A DNA stretch of 64,000 bases from an uncultured Phycisphaeraceae bacterium (lineage in GTDB: Bacteria > Planctomycetota > Phycisphaerae > UBA1845), in the NCBI GenBank assembly GCA_964569425.1, contig CAZMVD010000001.1:325-64324 (forward strand), given 5' to 3'. Each line of letters starts with the position of its first letter. Position 1 is the first letter of the stretch. The translations under genes were made by a program, and so were the position numbers. Below are positions 1 through 64,000 of this stretch, piece after piece. The notes beneath the pieces were generated by a model. The model worked only from the letters and a program-made list of their open reading frames with translations. It was not told where the DNA came from and did not search any database.

Positions 1-778
1 CCGTGTATGCCAACACCACGGCCCGGATCGACAGCGATGCACAAGCCTGGCGGATTCGTTCCGCATCCTGTGCGCCGGCGAGGTGCAGAATCTGCCATTC
101 GGGATGGGCGCGCCACAAGTCCTCCAGCGCCAGCGTGACGTCGTTCAGCGTCCGGGCTCCTTGAGATGCCCCGGTAACCAGCAAAGTCGCTCGATCAGGA
201 TCAAGACCGAATCGCGCGATCCCAGCGGCACGATCCGCTCCCCGAAACGCCTCGCGAACCGGACAACCGAGCGCGTGAACGACCGAGGGCCGCGGGAAAT
301 GCGCGAAGGAGTCGGGCCATTGGACGATGACCGCGTCGGCGTACCTCGCAAGATAGCGATTGGCTTTTCCCGGCCGCGCGTCGGGGTTGAAAAGTACGAT
401 GGGAATCCCCCACCGCCTCGCTTCCAGCACCGCGGGAACCGAGGCCATCCCTCCGGTGCCCACGACGACCAGCGGGCGGGTGGTCTGGAGGCGACGGCGG
501 CACACCTGTCGAGCCCGGCGAACTCCGTTCCATATCGCCGGCCAGCGCCAGGGCAAGAGTTGGAGTGGGGGCAATGTCTGCGGAATCAACTCGTGTCGGG
601 CATTCGCCAGGATTTGCGCGTCAATCGCACGCTGAGATCCAAAGAACCAGCAGTGAAGTTCGGGGAGACGGCTGCGCAGCACCTGTGCGACCGCCAGCGC
701 CGGATAGAGGTGACCACCCGTCCCGCCTCCCGCAAACGCAATCACGGGAGAATCGCCGCCGCTTGAATCCGCGCTCAC
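1..778 (-). CDS. murG: MurG (undecaprenyl-PP-MurNAc-pentapeptide GlcNAc transferase), N-terminal part; the C-terminus runs off the window start
   Basis: Not in the ORF track because no stop lies in the window. Manual reverse translation from GTG 778..776 gives VSADSSGGDSPVIAFAGGGTGGHLYPALAVAQVL...VVVGTGGMASVPAVLEA...LLVTGASQGART. GGTGGH G-loop. GTGA overlap with the ftsW stop. Sits in the canonical position after ftsW. Confidence 0.85.
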   Translation of the reverse strand, partial: MSADSSGGDSPVIAFAGGGTGGHLYPALAVAQVLRSRLPELHCWFFGSQRAIDAQILANARHELIPQTLPPLQLLPWRWPAIWNGVRRARQVCRRRLQTTRPLVVVGTGGMASVPAVLEARRWGIPIVLFNPDARPGKANRYLARYADAVIVQWPDSFAHFPRPSVVHALGCPVREAFRGADRAAGIARFGLDPDRATLLVTGASQGARTLNDVTLALEDLWRAHPEWQILHLAGAQDAERIRQACASLSIRAVVLAYT

Positions 779-2103
779 GCCCGCGCCTCGCCCAACACGG
801 CTCCGCGAAAAACGATGGGCAACTCCGGATCGGCCGCAGAATCAGATGACGTGGTCGCGGCGCGTTGCGGCATCGCCCGTCGGGCGATGGCTACCAGAAG
901 CCCTATGGCCACGCAGTACATGAGCAAGCCACTGCCTCCCGCGGAAACCAGCGGAAGCGAGATGCCCGTCGTGGGCGTCATGACCGTCACCACCGCGATG
1001 TTCAGCGCCGCTTGCAAACCGAGCGTAGCAGTCAAGCCGAACGCCAGCAGCCGCTCAAAAGGCGTGCGCGCCGACAACATGACGCGCAATCCCAACACGA
1101 TGAATGCCAGGTAGAGTGCGATCACCAGGCACGCCCCGAGAAGGCCTGTCTCCTCGCATATCACCGCAAACACAAAATCGGTGTGCGCTTCGGGAAGGTA
1201 CCCAAGCTTCTGGACACCCGCTCCCAACCCGGTCCCCGTCCAGCCGCCGGAGGCAATGGTCACCAGCGATTGCACCGGTTGGTAACCGTGTCCGCGCGGA
1301 TCCTGCCAGATGTCCATGAACGCCGTCAAGCGCGCCAGGCGATAAGGCGCCATCAGCAGCAGCACACTCATGCCGCATGCGCCCACCGACCCTATCAGCA
1401 GCAGGTGCAGCCATCGGCAACCGGCAACCAGCATCATCATGGCCCCCACGCCCGCGATGATCAGCGCGGTACCGAAGTCTTCCTTTCCCACCAGGGCGAC
1501 ACAGACCGCCAACGCCGCGGCGGCCGGCAGAAACCCGTGCCGAAAACCACCGGGGTTCCGTTTGCGTTCGCAGAAAACCGCGGCAAGCAGGCCGACCAAC
1601 GCCAGTTTGGCGAATTCCGAAGGCTGAAATCCCAGCACCGTCGTGCCCACGTCGACATGCAACCACCGCTGCGACCCCCGACGCTCATCGGCGACACCGG
1701 GCAACAGCACGGCGACCAGCAACAACGCCACGACCGCGAAGAAAACAACCGGCAGTCGCCTCCGCCAAACCTCCCGAGCCAGCAATGGCCCGGTGGCCAA
1801 AGCGGTAATGCCCAAAACGACCAACCCTCCCAGGACAAAACAAGCTTGGCGGCCCCACGCGTTCCGCCAGAGGGGACCATCCAACATGGAACGATCAAGC
1901 GGCATGGTCGCAGAAGAAACCATGACCAGCCCGATGGCCATCAGTGCAACGGCCAATGCAATCAGCGACCCCGGGTACACTGCGGTGGTGGGGGTCGCGG
2001 CATCCGCGGGTGATTCGGCATCGCGGTGGGACGGCAAATCGAGATCAAGCTGGGCCATAAACAAGCTCACGGTCCCTGACAGCTGCCGTCCCGCCCACGT
2101 CAC
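775..2103 (-). CDS. ftsW: SEDS-family peptidoglycan glycosyltransferase FtsW
   Basis: 442-aa polytopic ORF. FtsW/RodA motifs SEFAKLALV, TDFVFAVICEETGLLG, GISLPLVSAGGSGL. Located in the dcw cluster. Confidence 0.85.
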   Translation of the reverse strand: MTWAGRQLSGTVSLFMAQLDLDLPSHRDAESPADAATPTTAVYPGSLIALAVALMAIGLVMVSSATMPLDRSMLDGPLWRNAWGRQACFVLGGLVVLGITALATGPLLAREVWRRRLPVVFFAVVALLLVAVLLPGVADERRGSQRWLHVDVGTTVLGFQPSEFAKLALVGLLAAVFCERKRNPGGFRHGFLPAAAALAVCVALVGKEDFGTALIIAGVGAMMMLVAGCRWLHLLLIGSVGACGMSVLLLMAPYRLARLTAFMDIWQDPRGHGYQPVQSLVTIASGGWTGTGLGAGVQKLGYLPEAHTDFVFAVICEETGLLGACLVIALYLAFIVLGLRVMLSARTPFERLLAFGLTATLGLQAALNIAVVTVMTPTTGISLPLVSAGGSGLLMYCVAIGLLVAIARRAMPQRAATTSSDSAADPELPIVFRGAVLGEARA

Positions 2104-2219
2104 GCTCCCTCATCCCCTTCGGACGAGGGCCTCGGGGGCACCCGCCCGCCAGGCGGGTTCCTGTGTTCGCTATGCTCGATTCGCTATTCGCCATTTGCCG
2201 CATCGCGGCGCTTCATTAC

Positions 2220-3362
2220 CTATCGGAGTTTGATGGTCGCCAAGGCCAGCCCTGCAAACATCGCCGCCACCAACCAGAAACGCACCACCGTTTGCGACTC
2301 CGTCCACCCCCCCAGATGAAAATGGTGATGCAGCGGCGCACATCGAAATATCCGGTGACCGCCCGTCCACTTGAAGTAGCCCACCTGGGCGATCACCGAC
2401 AGGGCCTCCACCACAAATACCCCTCCGGCGATCAGCAACATCAGCTCCTGCCGCGTGACCACGGCCACGAACCCGATGAGCCCCCCCAGCGGAAGCGAGC
2501 CCGTATCGCCCATGAACACTTTCGCGGGATGGCAGTTGTACCACAGAAAACCAAGCGTCGAACCGAGAATCGCTCCGCACACCACCACCAGCTCTCCGCT
2601 GCGCGGAACATGCGGCATCAGCAACTTGTGCGCAAGATCGGAGGTCCCCACAATGTAGGTCAGGATCAGAAACGCCGTAGCGCACATCGCCACACACCCC
2701 GAGGCCAGTCCGTCCATGCCGTCGGTCAGGTTGACGGCATTGGATGTTCCGGTCATCACCAGCACGGTCACGACCATGAAGCTGAACGCCCCCAATTGCA
2801 GGCCGGGCTTGTAAAAGGGAACGTTGAGTATCCGATAGGCCGGCACCTCGCCCGAATCGACCAGCGGACTGAGAACCGCAAGGTTGCTTTGGCCGTGCTG
2901 AAAGATGTAATAGCCCAGGACCACGCCCAGGCCGATCTGGAAAAGGAGCTTCTCGTAACTTCGGAGCCCGTCCCGCGAATAGCCCCGCCGCTTGCGCGTG
3001 AGCTTCAGCCAGTCGTCGATGGCGCCCAGCGCCCCGAGCCAGACCAGGCACACCAGCGCCATCTGTACATAGAAGCTGGAAATGTCCGCCAGCAGCAACA
3101 CCGCCAGCGCCATGGCCAGCAGAATCATCCCGCCGCCCATGGTCGGCACATTGGCCTTGTCGCGGGTGAGTTCATTGAGCGAGGCGTGGTCGAACTCGGG
3201 CTGGTCCCCCACCTTCCACCGAGTCAGCCGACGAATCGCAGCGGGAAGCAACAGCAGCATGAACAGAAAGCAGAACAGCGCCGCGAGCGTCCCGCGAAAC
3301 AATGGATTCTCGTAGGCGTAGTGCCGGCCGGCGAAGATTTCCTGCAGCAGAAGGTAGAGCAC
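2220..3362 (-). CDS. mraY: phospho-N-acetylmuramoyl-pentapeptide transferase MraY
   Basis: 380 aa. NAVNLTDGMDGLA, VFMGDTGSLPLGG and HHHFHLGGW motifs. Polytopic. Confidence 0.95.
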   Translation of the reverse strand: MLYLLLQEIFAGRHYAYENPLFRGTLAALFCFLFMLLLLPAAIRRLTRWKVGDQPEFDHASLNELTRDKANVPTMGGGMILLAMALAVLLLADISSFYVQMALVCLVWLGALGAIDDWLKLTRKRRGYSRDGLRSYEKLLFQIGLGVVLGYYIFQHGQSNLAVLSPLVDSGEVPAYRILNVPFYKPGLQLGAFSFMVVTVLVMTGTSNAVNLTDGMDGLASGCVAMCATAFLILTYIVGTSDLAHKLLMPHVPRSGELVVVCGAILGSTLGFLWYNCHPAKVFMGDTGSLPLGGLIGFVAVVTRQELMLLIAGGVFVVEALSVIAQVGYFKWTGGHRIFRCAPLHHHFHLGGWTESQTVVRFWLVAAMFAGLALATIKLR

Positions 3363-3396
3363 CGGCGGTCTTGGCCCCCCGAATCAGGTCCATCCC

Positions 3397-4797
3397 TCAG
3401 GCAACGGCCGCCCGGCACGGCTGATGGCGCCGCAGATAGTCCACGGTCCGATCGAGCTGCATCGCACGCGACCCCTTGAGCCATACCGTGTCGCCCGGCT
3501 GAATCCGCGACACGAGTACCTGAGCCGCGGCCTCGGCGTCGGCGCAACAGGCAAGTCGCTCCGGTTCTCCGGCGAAAACGTCGCGCGCCGCGCCGGCCGT
3601 CAGCGCCCCCACCGCAATCAGGCAATCCACCGGTGCCCGATGAACCTGTTGAACCACCCGACTGTGCCACTCCTCGGAACCGGGCCCCAACTCCAGCATG
3701 TCACCCAGCACGAACCACCGCCGACCGCCGCGCGCCAGCGAAAGCGCCTCAACGGCCGCGGAAACGCTCGAAGGGTTGGCGTTGTAGGTATCGTCGATCA
3801 CCGTGACATCGTCCCATTGAAACCGGCAGGTGCGCCCCGCCGCCGGCTCGAAGGTCCGCAACCGCTCGATGATGACCTCCGGCGGCAACCCGAACCACCG
3901 CCCCACGGCGAAAGCGGCCACGGCATTCGTCGCGTGGTGCTTGCCCGGCATGCACAGTTCCACGCGATGCCGCCCCTCCAATTCAAATGTCGTCCCCGTG
4001 ATCGTCGCCTCCGGTCGCTCCACGCGCAACCGCGCGCTGGCGCCGAATCCAAAGGTAACCAGCCGAACTCGCTGACGTCGCTCCAGGTAGGCCATCGTTC
4101 CGGCCCGATCAGTGTTGACCACGCCCAGCCCGTAGGGGTGAACATGATCGAGCAGCGACAGCTTCTCCGCCATCACGCCGCTCAACCCGCCAAGACCCTC
4201 CAGATGCGCCTCCCCGATGGATGTGATGACGCCTACCTGCGGCGCCGTCCAGCGCGCCAGCGCCGCCACCTCACCGGGATGATTACTTCCGATCTCAACA
4301 ACCAGGTAGCGATCGTCGGCTTCCGCGGATAGCAACGTCAGCGGTACACCGATGTGATTATTGAAACTCCTGGGGGACCCCCGCCCCTGTAACGCCCCGC
4401 CGAGCACGTGGTCGATCATCCGCTTCGTCGTGGTCTTGCCGTTGCTGCCGGTAACCGCCACGACGCAGGTGCCCACCGGCATGACGTGGTGGCGATACCA
4501 CGTCGCCAGGCGGCCCAGGGCGGCCGTGGTGTCGTCGACCGTCAGGGACGGCAGCGGCAATGGTCCGTAGGCCGCCGCCCCGACGCGATCGACCACGCAC
4601 GCCGCCGCACCGGCGGCCGCGGCCTGTTTGATAAACGCATGACCGTCGTGCGTCGGCCCGCGCAACGCAAAGAACAAATCGTCGGGCATGACGTCGCGCG
4701 AGTCGCTGCACACCCGCCGGACAATGGTCCCTTCGCCGCCGACCGAGTCATCCGGCTCCAGCCCCTTCACCAGTTGTGCCCAGCCAAGCGGAATCAT
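3397..4797 (-). CDS. murF: UDP-MurNAc-tripeptide--D-alanyl-D-alanine ligase MurF
   Basis: 466 aa. Mur-ligase P-loop AVTGSNGKTTTK. 4-nt overlap with the murE stop. Confidence 0.9.
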   Translation of the reverse strand: MIPLGWAQLVKGLEPDDSVGGEGTIVRRVCSDSRDVMPDDLFFALRGPTHDGHAFIKQAAAAGAAACVVDRVGAAAYGPLPLPSLTVDDTTAALGRLATWYRHHVMPVGTCVVAVTGSNGKTTTKRMIDHVLGGALQGRGSPRSFNNHIGVPLTLLSAEADDRYLVVEIGSNHPGEVAALARWTAPQVGVITSIGEAHLEGLGGLSGVMAEKLSLLDHVHPYGLGVVNTDRAGTMAYLERRQRVRLVTFGFGASARLRVERPEATITGTTFELEGRHRVELCMPGKHHATNAVAAFAVGRWFGLPPEVIIERLRTFEPAAGRTCRFQWDDVTVIDDTYNANPSSVSAAVEALSLARGGRRWFVLGDMLELGPGSEEWHSRVVQQVHRAPVDCLIAVGALTAGAARDVFAGEPERLACCADAEAAAQVLVSRIQPGDTVWLKGSRAMQLDRTVDYLRRHQPCRAAVA

Positions 4798-6359
4798 GGT
4801 AACTTCCCAGCGGAAACCGCGGAGGCATTCAGGTACTCCCGAGCCACCAGAACGTCATCAAAGTCCAGCGTCTTGCCTCCCACGAGCTGATAGTTCTCAT
4901 GCCCTTTGCCCGCGATCAGGACCGTATCACCCGGTCGCGCCTCGTCCAGGGCCACGGCAATGGCCGCCCGCCGGTCGGCCTCCACCAACACTCCAGCGCC
5001 ATTGGGCCGCGCAATCCCCTTAAGAATCTCGTCGATGATCGCGCGCGGGTCTTCGGTTCGAGGATTGTCACTGGTCACGATGGCCAGATCCGCCAGTTCC
5101 TCGACCACGCGCGCCATGCGCGGGCGCTTTGGACGATCGCGATCCCCGCCGCAGCCGAACACGCAAATCAGCCGTTCGCGCGTCACGGGTCGCAGCGCGG
5201 TCAGGACATTGCGCAAGGCATCGTCGGTATGAGCGTAATCCACGAAAACCGCAAAGGGACAACCGTCCGCATCTACGCGCTCCAGCCGACCGGGGACCCC
5301 TGCCAACCCCCTCAACCCGTCCACGATGGCACCTGGCTCAATACCCAGCCCCTCCGCCGTAGCCGCAGCCGCCAGCGCGTTCTGAACATTGTGGAGGCCC
5401 ACAAACGGACAGCACAGTTCCGCTTGCATCGTCCGCGACTCCAGCGTGAATCGCGTGTCCCGAATTCCCAGTTCGATCCTTTTCGCCTGCACCTGCGCGT
5501 GCGCCGCATCGATCCCGTAGAATATCACGGGCGCAACCGTCGACTCAGCCATATTCAGCGACTCCGGATCATCGCTATTCAACACGGCGACGGCACCGGT
5601 ATCGAGCGAAGCGAACAGGCGCCGCTTGGCCTTCGCGTAGGCAGCCATGTCTCCGTGATAATCCAGGTGATCGCCCGTCAGATTGGTGAACACCGCCGCA
5701 TCGAATCGAAGCCCATCGGTCCGGCGCTGGTCCAGCGCGTGCGATGAAACTTCCATCAGGGCGAAATCGGCACCGCCGGCGCGCGCTTCGGACAACATTC
5801 GGCAAAGGTCAATCGCCCCCGGAGTCGTCAGCGGCGCGCGCAGGGCACCTCCACCAAGATCGTATTCCACGGTCCCGATCAGTGCCGGGTGCCGCGCCGC
5901 GGCGCGCAAGATCGACCGCAACATCCAGGTCACCGTCGTCTTCCCGTTCGTGCCCGTAACGCCCACCAGCTTGAGCACGGGCCCCGTCGCGCCGCGCAGC
6001 CCATGGAACGCCGCCGCCAGTCGCGCCAGCGCCTCACGCGAATCACGCACCCGAACAAGGGCGACGTGTGGCGGAACCGATACGGTTTCTTCCGCCACGA
6101 CCGCCGCTGCGCCGGCGGCAATCGCCGCAGCCACGTATCGGTGGCCGTCGGCGCGCGTTCCGCGTACAGCGACGAAGCATCCACCCGGCCGGACCTGACG
6201 GGAGTCATCCGACAGTGACAAGACCTTGACATCTTCCCGGGGGGACATCCCGCCGCTCGGAACCCCGGCACGGGAAAGCAACTCGGAAAGATTCAGGGCG
6301 TCAGGCATCGTCGGGTGGCTCAGCATGTTCTTGACCGCCGCGGTATTGTACCGCATCAC
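4794..6359 (-). CDS. murE: UDP-MurNAc-L-Ala-D-Glu--2,6-diaminopimelate ligase MurE
   Basis: 521 aa. GVTGTNGKTT P-loop. DNPR motif (TSDNPRTEDP) typical of meso-DAP-adding MurE. The start could be an internal Met. Confidence 0.9.
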   Translation of the reverse strand: MMRYNTAAVKNMLSHPTMPDALNLSELLSRAGVPSGGMSPREDVKVLSLSDDSRQVRPGGCFVAVRGTRADGHRYVAAAIAAGAAAVVAEETVSVPPHVALVRVRDSREALARLAAAFHGLRGATGPVLKLVGVTGTNGKTTVTWMLRSILRAAARHPALIGTVEYDLGGGALRAPLTTPGAIDLCRMLSEARAGGADFALMEVSSHALDQRRTDGLRFDAAVFTNLTGDHLDYHGDMAAYAKAKRRLFASLDTGAVAVLNSDDPESLNMAESTVAPVIFYGIDAAHAQVQAKRIELGIRDTRFTLESRTMQAELCCPFVGLHNVQNALAAAATAEGLGIEPGAIVDGLRGLAGVPGRLERVDADGCPFAVFVDYAHTDDALRNVLTALRPVTRERLICVFGCGGDRDRPKRPRMARVVEELADLAIVTSDNPRTEDPRAIIDEILKGIARPNGAGVLVEADRRAAIAVALDEARPGDTVLIAGKGHENYQLVGGKTLDFDDVLVAREYLNASAVSAGKLP

Positions 6360-6485
6360 GCCGACCTGTCAGCCAGAGCCGTCGGCAATGCTCCGGGACT
6401 TTCGCCGGCAAACGCCGACCCGCCGCGCCAACCCGCAAGCCTGGCGGCCTATCACTGCGAATCGTGACGAAGCCGCCCGCCTTCC

Positions 6486-8243
6486 TTACCTGCCCAGCGC
6501 CACGGCATCGTCGCGCGGCACCTGCAAATAGGCCAGCGTGCCTTCCAGAATTCTGGCCACCGCCGGCGCCGCCACCTTGCCCCCATAATAGCCCTTGGAC
6601 GCCTGCGGACGCCGCACCATCACCAGCACCGCCACCCGCGGATCCGCCGCCGGCGCCGCCCCCAGAAAATTCGACAGGTACGCGCCGGCTTCATAGCCCT
6701 TGCGATCCGCATAGGTCAGTTTGGCCGTGCCCGACTTGCCCAGCACGCGGTAACCCTCCACCCGCGCCGCCGTGCCCGAGCCTTCCTCCACCACCCCCAC
6801 AAGCAGTTCCTCCGCTACGTAGCGCGCGACGTGCGACGGAATCACACGCCGTACCGCCTCCGGACGTTCGAACGACTCCACCACCTGACCATCCACGGTC
6901 AACAATCGCCGCACCAGCCGCGGCCGCATCAATACCCCATCGTTCACCAGGGCGCTGAACGCCGTCACCAGTTGCAGCGGCGTGATGTTAATCTCGTATC
7001 CGAACGACACCGATTGCGATGTGTAGGTGGACCACTTGCGCAGGTCCACCACCATCCCCGGAGCCTCCCCCGGGTACTCAATACCCGTGCGTTCGCCAAA
7101 CCCGAACCCTCGTACCGTTTCCCACAGGGACTCCTTGCCCATACGCTCGCCGATCAGCGTCATCCCGATATTGCTGCTCTTGGCGATAATCCCCGCCAGC
7201 GTCATCATCCCGTGCGGATGGGTGTCGCGAATGGTGCGCCGCCCGACCCGATACGTGCCCTGACGGCAATCCAGCTTTTCCGTAGGCGAAACATGCCCGC
7301 CGGCCAGCGCGCCACTGGCGATGAATGCCTTGATGGTGCTTCCCGGCTCGAGCGGATCCGTCACCGCGCGATTCCGCCGCTGGTTCGCGTCCGCCGGCGC
7401 GCCCCGGTTGGGGTCGAACGAAGGCAGGTTGGCCAGCGCCAGAATCTCGCCCGTGGCCGGCTCCATTACAATCGCCACACCGCTTTCCGCGTCATAGTTC
7501 CTCAACGTATCGCCCAGCGCCGCTTCAGTGATCCGTTGGATTTCCGCATCAATGGTCAGCACCACGTGCCCGCCGTCGCGCGGGAGTTCCAACCCACCTT
7601 CCGCCCGCCACAGCGCCCGCCGCCGGGCATCGTGAATGGTGGATCGCCGCCCGTCGCGCCCGGATAGGTGCGCATCGAACGCCAGCTCAATGCCTTCCTG
7701 TCCGTGTCCGTCACGCCCCACCAGACCGACTACCTGGGCCAGCGATTCACGCAGCGGATATGTCCGTACGGCGGAATCCGTCAACCCGACCGCGGCGTGT
7801 CCCATTTGCCTCACCGCCTCCGCGGTGACCTCATCAACTCGCTGGGCCACCACGACGTAGCGCGAATGACTCCGCTGCCGAATCCTATCGCGCAGTTCCC
7901 CCGGCGACTGATTCAACCGCGGCGCCAGAATGTCCACGAATGCATCCAGGTCATTGACCAGCGACGGGTCCACAAAAACGTCGGGGATGGGATGGCTGGC
8001 AGCCACCACGCGCTCACGGCGATCGAGCACCATCCCGCGCACCGCGGGAATCGTCGCCAGACCGGACTGCTGTCGCTCGGCGATGCGCATCAACTCCGGG
8101 CGAAGCGACGAATTGATGTACGCGACCCGCCCCGCCAATCCCACGAAGACCGCAGCCAACAGGATCAGCAGTCCTGCGCCGCTGCGCTTCTGCCATGGTT
8201 CCAGGGGATGGTTTGCGCAAGACATGCGGCGACTTTCCTGCAC
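6486..8243 (-). CDS. ftsI: class B penicillin-binding protein / peptidoglycan D,D-transpeptidase FtsI
   Basis: 585 aa. N-terminal TM (GLLILLAAVFVGLAG). SxxK = STIK, SxN = SSN, KSG = KSGTA. Confidence 0.85.
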   Translation of the reverse strand: MQESRRMSCANHPLEPWQKRSGAGLLILLAAVFVGLAGRVAYINSSLRPELMRIAERQQSGLATIPAVRGMVLDRRERVVAASHPIPDVFVDPSLVNDLDAFVDILAPRLNQSPGELRDRIRQRSHSRYVVVAQRVDEVTAEAVRQMGHAAVGLTDSAVRTYPLRESLAQVVGLVGRDGHGQEGIELAFDAHLSGRDGRRSTIHDARRRALWRAEGGLELPRDGGHVVLTIDAEIQRITEAALGDTLRNYDAESGVAIVMEPATGEILALANLPSFDPNRGAPADANQRRNRAVTDPLEPGSTIKAFIASGALAGGHVSPTEKLDCRQGTYRVGRRTIRDTHPHGMMTLAGIIAKSSNIGMTLIGERMGKESLWETVRGFGFGERTGIEYPGEAPGMVVDLRKWSTYTSQSVSFGYEINITPLQLVTAFSALVNDGVLMRPRLVRRLLTVDGQVVESFERPEAVRRVIPSHVARYVAEELLVGVVEEGSGTAARVEGYRVLGKSGTAKLTYADRKGYEAGAYLSNFLGAAPAADPRVAVLVMVRRPQASKGYYGGKVAAPAVARILEGTLAYLQVPRDDAVALGR

Positions 8244-8270
8244 GCGGCCGCCGGTCGCTCATGCGCCAGG

Positions 8271-8564
8271 CTAATCGCGGGCCCGACCGACGGCCAGTCT
8301 GCGGCCTTGCTGCATCTGGTCTATGGCTCCCGGGGGGAGCACTTCGCTGCCGAACCGGGCCGCGCGGTCATGAACCTGCTCCGGTGACCGCAATCGGGCC
8401 ACGCCACTGCGGCTCAGCCATAAGTCCCGGCGCGCCTGCACCCACTGCGCTTCCAGCCGCAACGTCCGCCCCGCCGCGCGCGTCTGCTCCGCCCTCAGGA
8501 ACACAACCGCCAGGGCAATGACCGCAAACAGCGCCGCAAGCACGCTGATGCGCCAGGCGCTCAA
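8271..8564 (-). CDS. FtsL-like small bitopic membrane protein
   Basis: 97 aa. A single TM (ISVLAALFAVIALAVVFL) followed by a short helical segment. Sits immediately upstream of ftsI, where ftsL normally lies. 4-nt overlap with the preceding LysM gene. Sequence identity to FtsL cannot be assessed by eye. Confidence 0.5.
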   Translation of the reverse strand: MSAWRISVLAALFAVIALAVVFLRAEQTRAAGRTLRLEAQWVQARRDLWLSRSGVARLRSPEQVHDRAARFGSEVLPPGAIDQMQQGRRLAVGRARD

Positions 8565-9685
8565 CGGCGGCCTCCGCGCGCGTCGGCCACCTCCGCCGCG
8601 GGCAACTTGATCCGCACGCCCTCACGGATCAGGCTCGCGTTCGGAAACTTATCCTTGTTCAGTTCGTAGATTTCCTTCCAACGCCGTTCGCTGCCCAACT
8701 GCTCACGCGCAATGCTGACGTAGCGGTCGTCCTTCTTGACCTGGTACCAGCGGAAAGCCCCTGCCGATTCAGAGACCAGCGGCGTCCGACCGGTCTCGCG
8801 GGTGTTGGCCGTCTGGTTGACATTCGGTGAGCGCGCCCCTCCGGCCAGGGAAGCACCCGATTCCCGCAGGTCCGGCACCACCAGTTCCACTCCGATCGGC
8901 AAGCGATCAGGGTCCGCGAGTACGCGCCGATTCGCATCGTAAATCGCCCGAATGTACGTCGCGGATTTTGCGCCATAGTACCGCTCGGCGATGCGCGTCA
9001 GGGAATCGCCCGCCGCCACGACATGCCGCCGACCCTGCACTGATGGAACGGCAGTGCGCTCCACGGAACCCGGTGAACCTAGCGGCGCGCGCGCGGCATC
9101 GAACGCGGGTCGGGTACCCTCCCGAACCGGTTGCGCCGTAAGCGACGCAGGAGAATCGGCCTGTCCGGGGGTGACTCCCGCGGCCGTCGTGGCCGGTGCA
9201 TCGTGTGTGCCTCCGGCCATCTGGGCAAGCCGCTGCTCCAGCAGTCGAACGCGCTCCGCCATCGCTTGATCGCCCGTGGGTGACGCCGAACGGACAAACC
9301 GCGAGTCGTCCTCCAGGGGAGACCCTGGCACGGTGCCACCGGCCGGCTGCGGATTTAATTGGCCGTCGGGACGGGCCGGCGTGCCGACGCTCGGCTCCGG
9401 TCGCGATACCGGCAACTGACCAGACCCGGAACCGGTCGGCGTGGGTGCCCCGGGTGTATTCGGGTTCCCTGCCACCGGACCGGGACGAGCGGCGCGCCGC
9501 AACCCTCCGTGGCCCGAACCCTGGTCCGCAGGAAACGCCAAACGCTGAGTGACCGCCTCCTGTCGCCCACGATTGGCGAGTATGACCGCAAAGCAGATGA
9601 TGAACGCCAGACCCGCGAGCAAACCGACCTTGGTTTCCTTGGCCATCGGGGTGTCTCCCGTCGAAACGCGCTCCGCACTCTCCAC
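8561..9685 (-). CDS. bitopic membrane protein with a Pro/Gly/Ala-rich linker and two C-terminal LysM domains
   Basis: 374-aa ORF. TM VGLLAGLAFIICFAVILA. LysM 1: HVVAAGDSLTRIAERYYG...LPIGVELVVP. LysM 2: WYQVKKDDRYVSIAREQLG...IREGVRIKLP. Alternative start at ATG 9646, preceded by GGGAGA. Confidence 0.8.
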   Translation of the reverse strand: MESAERVSTGDTPMAKETKVGLLAGLAFIICFAVILANRGRQEAVTQRLAFPADQGSGHGGLRRAARPGPVAGNPNTPGAPTPTGSGSGQLPVSRPEPSVGTPARPDGQLNPQPAGGTVPGSPLEDDSRFVRSASPTGDQAMAERVRLLEQRLAQMAGGTHDAPATTAAGVTPGQADSPASLTAQPVREGTRPAFDAARAPLGSPGSVERTAVPSVQGRRHVVAAGDSLTRIAERYYGAKSATYIRAIYDANRRVLADPDRLPIGVELVVPDLRESGASLAGGARSPNVNQTANTRETGRTPLVSESAGAFRWYQVKKDDRYVSIAREQLGSERRWKEIYELNKDKFPNASLIREGVRIKLPAAEVADARGGRR

Positions 9686-9701
9686 GCGGCGTGCGCAGGG
9701 T

Positions 9702-10643
9702 TCAGTCGGTCTGGTCCGCCAGGCGTTCCACGACCCGCAACTTGGCGCTGCGCGATCGTGGATTGACGGCGCGCTCCGCGCCGTCGGCGATAATGGGTTT
9801 TTTCGTCAGGATGCGATAAACACCTTCAGTTTTTCGCTGCCGGAAGTCCTGTTTGACCTCTTTGTCCTCTACGCTGTGGAAAGCGATCACGCCGAACCGT
9901 CCGCCCGCTTTGAGCACGCCCGGCGCCGCGCTCAATAACCTTCGCAGGCTCCCCATCTCGTCGTTGACGGCCATGCGCAGCGCCAGAAACGTTCGGGTGG
10001 CCGGATGAATCTTCTCCCGCCGCGATTGCGGATCCACGCCCAGGGCATCGGCCACAATCGAGGCCAGACGTGCCGTGGTGGTAATGCGCCCTTCGCGCCG
10101 TTCTTCGCATATCCGACGGGAAATGCGCCGGGCTCCCGTCTCCTGCGCGTTGTAATAAAGCAGATCGCTCAGCTCTTTTTCTTTGAGTCGATTGATCAAG
10201 TCGGCGGCGGTCGACCCCAACCGTGGATCCATTCGCATGTCCAGCGGACCGTCCTGTTGAAAGGAGAAACCCCGGGCGCCGACGTCAAGTTGCGTGGAAC
10301 TCACCCCCAGGTCAGCCAGGAGCACGTCCGCCCCAGACAGTCCCAGCGACGCCAGCACCGCCCCCACCTCCGCGAAATTCGCGTGCAACAATTCGACTCG
10401 GCAGCTACATCCTGCCAGGTAGTCCCGCGCCGCCGCCAGATTGACGGGATCGACGTCAAGGCCGATCAACATCCCGGCCGGGCCGAGTCGCTGCGCCAAA
10501 CGCCACGCATGACCGCCCAGTCCGACCGTCAGATCGACGACCGTTTCGCCCTCGCGTACCGCAAGGAGCTCGTCCACCTCACGCGGCAGCACCGGCGTAT
10601 GCCCGCCGGCGCTCATCGCCGCATACACCCGTTCAGGTACCAA
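9702..10643 (-). CDS. rsmH: 16S rRNA (cytosine1402-N4)-methyltransferase RsmH (MraW)
   Basis: 313 aa. HTPVL and DLTVGLGGHA motifs. Second gene of the dcw cluster. Confidence 0.9.
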   Translation of the reverse strand: MVPERVYAAMSAGGHTPVLPREVDELLAVREGETVVDLTVGLGGHAWRLAQRLGPAGMLIGLDVDPVNLAAARDYLAGCSCRVELLHANFAEVGAVLASLGLSGADVLLADLGVSSTQLDVGARGFSFQQDGPLDMRMDPRLGSTAADLINRLKEKELSDLLYYNAQETGARRISRRICEERREGRITTTARLASIVADALGVDPQSRREKIHPATRTFLALRMAVNDEMGSLRRLLSAAPGVLKAGGRFGVIAFHSVEDKEVKQDFRQRKTEGVYRILTKKPIIADGAERAVNPRSRSAKLRVVERLADQTD

Positions 10644-10658
10644 CAGGCCAGGGGGATG

Positions 10659-10904
10659 TCACACCTCCGTGGCGACACACTCACCCCCGACGTGCGCGGA
10701 GACGCGCGCCGTCCGTTCCCGGTCGACAAAGGAAGACAACGCAGTCCGCAAGAACGGTTCGCCCAGGGCCCGCAAACGCCGCAGCCGCAGTTCCAGCTCG
10801 GCGATTTCGTGCCGCGTAAGCTGAACCGGCTCGGACCGTGACCCGCATGAATGCAGCTTTCCGAAGACCCGCCGCACCAGACGTTCCCGAGCACCGCACA
10901 CCAC
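10659..10904 (-). CDS. hypothetical small protein (uncertain)
   Basis: 81-aa ORF in the 563-bp mraZ-rsmH spacer. Hand count of third positions: 61 of 81 codons end in G/C, which is intermediate. Predicted helical LTRHEIAELELRLRRLRAL. No recognisable family. Confidence 0.25.
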   Translation of the reverse strand: MVCGARERLVRRVFGKLHSCGSRSEPVQLTRHEIAELELRLRRLRALGEPFLRTALSSFVDRERTARVSAHVGGECVATEV

Positions 10905-11206
10905 GCTGAACTCCCTGTACGCGCTCCGTCACGCGCCGCGGCGAGGCGACTCCGTTCGCTTCTGCCGCCGCAGCGCTGCCGGTAGTTTCACCGCACTGGC
11001 TTTCGCCCGACGCCGGGTCGAAAGCCCCGAAACCCAGGGTTCGCAGCGACCCCCTGACCGCCTCCGGCGGCCTCGGCGTCACCGCCCGCTACATCACCTC
11101 GAAAGGAACGCGTTTGGCCGACCGCGCCAGATCGGCCAAACGCTCCAAAGCCGCGACACGCACCATCCCTGGTCCACTCGCCGCAGCATGATCGGCTCCA
11201 TCCTCC

Positions 11207-11701
11207 TCAAGCCGCACCGTCCGCTCGTCCGTTCGATCCGCCAGGACGCATTCGCAGGTATCGAGTCCAATCTTCCGGCCAATCATCGCCGTCCCAATCG
11301 ATCCCCAGCGATTGGTCGAAGTCCGCACGATTCCATATATCAAGCCGATACTTCTGACCGATCAAATACACGTCGGATTGCAGCCGCGCCTTTTTGCGCA
11401 GCCGTTCCGGGATAAGAATGCGACCCTGCTTGTCGACATCCACGTGCGACGCAAGCCCATAGAACTGCAACTCGAACTTTCGCGAATCGGCCCCGGGCAT
11501 GAATTCGGTTTCCACCCGGCTCGCCAGTTGCTCAAAGGTCCGCTCCGGAAAGAGCGAGAGCGTCCCCTTGTACTCGCCCAGCGTGACGTAAAAGCCTCGA
11601 CCATCGGCGTCCGAGTCCAGGGCGGACCGGACTTGCGCGGGAAGTTGCAGGCGGTTCTTGTCGTCAATGGTCCGTTCATATTGCCCGATCAGAATCCGCA
11701 T
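11207..11701 (-). CDS. mraZ: transcriptional regulator MraZ
   Basis: 164 aa. Two SpoVT/AbrB-type motifs: DDKNRLQLPAQVR and DKQGRILIPERLRKKA. First gene of the dcw cluster. Confidence 0.85.
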   Translation of the reverse strand: MRILIGQYERTIDDKNRLQLPAQVRSALDSDADGRGFYVTLGEYKGTLSLFPERTFEQLASRVETEFMPGADSRKFELQFYGLASHVDVDKQGRILIPERLRKKARLQSDVYLIGQKYRLDIWNRADFDQSLGIDWDGDDWPEDWTRYLRMRPGGSNGRADGAA

Positions 11702-11709
11702 GAAGTTCG

Positions 11710-11765
11710 TTCACTTTGGCCCACTTCGTGGGGAAGACATGCAATAATCTACCACTTCGTCCCAC
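11710..11765 (-). promoter_or_regulatory. candidate MraZ operator: four GTGGN direct repeats in two 10-bp-spaced pairs
   Basis: Minus-strand reading: TTGACTtaGTGGGacgaaGTGGTAGATT...cccCACGAAGTGGGccaaaGTGAAcgaacttcATG. Boxes at 11761-11765, 11751-11755, 11720-11724 and 11710-11714. The 9-mer ACGAAGTGG occurs twice, 31 nt apart. Confidence 0.45.
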
Positions 11766-11773
11766 TAAGTCAA
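11746..11773 (-). promoter_or_regulatory. sigma70-like promoter of the dcw operon (Pmra-like)
   Basis: -35 TTGACT (11773..11768), 16-nt spacer, -10 TAGATT (11751..11746). About 45 nt upstream of the mraZ ATG. Confidence 0.5.
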
Positions 11774-11774
11774 C

Positions 11775-11805
11775 AAAAAAATCGGCAAATCCTGCGCGCC
11801 GATTT
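11775..11805 (-). terminator. intrinsic terminator-like hairpin with T-run
   Basis: Minus-strand reading AAATCGGC-gcgcaggatt-GCCGATTTTTTTG: 8-bp stem, 10-nt loop, T-run. Lies directly upstream of the mraZ promoter and about 235 nt downstream of the GT4 stop. Confidence 0.55.
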
Positions 11806-12039
11806 AACAAGAAGATCCAGCCCGAAAATGCAGGCAAGATATGGGGGACCATCAACTCGCCCCTACCATTACGCGGGCAATGACCCGCCGCGCAAAACGT
11901 GCGCCTGTTGGCGAACAAGAAATCAAGATAGGTAAAGGCCACAAGCAACGCTCGTTTATCGCCGTACTCAACATCACCACCCTCCCACGACGATCGGCCT
12001 AACCCTGACGACCCAGAAAACGTCGGCACTGCCCCACTA

Positions 12040-13188
12040 CTACTCTGACACCTCGTCGTCGATCTTAGACGATTTCTCTTTCGACTCGCCGAGGCACTCT
12101 CGATAAAGCCCCGCATATTCCTCGAACATGCGACCGATGTGCCACTCTTTCTCCACGCACGCTTGTGCCGCCCGAGCCAGTTCATCCGCTTCATGGCGAT
12201 TCGTCAACAGGCGCAGGATTGCCCCGGCCAGAGCCGAGGCATCGGCGTAGGGTACCAGCAATCCGGTACGTTCGTGGGCGACCAGATCGCGGCTCCCGGG
12301 CACATCGGTCGCGACCACCGGACAACCCGCGGCCATCGCTTCCAGCAGCGCGTTGGGCAGCCCCTCGGTCTTCGAGGGAAAAACGAACAAATCGGCGGAC
12401 CTGAGCAACACGGGAACATCGCTGCGGACCCCAGCGAAGTGGACGCGCGCTCCCAACCCCCGGGCCTTCACTTCGGCCTCCAGACGGCGCCGTTGCGGAC
12501 CGTCACCGACAAGAAAAAGATGCGCCGGCGATTGGGCCGCCACCATGGCGAAAGACTCGATCAAGAGAGGCAACCCCTTTACCGGATCCAGCCGCCCCAC
12601 CCACAGAACCAATGGAACAACCGCCGGTACCCCGAGCGTTTCGCGTCTGGCCGCCGTGGCCGACCGGTAAGGGGCCGGGTCAATACCCCCGCGAATCAAC
12701 CGCAGACGCTCGCGCGGAATTCGCGCCTTCCGGTTAAGATGATCGATCACGGCGGGCGAATTCCCCAAAATGCAGCGGCACCACCGAAAGGTCCAACGGT
12801 CGACGGTCAGGTGCCAGCGCCGCTCCAACTCAACCGTCTGGATCTCGCAAATCAGCCGTTCAGGCTCTATCCCCGCCCGCCGTGCGGCCCAGCGCGCTGC
12901 GACGTTTCCATGAAAAAGCAACGAGTGAATCAACCCCGGCGCGCGCGCTCGAAACAGCCGTGCCAATCGCCCGACCACGCGAAAGTCCCAGCCGCCGCGC
13001 CCGCCGCATTCGGAAACCGCAATGTGCGCATCGGCAAGCTGCGCCGCCACCGGCCCCAATCTCGCCAGCGAAACAACCTCGACAACGAGACCTCGCTCCT
13101 GCATCGCCCGGGCCAGCCGCACCAGATGCAGTGGCACGCCACCGACCTGCAGGTCCGTGATTACATAGAGTACATCGACGTGGTTCAC
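12040..13188 (-). CDS. glycosyltransferase family 4 (GT-B, RfaB-like)
   Basis: GT4 C-terminal signature FPSKTEGLPNALLEAMAAGCPVVATDVPGSRDLV. Start placed at GTG 13188, which forms a GTGA overlap with the upstream stop. The ORF track has it 10 codons longer (13218). Confidence 0.85.
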   Translation of the reverse strand: MNHVDVLYVITDLQVGGVPLHLVRLARAMQERGLVVEVVSLARLGPVAAQLADAHIAVSECGGRGGWDFRVVGRLARLFRARAPGLIHSLLFHGNVAARWAARRAGIEPERLICEIQTVELERRWHLTVDRWTFRWCRCILGNSPAVIDHLNRKARIPRERLRLIRGGIDPAPYRSATAARRETLGVPAVVPLVLWVGRLDPVKGLPLLIESFAMVAAQSPAHLFLVGDGPQRRRLEAEVKARGLGARVHFAGVRSDVPVLLRSADLFVFPSKTEGLPNALLEAMAAGCPVVATDVPGSRDLVAHERTGLLVPYADASALAGAILRLLTNRHEADELARAAQACVEKEWHIGRMFEEYAGLYRECLGESKEKSSKIDDEVSE

Positions 13189-13847
13189 GAGTTCGACGCC
13201 GTATGAACTGCGCCGCAAACGAGAGCGGGCGGCAGGCCGTCAATCGACGGAGAAAGGGTACGCGCCGTTTCACTCCACAATCGCATGCGCCGTGCCGTTA
13301 GCGATCGCGCGATGGCTCCTTCGATGGCTGACACTTCCGCCACTTCGTGCCAGGTGGGACGCCGCACCACGCGCACGCGGCCATCCTCCGCCACCAACCA
13401 CCCCCACCGCCGGGGCACCTCGGCGCTGCGCATAAGCTTCGGCGGCGTAAGAAGATAGTGCAGATTGGCGTGCGGTCGGATCAAACAAGTATCGAACTTG
13501 CCCAGCGCCGCACTCGCGTGCCGTGCCCGCCGCCGACGACCTGAACGAAGCCCCTGCGCCCGATCCTCCAACGCAAAAGAGAACTGGTGTTGATGGCCCT
13601 GGTCCCGCAAAAAATCCGCCCGCATCGCCTTGCACTCGACAAACACGACGTGGAAGCGATCGACCTGCGGCTCACGCACAAACTGCACGCCCCGCGGATT
13701 ATGCCGTCGCCAACGACCCGCTCCGACCGTGTCGATGATTCCCACCCCGGGAACCTCGACCTCTTCCGCCACCGCAGCATAGCCCGCGCGCCACAGCCAG
13801 CGACAGGCAATCCGCTTGAGTTCGCGATGAACTTCTCCTTCGGCCAT
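13185..13847 (-). CDS. hypothetical protein, MmcB-like / PD-(D/E)XK nuclease-fold candidate
   Basis: 220 aa. EVEVPGVGIIDTV...VVFVECKAMRADFLRD resembles the D...(D/E)xK core and the 'E-x-K-x-x-x-x-DF' signature of the MmcB/DUF1052 family. The assignment is from memory of the motif only. Confidence 0.4.
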   Translation of the reverse strand: MAEGEVHRELKRIACRWLWRAGYAAVAEEVEVPGVGIIDTVGAGRWRRHNPRGVQFVREPQVDRFHVVFVECKAMRADFLRDQGHQHQFSFALEDRAQGLRSGRRRRARHASAALGKFDTCLIRPHANLHYLLTPPKLMRSAEVPRRWGWLVAEDGRVRVVRRPTWHEVAEVSAIEGAIARSLTARRMRLWSETARTLSPSIDGLPPALVCGAVHTASNS

Positions 13848-13901
13848 AGCTGCCCTGCTTCGTCCTGCAGGATCGATGGAACGCGCTTCGACGCAACCGG
13901 G

Positions 13902-14834
13902 TCAGAAATCCTTGCGGGAGAATCTCCACAGCGCCAGCAGCACAATCACCGCCTCAAAGCCCAACGACGAAGCGATCGAAGGCAGCGGATCCTGGGCCAT
14001 ACGCTCAGTTTCAATCCGTCGCGCACGTGCCAACAAGTCCTTGGCTTCCTCTTCGGGGGGACTGGGCACCCACGACGTAGCCGGCGCCGCCGCCGTCCAT
14101 CGTTTGGCGAGATAGGTCACGTCCTGCGTCTTGGGCACCAGCCACCGCCCAATGGTGATTCCCCGATAGATGGATCGGTTCTCCTGCCATTCGGGAAACA
14201 TGAGAAAATAGTCGTGGACAGTCTGCACTCCGGTAAACGCCCCCCAGCACCCCAACGTGATCAGCATCGCCGCCACCGTCGACCTGGTATGGACCGCCAC
14301 CAGCACCGAAATGCAATAAAGGTAGCTGAACAACAGGAGGACCAACGGAACCGCCAACCAGTATCCGGGCACCCAGGTCTTCCAGCGCAATCCCGCAACC
14401 AGAAAAGTGAGTCCCACGAACACGATCGCATGAAACAGGAGGAACGTCAGCGCTCCGAGATACCGGCCTAAAAACAGCTTCCACCGCGCCAGCGGCTTGG
14501 AAACCAGCACGTCTATCGTACCGCGCTCCATCAGCGCCGGGAAAAATCCTGCCGTCGCCACAATCGCCAGCAAAATCCCCACCCACCCCAGCAGGTTGTC
14601 CATAATGCCATCGACCAGCAGGCTGGTGATGACGTCGCGTCTCAACCCTTCGCCCGATGTAAACAGATCGATTTCCCATTCCCAGGCACCGAAGAGAAAG
14701 CTCAGCCGACCCGGCTCAAACCCCACACAGGCCATCGCCGCCGATACCAGCACTGAAACCGCCAGCATGACCCAGAAGACCTTGCGATCACGGGATTCGC
14801 GGAAGCCGTCAACGATCAAGGCCCAGAATTGCAT
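13902..14834 (-). CDS. ABC transporter permease (ABC-2-like)
   Basis: 310-aa polytopic protein directly downstream of an ABC ATPase. No specific family motif recognised. Confidence 0.7.
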   Translation of the reverse strand: MQFWALIVDGFRESRDRKVFWVMLAVSVLVSAAMACVGFEPGRLSFLFGAWEWEIDLFTSGEGLRRDVITSLLVDGIMDNLLGWVGILLAIVATAGFFPALMERGTIDVLVSKPLARWKLFLGRYLGALTFLLFHAIVFVGLTFLVAGLRWKTWVPGYWLAVPLVLLLFSYLYCISVLVAVHTRSTVAAMLITLGCWGAFTGVQTVHDYFLMFPEWQENRSIYRGITIGRWLVPKTQDVTYLAKRWTAAAPATSWVPSPPEEEAKDLLARARRIETERMAQDPLPSIASSLGFEAVIVLLALWRFSRKDF

Positions 14835-14967
14835 CGCGTATCAGTCCCCATCGGCAACCGCCCGGCAAATCCGACGAAACAAGACCCGGACTCGTACGAT
14901 CGGGCGCGGCCATTCCGGCCACGCTCCCAAGGTCTCATCGAAGCCCGAGCCGCCGTCCGTTCATCCA

Positions 14968-15906
14968 TCAACCCGCGGCCTTGTCCTGTTTGCCCAGTGC
15001 TTCAACCAATATATCCTCAAGGCTGAATCGATGCGGCAGGACGGCCTCAATCGTCAGACCGCGACCACGCAGCAGGTCGATCGCTTCATTCAGTTTTCCC
15101 GAGTCCCGGCCCTTCAAGATGATGAGCTTTCCCTGAACCGTGGCTCCCAACGCCGCCAACTCCACAGATAAGTGTTGCAAGTCACCGCCGGTCGTCAGGT
15201 GATACTCGGTCGTGTGCTCGGTCAACTCGCGCAACGTTCCTTGTCGAGCCACCAGTCCATTCACGAGAATGGACACACGGTCGCACACCAGCTCAAGTTC
15301 GCTGAGCAGATGCGAATTGAGGAATATCGTCGTTCCCTCGCCCTTCAGATGAAGAAGCAGCTCACGTACCTCGCGCCGCCCCACCGGGTCCAATCCGTCG
15401 GTCGGCTCGTCCAGCACAAGCAACTCAGGATCATTCATCAGCGCTTGCGCCAGTCCCAACCGCTGCAACATGCCCTTGGAGTACTTCTCAATTCGTGTAT
15501 CAGCCCACCGACCCAGGTTGAAGAACTCCAGCCATCGTTCCGCGTTCTTTCTACGTACGGCTCGCGGCACCCTGGCTAAGGCGGCGTAATGGTCGAGGAG
15601 TTGACGCCCGGTCAGGTAGGCCGGGAAGCGGTGGTTTTCCGGCAGATAGCCGATGCGCGCCAGCTTCCCGCGATGCCCGATCGGGCGCCCCAGTATGGTG
15701 CCCATGGCCGCGCTCGGACGCACCACCGTCATCATGATCTTGACCAGGGTCGTCTTGCCCGCTCCGTTGGGACCCAGCAGCCCGAAAATATCCCCCCGCC
15801 CCACTTGAATGTTCACGCCGCGCAGCGCCTGAATGTGCGGCGCAAAAGTCTTGCGAACGTCGATCAGATCAACCGCCCAGTTGGTGAGTTCAGTGATACC
15901 GACCAT
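14968..15906 (-). CDS. ABC transporter ATP-binding protein
   Basis: Walker A GLLGPNGAGKTT, signature-like YSKGMLQRL, Walker B LLVLDEPTDGLD. Confidence 0.9.
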   Translation of the reverse strand: MVGITELTNWAVDLIDVRKTFAPHIQALRGVNIQVGRGDIFGLLGPNGAGKTTLVKIMMTVVRPSAAMGTILGRPIGHRGKLARIGYLPENHRFPAYLTGRQLLDHYAALARVPRAVRRKNAERWLEFFNLGRWADTRIEKYSKGMLQRLGLAQALMNDPELLVLDEPTDGLDPVGRREVRELLLHLKGEGTTIFLNSHLLSELELVCDRVSILVNGLVARQGTLRELTEHTTEYHLTTGGDLQHLSVELAALGATVQGKLIILKGRDSGKLNEAIDLLRGRGLTIEAVLPHRFSLEDILVEALGKQDKAAG

Positions 15907-15969
15907 GTCCGCCGTCTCACCGGTTTGCGTCGAGCGCCAATCGTCGAACTGTACGGCACCGCAAGGCCG

Positions 15970-16923
15970 TCACTCGGTTGGGGCGTCCGTCACGCCTCCA
16001 TGGGACAACATCGACTGCGCCACATCGCCAACTTGCTGGATTGTCGACGCCGGCCCGACGTCGATCCACTGCGTGGCGCGAAACCGGCGAAACCAGGTCC
16101 GCTGCGCCTTGGCGAACCGGCGTGTACGGATTTTGATCAATTCCACCGTATCCGCAAGCGAGGTCCGCCCCTCCAGGTGCTCGATAATCTCGCCATAGCC
16201 CAGCGCTTTCCGTGCCGTGGCACTCATCGGCCTCGGCTCGGCCATCAGGCGCCGGACCTCGTCCACCCACCCCGCTTCGATCATTCGCCGCACCCTTTCG
16301 TTGATCCGATGTGCCTGATCGGTCCGCTCCCGTCGGAGCCCGATGAGTTGGGCGTCAAAGCGTAAACGGTCTCGGTCCCACTGCGTCTGAAGAGCGGTAA
16401 TGGTCGAACCCGTCAGTTCATGCACTTCGAGCGCACGAACGATTCGTCTCAGATCGTTGGGATGGATACGCGCCGCGGACGCAGGATCCACGCGTTCCAA
16501 CCGACGATACAGATCGCCCAGTCCCCCCGCCTGGGCTTGCGCATGCAATCGGCTGCGCAGGTCGGGGTCGGCGCCCGGGCCTTCAAACAGCCCTTCGAGC
16601 AACGCCTTCAGGTACATGGGCGTGCCCCCCACAACCAGAACCGCCCGCCCACGCCCCTGAATGTCCGCAATCGCCGCCTGGGCCAGCGTGTCGAACTGCG
16701 CGACCGAAAACGGCTGCCACGGCTCCACCACGTCGATTAAATGGTGGGGAATCGCGGCGCGAACCTCGCTCGACGGCTTGGCCGTCCCGATGTCCATGCG
16801 CCGATAGACCTTCATCGAGTCCAGGCTGATGATTTCCGCGCCGATACGGCCGGCCAGTTCCCGCCCCAAGACGCCCTTTCCGCATCCCGTGCAGCCGACA
16901 ATAAGCGTCAATCTGGACCCCAT
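15970..16923 (-). CDS. miaA: tRNA dimethylallyltransferase MiaA
   Basis: P-loop GCTGCGKG. DSMKVYRRMDIGTAKPS matches the MiaA DSMQVYRGMDIGTAKP motif. Start placed at Met23 of the ORF (ATG 16923), just before the P-loop. Confidence 0.85.
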   Translation of the reverse strand: MGSRLTLIVGCTGCGKGVLGRELAGRIGAEIISLDSMKVYRRMDIGTAKPSSEVRAAIPHHLIDVVEPWQPFSVAQFDTLAQAAIADIQGRGRAVLVVGGTPMYLKALLEGLFEGPGADPDLRSRLHAQAQAGGLGDLYRRLERVDPASAARIHPNDLRRIVRALEVHELTGSTITALQTQWDRDRLRFDAQLIGLRRERTDQAHRINERVRRMIEAGWVDEVRRLMAEPRPMSATARKALGYGEIIEHLEGRTSLADTVELIKIRTRRFAKAQRTWFRRFRATQWIDVGPASTIQQVGDVAQSMLSHGGVTDAPTE

Positions 16924-16979
16924 AGAGGCGTAATATACGGGGGGAAAACCGGTCTGAAAGCTGCACGCCGAAGACGGAG

Positions 16980-17264
16980 TTATGCGCAAACCACGCGCGT
17001 GACCTCGGGAACCTGGTCGCGCAGGTTCCGTTCGATCCCCAGCGCCAGCGTAATCGCGCTGGACGGGCAGCCGATGCAGGCCCCGTGCAGCCGTACGCGC
17101 ACCACGCCGGTGTCATCCACGTCGATCAACTCAATATCGCCCCCGTCTCCCCGAATAAATGGCCGGACCTGGTCGAGCACATCACAAACGCGGTCGTGCA
17201 AGGACCGGTTGGGCGTCTTGCCGGCAGGAGATGGAGATGAACCGGTCATTCGTTTCTGCGCCAT
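16980..17264 (-). CDS. NifU-like C-terminal domain Fe-S cluster protein (Nfu type)
   Basis: The last 94 aa of the 246-aa ORF: VLDQVRPFIRGDGGDIELIDVDD..VRVRLHGACIGCPSS (CxxC). The upstream ORF extension looks non-coding, so the start is placed at ATG 17264. Confidence 0.75.
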   Translation of the reverse strand: MAQKRMTGSSPSPAGKTPNRSLHDRVCDVLDQVRPFIRGDGGDIELIDVDDTGVVRVRLHGACIGCPSSAITLALGIERNLRDQVPEVTRVVCA

Positions 17265-17682
17265 CAAGCCGGCTCGCCGCCGGCCCCCGATGAGCCCCAT
17301 TTGAAGACGGACATGGCCAACGGCCAGCCGATACCTATTGTAGCCCGAATCCAAGCCGACGAACAGAATCCCGGAGGACGGGGTCCACTCACGTCCTGAT
17401 CGGTCCGCACCCCCTTTCCATACCCAATCCGGCAGCGCCGGAGAAACCAGACTCGCTGGGAGGGTCCGCCCCAAATGGCCGATAGCACTACTGTCGGCGC
17501 GATGGTCAGAAGCTCGGAGGGTTCGAGAACCGGCGCCGGCCAACTTTGAACCGAGTTTTGTTGTCTTTCGTATCAGGCGAGTGTAGAAAGAGTTACCGGT
17601 ACCAGGACACCTCACGCGAGCCAGTCGATCAGGCGGCCGGAATGCTGCCCGCGGCCGGTCGACAGTAAGGAACCAGACCATC

Positions 17683-19911
17683 GTGCCCGCCGCATGGACA
17701 TCCATCCTGATCGCGACCATGGCGTTCTGTTGTGGGCCGGCCCGAACCTCGGGCTTCCAGCAGAATCACAATTCGCCGGAATCCAAGGCCGTCGAACCCA
17801 CGCCGACCGAACAGTTGCAACTCGAAAACTGCCGGGCCGGCCTGATTGATCCGCAGGCGCGTCCCGCGGAACGGCAGCGCTGGGCAGAACTGCTCTTCAC
17901 GTTCAATTCCCCTTCCGCCAAGTCGCTGATCATCGAAATGCTCGAACGAAGTGAGAGCCCGGCGGCCCAGCGTGCCATCGTCGAAGTGATCACCAACCGC
18001 TTGCGTCAGGCACCGGAGTCCGCCGATCCCGAGTATATTTCCCCTTTAATGAACCTGCTGGGGGTGAATACAGACGAGCTTCGCACAGCCGCGGCCCGCG
18101 CCTTGGCGGAATACGGCGGCACCGACGTACCGGCTCAACTGGGCGCCGTCGCGGCAGCCCCCGACGAACCGATGACCAAGCGCCTCGCCGCCATCGACGC
18201 ACTCGCTTCACAAGTGGACCGCCGCGAAGTCATCGCCGCGCTCATCCCACTCCTGGATAGTGGTCTACCGGAAGTTCGCAATCGCGTGATCACGGCGCTG
18301 GAACCCGCCTCGCGTCAGGCGGTGGGCGCAGATATTACCCGGTGGAAGCAATGGTGGACCGGCAAGTCTCGTATGACGCACGAACAGTGGCTTGCCGACC
18401 GTGTGGCCATGTACCGCGAACGCCTCCGCGATGCCCGCCACGAAGCAACCACATTGCGCGAGGAAACTCGGAAGAGAACCGAAACCCTCACCTCCCGGCT
18501 GGGAGAATTCCAGCGCGAAGTATTTCGCATGTTGACGGCCGATCAGCAGGAAGCACGGTTGGCCGCCTGGCTCGAAGATCCGCTCGCCGAAGTCAAGCTC
18601 GGCGCCTTGGCCGTCATTCAGGCGCGAATTGCCGACGAAGGTCGACGACCCAATCCGGACGTCCTGAGCGCCCTGCTCAAGCAGCTTCGCGATCCGTCTC
18701 CGTTGGTTCGGCGCCAGGTTCTGCTGATTGTTCAAACACTGAACGACCCTCTGGTGGTCAAGGCGGTACTTGCACAATTAGAGCACGAGAAAGACATGGC
18801 GGTTCGTCATGCCATATTCAAGGCGCTCGGGCGACTCAACAGCATGGACTCGGTTCCCGCTCTTGTGCAGGAGATCGCCGCCCCCGAGAGTGACCCCGCG
18901 TGCGTCGAAGAGGCGGCCAACGCGCTCGGACTGGTCGCCCCCAACCTTCAGGATTCTCAACTTCGCCAACAGGCCGTCGCCGCACTCCAGAATCGCTATC
19001 AGAACGTGGATCCCGCAGATCCTGAGCTTCGCGCCGCCATTCTGTCCGCTATGGCCGGAGTGGGCGATGCGTCCTTTGGTCCCGCCTTTCTGGACGCCGT
19101 CGATTCGACCCACTCCACGATCTTGCGCGCCGCGATTCGCGGGCTCCGGACCACCAACGACGGCTCCAAATTACCACGGATTCGTGCCTTGATGAGTGAT
19201 GCCGACCCGCTCGTCCGGCTCGCCGCGACCGACGCCGTGGCCATACTGGGCAGAGAAGTCGCCGACCTGGAAAGCCTGTTGGCCCGCCAGAACCCCGCGA
19301 TCGAGACCAATGAACTGGTGCGTGAAACCGCCTGGCGCGGCATCCGCGATTATCTCGCGCGCCGTCCCACCGCCGAGCGAGTCCAGATCGCGCAGCGGTT
19401 GCGTGATTTTCCGGATCTCGAAATACGCTATCTCGAAGAGCTGGCCTCCTCCCTGGCTGCCGCCAACGGAGAGGTCGAGGCGCTCGCGAATGTCTATGAC
19501 CGTCTCGCCACCGTCATGATCATCCAGAACCGATTCGTGGAGGCCGCCGGCTATTTGAGGCGATGGTACGAGTTGCGGGTCAAGCAGGACCCGGTCGGTG
19601 CGCAAGAGATCGGGTTGCGCTGGCTGGAGGCGGCATTGCTCGCCAATCACGAGCCCGACATCATCGCCACCCTCAACCATCTCCTTCAGACCGGTGGTGC
19701 GCAGAAATATTGGATCATCGACGTCATCTACCAGTGGTTCGAAACCCCGGACATGCTGAACAACGCCGAACGTTCGCGCTCACTGCTTGCGGCGTTGAGG
19801 GAAATGCCCGCCGAAGCACTTGGCGATTCCTGGACGGACCTGCTCAACCGCGTGGAAACCCGCAGCGCCGAAGCCAACAAACCGCCCGCCGATAAACCCT
19901 CTACTCCCTAG
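17683..19911 (+). CDS. secreted HEAT/PBS-lyase-like repeat protein
   Basis: 742 aa. N-terminal signal-like [18 protein letters not shown]. Repeated D-P-x-x-x-V-R-x-x-A-x-x-A-L units ([42 protein letters not shown]). Central coiled-coil-like stretch. Confidence 0.7.
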
Positions 19912-21001
19912 CGCCCACCGCTTCCCATTCCGCGGCGCCGGTCTCCTGCACCAACCCGCATCTGGCGATGGGCACGTCCAGTTGCCCGGCATCGCGCAGC
20001 GTTCGTTCGCGCTGAGCCAGCCGCAGATCCGCGTCGATCATCATCCGACACAGCGCCTTCATCGTAACGCGCGGCGCCCACCGAAGTCGCACCCGCGCTT
20101 TCGAGCTGTCGCCTTGCAGCAGGTCCACCTCCGTGGGCCGCAGATACCGGGCGTCGAAACGCACGAACGCGCGCCAATCAAGTCCAAGGTAACCGAAGGC
20201 CTCTTCGAGAAACTGTCGCACGCTGTGGCTCTCTCCGGTGGCGATCACAAAATCATCCGGACGATCCTGCTGTAACATGAGCCACATCGCTTCCACGTAG
20301 TCGCCCGCGAATCCCCAGTCGCGCCGCGCGTCGAGGTTGCCCAGGTAAAGGGACTCCTGCAGCCCCAGTTTGATGCGTGTGGCGGCGCGCGTAATCTTGC
20401 GGGTCACAAACGTCTCGCCGCGCCGCGGCGACTCGTGGTTGAACAGGATGCCGTTGCAGGCAAACAGCCCATGCGCCTCGCGGTAGTTCACCGTTTGCCA
20501 GAATGCATGGACTTTGGCACACGCATACGGACTGCGCGGGTAGAAGGGCGTGTCCTCGTTCTGGGGCGATTCCCGCACCTTGCCGTACATTTCACTGCTC
20601 GACGCCTGGTACAATCGAATATCGCGGCCCGTGGAATCACGGTAGTCGCGCACCGCCTCCAGCAGATTCAGCGTGCCGATCGCCACCACCTCGGCGGTAT
20701 AGATCGGCTGGTCGAAGCTGGTCCGAACGTGCGACTGCGCCCCCAGATTGTACACCTCATCAGGCGAAACCTCGCTCAGCACCCGGCGGAGCCCCATCGC
20801 GTCAAGCAGGTCGCCATAGTGCAGCCGGAATCGAACCTGCGAATCGTGCCGATCCTGGTAGAGATGCTCCACTCGCTCCGTGGTAAACACGCTCGACCGG
20901 CGCATCAGTCCATGAACTTCGTACCCCTTGCCCAGCAGCAGCTCGGCCAGATACGAACCGTCCTGACCCGTAATTCCGGTGATCAAAGCTACTTTGCGCA
21001 T
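19901..21001 (-). CDS. gmd: GDP-mannose 4,6-dehydratase
   Basis: [23 protein letters not shown]...NLGAQSHV...SSSEMYG...SPYACAKV. Start at ATG 21001, preceded by GGAGG. The ORF-track start is 20 codons upstream. Confidence 0.9.
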
Positions 21002-21015
21002 GGTTAAACCTCCGA

Positions 21016-22272
21016 TCAGGTAGCGCCGACCACCACCTGATCGGCCGGGCCGCCCCCCCATCGTTCATCGGCAGAATCGACTGGCGTATATGACTCTGCC
21101 GCCGCCGGCGCGCGGTGCCCTCCGTACCAACAGAAGACCGGCCGCGGCGTGGCATGACGCGCCGTGGCAGCCGTCGCCTCAGCATGGGCCCAGGCGGTGT
21201 TCGCCACCACAAAGGCATCAACCGGCAGCGATACCGCCTGCGCTTGCGGTACAATCGGAACGCCCCGATAGTCACGCCCCGGCGCGGCAAAGCGATTGTC
21301 GCCGATCGCCGTCACCTCCAGACCCGCCAGCCGCGCGCCCCGAACAAAGGGATAGACGTTCTTGCCGAAATCGAGCAGGGCAATGCGCTGCATGCCCTCC
21401 GACTTCAACGCCCTCATTCGATTCGCAATCTCGTCCCAACGAAAAAAATACGCCAACGTAGATGGGCTCAGTCGCCAGCGGCGAAACGACCATCGCTCCA
21501 CCATTCCCATAACGCGACCGGCGGCGCATCCCGCCCGAAAGGCACGACGATGACCTTCGCGCTGCGCCAGCCAGGCATATCGCGCGCGCCAGTCGCGGCG
21601 ATAGACCTCTCGGTAGGCCGCAGGCAGGTAGCGGTCGATCACCCGCAGGTTATTGCGAACGTCCAGAAAGCTGGTGCGGTCGCTGCGCCGTGCCTGCGGC
21701 GTCTTGAGGTGATCCACCTGCAAATCTTCAAACACGTCGACGTCCCAACCCGCCATGTGCAGGCGAAAGCAAACGTCGAACTCTTCCGCTTGCATGAAAA
21801 AAGTACGATCCAGGCCCCCCACCTGGCGCAGCGCCGCCGTGCGGAATCCCACCCCCGCGCCCACAAAAACGCCCGGTAGGGCGCTCGCCTCCTGCCTGCC
21901 GTCGGGCAGGTATACCGCAAAGCCCGCCGCGCCCAGGCGCGGATGGGACCTGAACCGTTCGATCATCCTCGACAAACTACCCGGCCGCGGAAACGAATCG
22001 TCGTCCAGAAAAACCACGTACTCGCCCGTCGCATAAACCAGACCGTAAGCCTTGGCACAGCTTCCCCGGTTGCGCCGCAGCCCCACCACCACATCCGCCT
22101 CCCGACGCACCAACTCCAATGTCCCGTCCCGCGAAGCATTGTCGACCACAATGACCTGGTAATCCCCCCGACTGAATCCGCAGCGCCCCAATTGACTCAA
22201 CGTGTGCGCGACCACCTCGCGCCGTTGGTGCGTCGCAATCAGAATGCTGATCATCGGGCGATGGGTAGCCAA
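21016..22272 (-). CDS. glycosyltransferase family 2 with a C-terminal domain of about 170 aa and unknown function
   Basis: [14 protein letters not shown]...[12 protein letters not shown]...FLDDDSFP (GT-A DxD). Confidence 0.85.
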
Positions 22273-22449
22273 GTCCCTGGTTCCTCAGGTATGGGCTCGA
22301 CGCGGTCTGCCGCGGACCGCGCCCGTCGGCCTGGTTAGATATCGGCCCTCCGCTCGCCCACCTGCACGGAATATGAGAACCGGCGAACCCCACCGCCCCC
22401 CCGGAACCGTTGAGGGCACAGCCCGCCGCCCGGAACTCAACAACAGCCG

Positions 22450-23922
<1,473 letters not shown>

Positions 23923-24108
23923 ATCGCAGTCCGCTCCCGATGACCGCCCGTCAGTAACACCCGGTTTGCCGCGTCCGTCTTGTCGCACTGCCGTCCCCGC
24001 GGTACATTGTCGGCCTGGGCCGGCGCACGACAATGCCGGTCGGCGGGTGCCGCACCATGTGTCATGGTATTGGCACCCTCGGCGTCGGAATTCGGGGTGA
24101 CCAGCGCT

Positions 24109-24570
24109 ATGCTTCCCAAATCCAGTCGGCGGATCGCTGAGGTGATCAAGCTGGCCAATGTCATCGCCCGCGAATATGAACAGGAGTACGTCGGCACCGA
24201 ACACGTGCTTCTCGCCATCCAGCGCGAAGGCCGCGGCATCGGCGCCGCGATCCTCGCCAAACGCGGCATCACCGCCGACGCGTTGCGCAATCAGGTCGAC
24301 CAGTTGGTCAAAAAGCAATTGGAAGAAACCTGGGTCTTCGGCCGGCTGCCCGGCACCCCCCATTTCAAGAACGTCATTGCCACCGCCATCGGGCAATGCC
24401 AGGAACTCAACGCCCGCGAGGTGTGCACCGAGCACATCCTCCTGGCCCTCTCCCGCGAGAAGGGCTCCGTGGCCTACAAGGCCCTCCAGGCGCTCGGCCT
24501 CAAGTACGATGATCTCCGCAAGGACGTGCTCGAACTGACACGCAAGCAGCAGGACGGCGTCGCCTCCTGA
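24109..24570 (+). CDS. stand-alone Clp N-terminal (Clp R) double-repeat domain protein
   Basis: Two Clp_N repeats: YVGTEHVLLAIQREGRGIGAAILAKRGI and EVCTEHILLALSREKGSVAYKALQALGL. No AAA+ module follows. Start placed at ATG 24109. Confidence 0.7.
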   Translation: MLPKSSRRIAEVIKLANVIAREYEQEYVGTEHVLLAIQREGRGIGAAILAKRGITADALRNQVDQLVKKQLEETWVFGRLPGTPHFKNVIATAIGQCQELNAREVCTEHILLALSREKGSVAYKALQALGLKYDDLRKDVLELTRKQQDGVAS

Positions 24571-24602
24571 CCGCCCGCGCTCCCATGCTCGAATCCCCCA
24601 AC

Positions 24603-24656
24603 GTCAGTGGGGCAGGCGTCCCTGCCTGCGTCGGTGGGGCGGGCGTCCCTGCCTGC
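24603..24656. repeat. tandem 27-bp direct repeat (2 copies), each containing a GGCAGG-CGTC-CCTGCC hairpin (REP-like)
   Basis: GTCAGTGGGGCAGGCGTCCCTGCCTGC / GTCGGTGGGGCGGGCGTCCCTGCCTGC, with 2 mismatches. Lies 33 nt after the Clp-N stop. Confidence 0.8.
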
Positions 24657-24679
24657 CATGCACGGCCCACCCGGTGTGG

Positions 24680-24699
24680 GACCGGTTTTCCAACCGGTC
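24680..24699 (+). terminator. hairpin GACCGGTT-TTCC-AACCGGTC (weak terminator candidate)
   Basis: 8-bp perfect stem downstream of the Clp-N gene and the REP-like repeats. The T-tail is poor (ATTCTCC). Confidence 0.3.
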
Positions 24700-24832
24700 A
24701 TTCTCCGCAATGCGTGTCACGCAAGACTTCTTACAATACCCACCGCGGGCTCTGGCCACTCTCGCGCTGCATAAACGGCCAGCCCGTGCGAAACGGCAGA
24801 CAACCAACACGCAACGGCCAGAGGCACACGAT

Positions 24833-25345
24833 ATGAAGTCCACCCTCAACGTCACCCCCGACCAGCCCCTCGACGCAGGCAAATCCGCGCCGCCCGCGCC
24901 CCGAGTCTTTTCCCTCCTCGCCCTCGTCTTGTTGATGCTCCCCTTCCTGATTGTCCTCGGCGTCCCCCTATCCTCCTGGCTGGGCGAACGCCGCACACGC
25001 ATGATCTGCCAGAACCGCATGAAAGCGATCGCCACCGCGATCAAGCTCAATGCCACCCCCGGTCGCTCCACCGAAGAGGTGATTCCCGACCTCCTCCTGT
25101 CCGGCACGCTGACCCCCCAGGACTTCACCTGTCCCCACGCCGACGCCCCCAATTACATCTTCGCAAACTCCATCGCGTCCCCCCCGCCGCCTGGCAACGT
25201 GCCCCTCATCACCGAGCCCCTTTCCAACCACCGCGACGGCGGCAACGTCCTCTGGTCCGACGGCCACGTCGAATTCCTACGGGGCAGCGCGCACGAAGCA
25301 GCCCGCCATCGAATCATGGGTCTTCAGGAAAAACCGCCCCCGTGA
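24833..25345 (+). CDS. H-X9-DG / DUF1559-like protein lacking a prepilin-type leader
   Basis: C-terminal NHRDGGNVLWSDGHVEF fits H-x9-DG exactly. CQNRMKAIATAIKL resembles the DUF1559 'C-x-N-N-L-K-Q-I' helix. There is an N-terminal TM but no G/FTLIE cleavage motif. Start at ATG 24833. Confidence 0.65.
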   Translation: MKSTLNVTPDQPLDAGKSAPPAPRVFSLLALVLLMLPFLIVLGVPLSSWLGERRTRMICQNRMKAIATAIKLNATPGRSTEEVIPDLLLSGTLTPQDFTCPHADAPNYIFANSIASPPPPGNVPLITEPLSNHRDGGNVLWSDGHVEFLRGSAHEAARHRIMGLQEKPPP

Positions 25346-25557
25346 TTCCAACCCTTCCCTTTGCCGCCCCAGCCTCGATCAGGAAAGGCAACTTTGCTAC
25401 ACCTCAACCACCGAGTCGCTCGACGATCTCCGCCGCCTTGTTCGCGCCCGCCTCGCTGGCGAAGGTAAGTTCCGAGTCGGTCAGCGCCTTTACCTGTTCT
25501 GCACGCGGCACGCCGAACTTCCCCGCTCACGGCGTCAAATGGCGTCGCTCCGTCTGT

Positions 25558-27216
25558 TCACGGCGCGGGCGGAATACTCATCGCCCGCGCGTAGGCCGCA
25601 AAGTCCTTCAGGTCCACGACCCAGTTGCCGTCCACGTCGACCGCACGACACGTTTCGCTCGCCGGTCCGATGCCTGGACCTGACCAGCATTCGCTAAACG
25701 CCATGAAATCGCCCAACGTTACTGCTGAATCGCAGTCGTGGTTTCCGGGAAGCAGTTGGCGGAACACCTGCGCACGACCGGCGTGAGAAGCACTGCCGTT
25801 CGCCCACGTTGGCGCTCCGACGACAATGTCCATCAGACCATCCCCGTCCACGTCCCCCGCCCCGGCCACGCTGGTGCCGAACGAACCGGGACTCGCGTTC
25901 CCGGTCCGCGCGAACAGTACTTCTCCCGTGGCGCCCGAAAACACGTACGCCTTGCCCGACATGTATCCGGGATAGCCGGAATAGGCATAACCGCCGACGA
26001 GCACGTCCGGCACGCCGTCCCCGTTCACGTCCCCCGGCCCCGCCACCGAATATCCGAAAAAGCTCCGTTCGGCTTCCAAGGTGTAAAGGCGAGTGGCGTC
26101 GGGCCCGCGGAACACATACGCCTGGCCATATCCGTTTCCGGGGTACTCCCCCCCGGCCTCATGAGCGCCCACCACCATGTCGTCGTACCCGTCGCCGTTG
26201 ATGTCACCCAAGCCCGCCACCGAGCGCCCAAAAACGTCAATGACCCATAGCGCCTCGGAATCTACGTGCGTCAGCAGTTCGCCGGTCACTCCCGACAACA
26301 CCTTCACGTACGCGCGCCAGTCCAGTCCGTTCGGCGCCCCGGCCACCACGTCGAGGATGCCATCGCCGTTGAAATCGCCCGCACCGGACACCGAAACGCC
26401 AAACCGGTCGTTCACGTAGTCGCCCACGTGGGTCCACAGCAGTTCCCCCGTCCGCCCCGAGAAGGCGTGGACTTGTCCCGGCACCGTCTGCAGGTGCGAG
26501 TTGAGTCCCGGCTCGCCCACCAGCAGATCGGGGACTCCGTCGCCGTCCAGGTCGCCCGGCCCCGCCACGCTCTCGCCGAACCTCCCGTTGCGGTAACTCC
26601 CGTCCCACGTCCAGATCGTTTCGCCCGTGGCCCCGGAATAGACGTACACCCGACCGGACCGCGTCACGGGCCCCGAGTAGACGTCCGCGCCCACGATGAC
26701 GTCGGGCACGCCATCCCCGTCCACGTCCCCCGCCCCCGCCGCCGCGGAGGCGTACGCCCCGCCCTGCCCGAACCAGCAGCGGAGCGCTTCGCCGGTAGCG
26801 CCCGAGTGGACGCACAACCGACCACGGTGCTGCGTGTTCGGTACCACGTACCCGACCGTTCCAATGAACACATCGTCACAGCCGTCGCCGTTCAAGTCAC
26901 CGACGCCGCCAACCGAGATGCCGACATACTCATATCCCCCGCTTCCATCGAACGTGTACAGCAACGGGCAGGACGCCTGTAAGATTGCCGAAGTATCGTC
27001 CGCCACACCGGCCGGAATGTGCCCGAACCATCCAGGAAGCGCGTTGCCATCAAACGTGAATTCCGCCGGGGACCAGATCGCCCCTTCCGCACCCGCGCCT
27101 GCCAGACCAACAACAATGACGGCGCAAATGCCCCAACGAACTGTGTGCCACGGCATTTGCGCGCAGAGTTTCCCCGCCGACTGCCGCATGACCGTTGACT
27201 CCCCGCGGTCCCACAT
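25558..27216 (-). CDS. secreted FG-GAP (integrin-alpha-like) beta-propeller protein with a dockerin-like C-terminal module
   Basis: Seven Ca-loop motifs: GDLNGDGCDD, GDVDGDGVPD, GDLDGDGVPD, GDFNGDGILD, GDINGDGYDD, GDVNGDGVPD, GDVDGDGLMD, each preceded by FG.SV.G. Signal/TM near the N-terminus. Confidence 0.85.
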   Translation of the reverse strand: MWDRGESTVMRQSAGKLCAQMPWHTVRWGICAVIVVGLAGAGAEGAIWSPAEFTFDGNALPGWFGHIPAGVADDTSAILQASCPLLYTFDGSGGYEYVGISVGGVGDLNGDGCDDVFIGTVGYVVPNTQHRGRLCVHSGATGEALRCWFGQGGAYASAAAGAGDVDGDGVPDVIVGADVYSGPVTRSGRVYVYSGATGETIWTWDGSYRNGRFGESVAGPGDLDGDGVPDLLVGEPGLNSHLQTVPGQVHAFSGRTGELLWTHVGDYVNDRFGVSVSGAGDFNGDGILDVVAGAPNGLDWRAYVKVLSGVTGELLTHVDSEALWVIDVFGRSVAGLGDINGDGYDDMVVGAHEAGGEYPGNGYGQAYVFRGPDATRLYTLEAERSFFGYSVAGPGDVNGDGVPDVLVGGYAYSGYPGYMSGKAYVFSGATGEVLFARTGNASPGSFGTSVAGAGDVDGDGLMDIVVGAPTWANGSASHAGRAQVFRQLLPGNHDCDSAVTLGDFMAFSECWSGPGIGPASETCRAVDVDGNWVVDLKDFAAYARAMSIPPAP

Positions 27217-27448
27217 GCGCGACGCGGACGGCGCCCAACCGTCACCAGCCCACCGGCCCCGAAATGCACCGGCCGATGACCCACATACGTCGCTAAAGGA
27301 CCCGTTTATTATGGGTCACATTTCCGCCGAAATCAACAAGAATGCGCGGAAAATCGAAAAAAAACGGCTGCTGCTATCGCCGACACTTTGACGTCATTGG
27401 ACTTCGAGCGACCAAACCCATGACCCCCTTCCAGAAAACACCCTCCCT

Positions 27449-28558
27449 TTGCCGATGGAGAGTATCCCGCGGCACGGGTCTGTCCGTGATCCGCCATACA
27501 ACCTAAAACCCACGGAGACCGGACCGATGCCCGTGCTCGAAAGCGTTTGCCAACCAGGTGTCACCGCGGGCGAAGTCCTCATCCCCCTCTCCCTCGACGG
27601 TGTCACCGTTTCCCCGATCGGCCAGCCCGCCGCCTGGTTCACCATGCAGCACGACGCCGACGAGGTGCTCATTCGCCCCAACCGTCCGCTACCCCGCCGC
27701 TGCACCATCCGCCCCGCCGCCCTCTTTCACCAGCAGCGCGGCTTCCCCGAGGTCAACGCCGTCATGGGCCGGCTCACCTTCGCCAACGGCGCCACCGCCG
27801 CCCAGACCTACCGCCCCTTCACCCGCGACCCGCAGCGCAAACTCCGCGAGCTGTTCCTTCCCGTGGAAGCCGGACCAGACGACGACTGGCCCAACGCCGC
27901 CGCCCGCTGGTCCAACTTCCAGGCCGTCGCCCGCCGCCTGCTCGCCGCCGCCGATGTTCCCTGGGACGGCCTCTCCCGCCGCGACGTCGAAGAACTCGTC
28001 GAGTTCATCCACTGGGAAGAACCCTTCGAAGGCTGCATTCTCCACGCCCTCACTCAATGGACCCACGCCCGGGGTTCGTGCGTCATTGAAGTCGGCTCGC
28101 GCCGCGGCCGCTCGCTCTCCATGCTCGCCATGGCCCTCCGCGGCGTCCGCAGCGACGCGCCGCTCATCTCAGTGGACCCCCACCTCGACCGGCCGCACAA
28201 CAGCGAACACGTGCGCCTCGCCCTGCGCCACGTCGGCGAAGAGCGCCGCCTCGTCCAGTTCGTGTGCGGCTCCGACCACGCCGCCCGGCTCATCGGAAAG
28301 GAAGTCGCCTCGCTCATCTTCATCGACGGCGACCACTCCGCGCAGCAGGTGCGCGCCGATTACCGCAACTACCTGCCCCTGCTCGCCCCCGGCGGCTGCC
28401 TGTTGTTCCACGACTACGGCTTCGGCAACCACAACGGCCTGCCCGACGCCCATCCCGACGTGCGCAAAGTTCTCGACGCCGAGGTCATCGGCCAACCTGG
28501 CCTCACCCCCTTGCTCCTCAGCCACACCCTCTTCGCCTTCCTCAAGCCGGCTCCTTAG
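27449..28558 (+). CDS. class I SAM-dependent methyltransferase (Methyltransf_24 / CmcI-like) with an N-terminal domain of about 190 aa and unknown function
   Basis: VIEVGSRRGRSLSMLA...LIFIDGDHSAQQVRADYRNYLPLLAPGGCLLFHDY. Confidence 0.7.
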   Translation: MPMESIPRHGSVRDPPYNLKPTETGPMPVLESVCQPGVTAGEVLIPLSLDGVTVSPIGQPAAWFTMQHDADEVLIRPNRPLPRRCTIRPAALFHQQRGFPEVNAVMGRLTFANGATAAQTYRPFTRDPQRKLRELFLPVEAGPDDDWPNAAARWSNFQAVARRLLAAADVPWDGLSRRDVEELVEFIHWEEPFEGCILHALTQWTHARGSCVIEVGSRRGRSLSMLAMALRGVRSDAPLISVDPHLDRPHNSEHVRLALRHVGEERRLVQFVCGSDHAARLIGKEVASLIFIDGDHSAQQVRADYRNYLPLLAPGGCLLFHDYGFGNHNGLPDAHPDVRKVLDAEVIGQPGLTPLLLSHTLFAFLKPAP

Positions 28559-28915
28559 ACGGCTTGACGATCACGTGTAGCGTTCTTCCCCCCTTGCCAT
28601 GGGGGGATCGAGGGGGGTCGAAGCGATACACTTGGTCGTTAGATGCACTAGCTGCCCGGGAACCGCTGATCGCTTCACCATGCGCGCCAAGCGCGCGCCC
28701 CGGATGATCTCTTTTCAGATTCCCGGCGGGGGTAGCCTGCCGCCGCCGCCCCGCAATAGAGTGCCAAGTATATGGCACTACACGGAACCATGACAAAACG
28801 AACCCATCGTTGTGCAATCGCGAAACCGCGTCGGACCTGGAAATTATGCTGAATTCCGCGCTGACCGTGACCGTTCGCCGTTGGGTTCGTTTTCCAAAAT
28901 GGGCGTTTCAATCGC

Positions 28916-28934
28916 AAAAAAATGCCGCGGCGGC
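28916..28934 (-). terminator. weak terminator candidate after the di-heme gene
   Basis: Minus-strand reading TAA-GCCGCCGCGGC-A-TTTTTTT. Very short stem, but a run of 7 T residues directly after the stop. Confidence 0.3.
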
Positions 28935-30497
28935 TTACGGAACCACCAGCGTGCTGTTCGGCAGGTTCCCCGTGAACGCGCGTTGCAGCAGTGCATAATC
29001 GACCAGCGTCACGTCCCCATCGGCGTCAACGTCCGCGATCGCGCAGCGGTCATCCGGCGTATGCCGCGAGCTTCCCACCGGCGAAAGGCACCCATGAAAG
29101 AACCGAACGTCCGCCAGGTCGACGTCGTTGTCGCCATCGTGGTCGAATTCCACGCGACCCAGCGAATCGAGAAAACGAAACAGCGCCGCCCGGTCGTCCG
29201 CGCCCAACGCGCGATAGGCCGACACCGACGGCGCCGCGGTGCCCCCGTGCAGCTCGATGCACCGCGCAGCACGATCGGCCGTCGCCGCTGCCGACACCCG
29301 CCCGTCGTGGAACACCGGAAACCGAATGCGAAAACCCCATAGCGGCGTGGTCCGCATTTCGTGCGCCGCGGCATCGCCCTGCCCGATGCCGTCCGCCGAA
29401 TCGCCCATGTCGTGCAGCAGAAAATCGGCATACGGCTTGATCGTCCGGCCGCGCAGCGCTTCCTCCAAACCCGCCGCGTCCGACGTGACCAGTGCCGGCA
29501 CGTGGCAGTCGGCGCAGCCAATTGACTGAAACACCGCTTCGCCGCGCATCCCCGACCGCGGCGTTTGCGGCGGTGCCGCCAGGAAGCGCTGAAAGTCGGT
29601 CACCCGGTCCAGAAAGTCGACGCCCTGCTCGTCGGGCACCAGCTCCGGATCGGGCACGTCGTCGCACAGCGCAACCCGCGCCACGTCGCCGTTGGGCGCC
29701 GCCTCGGTGGGCATCAGCCGATTGGTCAGCCCCTGCTCATTCAGCGCCGCCGACGCAGAAAACGAGAGAACCGTCGGCATCTGCGACTTGAACCCGAATC
29801 GCCCCACCCTTGGGGGAGCATCGGACGCATCTTCCAACGCACGAACGTGGTGCACCCTTCCGCGAACCGTGCCCCGGCGCTGCGCCGCAAGTTCCACCAG
29901 CGCGGCGTCGGCCACCGCCTCGATCAGCCCGCCGCCGAGCACCGACGAAGTAATGCGATGGGACACCACGTTGGCTTCCTCGGGAATCACCTCGGCACAC
30001 GCCTCGTCAATGAACTCCGATTGCAGAATCGGCCCGCCAAGGTGCGACAGGGGATCAAACCCTTCCTCCCGGTTTCGACCGAACATGGTGATGCTGCTGG
30101 TGCCCGACCCGCCGATGGGGTTGCTGTGGCACGCAATGCAACTGTGCATGTTGTGGATCGGCCCCAAGCCGTCTTCGGGTTGAAACACCCGCCCGAACGC
30201 CGCCTTGCCGTCGTAAAACCTCGCGAGCTGGAACGGGGTCAATCCGGCCAGCGGCTCGCCCAGCCGCGGCTGCAACTCCGGCAACCGGCGCGCCCCATCG
30301 GCGGCGGGACGGGCGGACAACGGCGCCGGCGTTGCTTTCTCGACCGCATCGGGTTCGACATCCACCAGTTGAGAAACCGCATCGCTTTGCCGGCTCGGCG
30401 TCAAACAGGCGACCGCCACCCACCCCATCAACAAGCCGCCGGCCAATCGGAGGATATGACGGACAACGGGTCGGCGCTGAACGTTACGACGAAACAT
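28935..30497 (-). CDS. di-heme cytochrome c oxidoreductase/peroxidase-like protein (DUF1111-type) with a dockerin-like C-terminal module
   Basis: Two CxxCH motifs: CIACHSNP and CADCHVP. N-terminal signal/TM. C-terminal DHDGDNDVDLADV...DVDADGDVTLVDYALLQRAF. Confidence 0.75.
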   Translation of the reverse strand: MFRRNVQRRPVVRHILRLAGGLLMGWVAVACLTPSRQSDAVSQLVDVEPDAVEKATPAPLSARPAADGARRLPELQPRLGEPLAGLTPFQLARFYDGKAAFGRVFQPEDGLGPIHNMHSCIACHSNPIGGSGTSSITMFGRNREEGFDPLSHLGGPILQSEFIDEACAEVIPEEANVVSHRITSSVLGGGLIEAVADAALVELAAQRRGTVRGRVHHVRALEDASDAPPRVGRFGFKSQMPTVLSFSASAALNEQGLTNRLMPTEAAPNGDVARVALCDDVPDPELVPDEQGVDFLDRVTDFQRFLAAPPQTPRSGMRGEAVFQSIGCADCHVPALVTSDAAGLEEALRGRTIKPYADFLLHDMGDSADGIGQGDAAAHEMRTTPLWGFRIRFPVFHDGRVSAAATADRAARCIELHGGTAAPSVSAYRALGADDRAALFRFLDSLGRVEFDHDGDNDVDLADVRFFHGCLSPVGSSRHTPDDRCAIADVDADGDVTLVDYALLQRAFTGNLPNSTLVVP

Positions 30498-30581
30498 CTA
30501 TTGTCTAATCGGCGAAAGGGCCCCCGCGGCCCAAGTACCGCTGGCACCATGCCGCGGCTGACATCGTCCGCGAGATTGACC

Positions 30582-31457
30582 TCAGCCCGGGGCGATCAAG
30601 AACACCGCGGCGGTGATCTCGGAATGGAACCGAGCCAACGCGCTGAAACCTACCAGGATCAGCCCGGCGGCCTGACCTTCCCAGCCGCACTGTCGACGAC
30701 TCTCCGGATGCCGGCCGGACAGGTGACCCTTGCGCCGGATCTTCCGCCGCCGCCACCACGCACGGAACGAGTGCGCGTCGAAGAACGACAACACCACGCC
30801 CACTCGCGCCACGCGGGCAAACTCCTTGAGTACGGCAATGCGCTGCTCCGGCTCCGAGAAATGGTGCAGCAGCCGCGCGCAAAGCACCACGTCCACGCTG
30901 CGATCCGGCAGCGGCAATTGAAACGCCGATCCCGCCGCGCAGCGCACCCCACCCGTAAACAAGTCGTGATAGGCTCGCCCCTGGCGCAGCATTGCGTCCG
31001 CGGTATCCATCGCGGTGACCGACACGCCGAACTCAGCCAAGACAGGCAGGAACCGCCCGGTGCCCGAAGGGCAATCGAGCACCGTCTCGAACGGCTGCCG
31101 CCGACGCAACTGCCGCAGGCTGCGGCGGATCATCGCCCGTTCCAGGTAATTCGCTATGCGCTTGCCAAGAGATGCATCGTGCTTTTGCGCGTAGAACTGG
31201 GCGAAGTTGTCGTCCTTGTATTTCTGCCCGAACTGCCGAAATGTCCACTTGCCGTCCAAGGTCGTTTCTCCCGCAAGTTCGTGCCCGGCCCATGACGACG
31301 CGGTGCCGCAACGCGGTTCGGTTTCCGACTTCGCACGGCCCGGGCTAACCGGGCATCGTACCTCAGCGACAGCGAAGACCGGAAGTCCCGTGGCTCGGCT
31401 GATTTGTAACGACTCCGGCACAACAAGGGCGATGCCCTCCGGTCGGCAGTCAGCCAA
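30582..31457 (-). CDS. class I SAM-dependent methyltransferase
   Basis: VLDCPSGTGRFLPVLA (motif I) and DRSVDVVLCARLLHHF. 8-nt overlap with the upstream gene. The N-terminal roughly 70 aa are uncertain. Confidence 0.75.
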   Translation of the reverse strand: MADCRPEGIALVVPESLQISRATGLPVFAVAEVRCPVSPGRAKSETEPRCGTASSWAGHELAGETTLDGKWTFRQFGQKYKDDNFAQFYAQKHDASLGKRIANYLERAMIRRSLRQLRRRQPFETVLDCPSGTGRFLPVLAEFGVSVTAMDTADAMLRQGRAYHDLFTGGVRCAAGSAFQLPLPDRSVDVVLCARLLHHFSEPEQRIAVLKEFARVARVGVVLSFFDAHSFRAWWRRRKIRRKGHLSGRHPESRRQCGWEGQAAGLILVGFSALARFHSEITAAVFLIAPG

Positions 31458-32682
31458 TTCGATCGGCCAGCCACAGCAGCAGGCGCCTATCGCCGGTCAC
31501 TTGCAGTCCGCCACGCCGCAGGAGGTCGTACACATCCGCCCGCCCGTTGACCACGGCCAGCCAGGTTCCCACGTCCGTGTGGAGAATCAGGTCCGTTCGC
31601 TGTGGAAGCCGGGGCTCAATCCGCACGCCGCGCCCGTCGACCAGGAGGATCCGGGCAGTGCCATCGCCGCCCTGCGCCGCAGACAAGCGAATGGCTACAC
31701 AGCGATCGCCGAGGTCTGCCCGGCCTGCGGCATCGGCCGACAGCCGCGCGTGGAGCAACGAGGCGAACTCTTCCGCGCTGTGCACCGGCGGCCGTGACCG
31801 AGCGGAGGACACGTGCCGCCGAAGCCGTTCGAGCCCGGCAGCGACGGCAAAGCGCCGCGCCTCGGCCTTCGCGCGGCGGCGCGCCAGCCCGACCAGGCGA
31901 CGCACCCGCTTTCGATTAGACGGTGTCAGCCTATTAGCACTCAGATAAGCCCGCACGAGCCGGGTGATACCACCGCGCACGCCCGCGGCCAGCGCCGTCG
32001 CCGCCACGTCGGCAAGATCGCTCTCGGCCTGCGCCGCCGGTACCTGCCCCGCGAAGAATCGTCCGCGGGTGTCGGGGTCGATGAACGCCACCGCGAAACG
32101 CCCGGAAGGCTCGCACCGCACGAGAATGTTCCGCCAGAACAGCGCCCCGTGAAACACGCCCGCGGCGTGCAACGCGCGGACGGAACTCCCCAGATCGTCG
32201 ATCAGCCGCCGCCGTACCCCGGCGGGAATCCTCCCCGATCGCCGTACGTCATCCACCCAGCGGTCGAGCGACACGGCGCCCACGGCTCCCTCGGTCGCGA
32301 GGAACGCCGCGCGCAGCAGTCCACGGCGGCGCTTCTCCCCATAGGCCACCGGGCGAACAGCCGGTGCCCCGCGTCGCCGCATCTCCTCCAGAAACTCGAA
32401 CTCGAAGCGTGCCCGCGAACGCCCCACCCATCCCCCGCGAAACAACAGCCGCAGCCGCTGGGCGGGTCGATCGTAACGATAGCGCTTGATGAACAGCAGC
32501 GGCGGCGCGCCGGGTGCCGATTCCGTGCTGACGCGCACCACGTCCGACGTTCCGCTGAGCGCCACGGCGCCGGCCGCCGGAATCTTCATGATTTGATTGA
32601 CGGAGCGAAAGCCGAGTCTTTCAAACCACGGGCGGTCATCAGGGGAAACATGAACCAGTTCGGAAGACAAGGCCGCTGCCAT
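31450..32682 (-). CDS. Kdo/WaaP (lipopolysaccharide kinase) family-like domain fused to a C-terminal SCP2 sterol/lipid-binding domain; the catalytic Asp is replaced
   Basis: LLFIKRYRY (ATP Lys), GVFHGALFWRNILV (family consensus H-x-D-L-x-x-x-N-I-L), AFIDPD. C-terminus ...LILHTDVGTWLAVVNGRADVYDLLRRGGLQVTGDRRLLLWL is SCP2-like. Confidence 0.7.
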   Translation of the reverse strand: MAAALSSELVHVSPDDRPWFERLGFRSVNQIMKIPAAGAVALSGTSDVVRVSTESAPGAPPLLFIKRYRYDRPAQRLRLLFRGGWVGRSRARFEFEFLEEMRRRGAPAVRPVAYGEKRRRGLLRAAFLATEGAVGAVSLDRWVDDVRRSGRIPAGVRRRLIDDLGSSVRALHAAGVFHGALFWRNILVRCEPSGRFAVAFIDPDTRGRFFAGQVPAAQAESDLADVAATALAAGVRGGITRLVRAYLSANRLTPSNRKRVRRLVGLARRRAKAEARRFAVAAGLERLRRHVSSARSRPPVHSAEEFASLLHARLSADAAGRADLGDRCVAIRLSAAQGGDGTARILLVDGRGVRIEPRLPQRTDLILHTDVGTWLAVVNGRADVYDLLRRGGLQVTGDRRLLLWLADRIG

Positions 32683-32806
32683 CTCCAGCCCGCGAGAATC
32701 TCAATCCTGCAGTGCTGGCCAACAGCGTAACTCCGCGGGGAAACACCGCAATAGGTGTGGTGAGAACTTGCTGCGAAGCAGTCTGCAATCCCAGGTATTG
32801 CTGCCG

Positions 32807-34003
32807 TCACTCCAGCGCCAGCGACTTCAATGGCGGTGCGAGCAACTCCGCGACCCGGTGGTGCCCATATCGGTTAAAATGACAGAAGTCGAAATAGACG
32901 GATGGGTCATCATACGCCAAGTCCGCCGTGTCTACGAGGGCAACGCCAAGGCCGTCGGCCACCTCGCGCATGATCCGGTGGTAATCGGTGTCTGGAGAGA
33001 GCAGACTCCCACCATGCACGGAGTGATATGACTTGTGCATGACCCGCGTGATCGCAGCGTCTACCGGGTGCCCCACCTTATCATAGAGACTCGATAACTT
33101 GACTTGCGCAATCGTGGAAAACATATCGTCCATTAGAATCGCAGCCTTGTAGCGATCGGCCGCCACCCAATAATCGCCGGCGGTCCAGAAATCCAACCCC
33201 TGCCTCAAATTCGCTGTCGAATGGGGATTGTCGTGAAAGAGCACAAATAGAAGGGGAATCGCTTTTGACTTCGTCCAGGTCGCGAGTCGGGTCAGATTCT
33301 CGCGATAATCATCAGGGGATACTCTCGGATGTAGCCGAGAAACGTCGTCGGCACCCGCGGACCCCGCGCCACCGGATTTCCTGAACCGCCGCAACCCACG
33401 TTGCATGCCACAAAACAGGTGAGATTTCTCCAGCGCGGACACTTTGGACTGCGCCTTCAAACTGCCAAATCGCTTCGGACCGTCAATCTCCGAAGGATCC
33501 AACACATAACGCCGGTCATTAATGTTGAAGGCCGCAACGATCAACGAAGGAGCGACGCGTTCAGCGTACTCCATGACGGCCTGGTACCCCTGATAAGATG
33601 AGTAGCCCGGAACGGCGAGATTGATGCAGTGCGCATGCCCCAGGGTTCGGTCCAGAATCTCCACAAACGTATGTTCGGCATCCACGCCGATTCCAAAAGT
33701 GATCGAATCGCCAAAGAACACAACCCGAGGTTTGGATCGGTCTGAGTCTATCTTGGTCGTGTCGACCGAGAGAAACCCGTCACGGTCAAAAGTGCGTGGC
33801 GGACCATACACCCTTCCACTGAAACCCGGGCGCCGGTCCCAGCCCAGGACGTCCGAATACACATACCACGAATCCTCCTCTCTAACGTCGTGCAGGACCG
33901 TGGAGGCGACGCGCGCACATGCTTCGAGCCCCAGGAGCGCCAAGGCACAAACGAGCAGTCCCAATCTGAGTTTATATCGTCGGCCCGGAGGCATTGGTCC
34001 CAC
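32807..34003 (-). CDS. SGNH/GDSL-family hydrolase
   Basis: Block I VVFFGDSITFGIGV. N-terminal TM/signal. Block V-like FDFCHFN near the C-terminus. Confidence 0.75.
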   Translation of the reverse strand: MGPMPPGRRYKLRLGLLVCALALLGLEACARVASTVLHDVREEDSWYVYSDVLGWDRRPGFSGRVYGPPRTFDRDGFLSVDTTKIDSDRSKPRVVFFGDSITFGIGVDAEHTFVEILDRTLGHAHCINLAVPGYSSYQGYQAVMEYAERVAPSLIVAAFNINDRRYVLDPSEIDGPKRFGSLKAQSKVSALEKSHLFCGMQRGLRRFRKSGGAGSAGADDVSRLHPRVSPDDYRENLTRLATWTKSKAIPLLFVLFHDNPHSTANLRQGLDFWTAGDYWVAADRYKAAILMDDMFSTIAQVKLSSLYDKVGHPVDAAITRVMHKSYHSVHGGSLLSPDTDYHRIMREVADGLGVALVDTADLAYDDPSVYFDFCHFNRYGHHRVAELLAPPLKSLALE

Positions 34004-34121
34004 TCACGGGAACTGATGCAGTCAGTTCAATGATCTTCGGCCAACGATCTCACATGCTTGAACGCAACGAAGCGCGACATGCTCTGCCCCGCCACGAACT
34101 GAAACGCACCATTGTACCCGA

Positions 34122-34205
34122 TGCCGGAGGAGGGAATCGAACCCTCACTCTGTTGCCAGAACGGGATTTTGAATCCCGCGCGTCTGCCAATTCCGCCACT
34201 CCGGC
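34122..34205 (-). tRNA. tRNA-Leu (anticodon CAA)
   Basis: Reverse complement GCCGGAGTGGCGGAATTGGCAGACGCGCGGGATTCAAAATCCCGTTCTGGCAACAGAGTGAGGGTTCGATTCCCTCCTCCGGCA. 7-bp acceptor stem, anticodon loop TTCAAAA, long variable arm, T-loop GGTTCGATTCC. CCA is not encoded. Confidence 0.9.
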
Positions 34206-34310
34206 TGCGGGGACCGAGGAAACATCCGCCGGCCCTGAAGCCCGCTGCGAGGTCTCCGAAATTCGCACGTCCGCGCGGGCTTGAGGCCCGCGGCTCGATG
34301 GCGCCATGTC

Positions 34311-36134
34311 TTATTCGACGGTGACGCTCTTGGCAAGGTTCCGCGGCTTGTCCACGTTGCACCCGCGCAACACCGCCGCGTGATAGGCTATCAACTGCAG
34401 GGGTATCACCGTGAGCAGCGGCTGCAGCGGCTCCAGCGTATCCGGCACGTAGAGCACGTGCTCCGCCAGTCGGCCGATTTCCTGGTCGCCCTCGGTCGCC
34501 ACCGCGATCACGCTGCCGCCTCGCGCCCGCACCTGCGCGATGTTGTTCAGAATCTTGTGGTATTGCAGACCGGCGGTGGCGATGCACACCACCGGCATCC
34601 CGTCGGTAATCAACGCGATCGGCCCGTGCTTCATTTCCGCCGCCGGGAGCCCCTCCGCATGAATGTACGCGATTTCCTTGATCTTCAGGGCACCCTCCAG
34701 CGCCACCGGGTAGTTAAAGCCGCGACCCAGGTAGAGCCAGTTGTCCTGTTCCGCAAAACGCTCGGCGACGGCTTTCGCCGCCTCTGCATGCTCGAGCATC
34801 TGCTTCATCTGGGCGGGAATCTGCGACAACGCCGCGATGAACTGCGCCGCCGCCGCGGGCGACATGTGCTTTCGCCTGCCCAGGTAACAGGCCATCATGG
34901 ACAACACGGCCACCTGACCGGTAAACGCCTTGGTGCTGGCCACGCCGATTTCCGGTCCGACGTGCAGGTACACACCCGCGTCCGTTTCGCGGGCGATGGT
35001 TGAACCAACCACATTGACCGCACCCAGTACCAGCGCCCCGCGCTGCTGTCCTTCCCGAACGGCCGCGAGGGTGTCCATGGTCTCGCCGCTCTGCGACACG
35101 GCAATGAGCACGGTACCGTCGTCAATCACCGGATTGCGGTAGCGAAACTCGCTGGCGTATTCCGTTTCCGTGGGGATGCGGGCCATTTCCTCGAAGAGAT
35201 ACTCGCCGACCAGCCCGGCATGCCACGCCGTGCCACAGGCCGTGATAATGATGCGCTTGGCACGAGTGAGTTCACGCGTGCAGTTGATCAATCCGCCCAG
35301 GTGCACCGCGCCTTCCGCCAGGTCGATGCGCCCCCGCAGGCAGTTGGCCAGCGCTTCGGGCTGCTCGCAAATCTCCTTGAGCATGAAATGCTCGTACCCG
35401 GCCAGTTCAATCTGCTCCAGGGTCCATTCGATCTCTTCCGCCTGGCGGGAAACGGGAATGGCGTCCAACGTCGTCAGGCGCAACGAGTGCGGTGTGATCC
35501 TGGCGATTTCGCCATCTTCCAGATAGACCACCTGCGTGGTATGCGCCAGAATCGCCGCTGCATCGGACGCCAGAATGTGCTCACCTTTTCCTACCCCGAC
35601 CAGCAGCGGGCTGCCTTTGCGCGCCGCAACAATCACGTCGGGTTCGTCAGCGCACATCACCGCAATGCCGTAAGTGCCCGAGACCTCGTGTAGAGCGGTG
35701 CGCACGGCCCGTTCGAGATCGCCGTCGTAAAGCTGCGCAATAAGCTGCGCCAGCACCTCCGTGTCCGTCTCGCTCCGAAAGGCCACGCCTTTCTGCTGAA
35801 GAAACTTCCGTAAAGCGCGGTCGTTCTCAATAATTCCGTTGTGTACGACGGCGAATCGCCCGGATTCATCGGTGTGCGGGTGGGCGTTGGCGTCGGTCAC
35901 GCCACCGTGGGTGGCCCAACGGGTGTGGCCCATTCCCCGCGTCTGCGGCGCAGAAAAATCGAGTTGCTGCTCCAGCACAAAGAGCCGTCCGGCGGACTTC
36001 TGAACCTGGATGCCGGCGTCGCTGACCAGCGCAACCCCCGCGGAATCGTACCCGCGGTACTCCAGTCGGCGCAGACCCTCGACCAGTATGGGCAGTGCCG
36101 CCCGCCCTCCGACGTAACCGACGATTCCGCACAT
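34311..36134 (-). CDS. glmS: glutamine--fructose-6-phosphate aminotransferase (isomerizing)
   Basis: MCGIVGYVG N-terminus (catalytic Cys2). Two SIS domains. C-terminal KSVTVE. Start at ATG 36134. Confidence 0.95.
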   Translation of the reverse strand: MCGIVGYVGGRAALPILVEGLRRLEYRGYDSAGVALVSDAGIQVQKSAGRLFVLEQQLDFSAPQTRGMGHTRWATHGGVTDANAHPHTDESGRFAVVHNGIIENDRALRKFLQQKGVAFRSETDTEVLAQLIAQLYDGDLERAVRTALHEVSGTYGIAVMCADEPDVIVAARKGSPLLVGVGKGEHILASDAAAILAHTTQVVYLEDGEIARITPHSLRLTTLDAIPVSRQAEEIEWTLEQIELAGYEHFMLKEICEQPEALANCLRGRIDLAEGAVHLGGLINCTRELTRAKRIIITACGTAWHAGLVGEYLFEEMARIPTETEYASEFRYRNPVIDDGTVLIAVSQSGETMDTLAAVREGQQRGALVLGAVNVVGSTIARETDAGVYLHVGPEIGVASTKAFTGQVAVLSMMACYLGRRKHMSPAAAAQFIAALSQIPAQMKQMLEHAEAAKAVAERFAEQDNWLYLGRGFNYPVALEGALKIKEIAYIHAEGLPAAEMKHGPIALITDGMPVVCIATAGLQYHKILNNIAQVRARGGSVIAVATEGDQEIGRLAEHVLYVPDTLEPLQPLLTVIPLQLIAYHAAVLRGCNVDKPRNLAKSVTVE

Positions 36135-36363
36135 AAGCAAGACCTCGTGTGGTAATTCCACGCCGGCGCTCCACGCCCCACCGGGCCGCGACCGCCGGCA
36201 TACCTGATGCCCACGACCGACCGGGGAGGCCGGAACACCTACTTGAGATTATCGGTGCATCCATCCCAGAGGGCAAACCGAAATGGTCATTCCCAGAAAC
36301 CGCTCTTGTCCCCTTACTCCACGATACCCCGGGCCTACGCATGGCTGACGGATTGGGCGTATA

Positions 36364-37767
36364 ATGGGCGGGAAGGGACTCGTGACATTGGACCTGTTTT
36401 CCGAACAACGCAGCCGTCATCGTGCCCAGGCGGAACCCCTGGCCGTCCGCATGCGTCCGCGCAGCCTGGATGAATTCGTCGGTCAGCAAACTTTCCTGGG
36501 CGAGGGCAAGCTACTGCGCCGCATGTTGCAGGCTGATCGCATTACCAGCGCGTTGTTCTACGGCCCTCCCGGAACCGGCAAGACCACGCTGGCCACGATC
36601 ATCGCGGCGCACACCCGCTCGCACTTCGAGCAGGTCAACGCGGCATCCGTCGGCGTGAAGGAAATCCGAGATATTCTCCGCGCGGCGCGGGAGCGGCTGG
36701 AAACCGCCGGTCAGCGCACCATATTGTTCGTCGACGAACTGCACCGTTTCAACCGCGCCCAGCAGGACGTCCTTCTGGGCGACGTGGAAAACGGCATCAT
36801 CATTCTGATCGGTGCCACCACCGAGAACCCGTTCTTTGCGGTCAACAGTCCATTGATCTCGCGCAGCCAAATCTTCCAGTTCGAGCCGCTATCCGAGGCC
36901 GACGTAAAGACGTTGTTACGCCGCGCCGCGGAAGACCGGGAACGCGGATTAGGTACGTACGCCTTCACCCTGTCCGACGAGGCGGCGGACCACCTCGCCG
37001 TGACCTCAGACGGCGATGCCCGTCGCGCGCTTACGGCGCTGGAAATCGCTGTGCTCTCACAAGCGGGTCGGGCCGGAAACCATTCCTTCGTCGTAAATCT
37101 CGATGTCGCCGCGGAGTCCATCCAGCGGAAAGCGATTCAATACGACCCCACGGGCGACACGCATTACGATGCCATCAGCGCGATGATCAAGTCCATTCGC
37201 GGCAGCGACCCGGACGCGACGGTCTACTGGATGGCGCGCATGCTGGAAGCGGGCGAGGACCCGCGTTACATCGCCCGCCGCATCGTCATCGCCGCCGCCG
37301 AAGACATTGGCAACGCCGACCCGATGGGGCTGGTGCTGGCCCAGGCCGCCGCCGATGCCACGTTGATGGTCGGCATGCCGGAATGCCAGTTGCCCTTGGC
37401 CCAGGCAGCCATTTACCTGGCGTGTGCACCCAAGTCGAACGCCTCGGCGATGGCCATTTGGACCGCCGCGGAAGATGTGCGCAACGGCCGCACGCTACCA
37501 GTTCCCCGGTCTTTGCGTGCCACCGGCTATTCCGGTGCCGAGCGACTCGGCGCCGGCGTGGGCTACCAGTATCCCCACGCTGCCGCAGACGCTATAGTGG
37601 CGCAGGATTACCTTGGCGTAGATAAGACCTATTACACGCCAAGCGGGCGCGGTGCCGAAGTAAACATGGCACAGTACTTGGCCGCCGTTCGCCGCACGAT
37701 TGCTGACTCGGCCGGTACCGCAAAGCGCGGTCGCGGCGACATCCCGGAACACGAGGCGCCTTCTTGA
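36364..37767 (+). CDS. rarA: replication-associated recombination protein A (AAA+ ATPase)
   Basis: FYGPPGTGKTTLA, FVDELHRFN, MgsA C-terminal region DPRYIARRIVIAAAEDIGNADP. Confidence 0.9.
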   Translation: MGGKGLVTLDLFSEQRSRHRAQAEPLAVRMRPRSLDEFVGQQTFLGEGKLLRRMLQADRITSALFYGPPGTGKTTLATIIAAHTRSHFEQVNAASVGVKEIRDILRAARERLETAGQRTILFVDELHRFNRAQQDVLLGDVENGIIILIGATTENPFFAVNSPLISRSQIFQFEPLSEADVKTLLRRAAEDRERGLGTYAFTLSDEAADHLAVTSDGDARRALTALEIAVLSQAGRAGNHSFVVNLDVAAESIQRKAIQYDPTGDTHYDAISAMIKSIRGSDPDATVYWMARMLEAGEDPRYIARRIVIAAAEDIGNADPMGLVLAQAAADATLMVGMPECQLPLAQAAIYLACAPKSNASAMAIWTAAEDVRNGRTLPVPRSLRATGYSGAERLGAGVGYQYPHAAADAIVAQDYLGVDKTYYTPSGRGAEVNMAQYLAAVRRTIADSAGTAKRGRGDIPEHEAPS

Positions 37768-38336
37768 CCGTAAAGACCGACCTTCGACAGCGTGTTCGCA
37801 AGGTGCTCGCGGACATTCCCCCCGACGAAATGACGGCCAAATCCCTGCGCGCCTGCCACCGGTTGTTTGAGCGCTCCCAGTTTCTCAAGGCCGAAGTGAT
37901 CATGGTCTTTCTCTCCCTGCCCAGCGAGGTGGACACCTCGCCGATCGTGCTCCGCTGCTGGCAGGCGCGCAAACGAGTCCTGGCACCGAAGGTGAGCTGG
38001 AATCAGCGGCGTATGCTGCCGGTGGAGATCCGCTCCCTGACCGACGACCTGATGGTCTCCACGATGGGCATTCGCGAGCCGGTGGCGGGGATTCCCTTCC
38101 CCATCGCCCTGATAGACATGGTCATCGTTCCGGGGCTGGCATTTGACGAATACGGCAATCGGCTGGGTCGCGGCCGCGGGTTTTATGACCGCTTCCTCGC
38201 CCATCCGGAATTCAAGGGCATCGCCTGCGGACTGGCCTTCGAAGAGCAGATCCTGCCCTCGGTGCCCGTCGGCCCTCTCGACCGGCATGTCGATATGGTG
38301 GTCACCGACGAAAAGGTACGTCGATTCAAGTCATGA
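37764..38336 (+). CDS. 5-formyltetrahydrofolate cyclo-ligase
   Basis: VPGLAFDEYGNRLGRGRGFYDRFL signature. 4-nt overlap with rarA. Confidence 0.85.
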   Translation: MTVKTDLRQRVRKVLADIPPDEMTAKSLRACHRLFERSQFLKAEVIMVFLSLPSEVDTSPIVLRCWQARKRVLAPKVSWNQRRMLPVEIRSLTDDLMVSTMGIREPVAGIPFPIALIDMVIVPGLAFDEYGNRLGRGRGFYDRFLAHPEFKGIACGLAFEEQILPSVPVGPLDRHVDMVVTDEKVRRFKS

Positions 38337-38384
38337 GCCGGCATCAACCGGCCGAAGTGAGGCAAGAACGCCCGCTCGCCGATC

Positions 38385-39605
38385 TCACTCAACGACGATG
38401 CGTACGAATCGCCGCTTCCCACGCTGAAGTATGTCCCCGGTGTGAATATCGATCGGCGTCAACGGGTCGGCAATGACCTGTCCGTTGAGTTGAACGCCCT
38501 TCTCCGCAATCAGCCGTTTCCCCTCTCCGCGAGATTGTACGAACCCGCAAGCCACGACGAGATCCACCGGCACGATGCGACCTTCCGCCAATTGTCCCGC
38601 CGCGAGCACGATATCGGGGATGTCGTCCGGCAAGCCCCCTTTGCCGGCAAAGACACGGCGAAACTCACCAGCCGCACTTTCCGCTTCCTCGGCCGAGTAA
38701 TAATGGGTAATAATCCGCCGCGCCAGCAGTTCCTTGCTGTCGCGCGGGTTTCCCTGCGCGGGATCGACCAGCCGATCGATTTCCGCCGTCGGTGCGTCAG
38801 TCAGCAGCTCGAAGTAGTTGCGGAGCAGCGCATCCGGTATGCTCATGATCTTGCCGAACATCTCGCCGGGCGGGTCGGTCACGGCAACGTAGTTTCCCAG
38901 CGACTTGCTCATCTTGTTCACGCCGTCGGTACCGATGAGCAGCGGCATCACCATGACGACCTGCGGCGGCTGGCCGGCGGCGCGCTGGAGGTCGCGCCCG
39001 CAAAGATTGTTGAACGTCTGATCGGTTCCTCCCAGTTCCACGTCCGCCTCGATGGCCACGCTGTCGCGCGCCTGCATCAGCGGATAGAGCAACTCGTGCA
39101 GATAGATTTCCTTGCCCTCCGCCTGACGCTTGGCAAATGTGTCGCGTTCCAGCATCCGCGCCACCGTCAGATGGCTCATCAGCCGGATCACGTCGGCGAA
39201 CGTCATGGGCGAAAGCCACTCGCTGTTGTGTCGCACTTCCAGCTTGCCGGGCGACAGGTCCAGCACCTTGCCCGCCTGGTCGAGGTAGGTCCGGGCGTTC
39301 GTTTCCACCTCCGCCATAGTGAGCATCGGCCGGGTCTTCGAGCGGCCCGTGGGGTCGCCGATCATCGCCGTGTAGTCGCCGATGATCAGCACCGCCTTAT
39401 GCCCCAGATCCTGAAACTGCCGCAGCTTGCGCAGCACGACGGTGTGGCCGAGAGTCAGGTCCGGCGCCGTGGGGTCCATGCCCAGCTTGACCCGCAGCGG
39501 CCGCCCCAGCGCGAGGCGCCCCTTCAACTCTTCCGCGGAGTACACGTGCTCACAACCACGCAACAGAGACTCGAAACCGGACTGGTTAGGGGGGGCGGAG
39601 TTCAT
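38385..39605 (-). CDS. tyrS: tyrosine--tRNA ligase
   Basis: HIGH-type TLGH, KMSKS (KMSKSLGN), C-terminal S4 domain. Confidence 0.9.
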   Translation of the reverse strand: MNSAPPNQSGFESLLRGCEHVYSAEELKGRLALGRPLRVKLGMDPTAPDLTLGHTVVLRKLRQFQDLGHKAVLIIGDYTAMIGDPTGRSKTRPMLTMAEVETNARTYLDQAGKVLDLSPGKLEVRHNSEWLSPMTFADVIRLMSHLTVARMLERDTFAKRQAEGKEIYLHELLYPLMQARDSVAIEADVELGGTDQTFNNLCGRDLQRAAGQPPQVVMVMPLLIGTDGVNKMSKSLGNYVAVTDPPGEMFGKIMSIPDALLRNYFELLTDAPTAEIDRLVDPAQGNPRDSKELLARRIITHYYSAEEAESAAGEFRRVFAGKGGLPDDIPDIVLAAGQLAEGRIVPVDLVVACGFVQSRGEGKRLIAEKGVQLNGQVIADPLTPIDIHTGDILQRGKRRFVRIVVE

Positions 39606-40411
39606 GGCCGAACCTCGTGGGTGTCGTCGTACCGAACACGCTCAATGGTCGCGGCCCGTCCCGTGGTGCTCTCCACGCCGACCAGGATGCCGCAGAGCCG
39701 CGCGTCATCCGTGGCCACGTCGAACTTGCTGGGCACCGCCGATATCATGGTGGACAACACACGTTGCTTGTCCCGCCCCAAGACTGAATCGTAGGGGCCG
39801 GTCATGCCCACGTCCGAGATGTAGGCCGTGCCCTTGGGCAGCACCCGTTCGTCGGCCGTGGGGACGTGCGTATGCGTTCCGAACACCACACTGACCCGCC
39901 CGTCGAGGTGCCACCCCATGGCCACTTTCTCGCTCGTTGCTTCGGCGTGCATGTCCACCACGATCGTACGAATGTCCGAGGGAATCTGCCGCAGCACGCG
40001 GTCCACCGCAGCGAAAGGGCAGTTCGCCTGTATGTTCATGAACATGCGCCCCAGCAGGGAAATGACCGCCACGCGGTGGCCCGACTCCGTCTGGCACACC
40101 GCGAATTCTCGCCCCGGCGCGCCGGCGGGCAGGTTGGCCGGTCGGACCATTCGTTCGGAAGTCTCCAGCGTGGCGATGATCTCGCGCCGCCGGTAAATAT
40201 GGTCGCCCAGCGTAATCAGGTGCGCGCCCGAGTCGATGATCTTCTTGTACAGTTCGTCCGTCAGCCCGGAGCCGGACGCCGCGTTCTCCGCATTCACGAT
40301 CACGCAGTCGATCCGGCGCTGCGCGTTCAGCGATCGCAACCCGTTGCGCAGCACCTGCCGCCCGGGAGACCCGACCACGTCACCAACGCAAAGTACGGAG
40401 AGGAGCATCAA
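39602..40411 (-). CDS. YmdB-like (TIGR00282-type) metallophosphoesterase
   Basis: LSVLCVGDVVGSPGR...VIVNAENAASGSGLT...GDHIYRR...MHAEATSEK. Conserved synteny downstream of rny. Confidence 0.85.
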   Translation of the reverse strand: MMLLSVLCVGDVVGSPGRQVLRNGLRSLNAQRRIDCVIVNAENAASGSGLTDELYKKIIDSGAHLITLGDHIYRRREIIATLETSERMVRPANLPAGAPGREFAVCQTESGHRVAVISLLGRMFMNIQANCPFAAVDRVLRQIPSDIRTIVVDMHAEATSEKVAMGWHLDGRVSVVFGTHTHVPTADERVLPKGTAYISDVGMTGPYDSVLGRDKQRVLSTMISAVPSKFDVATDDARLCGILVGVESTTGRAATIERVRYDDTHEVRP

Positions 40412-40595
40412 CCGCCCGCTGTTACAATGTGCAGCTCATCTTGTGGCATTGCCCTTCAATGCCCGCATTCGGCTTTCACGCCAAGGCGCTGTTCACTGGT
40501 CCCCAACATTTGGAAATCCAGTGGCGCGACCTGCACCGCGGCAGCGCACGATCCGCAGCTGCCGTGCAACGAAGACCCGGCGCCGCCTTCTGCCG

Positions 40596-42200
40596 TTATC
40601 GCGCCGTGGCGACCGCACGCACCTCGCGCAGCACGGTGACCTTGATCTCACCGGGATAAGTCATCTGCTCCTCGATCTGTTTCGCCACGTCGCGCGAGAT
40701 CTTGGACGCCATCGCGTCATCGACTCGTTTGGCATCAACGATGACCCGAATCTCCCGGCCCGCCTGAATGGCAAACGCCTCCTTCACGCCCGGAGGCGTC
40801 TTGGCGATCTCCTCGAGCTGTTGCAGACGCTGCACATAACGCTCCAGCGACTCACGGCGACCGCCCGGGCGGGCCGCGCTGATGGCATCCGCGGCCATGA
40901 CGATCGGCGTATACGCACTGATCGACGGCACGTCGCCGTGGTGCCCTTCAATGGCGTTAAGCACTTCCGGTCGTTCGTTGAACCGCTTGCAGAACTCCAT
41001 GCCCACCTTGGGGTGACTGCCCTCCATGTCATGGTCGATGGCCTTGCCGATGTCGTGCAACAGCCCGCAACGCCGGGCCAGCCGGCCATCCAGCCCCAAC
41101 TCGTCGGCAATCGACTGGCACAGGAACGCAACCTCCAGGCTGTGTTGCAGGACGTTCTGGCCATAGCTGGTGCGGTATTTCAGCCGACCCAGCAGATCAA
41201 GCTGCTTGCGGTGCAGACCGCCGACGTTCGCCTCCACCGACGCCTTCTTGCCCGTCTCGAGGCACTCGTCCTCGACCTCCTTGCGGACCAACTCGACCAG
41301 TTCTTCGATGCGCCCGGGGTGAATGCGTCCGTCCTGAATCAACCGCTCCAGCGAGCGCCGAGCCACCTCGCGCCGCACCGGATCGAACGCGCTCACCAGC
41401 ACAAGCCCCGGCGTGTCGTCGACGATGACGTCAACGCCCGTTGCCTTCTCGAACGCGCGGATGTTGCGCCCTTCACGCCCGATCACCCGCCCCTTCATGT
41501 CGTCCGAGGGAATCTCTACGCTGGAGACCACGCTGTCGCAGGTGTGCTCCGAGGCGTAGCGCTGAATGGCCGTCAGGATAATCTCGCGGGAACGGGCGTA
41601 GGCTTCGTCTTTGGCGGCAGAGGTGGTTCGGTCGATGAGTTCCGACGATTCACGATCCAGTTCATGCTTGAGGTCGTCCAGTACCGTACGTTTGGCCTCC
41701 TCCATGCTCAGGCCGCTGATCCGAAGAAGTTCCTCGCGGCGCTTCGCCAGCAGTTGGGCAAGTTCCTCCTCCTGTTGGGCAACCTCGGCCACACGCGCAT
41801 CCAGCTTGGCCTGGGCCTGTTCGAGGTTTCGCTCCTTGGTCACCAGCGTATCAAGCTTCGCCTCGATGTTGTCTTCCCGCTTGGCCAGGCGCCGCTCGAT
41901 CTCCTTCTGCTCCGCGCGCATCTGGTCCGATTCGCGCTTGATCTGCTCCTGCCCGCGCAGCAATTCAGCTTTGGCGTCAACCTCTGCGTTTTTCCGTGTA
42001 ACCTCGGCTTCGGCGATCGCCTCACTGCGGATCCGCTCGACCTCTTTGCGCACGGTCTCCAGTCGGGACCGTCCCAGCCAGCCGACAAAGACAAAGCCGG
42101 CCAGCACCCCGACGGCCACGGCAAAGACGAACGCGACCCACATGGGAATGGTCGAACCGGTTGTCCCCTGCCCGAGAAGTGCAACTAGTGATGCATTCAT
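40596..42200 (-). CDS. rny: ribonuclease Y
   Basis: N-terminal TM, long coiled-coil, KH (GRVIGREGRNIRAFE), HD (LLHDIGKAIDH). Start placed at ATG 42200. The ORF-track TTG start lies at 42221. Confidence 0.9.
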   Translation of the reverse strand: MNASLVALLGQGTTGSTIPMWVAFVFAVAVGVLAGFVFVGWLGRSRLETVRKEVERIRSEAIAEAEVTRKNAEVDAKAELLRGQEQIKRESDQMRAEQKEIERRLAKREDNIEAKLDTLVTKERNLEQAQAKLDARVAEVAQQEEELAQLLAKRREELLRISGLSMEEAKRTVLDDLKHELDRESSELIDRTTSAAKDEAYARSREIILTAIQRYASEHTCDSVVSSVEIPSDDMKGRVIGREGRNIRAFEKATGVDVIVDDTPGLVLVSAFDPVRREVARRSLERLIQDGRIHPGRIEELVELVRKEVEDECLETGKKASVEANVGGLHRKQLDLLGRLKYRTSYGQNVLQHSLEVAFLCQSIADELGLDGRLARRCGLLHDIGKAIDHDMEGSHPKVGMEFCKRFNERPEVLNAIEGHHGDVPSISAYTPIVMAADAISAARPGGRRESLERYVQRLQQLEEIAKTPPGVKEAFAIQAGREIRVIVDAKRVDDAMASKISRDVAKQIEEQMTYPGEIKVTVLREVRAVATAR

Positions 42201-43110
42201 GGATACTGATCCGTTTATCAAGGTTAAGCATCATCGCCCTTGGTCACACCCGCAACGCTCACATTTCGTGAGACGGGGCGACGCCGCCGTGGTCCGCCAC
42301 GGTCAGCAGGGCGCTTGATGGGGTAAACGCGGAAGCGCCTTGTGCAAATGAGTGGCCTTGACTTTCGGATGGGTGGGTTCTTGGTGATCCAACGAATGGC
42401 GCTCGAAAGCACCATTGAGGCGGATAGCGACTACACGATGCCCTGGCGTCAGCCGGCGCCCACTTGATGCCCAACGAAAACCACCATGAGCGAACCGGTT
42501 CGCATGCAACCAACGGGCAGCTCAATCATGGTGTCAAACGTCCGACCCTGTGTACGCCGGTGACGTTTGGCAAAGAGTCCGCACAGGCTGACATCCACTT
42601 CGGCGCCACACGTACATTAATTACATCCGGCAAAGTGCATCACTAACTAATGACCGACCTGAAGGCCGTTTCCGAGCAGGAGCGAGCACGCAGGCCGGCT
42701 TCCTGCTCGGTGGCACGAATCGCCACAAGAACCACCCGCCCGCAGGACCGCTCCTCACAGACGGTTTATCTTTCTGGTTGCTCTCCTTCCTGAAATTCGA
42801 CTGTTACCAAGTAAAAAGCAAAGCAATAACGTCGAAAATGCGCCAGCAATTTACCTCTATTGGCGCGCAATTCGACCTAATCGGAGATTATAGATTAGGA
42901 GGAACTGCTGTCAACGCGATATCGATCGCCAGCACAATGAGTTATCGAACCATGGAAAACGAACACAGCCGACGTCCGATGACCTGATCTTCGGCCGAAC
43001 ATTGATCCTGGACCCCGATTCGTCTACAAGAAAGTACAGCCACGACCGCCGGGAGGGGTGGCGAAAGGCGAACTCGGGGGGCTATCTGCCCGTAAGGCAT
43101 TCGATGGCAC

Positions 43111-45681
43111 ATGCCGGTGCGCGTGCGGTTCGGCCGGCTGATGGGCCGGGGCTTCCAGCAGCGAAGAGAGGATCACGTATTGAACAGTTCACTTGCGGCG
43201 CAACTGATGCGTTGTACCTGGGTCGCTTCATTGGCCGTGGTGGCCTTCGACGGTGCCGCGTGGGCCAAACCAGGCCCGGACGCAAAGCGAAACCGGGCGA
43301 CCTTGGAATGGGCAGCGAACGTCGATGCGGTCGCACCCGGTCACACTTTCGACGTGGCGCTGCGCTTCCGCATCGACGAAGATTGGCACATCTATTGGCA
43401 GAATGCCGGTGACGCCGGGTTGGCCCCGCGGGTAACGTGGACACTGCCGGAGGGGTTTACGGAAGGCGAGCTTCGCTTCCCCGTGCCCAAGCGACATGTC
43501 GATGCATCCGGCACCATTGTCACCAACGTCTTATACGACGAGCCGGTGCTACTGACCACGATCACGCCGCCCAATCGCCTGAGCGGTTCAACGGTCGCCC
43601 TGAAGGCACGCGTAACCTATCTGGTTTGCAAGGAGTCCTGTCTTCAGGAGCGCGCCGAGCTTGATATGACCCTGCCCGTGCGCGCTTCAGCCGATTCCGT
43701 GAATCCGGCCAATGTGAAGCTGTTTGAAACCGCCCGTCGAGCGCTGCCTCGTCTTGAAAGCAAGTACGTCAAGCTCCATCCGACACTCAGCGTCGAGGTC
43801 CTTAAACCCGGTACGGCATTCGATCTGCAATTGGAAGTCGAGGTGGCCGAGGGCCATCACATCCAATCGCATGAGCCCCTGTTGGAGGCGTTCGTCAAGG
43901 CGGATCTCTTTCTTGAGAAAGTCGACGGCCTTTTCTTCAATCCGCCTCGGTTCCCTGAACCCGAATTCAAGGAAATCCCCGTCCTGGGAAGGATCAGCGA
44001 ATACTCGGGCAAGTTCACCGTGCGTGTGCCCGTTCAGGCCGAGGAACTCCCCAAAGAAGTAACCTCGCTTCGATTGGGTGGTGTGTTTACCTATCAGGCC
44101 TGTACCGATAAGGGCATGTGCTTCCCGCCCGATGCTGTGGCATTCAAGCTGTCAGCGCCTGTCGCTGGCCCACATCTGGGCGCCGGGAACCAGACCCGTC
44201 CCACGGATGCCGGTGTCGTCAACGAAGACGTCGGCGAGGTCGAAGTGGACGAGGCTTCGCGCGAAGCCGGCGCGTTCCTGCCGGTCGACGCCGGCGGGGG
44301 TTCAACCATCCAAACGGGAATACCGACGTCACTGGTCGGGCTGTTGGCCTTTGCGTTCCTGGGCGGACTCATCTTGAACGTGATGCCGTGCGTCCTGCCG
44401 GTGATTTCCATCAAGGTGCTCAGCTTCGTCCAGCAATCTCAGGAGGAGCCACGGCGTGTCTTTCGACTGGGGTTGACCTTTTGCGCCGGCATCCTCTGCT
44501 CCTTCTGGGCGCTGGCCCTGGTCATCATCGCGCTCAAGTCGGCGGGCAACCAGCTGGGTTGGGGGTTTCAGTTTCAATCGCCGATGTTTGTCATTGTCAT
44601 GATGTCGATCATGTTCGTCTTTGGATTAAGCCTGCTGGGCGTGTTCGAAATCACACTGCCCGGCGCGGCCATGACTACCCTGTCAGCCGCAGAAGAACAC
44701 GAAGGCTATTTCGGAGCTTTTTCCAAAGGCGTGTTAGGGACCATTCTGGCGACGCCCTGCACGGCGCCGTTCCTGGGACCCGCGCTCGGCGTTGCATTCG
44801 CCAGCACCAACGTACAACTGTTTGCGGTCTTTACATTCGTCGGCTTGGGCATGGCCTCGCCGTTTTTCCTGTTGACCTGGCGCCCCGCCTGGCTGAAGTA
44901 TTTGCCCCGTCCCGGAGTGTGGATGGCCCATTTCAAGCAGCTCATGGGCTTTTTCCTCATGGGCACCGTCGTTTGGATGCTCTATGTCCTCGGCCACCAG
45001 ATCGGCTCCGACGGCGTGGTCTGGTCGGTCGGCTTCCTCGGGTTCCTGGCCATCGCCGCGTGGATTCTGGGATTGCAGACGCCGGCCACTCCGTTGCAGC
45101 GCCGCTTGGTCGCATGGGCCGTAGCGATGGTCTTCGTCGCCGGCGGTTGGTGGACCGCATTCCAGCGCGAGTCCACGTTAGCCGAATACCAGCAGCTCTA
45201 CCTGGCGAGCTTGGAATGCCCTTGCGACCTCGAAGCCCCCATGCTCACCGCGGCCGATTGGAATCAGAAGATACCGTGGCAGGCCTGGCAAAAAGGCCGG
45301 GCAGAACGGCTCGCGGCACAGGGTTACACGGTGTATGTGGATTATACCGCGGTCTGGTGCGTGACCTGCCTGGCCAACAAGGCCGCAACTGTAGATACGG
45401 ACGAGGTGCGGGCATTAATGGCCAGCAACTGCGTCATCCCATTGAAGGCTGATTTTACGAGCGAGAATCCGGACATTCTCGAAGAGATCCTGCGCTTTGA
45501 TCGATCAGGCGTCCCCCTCAACATCATCTACCCGGCCAGTCGACCCGCTGAACCCATTCTCATGCCCGAGCAACTTGTGGGCCGAAAGGGATTGGTGTTG
45601 GAGCAATTGGCCAAGGCGGGCCCCTCATTGGCCTGTGCCAGCGGGAAGGCAGCTACAACCACGGCGTTACTTAGCCCCTGA
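43111..45681 (+). CDS. DsbD-family thiol:disulfide interchange / cytochrome c biogenesis-type transmembrane reductant transporter
   Basis: N-terminal DsbD-alpha-like periplasmic domain (two copies). Central TM core NVMPCVLPVISIKV and ATPCTAPFLG. C-terminal thioredoxin-like domain with WCVTC. The true start is probably downstream (signal MRCTWVASLAVVAFDGAAWA). Confidence 0.8.
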   Translation: MPVRVRFGRLMGRGFQQRREDHVLNSSLAAQLMRCTWVASLAVVAFDGAAWAKPGPDAKRNRATLEWAANVDAVAPGHTFDVALRFRIDEDWHIYWQNAGDAGLAPRVTWTLPEGFTEGELRFPVPKRHVDASGTIVTNVLYDEPVLLTTITPPNRLSGSTVALKARVTYLVCKESCLQERAELDMTLPVRASADSVNPANVKLFETARRALPRLESKYVKLHPTLSVEVLKPGTAFDLQLEVEVAEGHHIQSHEPLLEAFVKADLFLEKVDGLFFNPPRFPEPEFKEIPVLGRISEYSGKFTVRVPVQAEELPKEVTSLRLGGVFTYQACTDKGMCFPPDAVAFKLSAPVAGPHLGAGNQTRPTDAGVVNEDVGEVEVDEASREAGAFLPVDAGGGSTIQTGIPTSLVGLLAFAFLGGLILNVMPCVLPVISIKVLSFVQQSQEEPRRVFRLGLTFCAGILCSFWALALVIIALKSAGNQLGWGFQFQSPMFVIVMMSIMFVFGLSLLGVFEITLPGAAMTTLSAAEEHEGYFGAFSKGVLGTILATPCTAPFLGPALGVAFASTNVQLFAVFTFVGLGMASPFFLLTWRPAWLKYLPRPGVWMAHFKQLMGFFLMGTVVWMLYVLGHQIGSDGVVWSVGFLGFLAIAAWILGLQTPATPLQRRLVAWAVAMVFVAGGWWTAFQRESTLAEYQQLYLASLECPCDLEAPMLTAADWNQKIPWQAWQKGRAERLAAQGYTVYVDYTAVWCVTCLANKAATVDTDEVRALMASNCVIPLKADFTSENPDILEEILRFDRSGVPLNIIYPASRPAEPILMPEQLVGRKGLVLEQLAKAGPSLACASGKAATTTALLSP

Positions 45682-45956
45682 CGCGCCCGGACTTCCGAGG
45701 CGCGGGTCGGATTAAGCACAGTCACCGGCGCACGGTTGGCCATTCGCCCCTGCGGCAAACTCCGGCGCGACAATTCGAGAAACACCAAGCGCCTCTCGTC
45801 GAATTAGATTCTACCCCCTGGTGATGACCCGCCCGTCCGGTTGACGGCGGTTACCCTTCTGGCCCTTCGAGCCCTTGGAAGTTACCATGCGCAACGGGCG
45901 GGACGACGTTAATTCCGCTAACAAAGGCGCTACGGTCTTTGACCGGGTACCACGAG

Positions 45957-46030
45957 GGGCGATTAGCTCAGTTGGTTAGAGCGCCTGCCTTACAAGCAGG
46001 AGGCCACAGGTTCGAGTCCTGTATCGCCCA
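45957..46030 (+). tRNA. tRNA-Val (anticodon TAC)
   Basis: GGGCGATTAGCTCAGTTGGTTAGAGCGCCTGCCTTACAAGCAGGAGGCCACAGGTTCGAGTCCTGTATCGCCCA. Cloverleaf folds by hand, anticodon loop CTTACAA. CCA is not encoded. Confidence 0.9.
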
Positions 46031-46052
46031 TCCGCCGTCCGCCGGAACAGGC

Positions 46053-46730
46053 ATGGCATCCAACAGAGTTTGTTCGATGAGTCGATCAACCGCATCGCAC
46101 TTTTATGGATTCGCCTTGATATTGCCTTGCGTACTTCTGGCCGTGGGGTGCGGCGGGCCGCGGCGCGGCGACTATGTGTCAACCGCCCGAATCTCGATGC
46201 CCGCCGACCATCCTGCGCAACAGCAATTGTGGGAGGCCATCGCCGAAACGCTCCGCGAGGAGGGGTTCAGGCTCGACCGCCTGGATCAGCGCGCGGGACT
46301 GGTGACCACGTTTCCGGAGACATCGAAGCACTTCTTTGAATTCTGGCGGCACGACGTGGATACGCGGCAGGACTTCTGGGAGGCGACGATCAACCCGATC
46401 CGCCGCGCGGCGGAAGTATCTTTACAGCCAAGTCCCGGGGATGCCGCTCAGGAACTGACCGTGGTCGTACGCAAAGAGCAGCTCAGTTCGCCCGACCGGC
46501 AGTTCAACAGTACCATCGCCGCCTATCAGATTTTCGGAAACAGCCTGCCTTCCACCACGGGAATGGCGCGCATCACTCCGGAACACGACTATTGGTTCGA
46601 TTGCGGACGCGATGAGGCCATGGAGGACTACCTGCGCAGGCGAATCCTCGCCCGCGCCAATCTGGATGGAGCCACGGGAGCGAACACCGATGGCGCCGGG
46701 AACCTGCCGGATCAATCCAACACGCCCTAG
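46053..46730 (+). CDS. hypothetical lipoprotein
   Basis: Lipobox LLAVGC after MSRSTASHFYGFALILPCV. The ORF-track start (45939) overlaps the tRNA and is rejected. ATG 46053 or 46077. Confidence 0.6.
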   Translation: MASNRVCSMSRSTASHFYGFALILPCVLLAVGCGGPRRGDYVSTARISMPADHPAQQQLWEAIAETLREEGFRLDRLDQRAGLVTTFPETSKHFFEFWRHDVDTRQDFWEATINPIRRAAEVSLQPSPGDAAQELTVVVRKEQLSSPDRQFNSTIAAYQIFGNSLPSTTGMARITPEHDYWFDCGRDEAMEDYLRRRILARANLDGATGANTDGAGNLPDQSNTP

Positions 46731-47985
46731 GCTGTGCAACAGCGTTCTGGTTGCGATGTGTGCATTGATCGCAACCGTCGCCCGGGCGGAGCTGTTTGAA
46801 TCACCAATATCCTGCGAATTGGTGGTGCGCGAGGCGCTCGCCGCTGCACCGGAACCACTGCGTGTCCTGTTCAACGCTTCGGCGGGAAGCGTTTACGCAG
46901 CCGCGCTGCAGGATATCGCCTCCTGCGGGCAGAAGCTCGCCCAGGATGCCAGGGACCGGCACCTCGTAGCGCTGGACGCGGAGGTCGTTGGCGACGTCCC
47001 GGACGCCGAACGAAATTCCGCGGTTCAACGGTTTCCGGTTGAACGTCTTCGCGCCGAATCCCTGTACAAGGCAAATCACCTGGCGGGCGGAATCCTTCCT
47101 TGGGTCATTGAGGAACATTACGCAAGTCTGGTGAGCGCGTTTCGGATGCGTGATTGGAAAGCCGTTCCACAGCACAGCGGCACACTTCTGCATGCGCTCA
47201 CCGACGCGGGTCTACCGTTCCATACCAGCCGGCTTCGCCTCGACGTGGATCCCTGGTTTGAAGAAACCGACACGGGAATCTCGTTTGTCGAGGGCTGTTC
47301 GGCCGGACGAATACAGGTCGCCCTGTTAGATCGCAACCTTGAGCGCCTTGCCCACGAGGTTCGCGTTTTTCGCACCCGTGCCGGCCGTCTGGAGGATCGC
47401 ACGCAAGCGGTGTTTGCGTTGCTTCAACAGTCCTGTATGGAAGCGGCGGGGCTACGCCAGCTTGATCGCGAAATCGTCTCGCAATTGGGAATTCGCGACG
47501 CGACATCGTGGAACGCGCACCGCGAAGAGTACTTCCGCCGTTTGGAAGAACGGGCACTGCCTGTCATGCGCACCCAACTGGAATCGGCGGCTTTGCTCGG
47601 GGCCAGTCTGATCCATACCGCGTGGTGGGAAGCGGGGAGCCCCTTGCCCCCCGATTCCTATGCGCCCCACGCGACTTCCCAATCCGCCGTAGTTCCAAAC
47701 GCCCAGGCCCCACCATCCGCCGAGAAGGACGGTCCGATTCATCCGCCATCGAATTCCCGCGCAGACGTCACGGGACAAAGGGAATCGAACCCGGCATCCG
47801 ACCGGAAAGCCGCCACCGAAACATCGACCCTGGTGGGCAGCATGGGCTCGCAGGTTTTTCACCGCTCCACCTGCAACCATGCCCAGAGAATCAAGCGGGA
47901 GAATCTGGTACGGTTTGCAACGGCAGAGGCCGCGCGAAGTGCGGGCCGTACTCCTTGCAAGACCTGTCAGCCGGATGGGCCGTAA
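46690..47985 (+). CDS. secreted S1/P1-nuclease / zinc-PLC-superfamily-like protein with a C-terminal Ada-type zinc-binding domain
   Basis: Signal-like NSVLVAMCALIATVARA. LLHALTDAGLPFH has the same H-x3-D-x5-H spacing as the P1 nuclease HFIGDMTQPLH. RHLVALDAE can be compared with LHFIDAE. C-terminal FHRSTCNHAQRIKRENLVRFATAEAARSAGRTPCKTCQP. The start is uncertain (46612, 46690 or 46756). Confidence 0.5.
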   Translation: MAPGTCRINPTRPRLCNSVLVAMCALIATVARAELFESPISCELVVREALAAAPEPLRVLFNASAGSVYAAALQDIASCGQKLAQDARDRHLVALDAEVVGDVPDAERNSAVQRFPVERLRAESLYKANHLAGGILPWVIEEHYASLVSAFRMRDWKAVPQHSGTLLHALTDAGLPFHTSRLRLDVDPWFEETDTGISFVEGCSAGRIQVALLDRNLERLAHEVRVFRTRAGRLEDRTQAVFALLQQSCMEAAGLRQLDREIVSQLGIRDATSWNAHREEYFRRLEERALPVMRTQLESAALLGASLIHTAWWEAGSPLPPDSYAPHATSQSAVVPNAQAPPSAEKDGPIHPPSNSRADVTGQRESNPASDRKAATETSTLVGSMGSQVFHRSTCNHAQRIKRENLVRFATAEAARSAGRTPCKTCQPDGP

Positions 47986-48038
47986 CTTCTCGGTCCAACT
48001 TGCTCCCGAAACAAGCCGGAGCGCGGGCGGATCACGGA

Positions 48039-48545
48039 CTATCCCGAAGGCGACTCGAACAATGACTGCTGCAGCGGGCTTTCCTGGGCTGCGCGCACGC
48101 GCACGTCGCTGATTTCATCCACGAACTCGTCGATCGTCCGGAACTTGCGGTGCACACTCATGAAGCGCACGTAGGCCACCGGATGCAGCCGCCGCAGGTG
48201 CTGACCGACGTAGCGACCGATCTGTTCAGTGGTCACCTCGCGATCGTGGTTGCTGAACAGGTCTTCCTCCACCCGATCGACAAGGCGCTGAATCTGATCT
48301 TCTCGAATGTCGAGCTTGGAACTGGCCCGTTCGATGCCGCGAACGATGTTCTCTCGCTGGTACGGATCGCGCCTCCCCCCGGACTTAATGACCGTCAGGC
48401 GCAACTCCTGCTCCACCCGTTCCTTGGTCGTGAAACGCCGCTTGCACTCCAGGCACTCGCGCCGCCGACGGATCGCCTCGCCGCCTTCCGAGAGTCGCGA
48501 GTCGATGACTTTATTGTTGTTCTGCCGGCACGACGGGCAAATCAT
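48039..48545 (-). CDS. nrdR: transcriptional repressor NrdR
   Basis: MICPSCRQNNNKVIDSR...CLECKRRFTTKE zinc ribbon plus an ATP-cone. Confidence 0.9.
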   Translation of the reverse strand: MICPSCRQNNNKVIDSRLSEGGEAIRRRRECLECKRRFTTKERVEQELRLTVIKSGGRRDPYQRENIVRGIERASSKLDIREDQIQRLVDRVEEDLFSNHDREVTTEQIGRYVGQHLRRLHPVAYVRFMSVHRKFRTIDEFVDEISDVRVRAAQESPLQQSLFESPSG

Positions 48546-49028
48546 GGCATTCGATCCGGGTCGTCGTTCTGGCTACTCAACCGGGTCCGCCAAGTACCAT
48601 CACTGGAGCGTTACAGCACCAAGGGTTAGGCCGGATCAGAGTAACGCCACAAGATGTTGAGTGTCAAATGAAAATGCCATCGCGACCTACGATTCTTCGA
48701 TGCGCCGAATCGAGAGCGCGAACAGCCGGCCATTGCCGCCGGGCTGGCCTTCGGGCATCCGGCGGGATGGTTATGAATCTGGCGCAGGCATCCACAGCTC
48801 CCCCCGCTCACCTCCCACGGGCTTGTTTGACCATCGCGCATAATGCCGACGGACCTGCAGCCGTTCGAATCTCTCCTCGACCCGGCATAAGGCTTGTTGC
48901 CTCCCATGCACTGCCTGCGCCCCTTGCCGTTATTCACGGGCTTTGAATTGCCCGGAGTAGTGGCCGTGAGTAACATCGCGATCTCGCGTATTCGATGACT
49001 TTAATCACCGTTACGAGTGGACCGGGGC

Positions 49029-50645
49029 ATGAGCGAGCAGGAACTTCGACTTCAGCGCATCCGCAAGCGAGATGCCCTGCGCGCATTGGGCGTCGATCCC
49101 TACGGCCGCCGTTTTGAAAGCGTGCACGCCAGTGCCGCCCTTCGCGTTGCCGCCGAGTCGCTCGCCATCGCCGACGGGGCGCGGACGGATCGCCCCGCCC
49201 GCGTGGCCGGACGAATCGTGCTCCTGCGCCTGATGGGCAAGCTCGCCTTCCTCACGCTGCGCGACGCCGCCGGCACCATCCAATTGGGCATCAGCCGCGG
49301 CGAAGTGGGCGATGACTCGTGGGAAATCCTCAAGCAACTAGACCTTGGCGACTGGCTCGGGGCCGACGGCGTTCTCGGTCGCACCAAGACCGGCGAGCTG
49401 ACCGTGTGGGTCGACCGGATCACGGTTCTGGCGAAAGCAATTCAACCACCGCCGGAGAAATGGCACGGCCTGACCGACGTGGACCTCCGCTATCGCCGCC
49501 GTTACGTGGACCTGTTTGTTCACCCCGAAGTGCGCGACGTCTTCCGCCAGCGCAGCGCCATCATTCAGGCGATCCGTCAATACCTGACGAACGAAGGCTA
49601 TATCGAGGTGGACACGCCCGTGCTCCAGCCCATGTACGGCGGTGCGGCCGCGCGACCCTTTACCACGCACCACCACACCCTCGACATGGAACTCTATTTG
49701 CGCATCAGCCCGGAGCTGTACCTGAAACGGTTGCTGGTCGGCGGAATGGAGCGCGTGTTCGAGATCGCGCGCAACTTCCGCAACGAAGGGATCAGCACGA
49801 AACACAATCCCGAATTCACGATGATCGAGCTATACGAAGCCTATGGCGATTATCACGTGATGATGGAGCGAACGGAGCAGATGGTCGCCGCCGCGTGGCA
49901 TGCCTCCGCCAGAGAATCCGTGCCCCAGCGGATGCACGCCTTTGAGCACGAGGCTGCGCGCCTCGCCGCCGAAAAAGACCAGCACGCCGCGGACGAGTAT
50001 GCCACGCAGGAGCACCTGCCGGCCTACCGCGAGGCCGCGGCGGCCGTCGCCGCCGGTCGCATGGCCGCGGTGTTTCACGGGAAAGTTCTGGACTTTACCC
50101 CGCCCTGGCCGCGGCGCAAGTACGCCGACCTGCTCCGGGAATTCGCCCACGTGGCCATGGCCGACGCCCCCGCCGTTCGCGCCAAGGCCAAGGAGCTGGG
50201 CATCGACGTCGCGGGCAAAGACGACGCGGTTGTGGTTAACGAGGTCTTCGAGGCGACGGTGGAGCACCACCTGGTCCAACCGACTTTCGTCTACGATTAC
50301 CCGGCGGCGATCTGCCCGCTCACGCGGCGGCATCCGGAAGACCCGACCATCGCCTTGCGCTTTGAAGCGTTCGTCGCGGGGATGGAGCTGGGCAACGCGT
50401 ACACCGAACTCAATGATCCGGCCGTGCAGCAGGAGAACTTCGGGCGCAAGGTGGCCGGCGAAGGTGACGAGACCATGGCGGTGATGGACGAGGACTTCGT
50501 GCTCGCGCTGGAATACGGCATGCCCCCGGCGGGTGGTCTGGGCGTGGGCATCGACCGGCTGGTCATGCTGCTTACCGACAGCCGCAGCATTCGCGACGTG
50601 ATTCTGTTTCCGCTTCAGCGGCCGTTATCCGCCGCGCCGGACTGA
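49029..50645 (+). CDS. lysS: lysine--tRNA ligase (class II)
   Basis: OB-fold N-domain. Motif 2 FRNEGISTKHNPEFTMIE. Motif 3 GGLGVGIDRLVMLL. Start at ATG 49029. Confidence 0.9.
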   Translation: MSEQELRLQRIRKRDALRALGVDPYGRRFESVHASAALRVAAESLAIADGARTDRPARVAGRIVLLRLMGKLAFLTLRDAAGTIQLGISRGEVGDDSWEILKQLDLGDWLGADGVLGRTKTGELTVWVDRITVLAKAIQPPPEKWHGLTDVDLRYRRRYVDLFVHPEVRDVFRQRSAIIQAIRQYLTNEGYIEVDTPVLQPMYGGAAARPFTTHHHTLDMELYLRISPELYLKRLLVGGMERVFEIARNFRNEGISTKHNPEFTMIELYEAYGDYHVMMERTEQMVAAAWHASARESVPQRMHAFEHEAARLAAEKDQHAADEYATQEHLPAYREAAAAVAAGRMAAVFHGKVLDFTPPWPRRKYADLLREFAHVAMADAPAVRAKAKELGIDVAGKDDAVVVNEVFEATVEHHLVQPTFVYDYPAAICPLTRRHPEDPTIALRFEAFVAGMELGNAYTELNDPAVQQENFGRKVAGEGDETMAVMDEDFVLALEYGMPPAGGLGVGIDRLVMLLTDSRSIRDVILFPLQRPLSAAPD

Positions 50646-50759
50646 GTGAGCCACTGGTCGCGGGGGCGCGCACATTGATCGCCGAGGACGGCCGGCACCG
50701 ATGCACGATCTCGCGCCGGACGAGCGGGGAGGGCGCCCCATGACGGCCCCAAAACCGGT

Positions 50760-52502
50760 TCACGAATGGTCCGCCAGTCCGGCAAAGAAGCTCCGGCAGT
50801 TGGCGCCCAACGTGCGGGTGCGGTAGCCGCCCTCTTGAACCACCAGCGTCGGCAATCTCAAGGAGGCAATCAGTCGCCCGTTTTCTTCCAGGTCCCGGGG
50901 GGTCAGGGTCCAGGTTCCGGTCGGGTCGCCCTTGGCTGTATCCAAGCCCAGCGCAACAATCAAAAACGCTGGTGCATGCCGGCGCACACGGGCCAGCGCC
51001 TTTTCAAGCGTGGCGCGGTATCGGATGCCATCGACCACTTCCGGAAGCGGATAGTTGGCGTTGAAGCCGGCCCCTGTGACCGCTCCTTTTTCCTCCTCGA
51101 ATCCACTGAAGTAGGGGTAGGCAAACTCCGGGTGCCCATGAATGGACAGCGTCAGAACGTCGGCCCGCTCATAAAATATGACTTGCTGCCCATTGCCATG
51201 GTGGTAGTCGATGTCCAGAATGGCCACCCGCCCGTGATGGCTGAAATAGTGCGCCGCCACGGCACAGTTGTTGAAGTAACAGAAGCCACCGAATGCGCGA
51301 TACTCTGCATGGTGTCCCGGCGGACGAACCAGGGCATATGCGATCCGATCCCCCTTGAGCAGGGCATCCGCCGCGGTCAGCGTACAATCCACGGCGCGCT
51401 TCGCCGCCAGATACGCGTTGTGATTAAGAGGGGTGAACGTATCAAGGCAGTAATATCCCGCGGCGACGCTTAGTTCCTTCGGCGGGCGCGCCTGGTTGCG
51501 CACCGGAAACACATAGGGATACACCGACTTGCCCGGCGGCAGACCCGCACACACTTTCTTGAAATAATCGATGTACTGGCTCTCGTGCACGGCGCGAATG
51601 TGGGATTCGGGATACTCACGCGGTGATTGATGTCGAAACCACCCCGTGGATTCGATCACTTTCCGGATCGCCGCGATGCGTACCGGCGCCTCCACGTAGC
51701 CGCGCTCACGTACGTGGTGAATGTCGTGCTTGTCGTTCACCACCAACGGGATCGACGGATGGCGGGCGAGTAATGGTCGATGCGCCGCTCGGCGGTCCGG
51801 CCTAATATACCGCGGCTCGCGCAGCCGGACGGGATGGTCTCGGATTGAACTCACCACGGTTTGCACATAGGCCGGCGAACATAAGTGAGCATATTTGCGC
51901 TCAAGGATCGCACGCACGACCTTGCGCAGAACGTCGCAACGCGGGGGCGCATTTCGCCCGAGGTCGTCGTAGACCAGGTACGGCACGGCCGGATCCCCGG
52001 GCGTAACCGGTGTTTCATAGGCAGTGTTGGTGATCGGCCGCGCTCCATAGCGCTCGTAGAAACGCAACCGGGCCGAGTTGGCTTTGAGTATCGCAGGGTC
52101 ACCGACCACCCGCGGGTCGTCCGGGGCGCATTCAAAATACAGGCCCTGCACGCCCAACCCGTGCGCCTCGTCACGCACCCGTTCATAGAGCGCACCGCCC
52201 ACGCCTCCGCCGGTCAGTTTCTCGCCCGTGGCGATGTAGTCGAGGAAACAGAACTTCAACTGCGCATCGTGCGAAAGCAGGGCGAACCCGCGAACAGGGT
52301 TGCCGCGAACGTCATCCGCCACGTACAGCAGCGCGCGAAAGCCGTATTTCAACGGATTTTTGAGTTTGTCGGGCAGCCCCGCGATCTCCTGTTCGCGCAC
52401 GCCCGGGAATTGACGTCGGAGAATCGACTGCACCTGCTCGATCTGACGCCGGTCGATCGGCAACACGTCGTCGACAATGCGGCGAATGCGAAACACATCC
52501 AC
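50760..52502 (-). CDS. fusion protein: N-terminal GNAT acetyltransferase-like domain + C-terminal histone-deacetylase-family (arginase-fold) deacetylase
   Basis: GNAT motif A-like KLTGGGVGGALYERV. HDAC residues RPPGHHA, ILDIDYHHGNG, VVQEGGY. Confidence 0.8.
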   Translation of the reverse strand: MDVFRIRRIVDDVLPIDRRQIEQVQSILRRQFPGVREQEIAGLPDKLKNPLKYGFRALLYVADDVRGNPVRGFALLSHDAQLKFCFLDYIATGEKLTGGGVGGALYERVRDEAHGLGVQGLYFECAPDDPRVVGDPAILKANSARLRFYERYGARPITNTAYETPVTPGDPAVPYLVYDDLGRNAPPRCDVLRKVVRAILERKYAHLCSPAYVQTVVSSIRDHPVRLREPRYIRPDRRAAHRPLLARHPSIPLVVNDKHDIHHVRERGYVEAPVRIAAIRKVIESTGWFRHQSPREYPESHIRAVHESQYIDYFKKVCAGLPPGKSVYPYVFPVRNQARPPKELSVAAGYYCLDTFTPLNHNAYLAAKRAVDCTLTAADALLKGDRIAYALVRPPGHHAEYRAFGGFCYFNNCAVAAHYFSHHGRVAILDIDYHHGNGQQVIFYERADVLTLSIHGHPEFAYPYFSGFEEEKGAVTGAGFNANYPLPEVVDGIRYRATLEKALARVRRHAPAFLIVALGLDTAKGDPTGTWTLTPRDLEENGRLIASLRLPTLVVQEGGYRTRTLGANCRSFFAGLADHS

Positions 52503-52575
52503 TCCTCCGAATTCACTGGCGCCGGGAATCCTCCCCGCACGCCGGCCTCAGTAGCGCCGCACCGCACCCGGCCCC

Positions 52576-54429
52576 TCATCGATCGGAATGGGAGTGACCG
52601 CCGGTCCCTTCGAACTGCTTTGTTCGGTCCGCGTCCGACGCCTCTCGCACCAGTCCCACAATCGTCTGCCCACTCTTCAGTGCCGAGACTGTCTGCGTCG
52701 TGACCACCTGCAATGCCCCGGTCTCTGTCATGACAAACAACGGTAGCGCGTTTTCGCCATAGCGCCGGCGATAGGCCTCCCATCCAAATTCATCGGTGAG
52801 CCTCGTGACCTTGACGGTTTCACCGCCGTCCAGTCGGTTCGCGATCATCGCAAATGTCACGGCGCCCCCCAACAATGTCCTTACCTGATGGCGCGCGTGA
52901 TCCGCGCGCCCCGCATCCGGTTCCGCCCGCGGTGGTTGGGTGGCCAATTGGAAGCACCCCGATCGACCGAATACGCGCACAAACCGCCGCACCGCCAACA
53001 CGTTAACCGATTCGTTGGGCGTTGCGGCAATGAGGCGTCCCAGCCCGCCAAAGTCGATCTCGTCCAGCGCGCTGTCGGACAGAATACTGCCGGCAAAGGC
53101 TGGTAGCCCGGCCATTCGCGCCGCCAATATATTGCTGCGATTGGTATCGACCAGCAGGACGCGAATCCCCAGGCCGACCACGGCCTTGGCCACCGCGCGC
53201 GTCCAGGGGTAGGCGCCCACAAAAAGTATGCCCTGAGGGTTCGCCACCGCAATACGCAGGCACCGCGCCGCTGCTGGTGCCGCCAGCCCATAAAAAGTGA
53301 CCGTGCCGATGATGACGCAAAAGGTGATGGGAACCAGCCGTTCGGATTGCGCCCATCCGCCATCGCCCAAGCGCAACGCAAAGACCGAGGCCACCGCCGC
53401 GGCGACAATGCCGCGCGGCGCCACCGCTGCCAGGAACAATCGCTCCCTGATCGCGAGTTTGGTTCCGCTGGTGGAAACCAGCACGCTCAGCGGTCGCGCA
53501 ATGAACACAAGAACGGCAAGAAACAACGTCCCTGGGAGCAGGACGGCCCGAAGCTCAACCGGATTGAGGCGCGCCCCGAGCACAATGAACAGGACCGACA
53601 GCAGGAGCACGCGCAAATTCTCCTTGAATTCCACAATATGCTCCACGTCGGCCCACCGCTGGTTCGCAAGCACGACCCCCATGACCGTGACCGCCAACAA
53701 GCCTGCCTCGTGCTGGAGTGCGTTGGCCGTCGCAAACGAAATCAAGGCCAGCACCAGAGATAATGCGGCCTGCAAGTAGTCGGGGGCCCAGAACCTGTGT
53801 AATACCTGCGCAAGCAGCAGTGCCGCCATGACCCCGAGCCCGCCGCCAATCACCAACGTTCTGACGATACTCGGAACGACCAGCGCCCACGCTTTCTCCG
53901 ACGTATCCGTAATGATCACTTCATACACCAGAACGGCCAGCATCGCCCCGATGGGATCGATGACGATGCCTTCCCACTTCAGGATCGGTCCGGTGGCCCC
54001 GCTTGGGCGAATGTGCCGCAAGAGCGGCGTAATGACGGTGGGTCCGGTCACCACAAAAATCGCGCCGATCAGCGCCGCGAGACTCATGTCCAATTCGAGC
54101 AGCCACCACGCCGCTGCCGTCCCCACGAACCAGGTAACCAGCGCGCCGACGGTCACCAGGCGAACTACAACCCGGCCCACTTTGCGAAGCTCTGCCAACT
54201 TCAGCGACAGTCCGCCTTCAAAGAGGATCAGGCCGACCGCCAGCGAGACCACAGGAAACAACAGGTCGCCCAGCAGCAACTCGGTATCCACCCAATGGAA
54301 CACCGGCCCCGCTAAGAAGCCCGCCACCAACAGCAGAATGATCGATGGCAAGCGCAGTTTCCACGCCAGCCATTGCGCACCGATTCCAAGGACGAGAATC
54401 AAAGTCAACTGAAACGTAATCGAGTACAT
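52576..54429 (-). CDS. cation:proton antiporter (CPA1/NhaP-like) with a C-terminal RCK/TrkA-N-like domain
   Basis: Polytopic N-terminal part of about 400 aa. C-terminal GILFVGAYPWTRAVAKAVVGLGIRVLLVD Rossmann-like segment. Start at ATG 54429. Confidence 0.8.
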   Translation of the reverse strand: MYSITFQLTLILVLGIGAQWLAWKLRLPSIILLLVAGFLAGPVFHWVDTELLLGDLLFPVVSLAVGLILFEGGLSLKLAELRKVGRVVVRLVTVGALVTWFVGTAAAWWLLELDMSLAALIGAIFVVTGPTVITPLLRHIRPSGATGPILKWEGIVIDPIGAMLAVLVYEVIITDTSEKAWALVVPSIVRTLVIGGGLGVMAALLLAQVLHRFWAPDYLQAALSLVLALISFATANALQHEAGLLAVTVMGVVLANQRWADVEHIVEFKENLRVLLLSVLFIVLGARLNPVELRAVLLPGTLFLAVLVFIARPLSVLVSTSGTKLAIRERLFLAAVAPRGIVAAAVASVFALRLGDGGWAQSERLVPITFCVIIGTVTFYGLAAPAAARCLRIAVANPQGILFVGAYPWTRAVAKAVVGLGIRVLLVDTNRSNILAARMAGLPAFAGSILSDSALDEIDFGGLGRLIAATPNESVNVLAVRRFVRVFGRSGCFQLATQPPRAEPDAGRADHARHQVRTLLGGAVTFAMIANRLDGGETVKVTRLTDEFGWEAYRRRYGENALPLFVMTETGALQVVTTQTVSALKSGQTIVGLVREASDADRTKQFEGTGGHSHSDR

Positions 54430-54709
54430 CTTCGACCTGTCTAATGCGACGCCTTGCCGCCGTAGAGTGCGGGAGGCCGACCGAACGGGCTCGACGTTGG
54501 CCAAGTCAATTCCAGGACCAGCGCGCGACCGCGCGATGGCATGGTAGCATGGCACAATCGGCATGGCACCCACCCGACATGAACCATTGGCCTGGTCGAA
54601 GGGCTCTCGCCGACCAGTCCATTTGACGACCCCCGCCGCAGCGGGCTAGACTCGGACTCTCCCCGGAAGCCAGGGTCGAAGACGTGGGTCAAGCAAGGAG
54701 ACGGTCGCC

Positions 54710-55249
54710 ATGCCTCAGCTTAGTGTGTTCAACCTGAATCGGTGGATCGACGAGCACCGCCACGAACTCAAGCCGCCGGTCGGGAATCAATACCTGTACC
54801 GCGGCTCCGACTTCTTCGTGATGGTCGTGGGTGGCCCCAACGCGCGCAACGATTTCCACATCACCGAATCGGAAGAGTTCTTCTACCAGGTCAAGGGCGA
54901 CATCGTGGTGCGTATCCGCGAAGGCGAACGCATCGTCGATTATCCGATCCGCGAAGGCGACACGTTTTTTATCCCCCCAAACGTGCCGCATTCCCCGCAG
55001 CGCCCGCCGGACACCATCGGCATCGTCGTGGAGCGGGTGCGTCCGCCCGACGAAATGGAACACCTGGTGTTCTATTGCGAGAAGTGCGGTTCGCTCGTCT
55101 GCGACATCGAGTTCGCCTGCAAGGACATCGTCGTCCACTTTCGCGATACCATGGAGGCCTTCTGGAAGGACGACGCCCGCCGTACCTGCAAAAAGTGCGG
55201 CACGCTGGTACAGAAGCCCGGCCCGGTGTCTACGCTGCCCGGATGCTGA
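54710..55249 (+). CDS. 3-hydroxyanthranilate 3,4-dioxygenase
   Basis: Cupin with FHITESEEFFYQVKG and PPNVPHSPQR (His/Glu/His Fe ligands). C-terminal rubredoxin-like CEKCG...CKKCG, as in bacterial HAO. Confidence 0.85.
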   Translation: MPQLSVFNLNRWIDEHRHELKPPVGNQYLYRGSDFFVMVVGGPNARNDFHITESEEFFYQVKGDIVVRIREGERIVDYPIREGDTFFIPPNVPHSPQRPPDTIGIVVERVRPPDEMEHLVFYCEKCGSLVCDIEFACKDIVVHFRDTMEAFWKDDARRTCKKCGTLVQKPGPVSTLPGC

Positions 55250-55308
55250 CGCGCCCGCCGACCGCTCGCGGCCCCGCCTGATCCTGGGCTGTGCGACGGA
55301 GTCTGTCC

Positions 55309-56073
55309 ATGCCCGCCTGGCACGAAAACGACGCCCTTTGGGAGGACCTGCACGACGCCATCTTCACGCCGGAGCGCATTCGTTTGGCCGCCACGGATGT
55401 CGAGCAGATTTCCGCGCTCTTGACGCTGCCGGCCGGTTCGTCCCTCCTGGACCTGGGTTGCGGCGTGGGCCGCCACAGCCTTGAATTCGCCCGGCGCGGC
55501 TTACAGGTCATCGGCGTAGACCGAAGCGAATGCTATCTCGCGGAGGCTCGAAAACGCGCCGCGACCGACGGGTTGAAGGTCGAGTGGGTGCACGAGGACA
55601 TGCGCCGCTTTCGCCGCTCCGCCATGTTTGACACGGCGGTCTGCCTGCTCACATCATTCGGCTACTTCGAGAACGCCGCTGATGACCAGGCGACGATCGA
55701 GAACGTCTACGCCAGTCTTAAACCCGGCGGCACGCTGCTCATCGACTTGATGGGCCGCGAAGTGCTGGCAAAGATCTTCCGCCCGCGCGACTGGCACGAG
55801 GAGCCCGACGGAACGATCCTGCTGGAGGAGCGCGCCGTAACCGACGACTGGCAGTGGTTGAACGTGCGCTGGGTCTTGCTGAAAGGCGATCGCCGTACTG
55901 AGCGTCGCTTCCGGCTGCACCTGTTCACCGCCGCCGATCTGGCGACCCTCCTTCGCGGCGCGGGCTTCGAGCGGGTGCGCTGCTACGGAGCCCTGACCGG
56001 CTCGCCTTATGATCAGGAAGCCCAGCGCCTCGTGGTCGTGGGACACAAACCGACCGACCAGGACCGTGCATGA
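55309..56073 (+). CDS. class I SAM-dependent methyltransferase
   Basis: LLDLGCGVGRHSLEFARRGLQVIGVD (motif I), LKPGGTLLID. Confidence 0.75.
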   Translation: MPAWHENDALWEDLHDAIFTPERIRLAATDVEQISALLTLPAGSSLLDLGCGVGRHSLEFARRGLQVIGVDRSECYLAEARKRAATDGLKVEWVHEDMRRFRRSAMFDTAVCLLTSFGYFENAADDQATIENVYASLKPGGTLLIDLMGREVLAKIFRPRDWHEEPDGTILLEERAVTDDWQWLNVRWVLLKGDRRTERRFRLHLFTAADLATLLRGAGFERVRCYGALTGSPYDQEAQRLVVVGHKPTDQDRA

Positions 56074-56162
56074 GGATGGCGTTCTTGCCAAAGTTCCGCC
56101 AGGGCGGGCACCCGTACAACGCGCTTCACGGCTGACGCACCATTCGTTATGCTCTTCCCGTC

Positions 56163-57173
56163 TTGAAGATAGACCTGCACACGCACATCCTCCCCGAACG
56201 CTGGCCCGACCTGCGCGAGCGCTACGGCTACGGCGGTTTCGTCCGACTCGAGCACCACGCCCCCTGCCGCGCGCGGATGCTCATCGATGACAACGCCTTT
56301 CGCGAGATCGAGGACGACTGCTGGTCACCCCCGCGCCGCATCGCGGAGTGCGACGCCGCCGGGGTCACGGTTCAGGTTCTTTCGACGGTGCCGGTCATGT
56401 TCAGCTATTGGGCCAAGCCGGCCGACGGGCTGGATCTTTCGAAAATGCTGAACGACCACATCGCCGAGGTCGTTCGCGCCCACCCCCGCCGCTTCGTCGG
56501 ACTGGGTACCCTCCCCATGCAGGACGCCTCGCTGGCCTGTCGCGAACTGGAACGCTGCGTTCGCGAGCTGCGTTTTCCCGGCGTGCAGATCGGCACCAAC
56601 GTCAACGGCTTGAACCTCGACCACCCGTCGCTGTTTGACGTGTTTGAGGCCGCTGAGCGACTGGGGGCCGCGGTGTTCGTGCACCCATGGGACATGCTCG
56701 GCAAGGACCGCATGCCCAAATACTGGCTGCCCTGGTTGGTGGGCATGCCCGCGGAAACGGCACTGGCCATCTGCTCGGTCATTTTCGGCGGCGTGCTGGA
56801 ACGGCTTCCGAATCTGCGTATCGCCTTTGCCCACGGCGGCGGATCGTTCTTCAGCACCCTGGGCCGCATTCAACATGGGTTCGAGTCGCGTCCCGACCTG
56901 TGCGCCGTGGACAATGCCGTGCCCCCACGCGATTACCTCGGCCGCTTTTACGTCGATTCGCTGGTACACGACCCCGACATACTGCGGCACATTGTTCGCC
57001 TGATAGGTGCTGAGCGAGTGGCACTGGGCTCCGATTATCCCTTCCCCCTGGGCGAGGCACGGCCCGGAACGCTCATCGAGTCCATGGCCGACCTTACCTC
57101 CGAACAGCGCGAGTGGCTGCTGTACCGTGCTGCGCTGCAGTTCCTGGGACTGGATGCTCGTAGTTTCGCATGA
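56163..57173 (+). CDS. amidohydrolase-2 family decarboxylase, 2-amino-3-carboxymuconate-6-semialdehyde decarboxylase (ACMSD)-like
   Basis: MKIDLHTHILPERWPDL N-terminus (HxH metal site), FVHPWD, IAFAHGGGSF, LGSDYPFPLGE. TTG start. Confidence 0.75.
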   Translation: MKIDLHTHILPERWPDLRERYGYGGFVRLEHHAPCRARMLIDDNAFREIEDDCWSPPRRIAECDAAGVTVQVLSTVPVMFSYWAKPADGLDLSKMLNDHIAEVVRAHPRRFVGLGTLPMQDASLACRELERCVRELRFPGVQIGTNVNGLNLDHPSLFDVFEAAERLGAAVFVHPWDMLGKDRMPKYWLPWLVGMPAETALAICSVIFGGVLERLPNLRIAFAHGGGSFFSTLGRIQHGFESRPDLCAVDNAVPPRDYLGRFYVDSLVHDPDILRHIVRLIGAERVALGSDYPFPLGEARPGTLIESMADLTSEQREWLLYRAALQFLGLDARSFA

Positions 57174-57271
57174 AGTCCGCCGGACTTCGCGCACGCTGAC
57201 TGCCGACAATGTCCATCAGCCGAACTGCGCAGTACAATATCCCGGGAAACCCAAGCAACGGAGTCGATTGG

Positions 57272-57880
57272 ATGAAGCGAAGGTGCACGTCAGGGCTGGT
57301 GGCAATGGCCGTATGGCTGGCCGGGGCCAGTTGCGCGCCAATGGCCGGCGGCGACAACTCCAACATGAACACCGCGGTCCCAAACGCCAATGACAACCGC
57401 AACGAGAACGACAACACCGCGCCCCCCGCGATGTTCGGCGTGGAGCTTGCGGTGCCCAACGAAGGCGCTGCGCACGTGCCGGTGGGCCGGCAGGTGGAGT
57501 ACGCCGCCAATCCTCCGGCGTCAGGCGCGCATTGGTCGCAGGCGGGCTTTGCGCCGGCACCGGCCGGATTCTATGAGGACGCGGTCGACGAGGAGCGCTG
57601 GGTGCACAACCTCGAACATGGATACATCGTTCTGCTCTATGACTGCGGTGATGCTTGTGCTCCGGCGTTTCTCGACACCTTGCGATCGTTGTTCGACGAC
57701 GCCCCGCCGAGCACGGTCTTCGGGTTCGCTAAGCTGGTCATTGCCCCGTACGACGGCTTGCCCGGAGTGGTTACCGCCATTGCCTGGGACGTGCAAATGC
57801 ACCTGGAATCTCTCGACGCCGAACCACTCTTGGCCTTCTACGGGCGGTACCTTGATCAAGGCCCGGAGCTGGCACCTTAG
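57272..57880 (+). CDS. DUF3105-domain lipoprotein
   Basis: Signal plus Cys (VAMAVWLAGASC). YAANPPASGAHW and WVHNLEHGYIVLLYDC motifs. Confidence 0.7.
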   Translation: MKRRCTSGLVAMAVWLAGASCAPMAGGDNSNMNTAVPNANDNRNENDNTAPPAMFGVELAVPNEGAAHVPVGRQVEYAANPPASGAHWSQAGFAPAPAGFYEDAVDEERWVHNLEHGYIVLLYDCGDACAPAFLDTLRSLFDDAPPSTVFGFAKLVIAPYDGLPGVVTAIAWDVQMHLESLDAEPLLAFYGRYLDQGPELAP

Positions 57881-57990
57881 GAACAAACCACGCCGCACAG
57901 ATCCGCCCAGAGCAAGAACGAGGCCCCGAACCTTTCTCTCAAGGACGGGGCCCCGCGTGCAATCTCGATCCCATTGCCTCTTGCGGCCGC

Positions 57991-60132
57991 CTACGCAACC
58001 TGCGGCCGGTTGCCGAAGTAGAGCTTGGCCCCGACCAGCAATAGCAGTGCCAGAATCGCCACGCCCCACTCTGACATGGTGGGGATCGCATCCACGCAGC
58101 CGGGAGCGAAGAGGTTGTCATCCAGCCCCGGACACATATCGACGCAATCGAGCACGCCGTCGCCGTCGGAATCGGCACCGTCCGAAACGCCGCACCCACA
58201 GATCCCCGGATCGGTCTTTTCCGGATCCTCGGGGCAGCCGTCGTTGCAGTCCGGCGTGCCGTCGCCGTCGGTGTCGTCATCCGCAGTTCCGCAGCCACAG
58301 ATGCCCGGAGAGGTCTTGTTGGGGTCGAACGGGCAGCTGTCCGCGCAATCGGCGGCACCGTCGCCGTCGCTGTCGGTATCGGGCACGCCGCACCCACACT
58401 GACCGGGCGCGTCCTTGGTGGAATCGCCCGGACAGGCATCGCACTCATCACGCGTGCCGTCGCCGTCGGTATCGTCCGGGCCGGCGCAATCGCGCGGGTC
58501 CAGAAGCTGGTTGATTCCCAGGAATTGGCCCCCAAGCTGCTGGCATTCCTGCTGACGAATCTCGTCGCACCCGCCATCCGGCAGGCAGCACGGCCCGATC
58601 GGCGTCGTGCACACGCTCACGATGAAGTCCGACACCAACGGCGCAGGGAACTGTCCGTAGCGCCACTCGCCGGTGCATTGCGCGCTGCGGTCCTGAAGCA
58701 CGAACACGGGACCCGGGTTACCCGGGGCGAACAGATCATCCAGCCCGCCGCTGCCGATGGTGCGCGGGCCTTCCGCGATCTCCGCGCCGGCGTTGCGTAC
58801 CGAGGTTTTGTAGACGATGTAGAAATCTACTCCGTTACCGGCCGGATCCTTGGGCAGGATGATCCCCGTCGGCTGCCCGAACGCCGGAGCGCAAGTCGAC
58901 ACCGGAAACGTATCCGGCGCTGTTGGTAAACCGGGGAATGTACATTGCGTTCCCGGAATCGGCGCCAGCGGCAATCCGAAGTTCGGACCCGGATTGGGGT
59001 CCACCGACCACAACTCGGTGGTCAACGTCCAATTACCCGCAACGGGAAAGCCCGGCAGGTTGCGGCTGCGAACCAGAATATCATAACTGATGAGATTTCG
59101 TCCCGCGTGATCGGAAAGCGTGATATCGTCCCCCACCAGGAAGTCCGCCGACCAGCACGGATTCTCAACCGGATCCTGCGGGAAGTACGCCGCCTGACTG
59201 TGCGTCGGCTGGGAATACGAAGTGCACGGATTGGGGTCGTCGCAAGCATTCGTAACTTCATTGCATGTCTGCACCGCGTGGCACGGATCGCCGGTGTGCG
59301 AACACAGTCCGCTCTGCAGGTTGCAAAACTCCGTCCCGTTGCAGAATTCCTCATCATCCGGGCATTGCGCGTCCATGGTGCAACCGGAGCATGTGTTGTT
59401 GTCCTCGTTGCAGAAGGGCGTGGCGCCGGTGCAGGGCGATTGGCCGGCGATGCACTGGCCGTTGGGTCCGCAGGTCTCCACGCCGTTGCAGTACAACCCG
59501 TCATCGCAGTCCGAACCGTCAACGCACGGCCCAAAGTAATCTACCCGAAAAGCGCCGCCGGATCCGCTGTAGCCATCGACGATCAGAAAGTACGTCGTGC
59601 CGGCCGTCAGATTGGTCGTCAATCGCGCCTTGAACGGCGAGCCGCAGTTGTCGCAACTGTCGTCATCCTGAGCAACGCAAGCCGATCCCGGACAGCTTCC
59701 TCCGCTTCGCAGTTGCAGCGCGGTGTCAAACACCGTGGCGTCGTTGCACGTCGAAAAAGTCCACGAACCTGTCGCACTCGCGGTAAACTCGACGATGCCG
59801 TCAAAAGAATTGCCACCGTAGAATCCGCACGGCGCACCGCAGCCCGGCGCAGCGCCGAAACTGTTCGCCAGGTCGGCCACACTGCCCGCAAAACTTCCCA
59901 CGCCGGGCAACGTACCTAACTGAAACGCAGGGCAGTTGTTGGCAATCTCCCCTGCCAGGCGAACGGATTGCGTCACCACGCGGGTCGAACCCGGACGGTT
60001 GGCCCCGGCATTGTCACGAACAGTGGATGCCGTGCGGATAATCTCAACCGTCGGGTCGGCTCCCACGGCTGCACACATGAAAGCAACCGCAGCCAACGCC
60101 GCAAACGCAGTGGAAATTCTTCGATTGAACAT
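57991..60132 (-). CDS. large secreted Cys-rich protein with thrombospondin-type-3-like Ca-binding repeats and an IPTL-CTERM-like tail
   Basis: Start at ATG 60132, preceded by GGAGGAAAGAGGG. Signal MFNRRISTAFAALAAVAFMCAAVGA. CNG-x-E-x-C Cys-rich repeats. C-terminus IPTMSEWGVAILALLLLVGAKLYFGNRPQVA. Confidence 0.8.
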   Translation of the reverse strand: MFNRRISTAFAALAAVAFMCAAVGADPTVEIIRTASTVRDNAGANRPGSTRVVTQSVRLAGEIANNCPAFQLGTLPGVGSFAGSVADLANSFGAAPGCGAPCGFYGGNSFDGIVEFTASATGSWTFSTCNDATVFDTALQLRSGGSCPGSACVAQDDDSCDNCGSPFKARLTTNLTAGTTYFLIVDGYSGSGGAFRVDYFGPCVDGSDCDDGLYCNGVETCGPNGQCIAGQSPCTGATPFCNEDNNTCSGCTMDAQCPDDEEFCNGTEFCNLQSGLCSHTGDPCHAVQTCNEVTNACDDPNPCTSYSQPTHSQAAYFPQDPVENPCWSADFLVGDDITLSDHAGRNLISYDILVRSRNLPGFPVAGNWTLTTELWSVDPNPGPNFGLPLAPIPGTQCTFPGLPTAPDTFPVSTCAPAFGQPTGIILPKDPAGNGVDFYIVYKTSVRNAGAEIAEGPRTIGSGGLDDLFAPGNPGPVFVLQDRSAQCTGEWRYGQFPAPLVSDFIVSVCTTPIGPCCLPDGGCDEIRQQECQQLGGQFLGINQLLDPRDCAGPDDTDGDGTRDECDACPGDSTKDAPGQCGCGVPDTDSDGDGAADCADSCPFDPNKTSPGICGCGTADDDTDGDGTPDCNDGCPEDPEKTDPGICGCGVSDGADSDGDGVLDCVDMCPGLDDNLFAPGCVDAIPTMSEWGVAILALLLLVGAKLYFGNRPQVA
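58120..58473 (-). repeat. about 3.5 protein-level repeats of about 33 aa, D-x-D-x-DG-x-x-DC-x-D-x-CP-x-DP-x-KT-x-PG-x-CGCG (TSP type-3-like)
   Basis: DTDGDGTRDECDACPGDSTKDAPGQCGCGVP / DTDSDGDGAADCADSCPFDPNKTSPGICGCGTA / DDDTDGDGTPDCNDGCPEDPEKTDPGICGCGVS / DGADSDGDGVLDCVDMCPG. Confidence 0.6.
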
Positions 60133-60844
60133 GGCTAACCCTCTTTCCTCCTCGGAATTAACATTGGCGATGTACGCCGACCCGCCCAGCTCGGCGCTTT
60201 GAATTTCGCCCCTTCTTGCCCCGGCGACTGAAATCGATATCCCCCGGAGCCCAGCGCGGTCCCCCAATCGACCCCGTGGGTAATGCGTGAAACAAACTGC
60301 GCGACCACCCCTATTCTATCGCCGAAATCAGCCGCAACAATGCGAAAAACACGCTCCTGATGTTATCGGTATTGCCGCCCGGAATCAAGGGTTACCCCGC
60401 TGGAAACGTCTCATAATCGCACCAGATGCGACGTTTGAATCACTGGACTGGTCGAAGTCTGGCGTTTCTTGCAGCAAGTAAACAAGTTGTTGTGAACCAC
60501 CGCACCCACGAAGGAAACACACGCAATGGTACGCCCCGCAAAGTCAGAAGTGCTCGCAACCGTCAAACGGCAATTCGATAGCAAAGGGAGCGTGGGACAA
60601 TTCCGGAACTTCGCCGCACGACGCCAAGGACAAAGCTCTAGATCACGAGCTGCAGCAATTGAAGGAAACGTACGCTGACCGACCCCGAATCGCGTCGACA
60701 ACCAGGCAAAGCCCCGGCGCATTCGTCGTGCGACGCCAGCGATTCCCTGCTCTTAGACCGCTCTCCAGCGTCGCCCGATGGCCCAAGATCAAGCGGCCAA
60801 CGGAAACTCCGCCCACTTCAGAATACATTCCGCGAGATTGCGTC

Positions 60845-63085
60845 CTAGAGCGCCACTTCTTCCCGGCGACCGAAGTACATCTTGCCGGCCACCATCAACA
60901 ACAACGCCAGAATGAGCATTCCCCATTGAGACATCGTCGGAATCTCACCGGGACACTGGCACGCCGGAATACACTGGCCACCCGGACCGCAATCAGCATC
61001 GCTCTCGCAGTGCGAAGCGGTATCGCAGCAGACCAGGATGCCGAAAGTCGCATCGTCCACACCGGGGCAATTGTCGCACTGGTCGTCGACGCCATCACCG
61101 TCACTATCCCCGAGGCAAATGGACCCGGGCCCCAGGTGCGAACCACCCAAGTTGGTACAAGTGCCTTCCAGCACATCGACGATACAGCTCTTATCAGCCA
61201 GGCAACACGCCCCGCAAAGTTGATTGTCGGGGTGCGTGCAGTTGCCGGAGCCGTCGCAGATGTCGTTGGTGCATTCGTCACCGTCGTCGGTGCAGTCCGC
61301 TCCCGCGGCGGCGAATCCGTTGGCCGGACAGTCGACGTCCGCACCCGTACAGAACTCATCCACGTCGCACTCGTCCACCGCTGGGCGACAAACCGTGGTA
61401 TCCGGCTCCAGCGCGTCGGGCGGACAATCAGCGTCGCTTCCCGTGCAGAATTCGGCCACGTCGCAGACCCCCGCCGCCGCCCGGCACTCGGTCGTATCCG
61501 GTTCGAAACCGTCGGCCGGGCAATCCACGCCTACCCCGTCGCAGAACTCCGCAATGTCGCAAACGCCGGCAGCCATGCGGCACTCCGTAGTGTTCGGCTC
61601 GACGGCATCCGGCGGACAATCGGCATCGTTGCCCGTGCAGAATTCGGCGATGTCGCAAACGCCCGCCGAAGCGCGACACTCCGTAGTGTTGGGCTCAAAA
61701 CCATCCGACGGACAATCCGCACTGTTGCCGGTGCAGAACTCGGCCACGTCGCACACGCCCGCCGACGCACGGCATTCAGTGGTATCCGGCAGGAAGACAT
61801 CAGGCGGGCAATCCGGGTTCACGCCGTCACAGAACTCTGCCACGTCGCAGTCGCCCGCCGCCGCACGGCACTCTATCCCCGCAGGGACCGGATTGGCCAC
61901 GCAATTCCCGAAGCCGTCGCACACGTCCGGCTGGTCGCAAACCCCCTGCGGCGTCTGGTTGCCGCACGGCGTGCCCGCCAGGGCATCCTGATACACGCAG
62001 CCGAGCACCGGATCGCAGGTGTCGATCGTGCACTCGTTGCCGTCGTCGCACGCCGCGTCGTCCGGCGTGTATACACAACCGATCATTGAATCGCAGGTGT
62101 CGACCGTGCAATCCACGCCGTCATCGCACACCACGGGATCGTAGAAACAGCCGCTGGCCGGGTTGCAGTCGTCGATCGTGCAGGCGTCATTGTCGTCGCA
62201 GTCGATATCGGCCGTCTGGCAACCAAGCACCGGGTCGCAGAAATCATCCGTGCACTCGTTCTTGTCGTCGCAGATGATCAAGACGTTCTCGCAGAACCCG
62301 TTGACGCACGAATCCTCGGTGCACTCGTTGTCGTCGTCACAATCCCCGTCCACGAAACAGCCCCGTACTTCGATCTGAATGACCAGATCGTTGAAATCAC
62401 GATCCGCCGCCAATCCCTGATTCGCCGGATGCGTGTTGTCGCCCAACGGACCGTTCAGGTCTTCCCAGAAGAGCGCCCATACTTTGTAGGTCGGAGGAAT
62501 ACCCGGCGCGCCGATGATCTCGTACGTCACCATGTGATCCAGCAAGTCGCTGTTCATCAACGGGTCGGAATAATGCACATTGGTCAGCGAAACGTCGGAA
62601 TCGTTGGCCCGCGCCCAAACCCAGGTCGAACCCGGCGTAAAGGTCACCATTCCCGACCCGGTCGCCGCAAACCCCGTCCCCGTCACTTCAAACATCTTGA
62701 CGAAGCCAAGTCCGTCATCGTAGCCGAACTCCTGCGGAAAGCCCGCAAACCGCGCCTCGACGCTGGCCGTAGTCGAACCATCGGTCCACACGTCGTCGTC
62801 CGCCGTACCGGGTGCACCGGTCAGCATGTTAAGCAACGCCACGAACCCGTCGTCATCGACGCGCGTCGCCGTCGTCACGCCGTTGCTGTATTGAGTGCTG
62901 AACCCGTTGGGCAGCGGCGCTCCCGTGGCCACAAAGGTACCGCCATAGATACCATCGAGAAGCGCGGCATGGCCGGGCTCGGGTGTCGTAAAAATCGTCG
63001 TGTAGCCGCCCAGCGCGGGAAGGGCAAACGTCAGCAAGCCCGTGACGTAACTCAAGGACAGGACAGCGCGCTTTGAAGAATTCAT
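60845..63085 (-). CDS. large secreted Cys-rich protein with a DUF4114-like N-terminal region, CDDxNxCT repeats, tandem disintegrin-like modules and an IPTL-CTERM-like tail
   Basis: RBS GGAAGGAG 7 nt before the ATG. Signal MNSSKRAVLSLSYVTGLLTFALPALG. DRDFNDLVIQIE. C-terminus IPTMSQWGMLILALLLMVAGKMYFGRREEVAL. Confidence 0.85.
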   Translation of the reverse strand: MNSSKRAVLSLSYVTGLLTFALPALGGYTTIFTTPEPGHAALLDGIYGGTFVATGAPLPNGFSTQYSNGVTTATRVDDDGFVALLNMLTGAPGTADDDVWTDGSTTASVEARFAGFPQEFGYDDGLGFVKMFEVTGTGFAATGSGMVTFTPGSTWVWARANDSDVSLTNVHYSDPLMNSDLLDHMVTYEIIGAPGIPPTYKVWALFWEDLNGPLGDNTHPANQGLAADRDFNDLVIQIEVRGCFVDGDCDDDNECTEDSCVNGFCENVLIICDDKNECTDDFCDPVLGCQTADIDCDDNDACTIDDCNPASGCFYDPVVCDDGVDCTVDTCDSMIGCVYTPDDAACDDGNECTIDTCDPVLGCVYQDALAGTPCGNQTPQGVCDQPDVCDGFGNCVANPVPAGIECRAAAGDCDVAEFCDGVNPDCPPDVFLPDTTECRASAGVCDVAEFCTGNSADCPSDGFEPNTTECRASAGVCDIAEFCTGNDADCPPDAVEPNTTECRMAAGVCDIAEFCDGVGVDCPADGFEPDTTECRAAAGVCDVAEFCTGSDADCPPDALEPDTTVCRPAVDECDVDEFCTGADVDCPANGFAAAGADCTDDGDECTNDICDGSGNCTHPDNQLCGACCLADKSCIVDVLEGTCTNLGGSHLGPGSICLGDSDGDGVDDQCDNCPGVDDATFGILVCCDTASHCESDADCGPGGQCIPACQCPGEIPTMSQWGMLILALLLMVAGKMYFGRREEVAL
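61295..61870 (-). repeat. six tandem 96-bp (32-aa) coding repeats, CR-x4-x-CD-[VI]-x-EFC-x-G-x3-DCP-x-[DN]
   Basis: CRAAAGDCDVAEFCDGVNPDCPPDVFLPDTTE / CRASAGVCDVAEFCTGNSADCPSDGFEPNTTE / CRASAGVCDIAEFCTGNDADCPPDAVEPNTTE / CRMAAGVCDIAEFCDGVGVDCPADGFEPDTTE / CRAAAGVCDVAEFCTGSDADCPPDALEPDTTV / CRPAVDECDVDEFCTGADVDCPANGFAAAGAD. Confidence 0.85.
61991..62359 (-). repeat. five protein-level repeats of about 24 aa, C-D-D-x-[ND]-x-C-T-x-D-x-C-x4-G-C
   Basis: DCDDDNECTEDSCVNGFC / ICDDKNECTDDFCDPVLGC / DCDDNDACTIDDCNPASGC / VCDDGVDCTVDTCDSMIGC / ACDDGNECTIDTCDPVLGC. Confidence 0.6.
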
Positions 63086-63467
63086 CGATCCGCTCCTTCC
63101 ACCGTTTAGCTAACACCGGCCGCATTTCGCGCCACGATGTCTACAGGCACCCGCGAACATTCTCTAAACCGAAGACCTAACAGTAAGGCAAATCCTGGAT
63201 AGCTGGAGAAAGTAGTACAAACAGCAAAGCGCTTGCCTTGTTACTCAACGCGATGATGTTGACCTGACAAGCGGCAACGCGCGTAGAATTGCGCCACTCT
63301 CTCCACACCTCCCATTCGCTTCCTTACCTCTATAACAGGCCAGTGTAGCCAACCGAAAATTCAATTGCAAGGAAAAACCAATAGACCTGATACGTTTTCG
63401 GAAACAAATTAACGCGACAATTTACGTCATGGCGGGACGCCGGCGGTTGGTGCAGAACCAGGGGAAG

Positions 63468-63989
63468 TCACTCTTCCGTCTTGGATTCCTCACGACCAAG
63501 ACGGCTAACGGAACGAATAACGGCTTCCCAGGCCCGAACCGCATCCTCGAATTCATATCGAAGGATATCTGCCAGCAGCACATGATCCTGGGCCATGAGG
63601 GCTTGTTTGATCTGGTTCAGCGCTTCTCTCGGCTTCTCGATCACATCGGCCAAACGCTCGTTTCCGATCTTAACCGAGGCCGCGTCCACACACAGGAGCG
63701 ATAACGATTGTATAACCGCCTGGTGGATTTGCTGCCACGCACGCGTGCATCCGCCCAACGCCTCGATGCCCTGGGCCACTTGCCCGGTCGTCAACAGCTC
63801 CGCCGCATGCGTGCTGGCCTCGACCGTCTGCGCCAGCGATGCCGCTGCATGGTTCATGGCATCTTCAATCAGCGCGGCGCGGTCCAACGTGGCGACATCC
63901 AGCCGCCTAACGCCGGCCATGGGACGGGCGAGAGCACCGTTCATTTCATCCTGGCCGACTTCCTTCCCGTCAAAACGTAGCCCGACCAC
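63468..63989 (-). CDS. hypothetical protein (all-helical by composition); the N-terminus may lie beyond the window end
   Basis: 173-aa ORF with normal-looking composition. No motif recognised. Confidence 0.45.
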   Translation of the reverse strand: MVGLRFDGKEVGQDEMNGALARPMAGVRRLDVATLDRAALIEDAMNHAAASLAQTVEASTHAAELLTTGQVAQGIEALGGCTRAWQQIHQAVIQSLSLLCVDAASVKIGNERLADVIEKPREALNQIKQALMAQDHVLLADILRYEFEDAVRAWEAVIRSVSRLGREESKTEE

Positions 63990-64000
63990 CAGTCGTCCGG

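Follow-up and report, generated by a model that had tools for sequence, protein, structure and literature searches.

Disintegrin-like domains are commonly regarded as a hallmark of animal ADAMs and snake venoms. The presence of a tandem array of units with a similar cysteine framework in a protein of an uncultured Phycisphaeraceae bacterium raises the question of whether these units are related to that domain, and of what they might do in a bacterial protein. We examined the corresponding gene in its genomic context (the window, by which we mean the whole 64,000-nucleotide stretch of DNA analysed) and compared its product with known domains, structures and relatives. The order of elements in the protein is signal peptide, DUF4114 domain, five CTDC modules, hairpin units and IPTL-CTERM signal (Table 1). 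A sequence identical to the window protein is present in NCBI-derived data, and the start methionine is kept among its homologues.

Table 1. Features of the gene carrying the hairpin array and of its neighbour (positions in the window; aa, residues of the encoded protein).
Feature	Position	Strand	Residues	Sequence	Basis or remark
Whole gene	60845..63085	(-)	746 aa		ORF; Cys-rich (68 Cys); predicted to be secreted and C-terminally anchored
Predicted signal peptide	63005..63085	(-)	aa 1 to ~27	MNSSKRAVLSLSYVTGLLTFALPALGG	basic n-region, then hydrophobic stretch
DUF4114 domain, predicted LecB/PA-IIL-like Ca2+-dependent lectin fold	62363..63004	(-)			homologues; AlphaFold/Foldseek
Five Dictyostelium-type CTDC Cys modules and extra leading Cys (C243)	61967..62359	(-)	aa 243-373		Pfam PF00526
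Degenerate unit 0	61871..61966	(-)	aa 374-405	CGNQTPQGVCDQPDVCDGFGNCVANPVPAGIE	four Cys; near site-III motif
Unit 1 and linker	61775..61870	(-)	aa 406-437	CRAAAGDCDVAEFCDGVNPDCPPD	exact Ca2+ site III consensus; pLDDT 93-98
Unit 2 and linker	61679..61774	(-)	aa 438-469	CRASAGVCDVAEFCTGNSADCPSD	motif match; exact site III consensus
Unit 3 and linker	61583..61678	(-)	aa 470-501	CRASAGVCDIAEFCTGNDADCPPD	motif match; exact site III consensus
Unit 4 and linker	61487..61582	(-)	aa 502-533	CRMAAGVCDIAEFCDGVGVDCPAD	motif match; exact site III consensus
Unit 5 and linker	61391..61486	(-)	aa 534-565	CRAAAGVCDVAEFCTGSDADCPPD	motif match; exact site III consensus
Unit 6 and linker	61295..61390	(-)	aa 566-597	CRPAVDECDVDEFCTGADVDCPAN	most ADAM-like unit; DECD loop
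CTDC-like capping module behind array	61217..61294	(-)	aa 598-623	CTDDGDECTNDICDGSGNCTH	translation; module alignment
Cys-rich module CGACC..D.SC...GG.H.G...C, then TSP3-like segment	61061..61216	(-)		DSDGDGVDDQCDNCPG	sequence reading
IPTL-CTERM sorting/anchor signal and stop codon	60845..60946	(-)			TIGR04174
Adjacent gene, second IPTL-CTERM Cys-rich surface protein	57991..60267	(-)	758 aa		ORF; Pfam/NCBIfam

An array of constrained 32-residue units

The regular expression CR-x5-CD-x2-EFC-x-G-x4-CP-x-[DN] matches the protein six times, at residues 406, 438, 470, 502, 534 and 566. The spacing is an exact 32-residue period, and the units with their 8-residue linkers cover the window from 61870 down to 61295. 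The pattern has about ten fixed positions, and six matches to it in register exclude chance; the motif was not found in other reading frames of the window. In the degenerate unit 0 the corresponding motif reads CD-x2-D-x-C-x-G-x3-C-x2-N, its loop being shorter by one residue ((X)3 instead of (X)4). The ORF and the regular expression thus bear out an earlier note on this DNA, which had described six units of 32 residues at 61295-61870 and a degenerate one upstream; the cysteine pattern proposed there recurs in all six, except that unit 6 ends in N and not in D.

At the nucleotide level, Tandem Repeats Finder reports a period of 96 with 5.5 copies (72% matches, score 396), and identity between units ranges from 59 to 82%. 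Synonymous differences between units are saturated (pS 0.47-0.85, compared with pN 0.09-0.33), and dN/dS is 0.07-0.30 wherever dS is computable. Recent replication slippage is ruled out because of this saturation. The units have an old origin and evolve under purifying selection, in agreement with the view of the same note that they are individually constrained rather than recently slipped.

Homology to the disintegrin hairpin

The Pfam family Disintegrin (PF00200) matches the window protein in six stretches with 86.4 bits (gathering threshold 35.1, E 2.3e-24), the best of them in the region of unit 2 (residues 432-461 against profile positions 46-75). These stretches reach only profile positions ~46-75 of 75, leaving the N-terminal Cys-rich half of the domain uncovered; unit 0 and unit 1 together align to positions 29-75 with 33.4 bits, which alone is below the threshold. 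We also searched the PDB with a unit profile of 32 positions built from 101 units, which matched atragin, catrocollastatin, bothropasin, ecarin, RVV-X, ADAM22 and VAP1 with E values of 6e-11 to 2e-6 and RGD disintegrins at E ~1e-4. Identity to atragin and P-III snake venom metalloproteinases (SVMPs) is ~60% over 31 ungapped residues (E 6e-11), and unit 6 aligns with ecarin residue by residue. The profile matches to P-III SVMPs and ADAM22 lie between E 6e-11 and 5e-7.

The AlphaFold model of the array has a mean pLDDT of 90.5 (~98 within the repeats) and a pTM of 0.70. Unit 0 corresponds to model residues 9-40 and lies in a weakly modelled region, with mean pLDDT values of 49, 54, 67 and 86 for residue blocks 1-10, 11-20, 21-30 and 31-40. 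All of the top 40 PDB matches reported by Foldseek for this model are SVMP, ADAM or disintegrin chains, ADAM and P-III SVMP chains being the top fold matches, with probabilities up to 1.0; the scores themselves are marginal (best E 1e-3, query TM ~0.2), because a straight array superposes poorly on the C-shaped ADAM arm. Pfam, the unit profile and the AlphaFold and Foldseek comparison agree with the suggestion of the earlier note that the units carry the cysteine framework known from ADAM and venom disintegrins in their C-terminal half. Taken together, the sequence profiles and the predicted structure support the interpretation that the units share true homology with the C-terminal hairpin found in the disintegrin-like domain of ADAM and P-III SVMP proteins. 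This hairpin is part of the "arm" (Da) subdomain, which bears the xCD loop and the structural Ca2+ site III.

In common with ADAM and P-III SVMP proteins, the units have the cysteine spacing CR-x5-CD-x2-E-x-C-x-G-x4-CP-x-[DN], the xCD cysteine and the exact site III. They differ in having neither the shoulder (Ds) subdomain with Ca2+ site II nor the N-terminal half of Da, and the window protein possesses neither the Cw/Ch subdomains (ADAM_CR) nor an M12B protease domain. Of the two Pfam models named in the earlier note, Disintegrin matched and the ADAM Cys-rich model did not; neither ADAM_CR nor Reprolysin gave a Pfam match in the window protein even at E up to 10. Copy number differs as well, since ADAMs have one hairpin, the window protein six or seven with a 32-residue period, and its relatives up to 61. 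In those relatives the first unit is often preceded by a segment of the form CGNG..E..GE.CD...CC..C.F...G.., giving a compact and more complete disintegrin-like domain, and such array heads match PF00200 positions ~23-75.

Calcium site and loop

The consensus of Ca2+-binding site III is CD(X)2(E/D)XCXG(X)4C(X)2(D/N) (PMC4885070). It is present exactly in six of six units and occurs 599 times in the 120 closest homologues, and the proposed ligand positions are almost invariant over 2,497 distinct internal units (D 100%, E/D 99%, D/N 99%). The units would thus be expected to hold Ca2+, as far as a consensus taken from a different domain context can indicate. In ADAMs the Ca2+ of this site resists removal by EDTA, and that of ADAM22 is permanently buried and has no switch role (PMC4885070).

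The loops read AGDCD in unit 1, AGVCD four times and VDECD in unit 6, whose DECD is shared with many ADAMs and SVMPs; all six follow the ADAM spacing CR-x5-CD, with the extra cysteine of the xCD type. Their residues are small and conserved (A/S-A-G-V), positions 3-6 being rich in A/S/A/G across phyla, and position 7, just ahead of the second cysteine, is among the more variable ones (3.0 bits). No RGD, KGD, MLD or similar tripeptide occurs in the loops of the six window units, and RGD or KGD is found in only 4 of 3,875 units of the family. Venom disintegrins bind integrins through the equivalent hairpin, whereas the xCD loop of ADAMs is buried and inaccessible to integrins (PMC4885070). The RGD disintegrins trimestatin (1J2L), echistatin (6LSQ) and acostatin (3C05) have the same hairpin scaffold, and in the Foldseek comparison the array model aligns to whole short disintegrins over 52-54 columns (counting gaps), with a target TM of 0.56-0.62. 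Compared with them, the bacterial loop is longer by one residue and has the extra cysteine, and the bacterial units still have the Ca2+ ligand residues, which are gone from most RGD disintegrins (PMC4885070). They contain neither RGD nor KGD nor similar tripeptides, and nothing suggests integrin binding. The emphasis that the earlier note placed on the integrin-recognition tripeptide was therefore misleading; judging from the sequences, the conserved shared feature is the ADAM-type xCD hairpin with its site III consensus, and not an integrin-binding loop.

Cysteines and disulfide bonds

The full set of four cysteines is kept by 648 of 665 units; for internal units the figure is 2,635 of 2,642. 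In ADAMs, two of the four hairpin cysteines find their partners outside the hairpin, the xCD cysteine being bonded to Cw and another to the N-terminal half of Da. Both partners are absent from the window units, and the disulfide map of the units must therefore differ from that of ADAMs. A census of co-lost cysteines was uninformative on pairing, as it yielded few variants, all of them single losses. In the relatives, the commonest array ending has a cysteine 12 residues past the final cysteine of the last unit (207 of 287), which is the slot of the first cysteine of a next unit, and the commonest pattern beyond it is a C-x5-C-x5-C-x4-C continuation. Among 11 clusters ending with a unit, 10 have an odd number of cysteines, so that a potentially reactive thiol would be left over. 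These indirect census data favour staggered disulfide bonds between units, which would link each unit to its neighbour.

Domain architecture and genomic context

Homologues of the N-terminal head are DUF4114 proteins of Phycisphaerae and Planctomycetota, 26 of 36 of which match PF13448; the window head itself scores 17.9, below the threshold of 27. For its AlphaFold model (pLDDT 90, pTM 0.86), the top 20 PDB matches in Foldseek are LecB, RS-IIL, CV-IIL and BclA lectins and thrombocorticin. The LecB, RS-IIL and CV-IIL entries reach a probability of 1.0 with a target TM of 0.62-0.69, and the BclA/BC2L-A and thrombocorticin entries a probability of 0.85-0.99. The link to LecB comes through fold comparison only, as a PDB search with the head sequence gave no match for E up to 10 and its DRDFNDLV segment, compared with the D-x-D-[FY]-N-D Ca2+ loop, aligns weakly to DNDYNDAV of LecB (hhalign probability 15%). 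On the basis of this predicted fold, the head may bind sugars.

The CTDC modules (motif C-DD-x-N-x-CT-x-D-x-C...GC) lie upstream of the array and match PF00526 with 79.7 bits (threshold 27; best stretch residues 346-364). Both the hairpin units and the CTDC modules contain CD..[NE].CT; the idea that they are versions of a single repeat was rejected at an hhalign probability of 0.7%. The CGACC module behind the array belongs to no Pfam family, and is also found in the neighbouring gene and in a Phycisphaerales ORF in L002. The C-terminus has the EIPTMSQWG motif, a hydrophobic helix and a basic tail (...GRREEVAL), and matches the NCBIfam model TIGR04174 with 23.1 bits (cut-off 20.5); in Pfam PF18203 it scores 20.5 against 20.8, 0.3 bits short of the threshold. 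We found no demonstrated sorting mechanism for this tag. At the other end of the protein, the signal-peptide region is modelled as a helix (residues 8-18) with low pLDDT. Together with the predicted signal peptide, the tag suggests that the protein is anchored at the surface.

The gene sits in a bacterial chromosome segment of 63% GC with dcw cell-wall genes. Its sole related neighbour is the second IPTL-CTERM protein, which has no disintegrin-like units; the other neighbours are housekeeping genes, and no sorting enzyme, protease or operon partner was found near the gene, nor any export system beside it in the window.

As a whole, the protein is best compared with the mannose-binding protein MBP-1 of Acanthamoeba, which has a mannose-binding DUF4114 head, Cys-rich repeats and a transmembrane helix (PMC11934332). 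The two share an N-terminal DUF4114 head, a long Cys-rich run and a C-terminal anchor, and by this analogy AcMBP-1 is the best functional analogue of the window protein. The comparison is one of layout, AcMBP-1 being eukaryotic and ending in a transmembrane helix and cytosolic tail instead of IPTL-CTERM.

Distribution of the repeat family

The hairpin-array family comprises at least 4,583 cluster representatives. Scanning a bacterial and archaeal collection of species-representative genomes with a three-unit alignment (A3) confirmed at least 565 stretches. The 79 loci that were kept for examination all bear bacterial names and come from about eight phyla. Among the hosts are Myxococcota, Binatia, Planctomycetota and Acidobacteriota, in addition to two protists. 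In the relatives, 3-61 units are found between globular modules (FG-GAP and Kelch propellers, LamG, PKD, TSP3), the longest array among the 79 genome loci having 61, and some relatives end with a C-terminal sorting tag. The array is thus neither rare nor unusual, and there is nothing out of the ordinary about the window protein within its repeat family, which is very large, uncharacterised and mainly bacterial. Pfam and UniProt already label the proteins of this family "Disintegrin" automatically. As the earlier note had supposed, literature searches revealed no characterised bacterial array; the only mention of bacterial disintegrin arrays found was a Pfam count given in passing by the paper on the Minicystis rosea genome.

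Possible functions of the array

We consider it probable that the array of hairpin homologues is a rigid stalk, stabilised by disulfides and Ca2+, that leads from the lectin-like head to the IPTL-CTERM anchor. Released from the remainder of the disintegrin domain, the hairpin would have multiplied in head-to-tail order. Each unit would bury one Ca2+, coordinated by the Asp after the second cysteine, the Glu three residues on and the Asp/Asn after Cys-Pro-x, and would be stapled by two disulfides. The array and the five CTDC modules together would make up a rod, stiff and resistant to proteases, that holds the DUF4114 head, with its putative LecB-like, Ca2+-dependent sugar-binding activity, apart from the C-terminal anchor. 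The window protein would then be a stalked surface lectin or adhesin, its units serving as spacers and not as ligand-binding loops. This spacer function is argued from architecture, and arrays of up to 61 units could have a role of their own, for instance in adhesion, lattice formation or Ca2+-dependent folding upon export.

The proteins might instead be bacterial "disintegrins" in the functional sense, each hairpin loop being presented to a receptor of prey, host or neighbouring cell and the array providing multivalent adhesion. Such a role would be in line with integrin binding by the venom hairpin (PMC4885070), with the occurrence of arrays in bacteria with a predatory or social way of life (Myxococcota, for example) and in proteins equipped with FG-GAP propellers of the integrin-alpha type, and with the variability of position 7. 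We nevertheless regard it as unlikely, since RGD and KGD are so scarce in the family and since the conservation of loop positions 3-6 across phyla is the opposite of what characterises a diversifying recognition loop. Moreover, every unit has the extra cysteine of the ADAM type, whose loop is buried against the next module (PMC4885070), and a dedicated, lectin-like head is already part of the window protein. Slightly less likely still is a more active role, in which the array would be a Ca2+-dependent folding device, acquiring its fold only outside the cell under oxidising conditions and in the presence of Ca2+ and so driving or rectifying export, or would associate laterally or homophilically in the manner of cadherins or RTX proteins. 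A predicted Ca2+ site every 32 residues with ligand positions conserved at 99-100%, the great length of some arrays and the odd cysteine counts are consistent with it. On the other hand, the site III Ca2+ of ADAM22 is buried for good and does not act as a switch (PMC4885070), and no export system accompanies the gene; this role also overlaps with the stalk more than it excludes it.

The homology itself could be disputed on the grounds that the unit has only 32 residues, that Cys-rich motifs recur by convergence and that the global Foldseek scores are weak. The likeness would then reflect convergence on a short cysteine motif, or else a eukaryotic contaminant or an insignificant recent transfer. 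We find this highly improbable. Convergence is difficult to reconcile with the ungapped identity to P-III SVMPs and with relatives in which the match continues into the N-terminal half of the domain, and eukaryotic contamination is rejected because of the genomic context and the bacterial distribution described above. The PDB profile matches, the bacterial spread and the fuller domains of relatives effectively refute such a reading.

Evolutionary implications

Two families of short four-Cys extracellular repeats co-occur with the hairpin units: CTDC (PF00526), found within the window protein itself, and the Myxococcus cysteine-rich repeat (DUF4215/TIGR02232), to which the CGNG..GE.CD segments heading arrays in relatives are similar. 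The hairpin unit belongs to neither, and Pfam and NCBIfam searches of the window protein gave no match to TIGR02232/DUF4215 for E up to 10. Among the relatives, a "Disintegrin domain-containing protein" of the amoebozoan Arcella intermedia (A0A6B2KXD9) has 15 hairpin units of the same 32-residue type behind an N-terminal reprolysin-like M12B domain (HEIGHNFGLSHD), in an ADAM-like layout; an HExxHxxGxxHD zinc motif was found in one relative only, from Arcella. The window protein, in contrast, has a lectin-like head and no protease.

It is possible, if rather doubtful, that the hairpin is an ancient autonomous extracellular block whose arrays are covalently daisy-chained rods, each unit holding one buried Ca2+ and bonded to its neighbour by a disulfide, and that the eukaryotic ADAM disintegrin domain was built from two Cys/Ca2+ modules of prokaryotic type, a CGNG..GE.CD module of the DUF4215 kind and such a hairpin. 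The bond from each unit to its neighbour would generalise the bond of the ADAM xCD cysteine to the next module, and the compact complete domains at bacterial array heads, along with the Arcella protein that combines M12B with an array, would be surviving intermediates.

Thousands of proteins, mostly bacterial and from several phyla, thus carry the ADAM hairpin as a tandem repeat that stands by itself, which offers a handle on the origin of the ADAM disintegrin domain. For annotation, integrin binding should not be read from the label "Disintegrin" when a bacterial protein carries it. The arrays represent a new predicted stalk module of giant bacterial surface proteins, stabilised by Ca2+ and disulfides, and might serve as a rigid spacer in protein engineering. 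As for the gene in the window, it suggests a surface lectin held on a stalk in a planctomycete of the Phycisphaerae type, in parallel to the mannose-binding adhesin of Acanthamoeba.

Disintegrin-type hairpins in the array

A pattern search of the 746-aa product (the window protein) with CR-x5-CD-x2-EFC-x-G-x4-CP-x-[DN] returned six matches in an exact 32-residue period, and the motif is absent from every other reading frame of the window. The earlier note had described these six consecutive units and a degenerate one upstream, and both descriptions hold (Table). Its version of the motif ended in aspartate, which is correct for units 1 to 5; unit 6 has asparagine instead. Tandem Repeats Finder reports a period of 96 with 5.5 copies and 72% matches. 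Pairwise Nei-Gojobori comparison of the units gives a saturated pS (0.47-0.85), a pN of 0.09-0.33 and a dN/dS of 0.07-0.30; the units are therefore old duplicates under purifying selection, in agreement with the constraint first read from their third-position differences.

Table. Features of the window protein and of its genomic surroundings. Coordinates count along the window.
Feature	Window position	Strand	Protein position	Basis or content
ORF of the window protein, 746 aa	60845-63085	-		
N-terminal head, probable DUF4114	62363-63004	-	aa 28-241	homologues; AlphaFold/Foldseek
Five CTDC modules			after the head, before unit 0	Pfam, 79.7 bits
Unit 0 (degenerate), CGNQTPQGVCDQPDVCDGFGNCVANPVPAGIE		-	aa 374-405, immediately upstream of unit 1	four Cys and a near-complete motif
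Units 1-6	61870-61295	-	motif starts at aa 406, 438, 470, 502, 534, 566	pattern search of the ORF
C-terminal part			after unit 6	in order: CTDC-like cap; further Cys-rich module; TSP3-like DSDGDGVDDQCDNCPG; IPTL-CTERM signal
Second IPTL-CTERM Cys-rich protein, 758 aa	57991-60267 (next gene)	-		TSP3-like repeats; C-x-D-G-x-x-CNG-type Cys modules
DsbD-like thiol:disulfide interchange protein, 856 aa	43111-45681	+		DsbD_N, DsbD_TM, thioredoxin-like
FG-GAP repeat protein, 552 aa	25558-27216	-		integrin-alpha-type propeller
dcw run	775-8243	-		FtsW/RodA, two Mur ligases, class B PBP

The units are homologous to the C-terminal hairpin of the disintegrin domain. The earlier note had recognised the cysteine framework of the C-terminal half of ADAM and venom disintegrins and had proposed Pfam searches with the disintegrin and ADAM cysteine-rich models. 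The first of these matches in six stretches (PF00200, 86.4 bits; threshold 35.1), of which the best covers profile positions 46-75 of 75, that is, the hairpin only; neither ADAM_CR nor Reprolysin matches the window protein at E up to 10. We also built a 32-column profile from 101 units of the window protein and its relatives and searched it against PDB sequences. It recovered atragin (E 6e-11), catrocollastatin and bothropasin (1.5e-10), followed by AaHIV, ecarin, RVV-X, K-like, ADAM22 (about 4e-7) and VAP1 (2e-6), with RGD disintegrins appearing only at E about 1e-4. The alignments run without gaps across 31 residues, as for the consensus vCRaaagvCDvaEtCtGssaaCPaDaf against atragin.

An AlphaFold2 model of aa 366-625, based on 120 homologues, has a mean pLDDT of 90.5 (about 98 over the six units) and a pTM of 0.70. 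Its first 40 Foldseek matches in the PDB are all P-III SVMPs, ADAM10, ADAM17, ADAM22 or venom disintegrins, with probabilities up to 1.0. The E values are marginal (best 1e-3) and the global TM scores low, as one would expect of a linear array set against the C-shaped arm of ADAMs.

Some relatives carry more of the domain. The pattern CG[ND]G..E..GE.CD...CC..C.F...G.. precedes the first unit of the array in 21 of 385 relatives, among them the genome loci L009, L010, L020 and L047 and the proteins P0115 and P0270. Together with that unit it forms a compact domain of ~60 aa (CGNG..E..GE.CD...CC..C.F...G..CR...CD..E.C.G....CP.D) that covers Disintegrin profile positions of about 23-75 in the Pfam alignment. 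The first part of this domain gives a weak match to DUF4215, and resembles the DUF4215/Myxococcus Cys-rich repeat and the ADAM Ca2+ site II motif; the C-x-F-x3-G-x2-CR spacing of the domain is that of trimestatin and echistatin. The compact domains look like complete miniature disintegrin domains, and the disintegrin homology of relatives extends beyond the hairpin. The window protein has no such head: unit 0 opens with CGN yet is shorter, and units 0 and 1 together match Disintegrin positions 29-75 with 33.4 bits.

Size and distribution of the family

This is a very large family, most of whose members are bacterial. With the repeat region as a word-indexed query, at least 1,085 of 8,000 scored candidates matched; 120 of 120 among the matches listed already carry the PF00200 tag, and some are named 'cysteine-rich repeat protein' by JGI. 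An exhaustive phmmer comparison of the six-unit region with 1.84 billion cluster representatives yielded 4,583 proteins at an E value of 1e-3 or less, of which 1,560 reach 1e-30 or less; they are up to 5,486 aa long. At least 565 stretches were confirmed in GTDB species-representative genomes. The loci of the best 79 of these, assigned by record title, belong to Myxococcota (32), 'Deltaproteobacteria' (19), Binatia (10), Acidobacteriota (4), Planctomycetota or Phycisphaerae (3), Thermodesulfobacteriota (3), Proteobacteria (3), Nitrospirales (1), Limnocylindria (1) and Cytophagales (1), with two unclassified. The distribution, which the earlier note had proposed to map in PVC genomes, reaches beyond planctomycetes and, as described below, into protists.

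ORFs at these loci hold 3 to 61 units, the longest array seen being that of a Candidatus Binatia MAG (locus L076, ORF 30-6533, at least 2,168 aa, 5'-open). Among homologues the units repeat every 32 aa (304 spacings) or every 30 aa (77). All 38 full-length relatives scanned with Pfam match Disintegrin, and the other domains found in this set are FG-GAP and Kelch propellers, TSP3, LamG, PKD and DUF11. In 4 of the 38 the hairpin array is fused to an FG-GAP propeller, and some relatives have a C-terminal tag of the IPTL-CTERM, MYXO-CTERM-like or PEP-CTERM kind.

Bacteria are not the only source of such arrays. A protein of the amoebozoan Arcella intermedia (P0216, UniRef A0A6B2KXD9), which came up among the cluster representatives, joins a reprolysin-like M12B domain (HEIGHNFGLSHD) to 15 hairpin units of the 32-aa type known from bacteria. 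Its layout is ADAM-like, in an organism that is neither animal nor fungus. The transcriptome of the malawimonad Gefionella okellyi gave two matches with 10-unit arrays, which may be contamination from prey bacteria.

Predicted calcium site and possible disulfide pairing

The earlier note had drawn attention to the position of the integrin-recognition tripeptide, but the conservation lies elsewhere. In ADAMs, the (D/S)xCD loop of the Da subdomain packs on the following Cw subdomain via the Cys468-Cys499 disulfide and is for that reason inaccessible to integrins, and in ADAM22 EDTA does not strip the Ca2+ of site III; the RGD loop of venom disintegrins is flexible, and most of these proteins have lost the Ca2+ ligands of site III (Takeda review, PMC4885070). 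All six window units fit the site III consensus of that review, CD(X)2(E/D)XCXG(X)4C(X)2(D/N), exactly. Among 2,497 distinct internal units of relatives, the three predicted side-chain ligand positions are D in 100%, E/D in 99% and D/N in 99%, Arg2, Gly16 and Pro22 are each at least 98% conserved, and the loop between the first two cysteines is of low entropy and made of small residues (A/P-A/S-A-G-x). RGD or KGD occurs in only 4 of the 3,875 units of the family census. For these reasons the units resemble the buried, Ca2+-loaded hairpin of ADAM Da, unlike the flexible RGD loop of venom disintegrins, and their conserved feature is the predicted Ca2+ site, not an integrin loop.

Two kinds of disulfide map can be drawn for the four cysteines of a unit (a to d). 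Pairing may lie within each unit, as a-d/b-c, or be staggered from unit to unit, as d(n-1)-c(n) or b(n)-c(n+1), where n is the unit number. In 198 of 217 arrays of at least three units (about 91%), the closest preceding cysteine stands 9-13 residues ahead of Cys a of the first unit, and only one or two credible arrays have no such cap; in the relative P0102 the cap is a single cysteine at -12, the place of the fourth cysteine of a preceding unit. Sixteen array-ending units have no cysteine in the next 30 residues. The number of cysteines is odd in 10 of 11 clusters that end with a unit (8 of 9 when two possibly frameshifted ones are set aside), and one extra cysteine, C243, opens the Cys-rich region of the window protein before the first CTDC module. 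The odd clusters and C243 suggest that disulfides are staggered between modules, and this census of positions argues, indirectly, against fully self-contained units. In disintegrins, according to the trimestatin map, the third hairpin cysteine is bonded to a cysteine 25 residues upstream. In ADAMs, the xCD cysteine is bonded to the next subdomain (PMC4885070). By analogy with these two bonding patterns, a staggered unit-to-unit chain is plausible. The window protein has 68 cysteines in total, so all can be paired.

Head, predicted anchor and genomic context

The N-terminus of the window protein looks like a signal peptide. Homologues of the head that follows carry PF13448 (DUF4114) in 26 of 36 cases, and those with an organism name are all Phycisphaerae or Planctomycetota, which hints at the origin of the window itself. 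Its AlphaFold model (pLDDT 90, pTM 0.86) matches LecB/PA-IIL, RS-IIL and CV-IIL in Foldseek with probability 1.0 and target TM 0.62-0.69, and next BclA/BC2L-A (0.97-1.0 and 0.48-0.65). The predicted fold matches that of Ca2+-dependent fucose/mannose lectins. The conserved DRDFNDLV of the head aligns weakly with DNDYNDAV of LecB, and its DRDFND loop is similar to the loop by which LecB binds Ca2+ and sugar. Published work connects DUF4114 with these lectins and, in Myxococcus PilY1.1, with a Ca2+-dependent function (PMC9109919). In the Acanthamoeba adhesin MBP-1 it is the mannose-binding domain, within a layout of DUF4114 head, Cys-rich repeats and TM anchor (PMC11934332), which the window protein shares, its membrane anchor being predicted. 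The IPTL-CTERM signal scores 23.1 against a cut-off of 20.5 with TIGR04174, and falls below the Pfam cut-off (20.5 against 20.8).

The Phycisphaerales MAG chromosome CP070827 (locus L002) carries an ORF of 61% identity in which the C-terminal layout recurs. Hairpin units are absent from the product of the next gene, by motif and by Pfam. A CC..DG.C...GG.F..G module, without a Pfam family, is common to that product, the window protein and the L002 orthologue. The DsbD-like gene lies 15 kb from the genes of these two very Cys-rich secreted proteins; the FG-GAP repeat protein is encoded separately, far from the array. Elsewhere the window encodes FtsW, Mur ligases and a PBP, as well as an aminoacyl-tRNA synthetase and a Na+/H+ exchanger. 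The division/cell-wall (dcw) gene run marks the window (GC 63%) as an ordinary stretch of chromosome from a planctomycete-type bacterium that makes peptidoglycan.

Proposed role of the array

All functional statements made here are computational, and on that footing we infer a structural role for the array, that of a stalk. What the analysis demonstrates is the homology of the units, their fit to the motif, the selection on them and the order of the domains. The units are hairpins of the ADAM-Da type; each would be locked by two disulfides and is predicted to bind a single buried Ca2+. In a head-to-tail stack that includes the CTDC modules, they would form a stiff stalk that holds the lectin-like head away from the C-terminal anchor, in a protein that would be displayed at the cell surface and may bind sugars.

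In the databases such proteins already carry automatic labels such as 'Disintegrin domain-containing protein'. The full-text literature searched does not describe arrays of this type in bacteria, the sole mention being a Pfam domain count in the Minicystis rosea genome paper; the earlier note, too, knew of no characterised bacterial array of the motif. The recognition was therefore correct, and what it recognised is a real, common and uncharacterised variant of a known domain, not something peculiar to this window.
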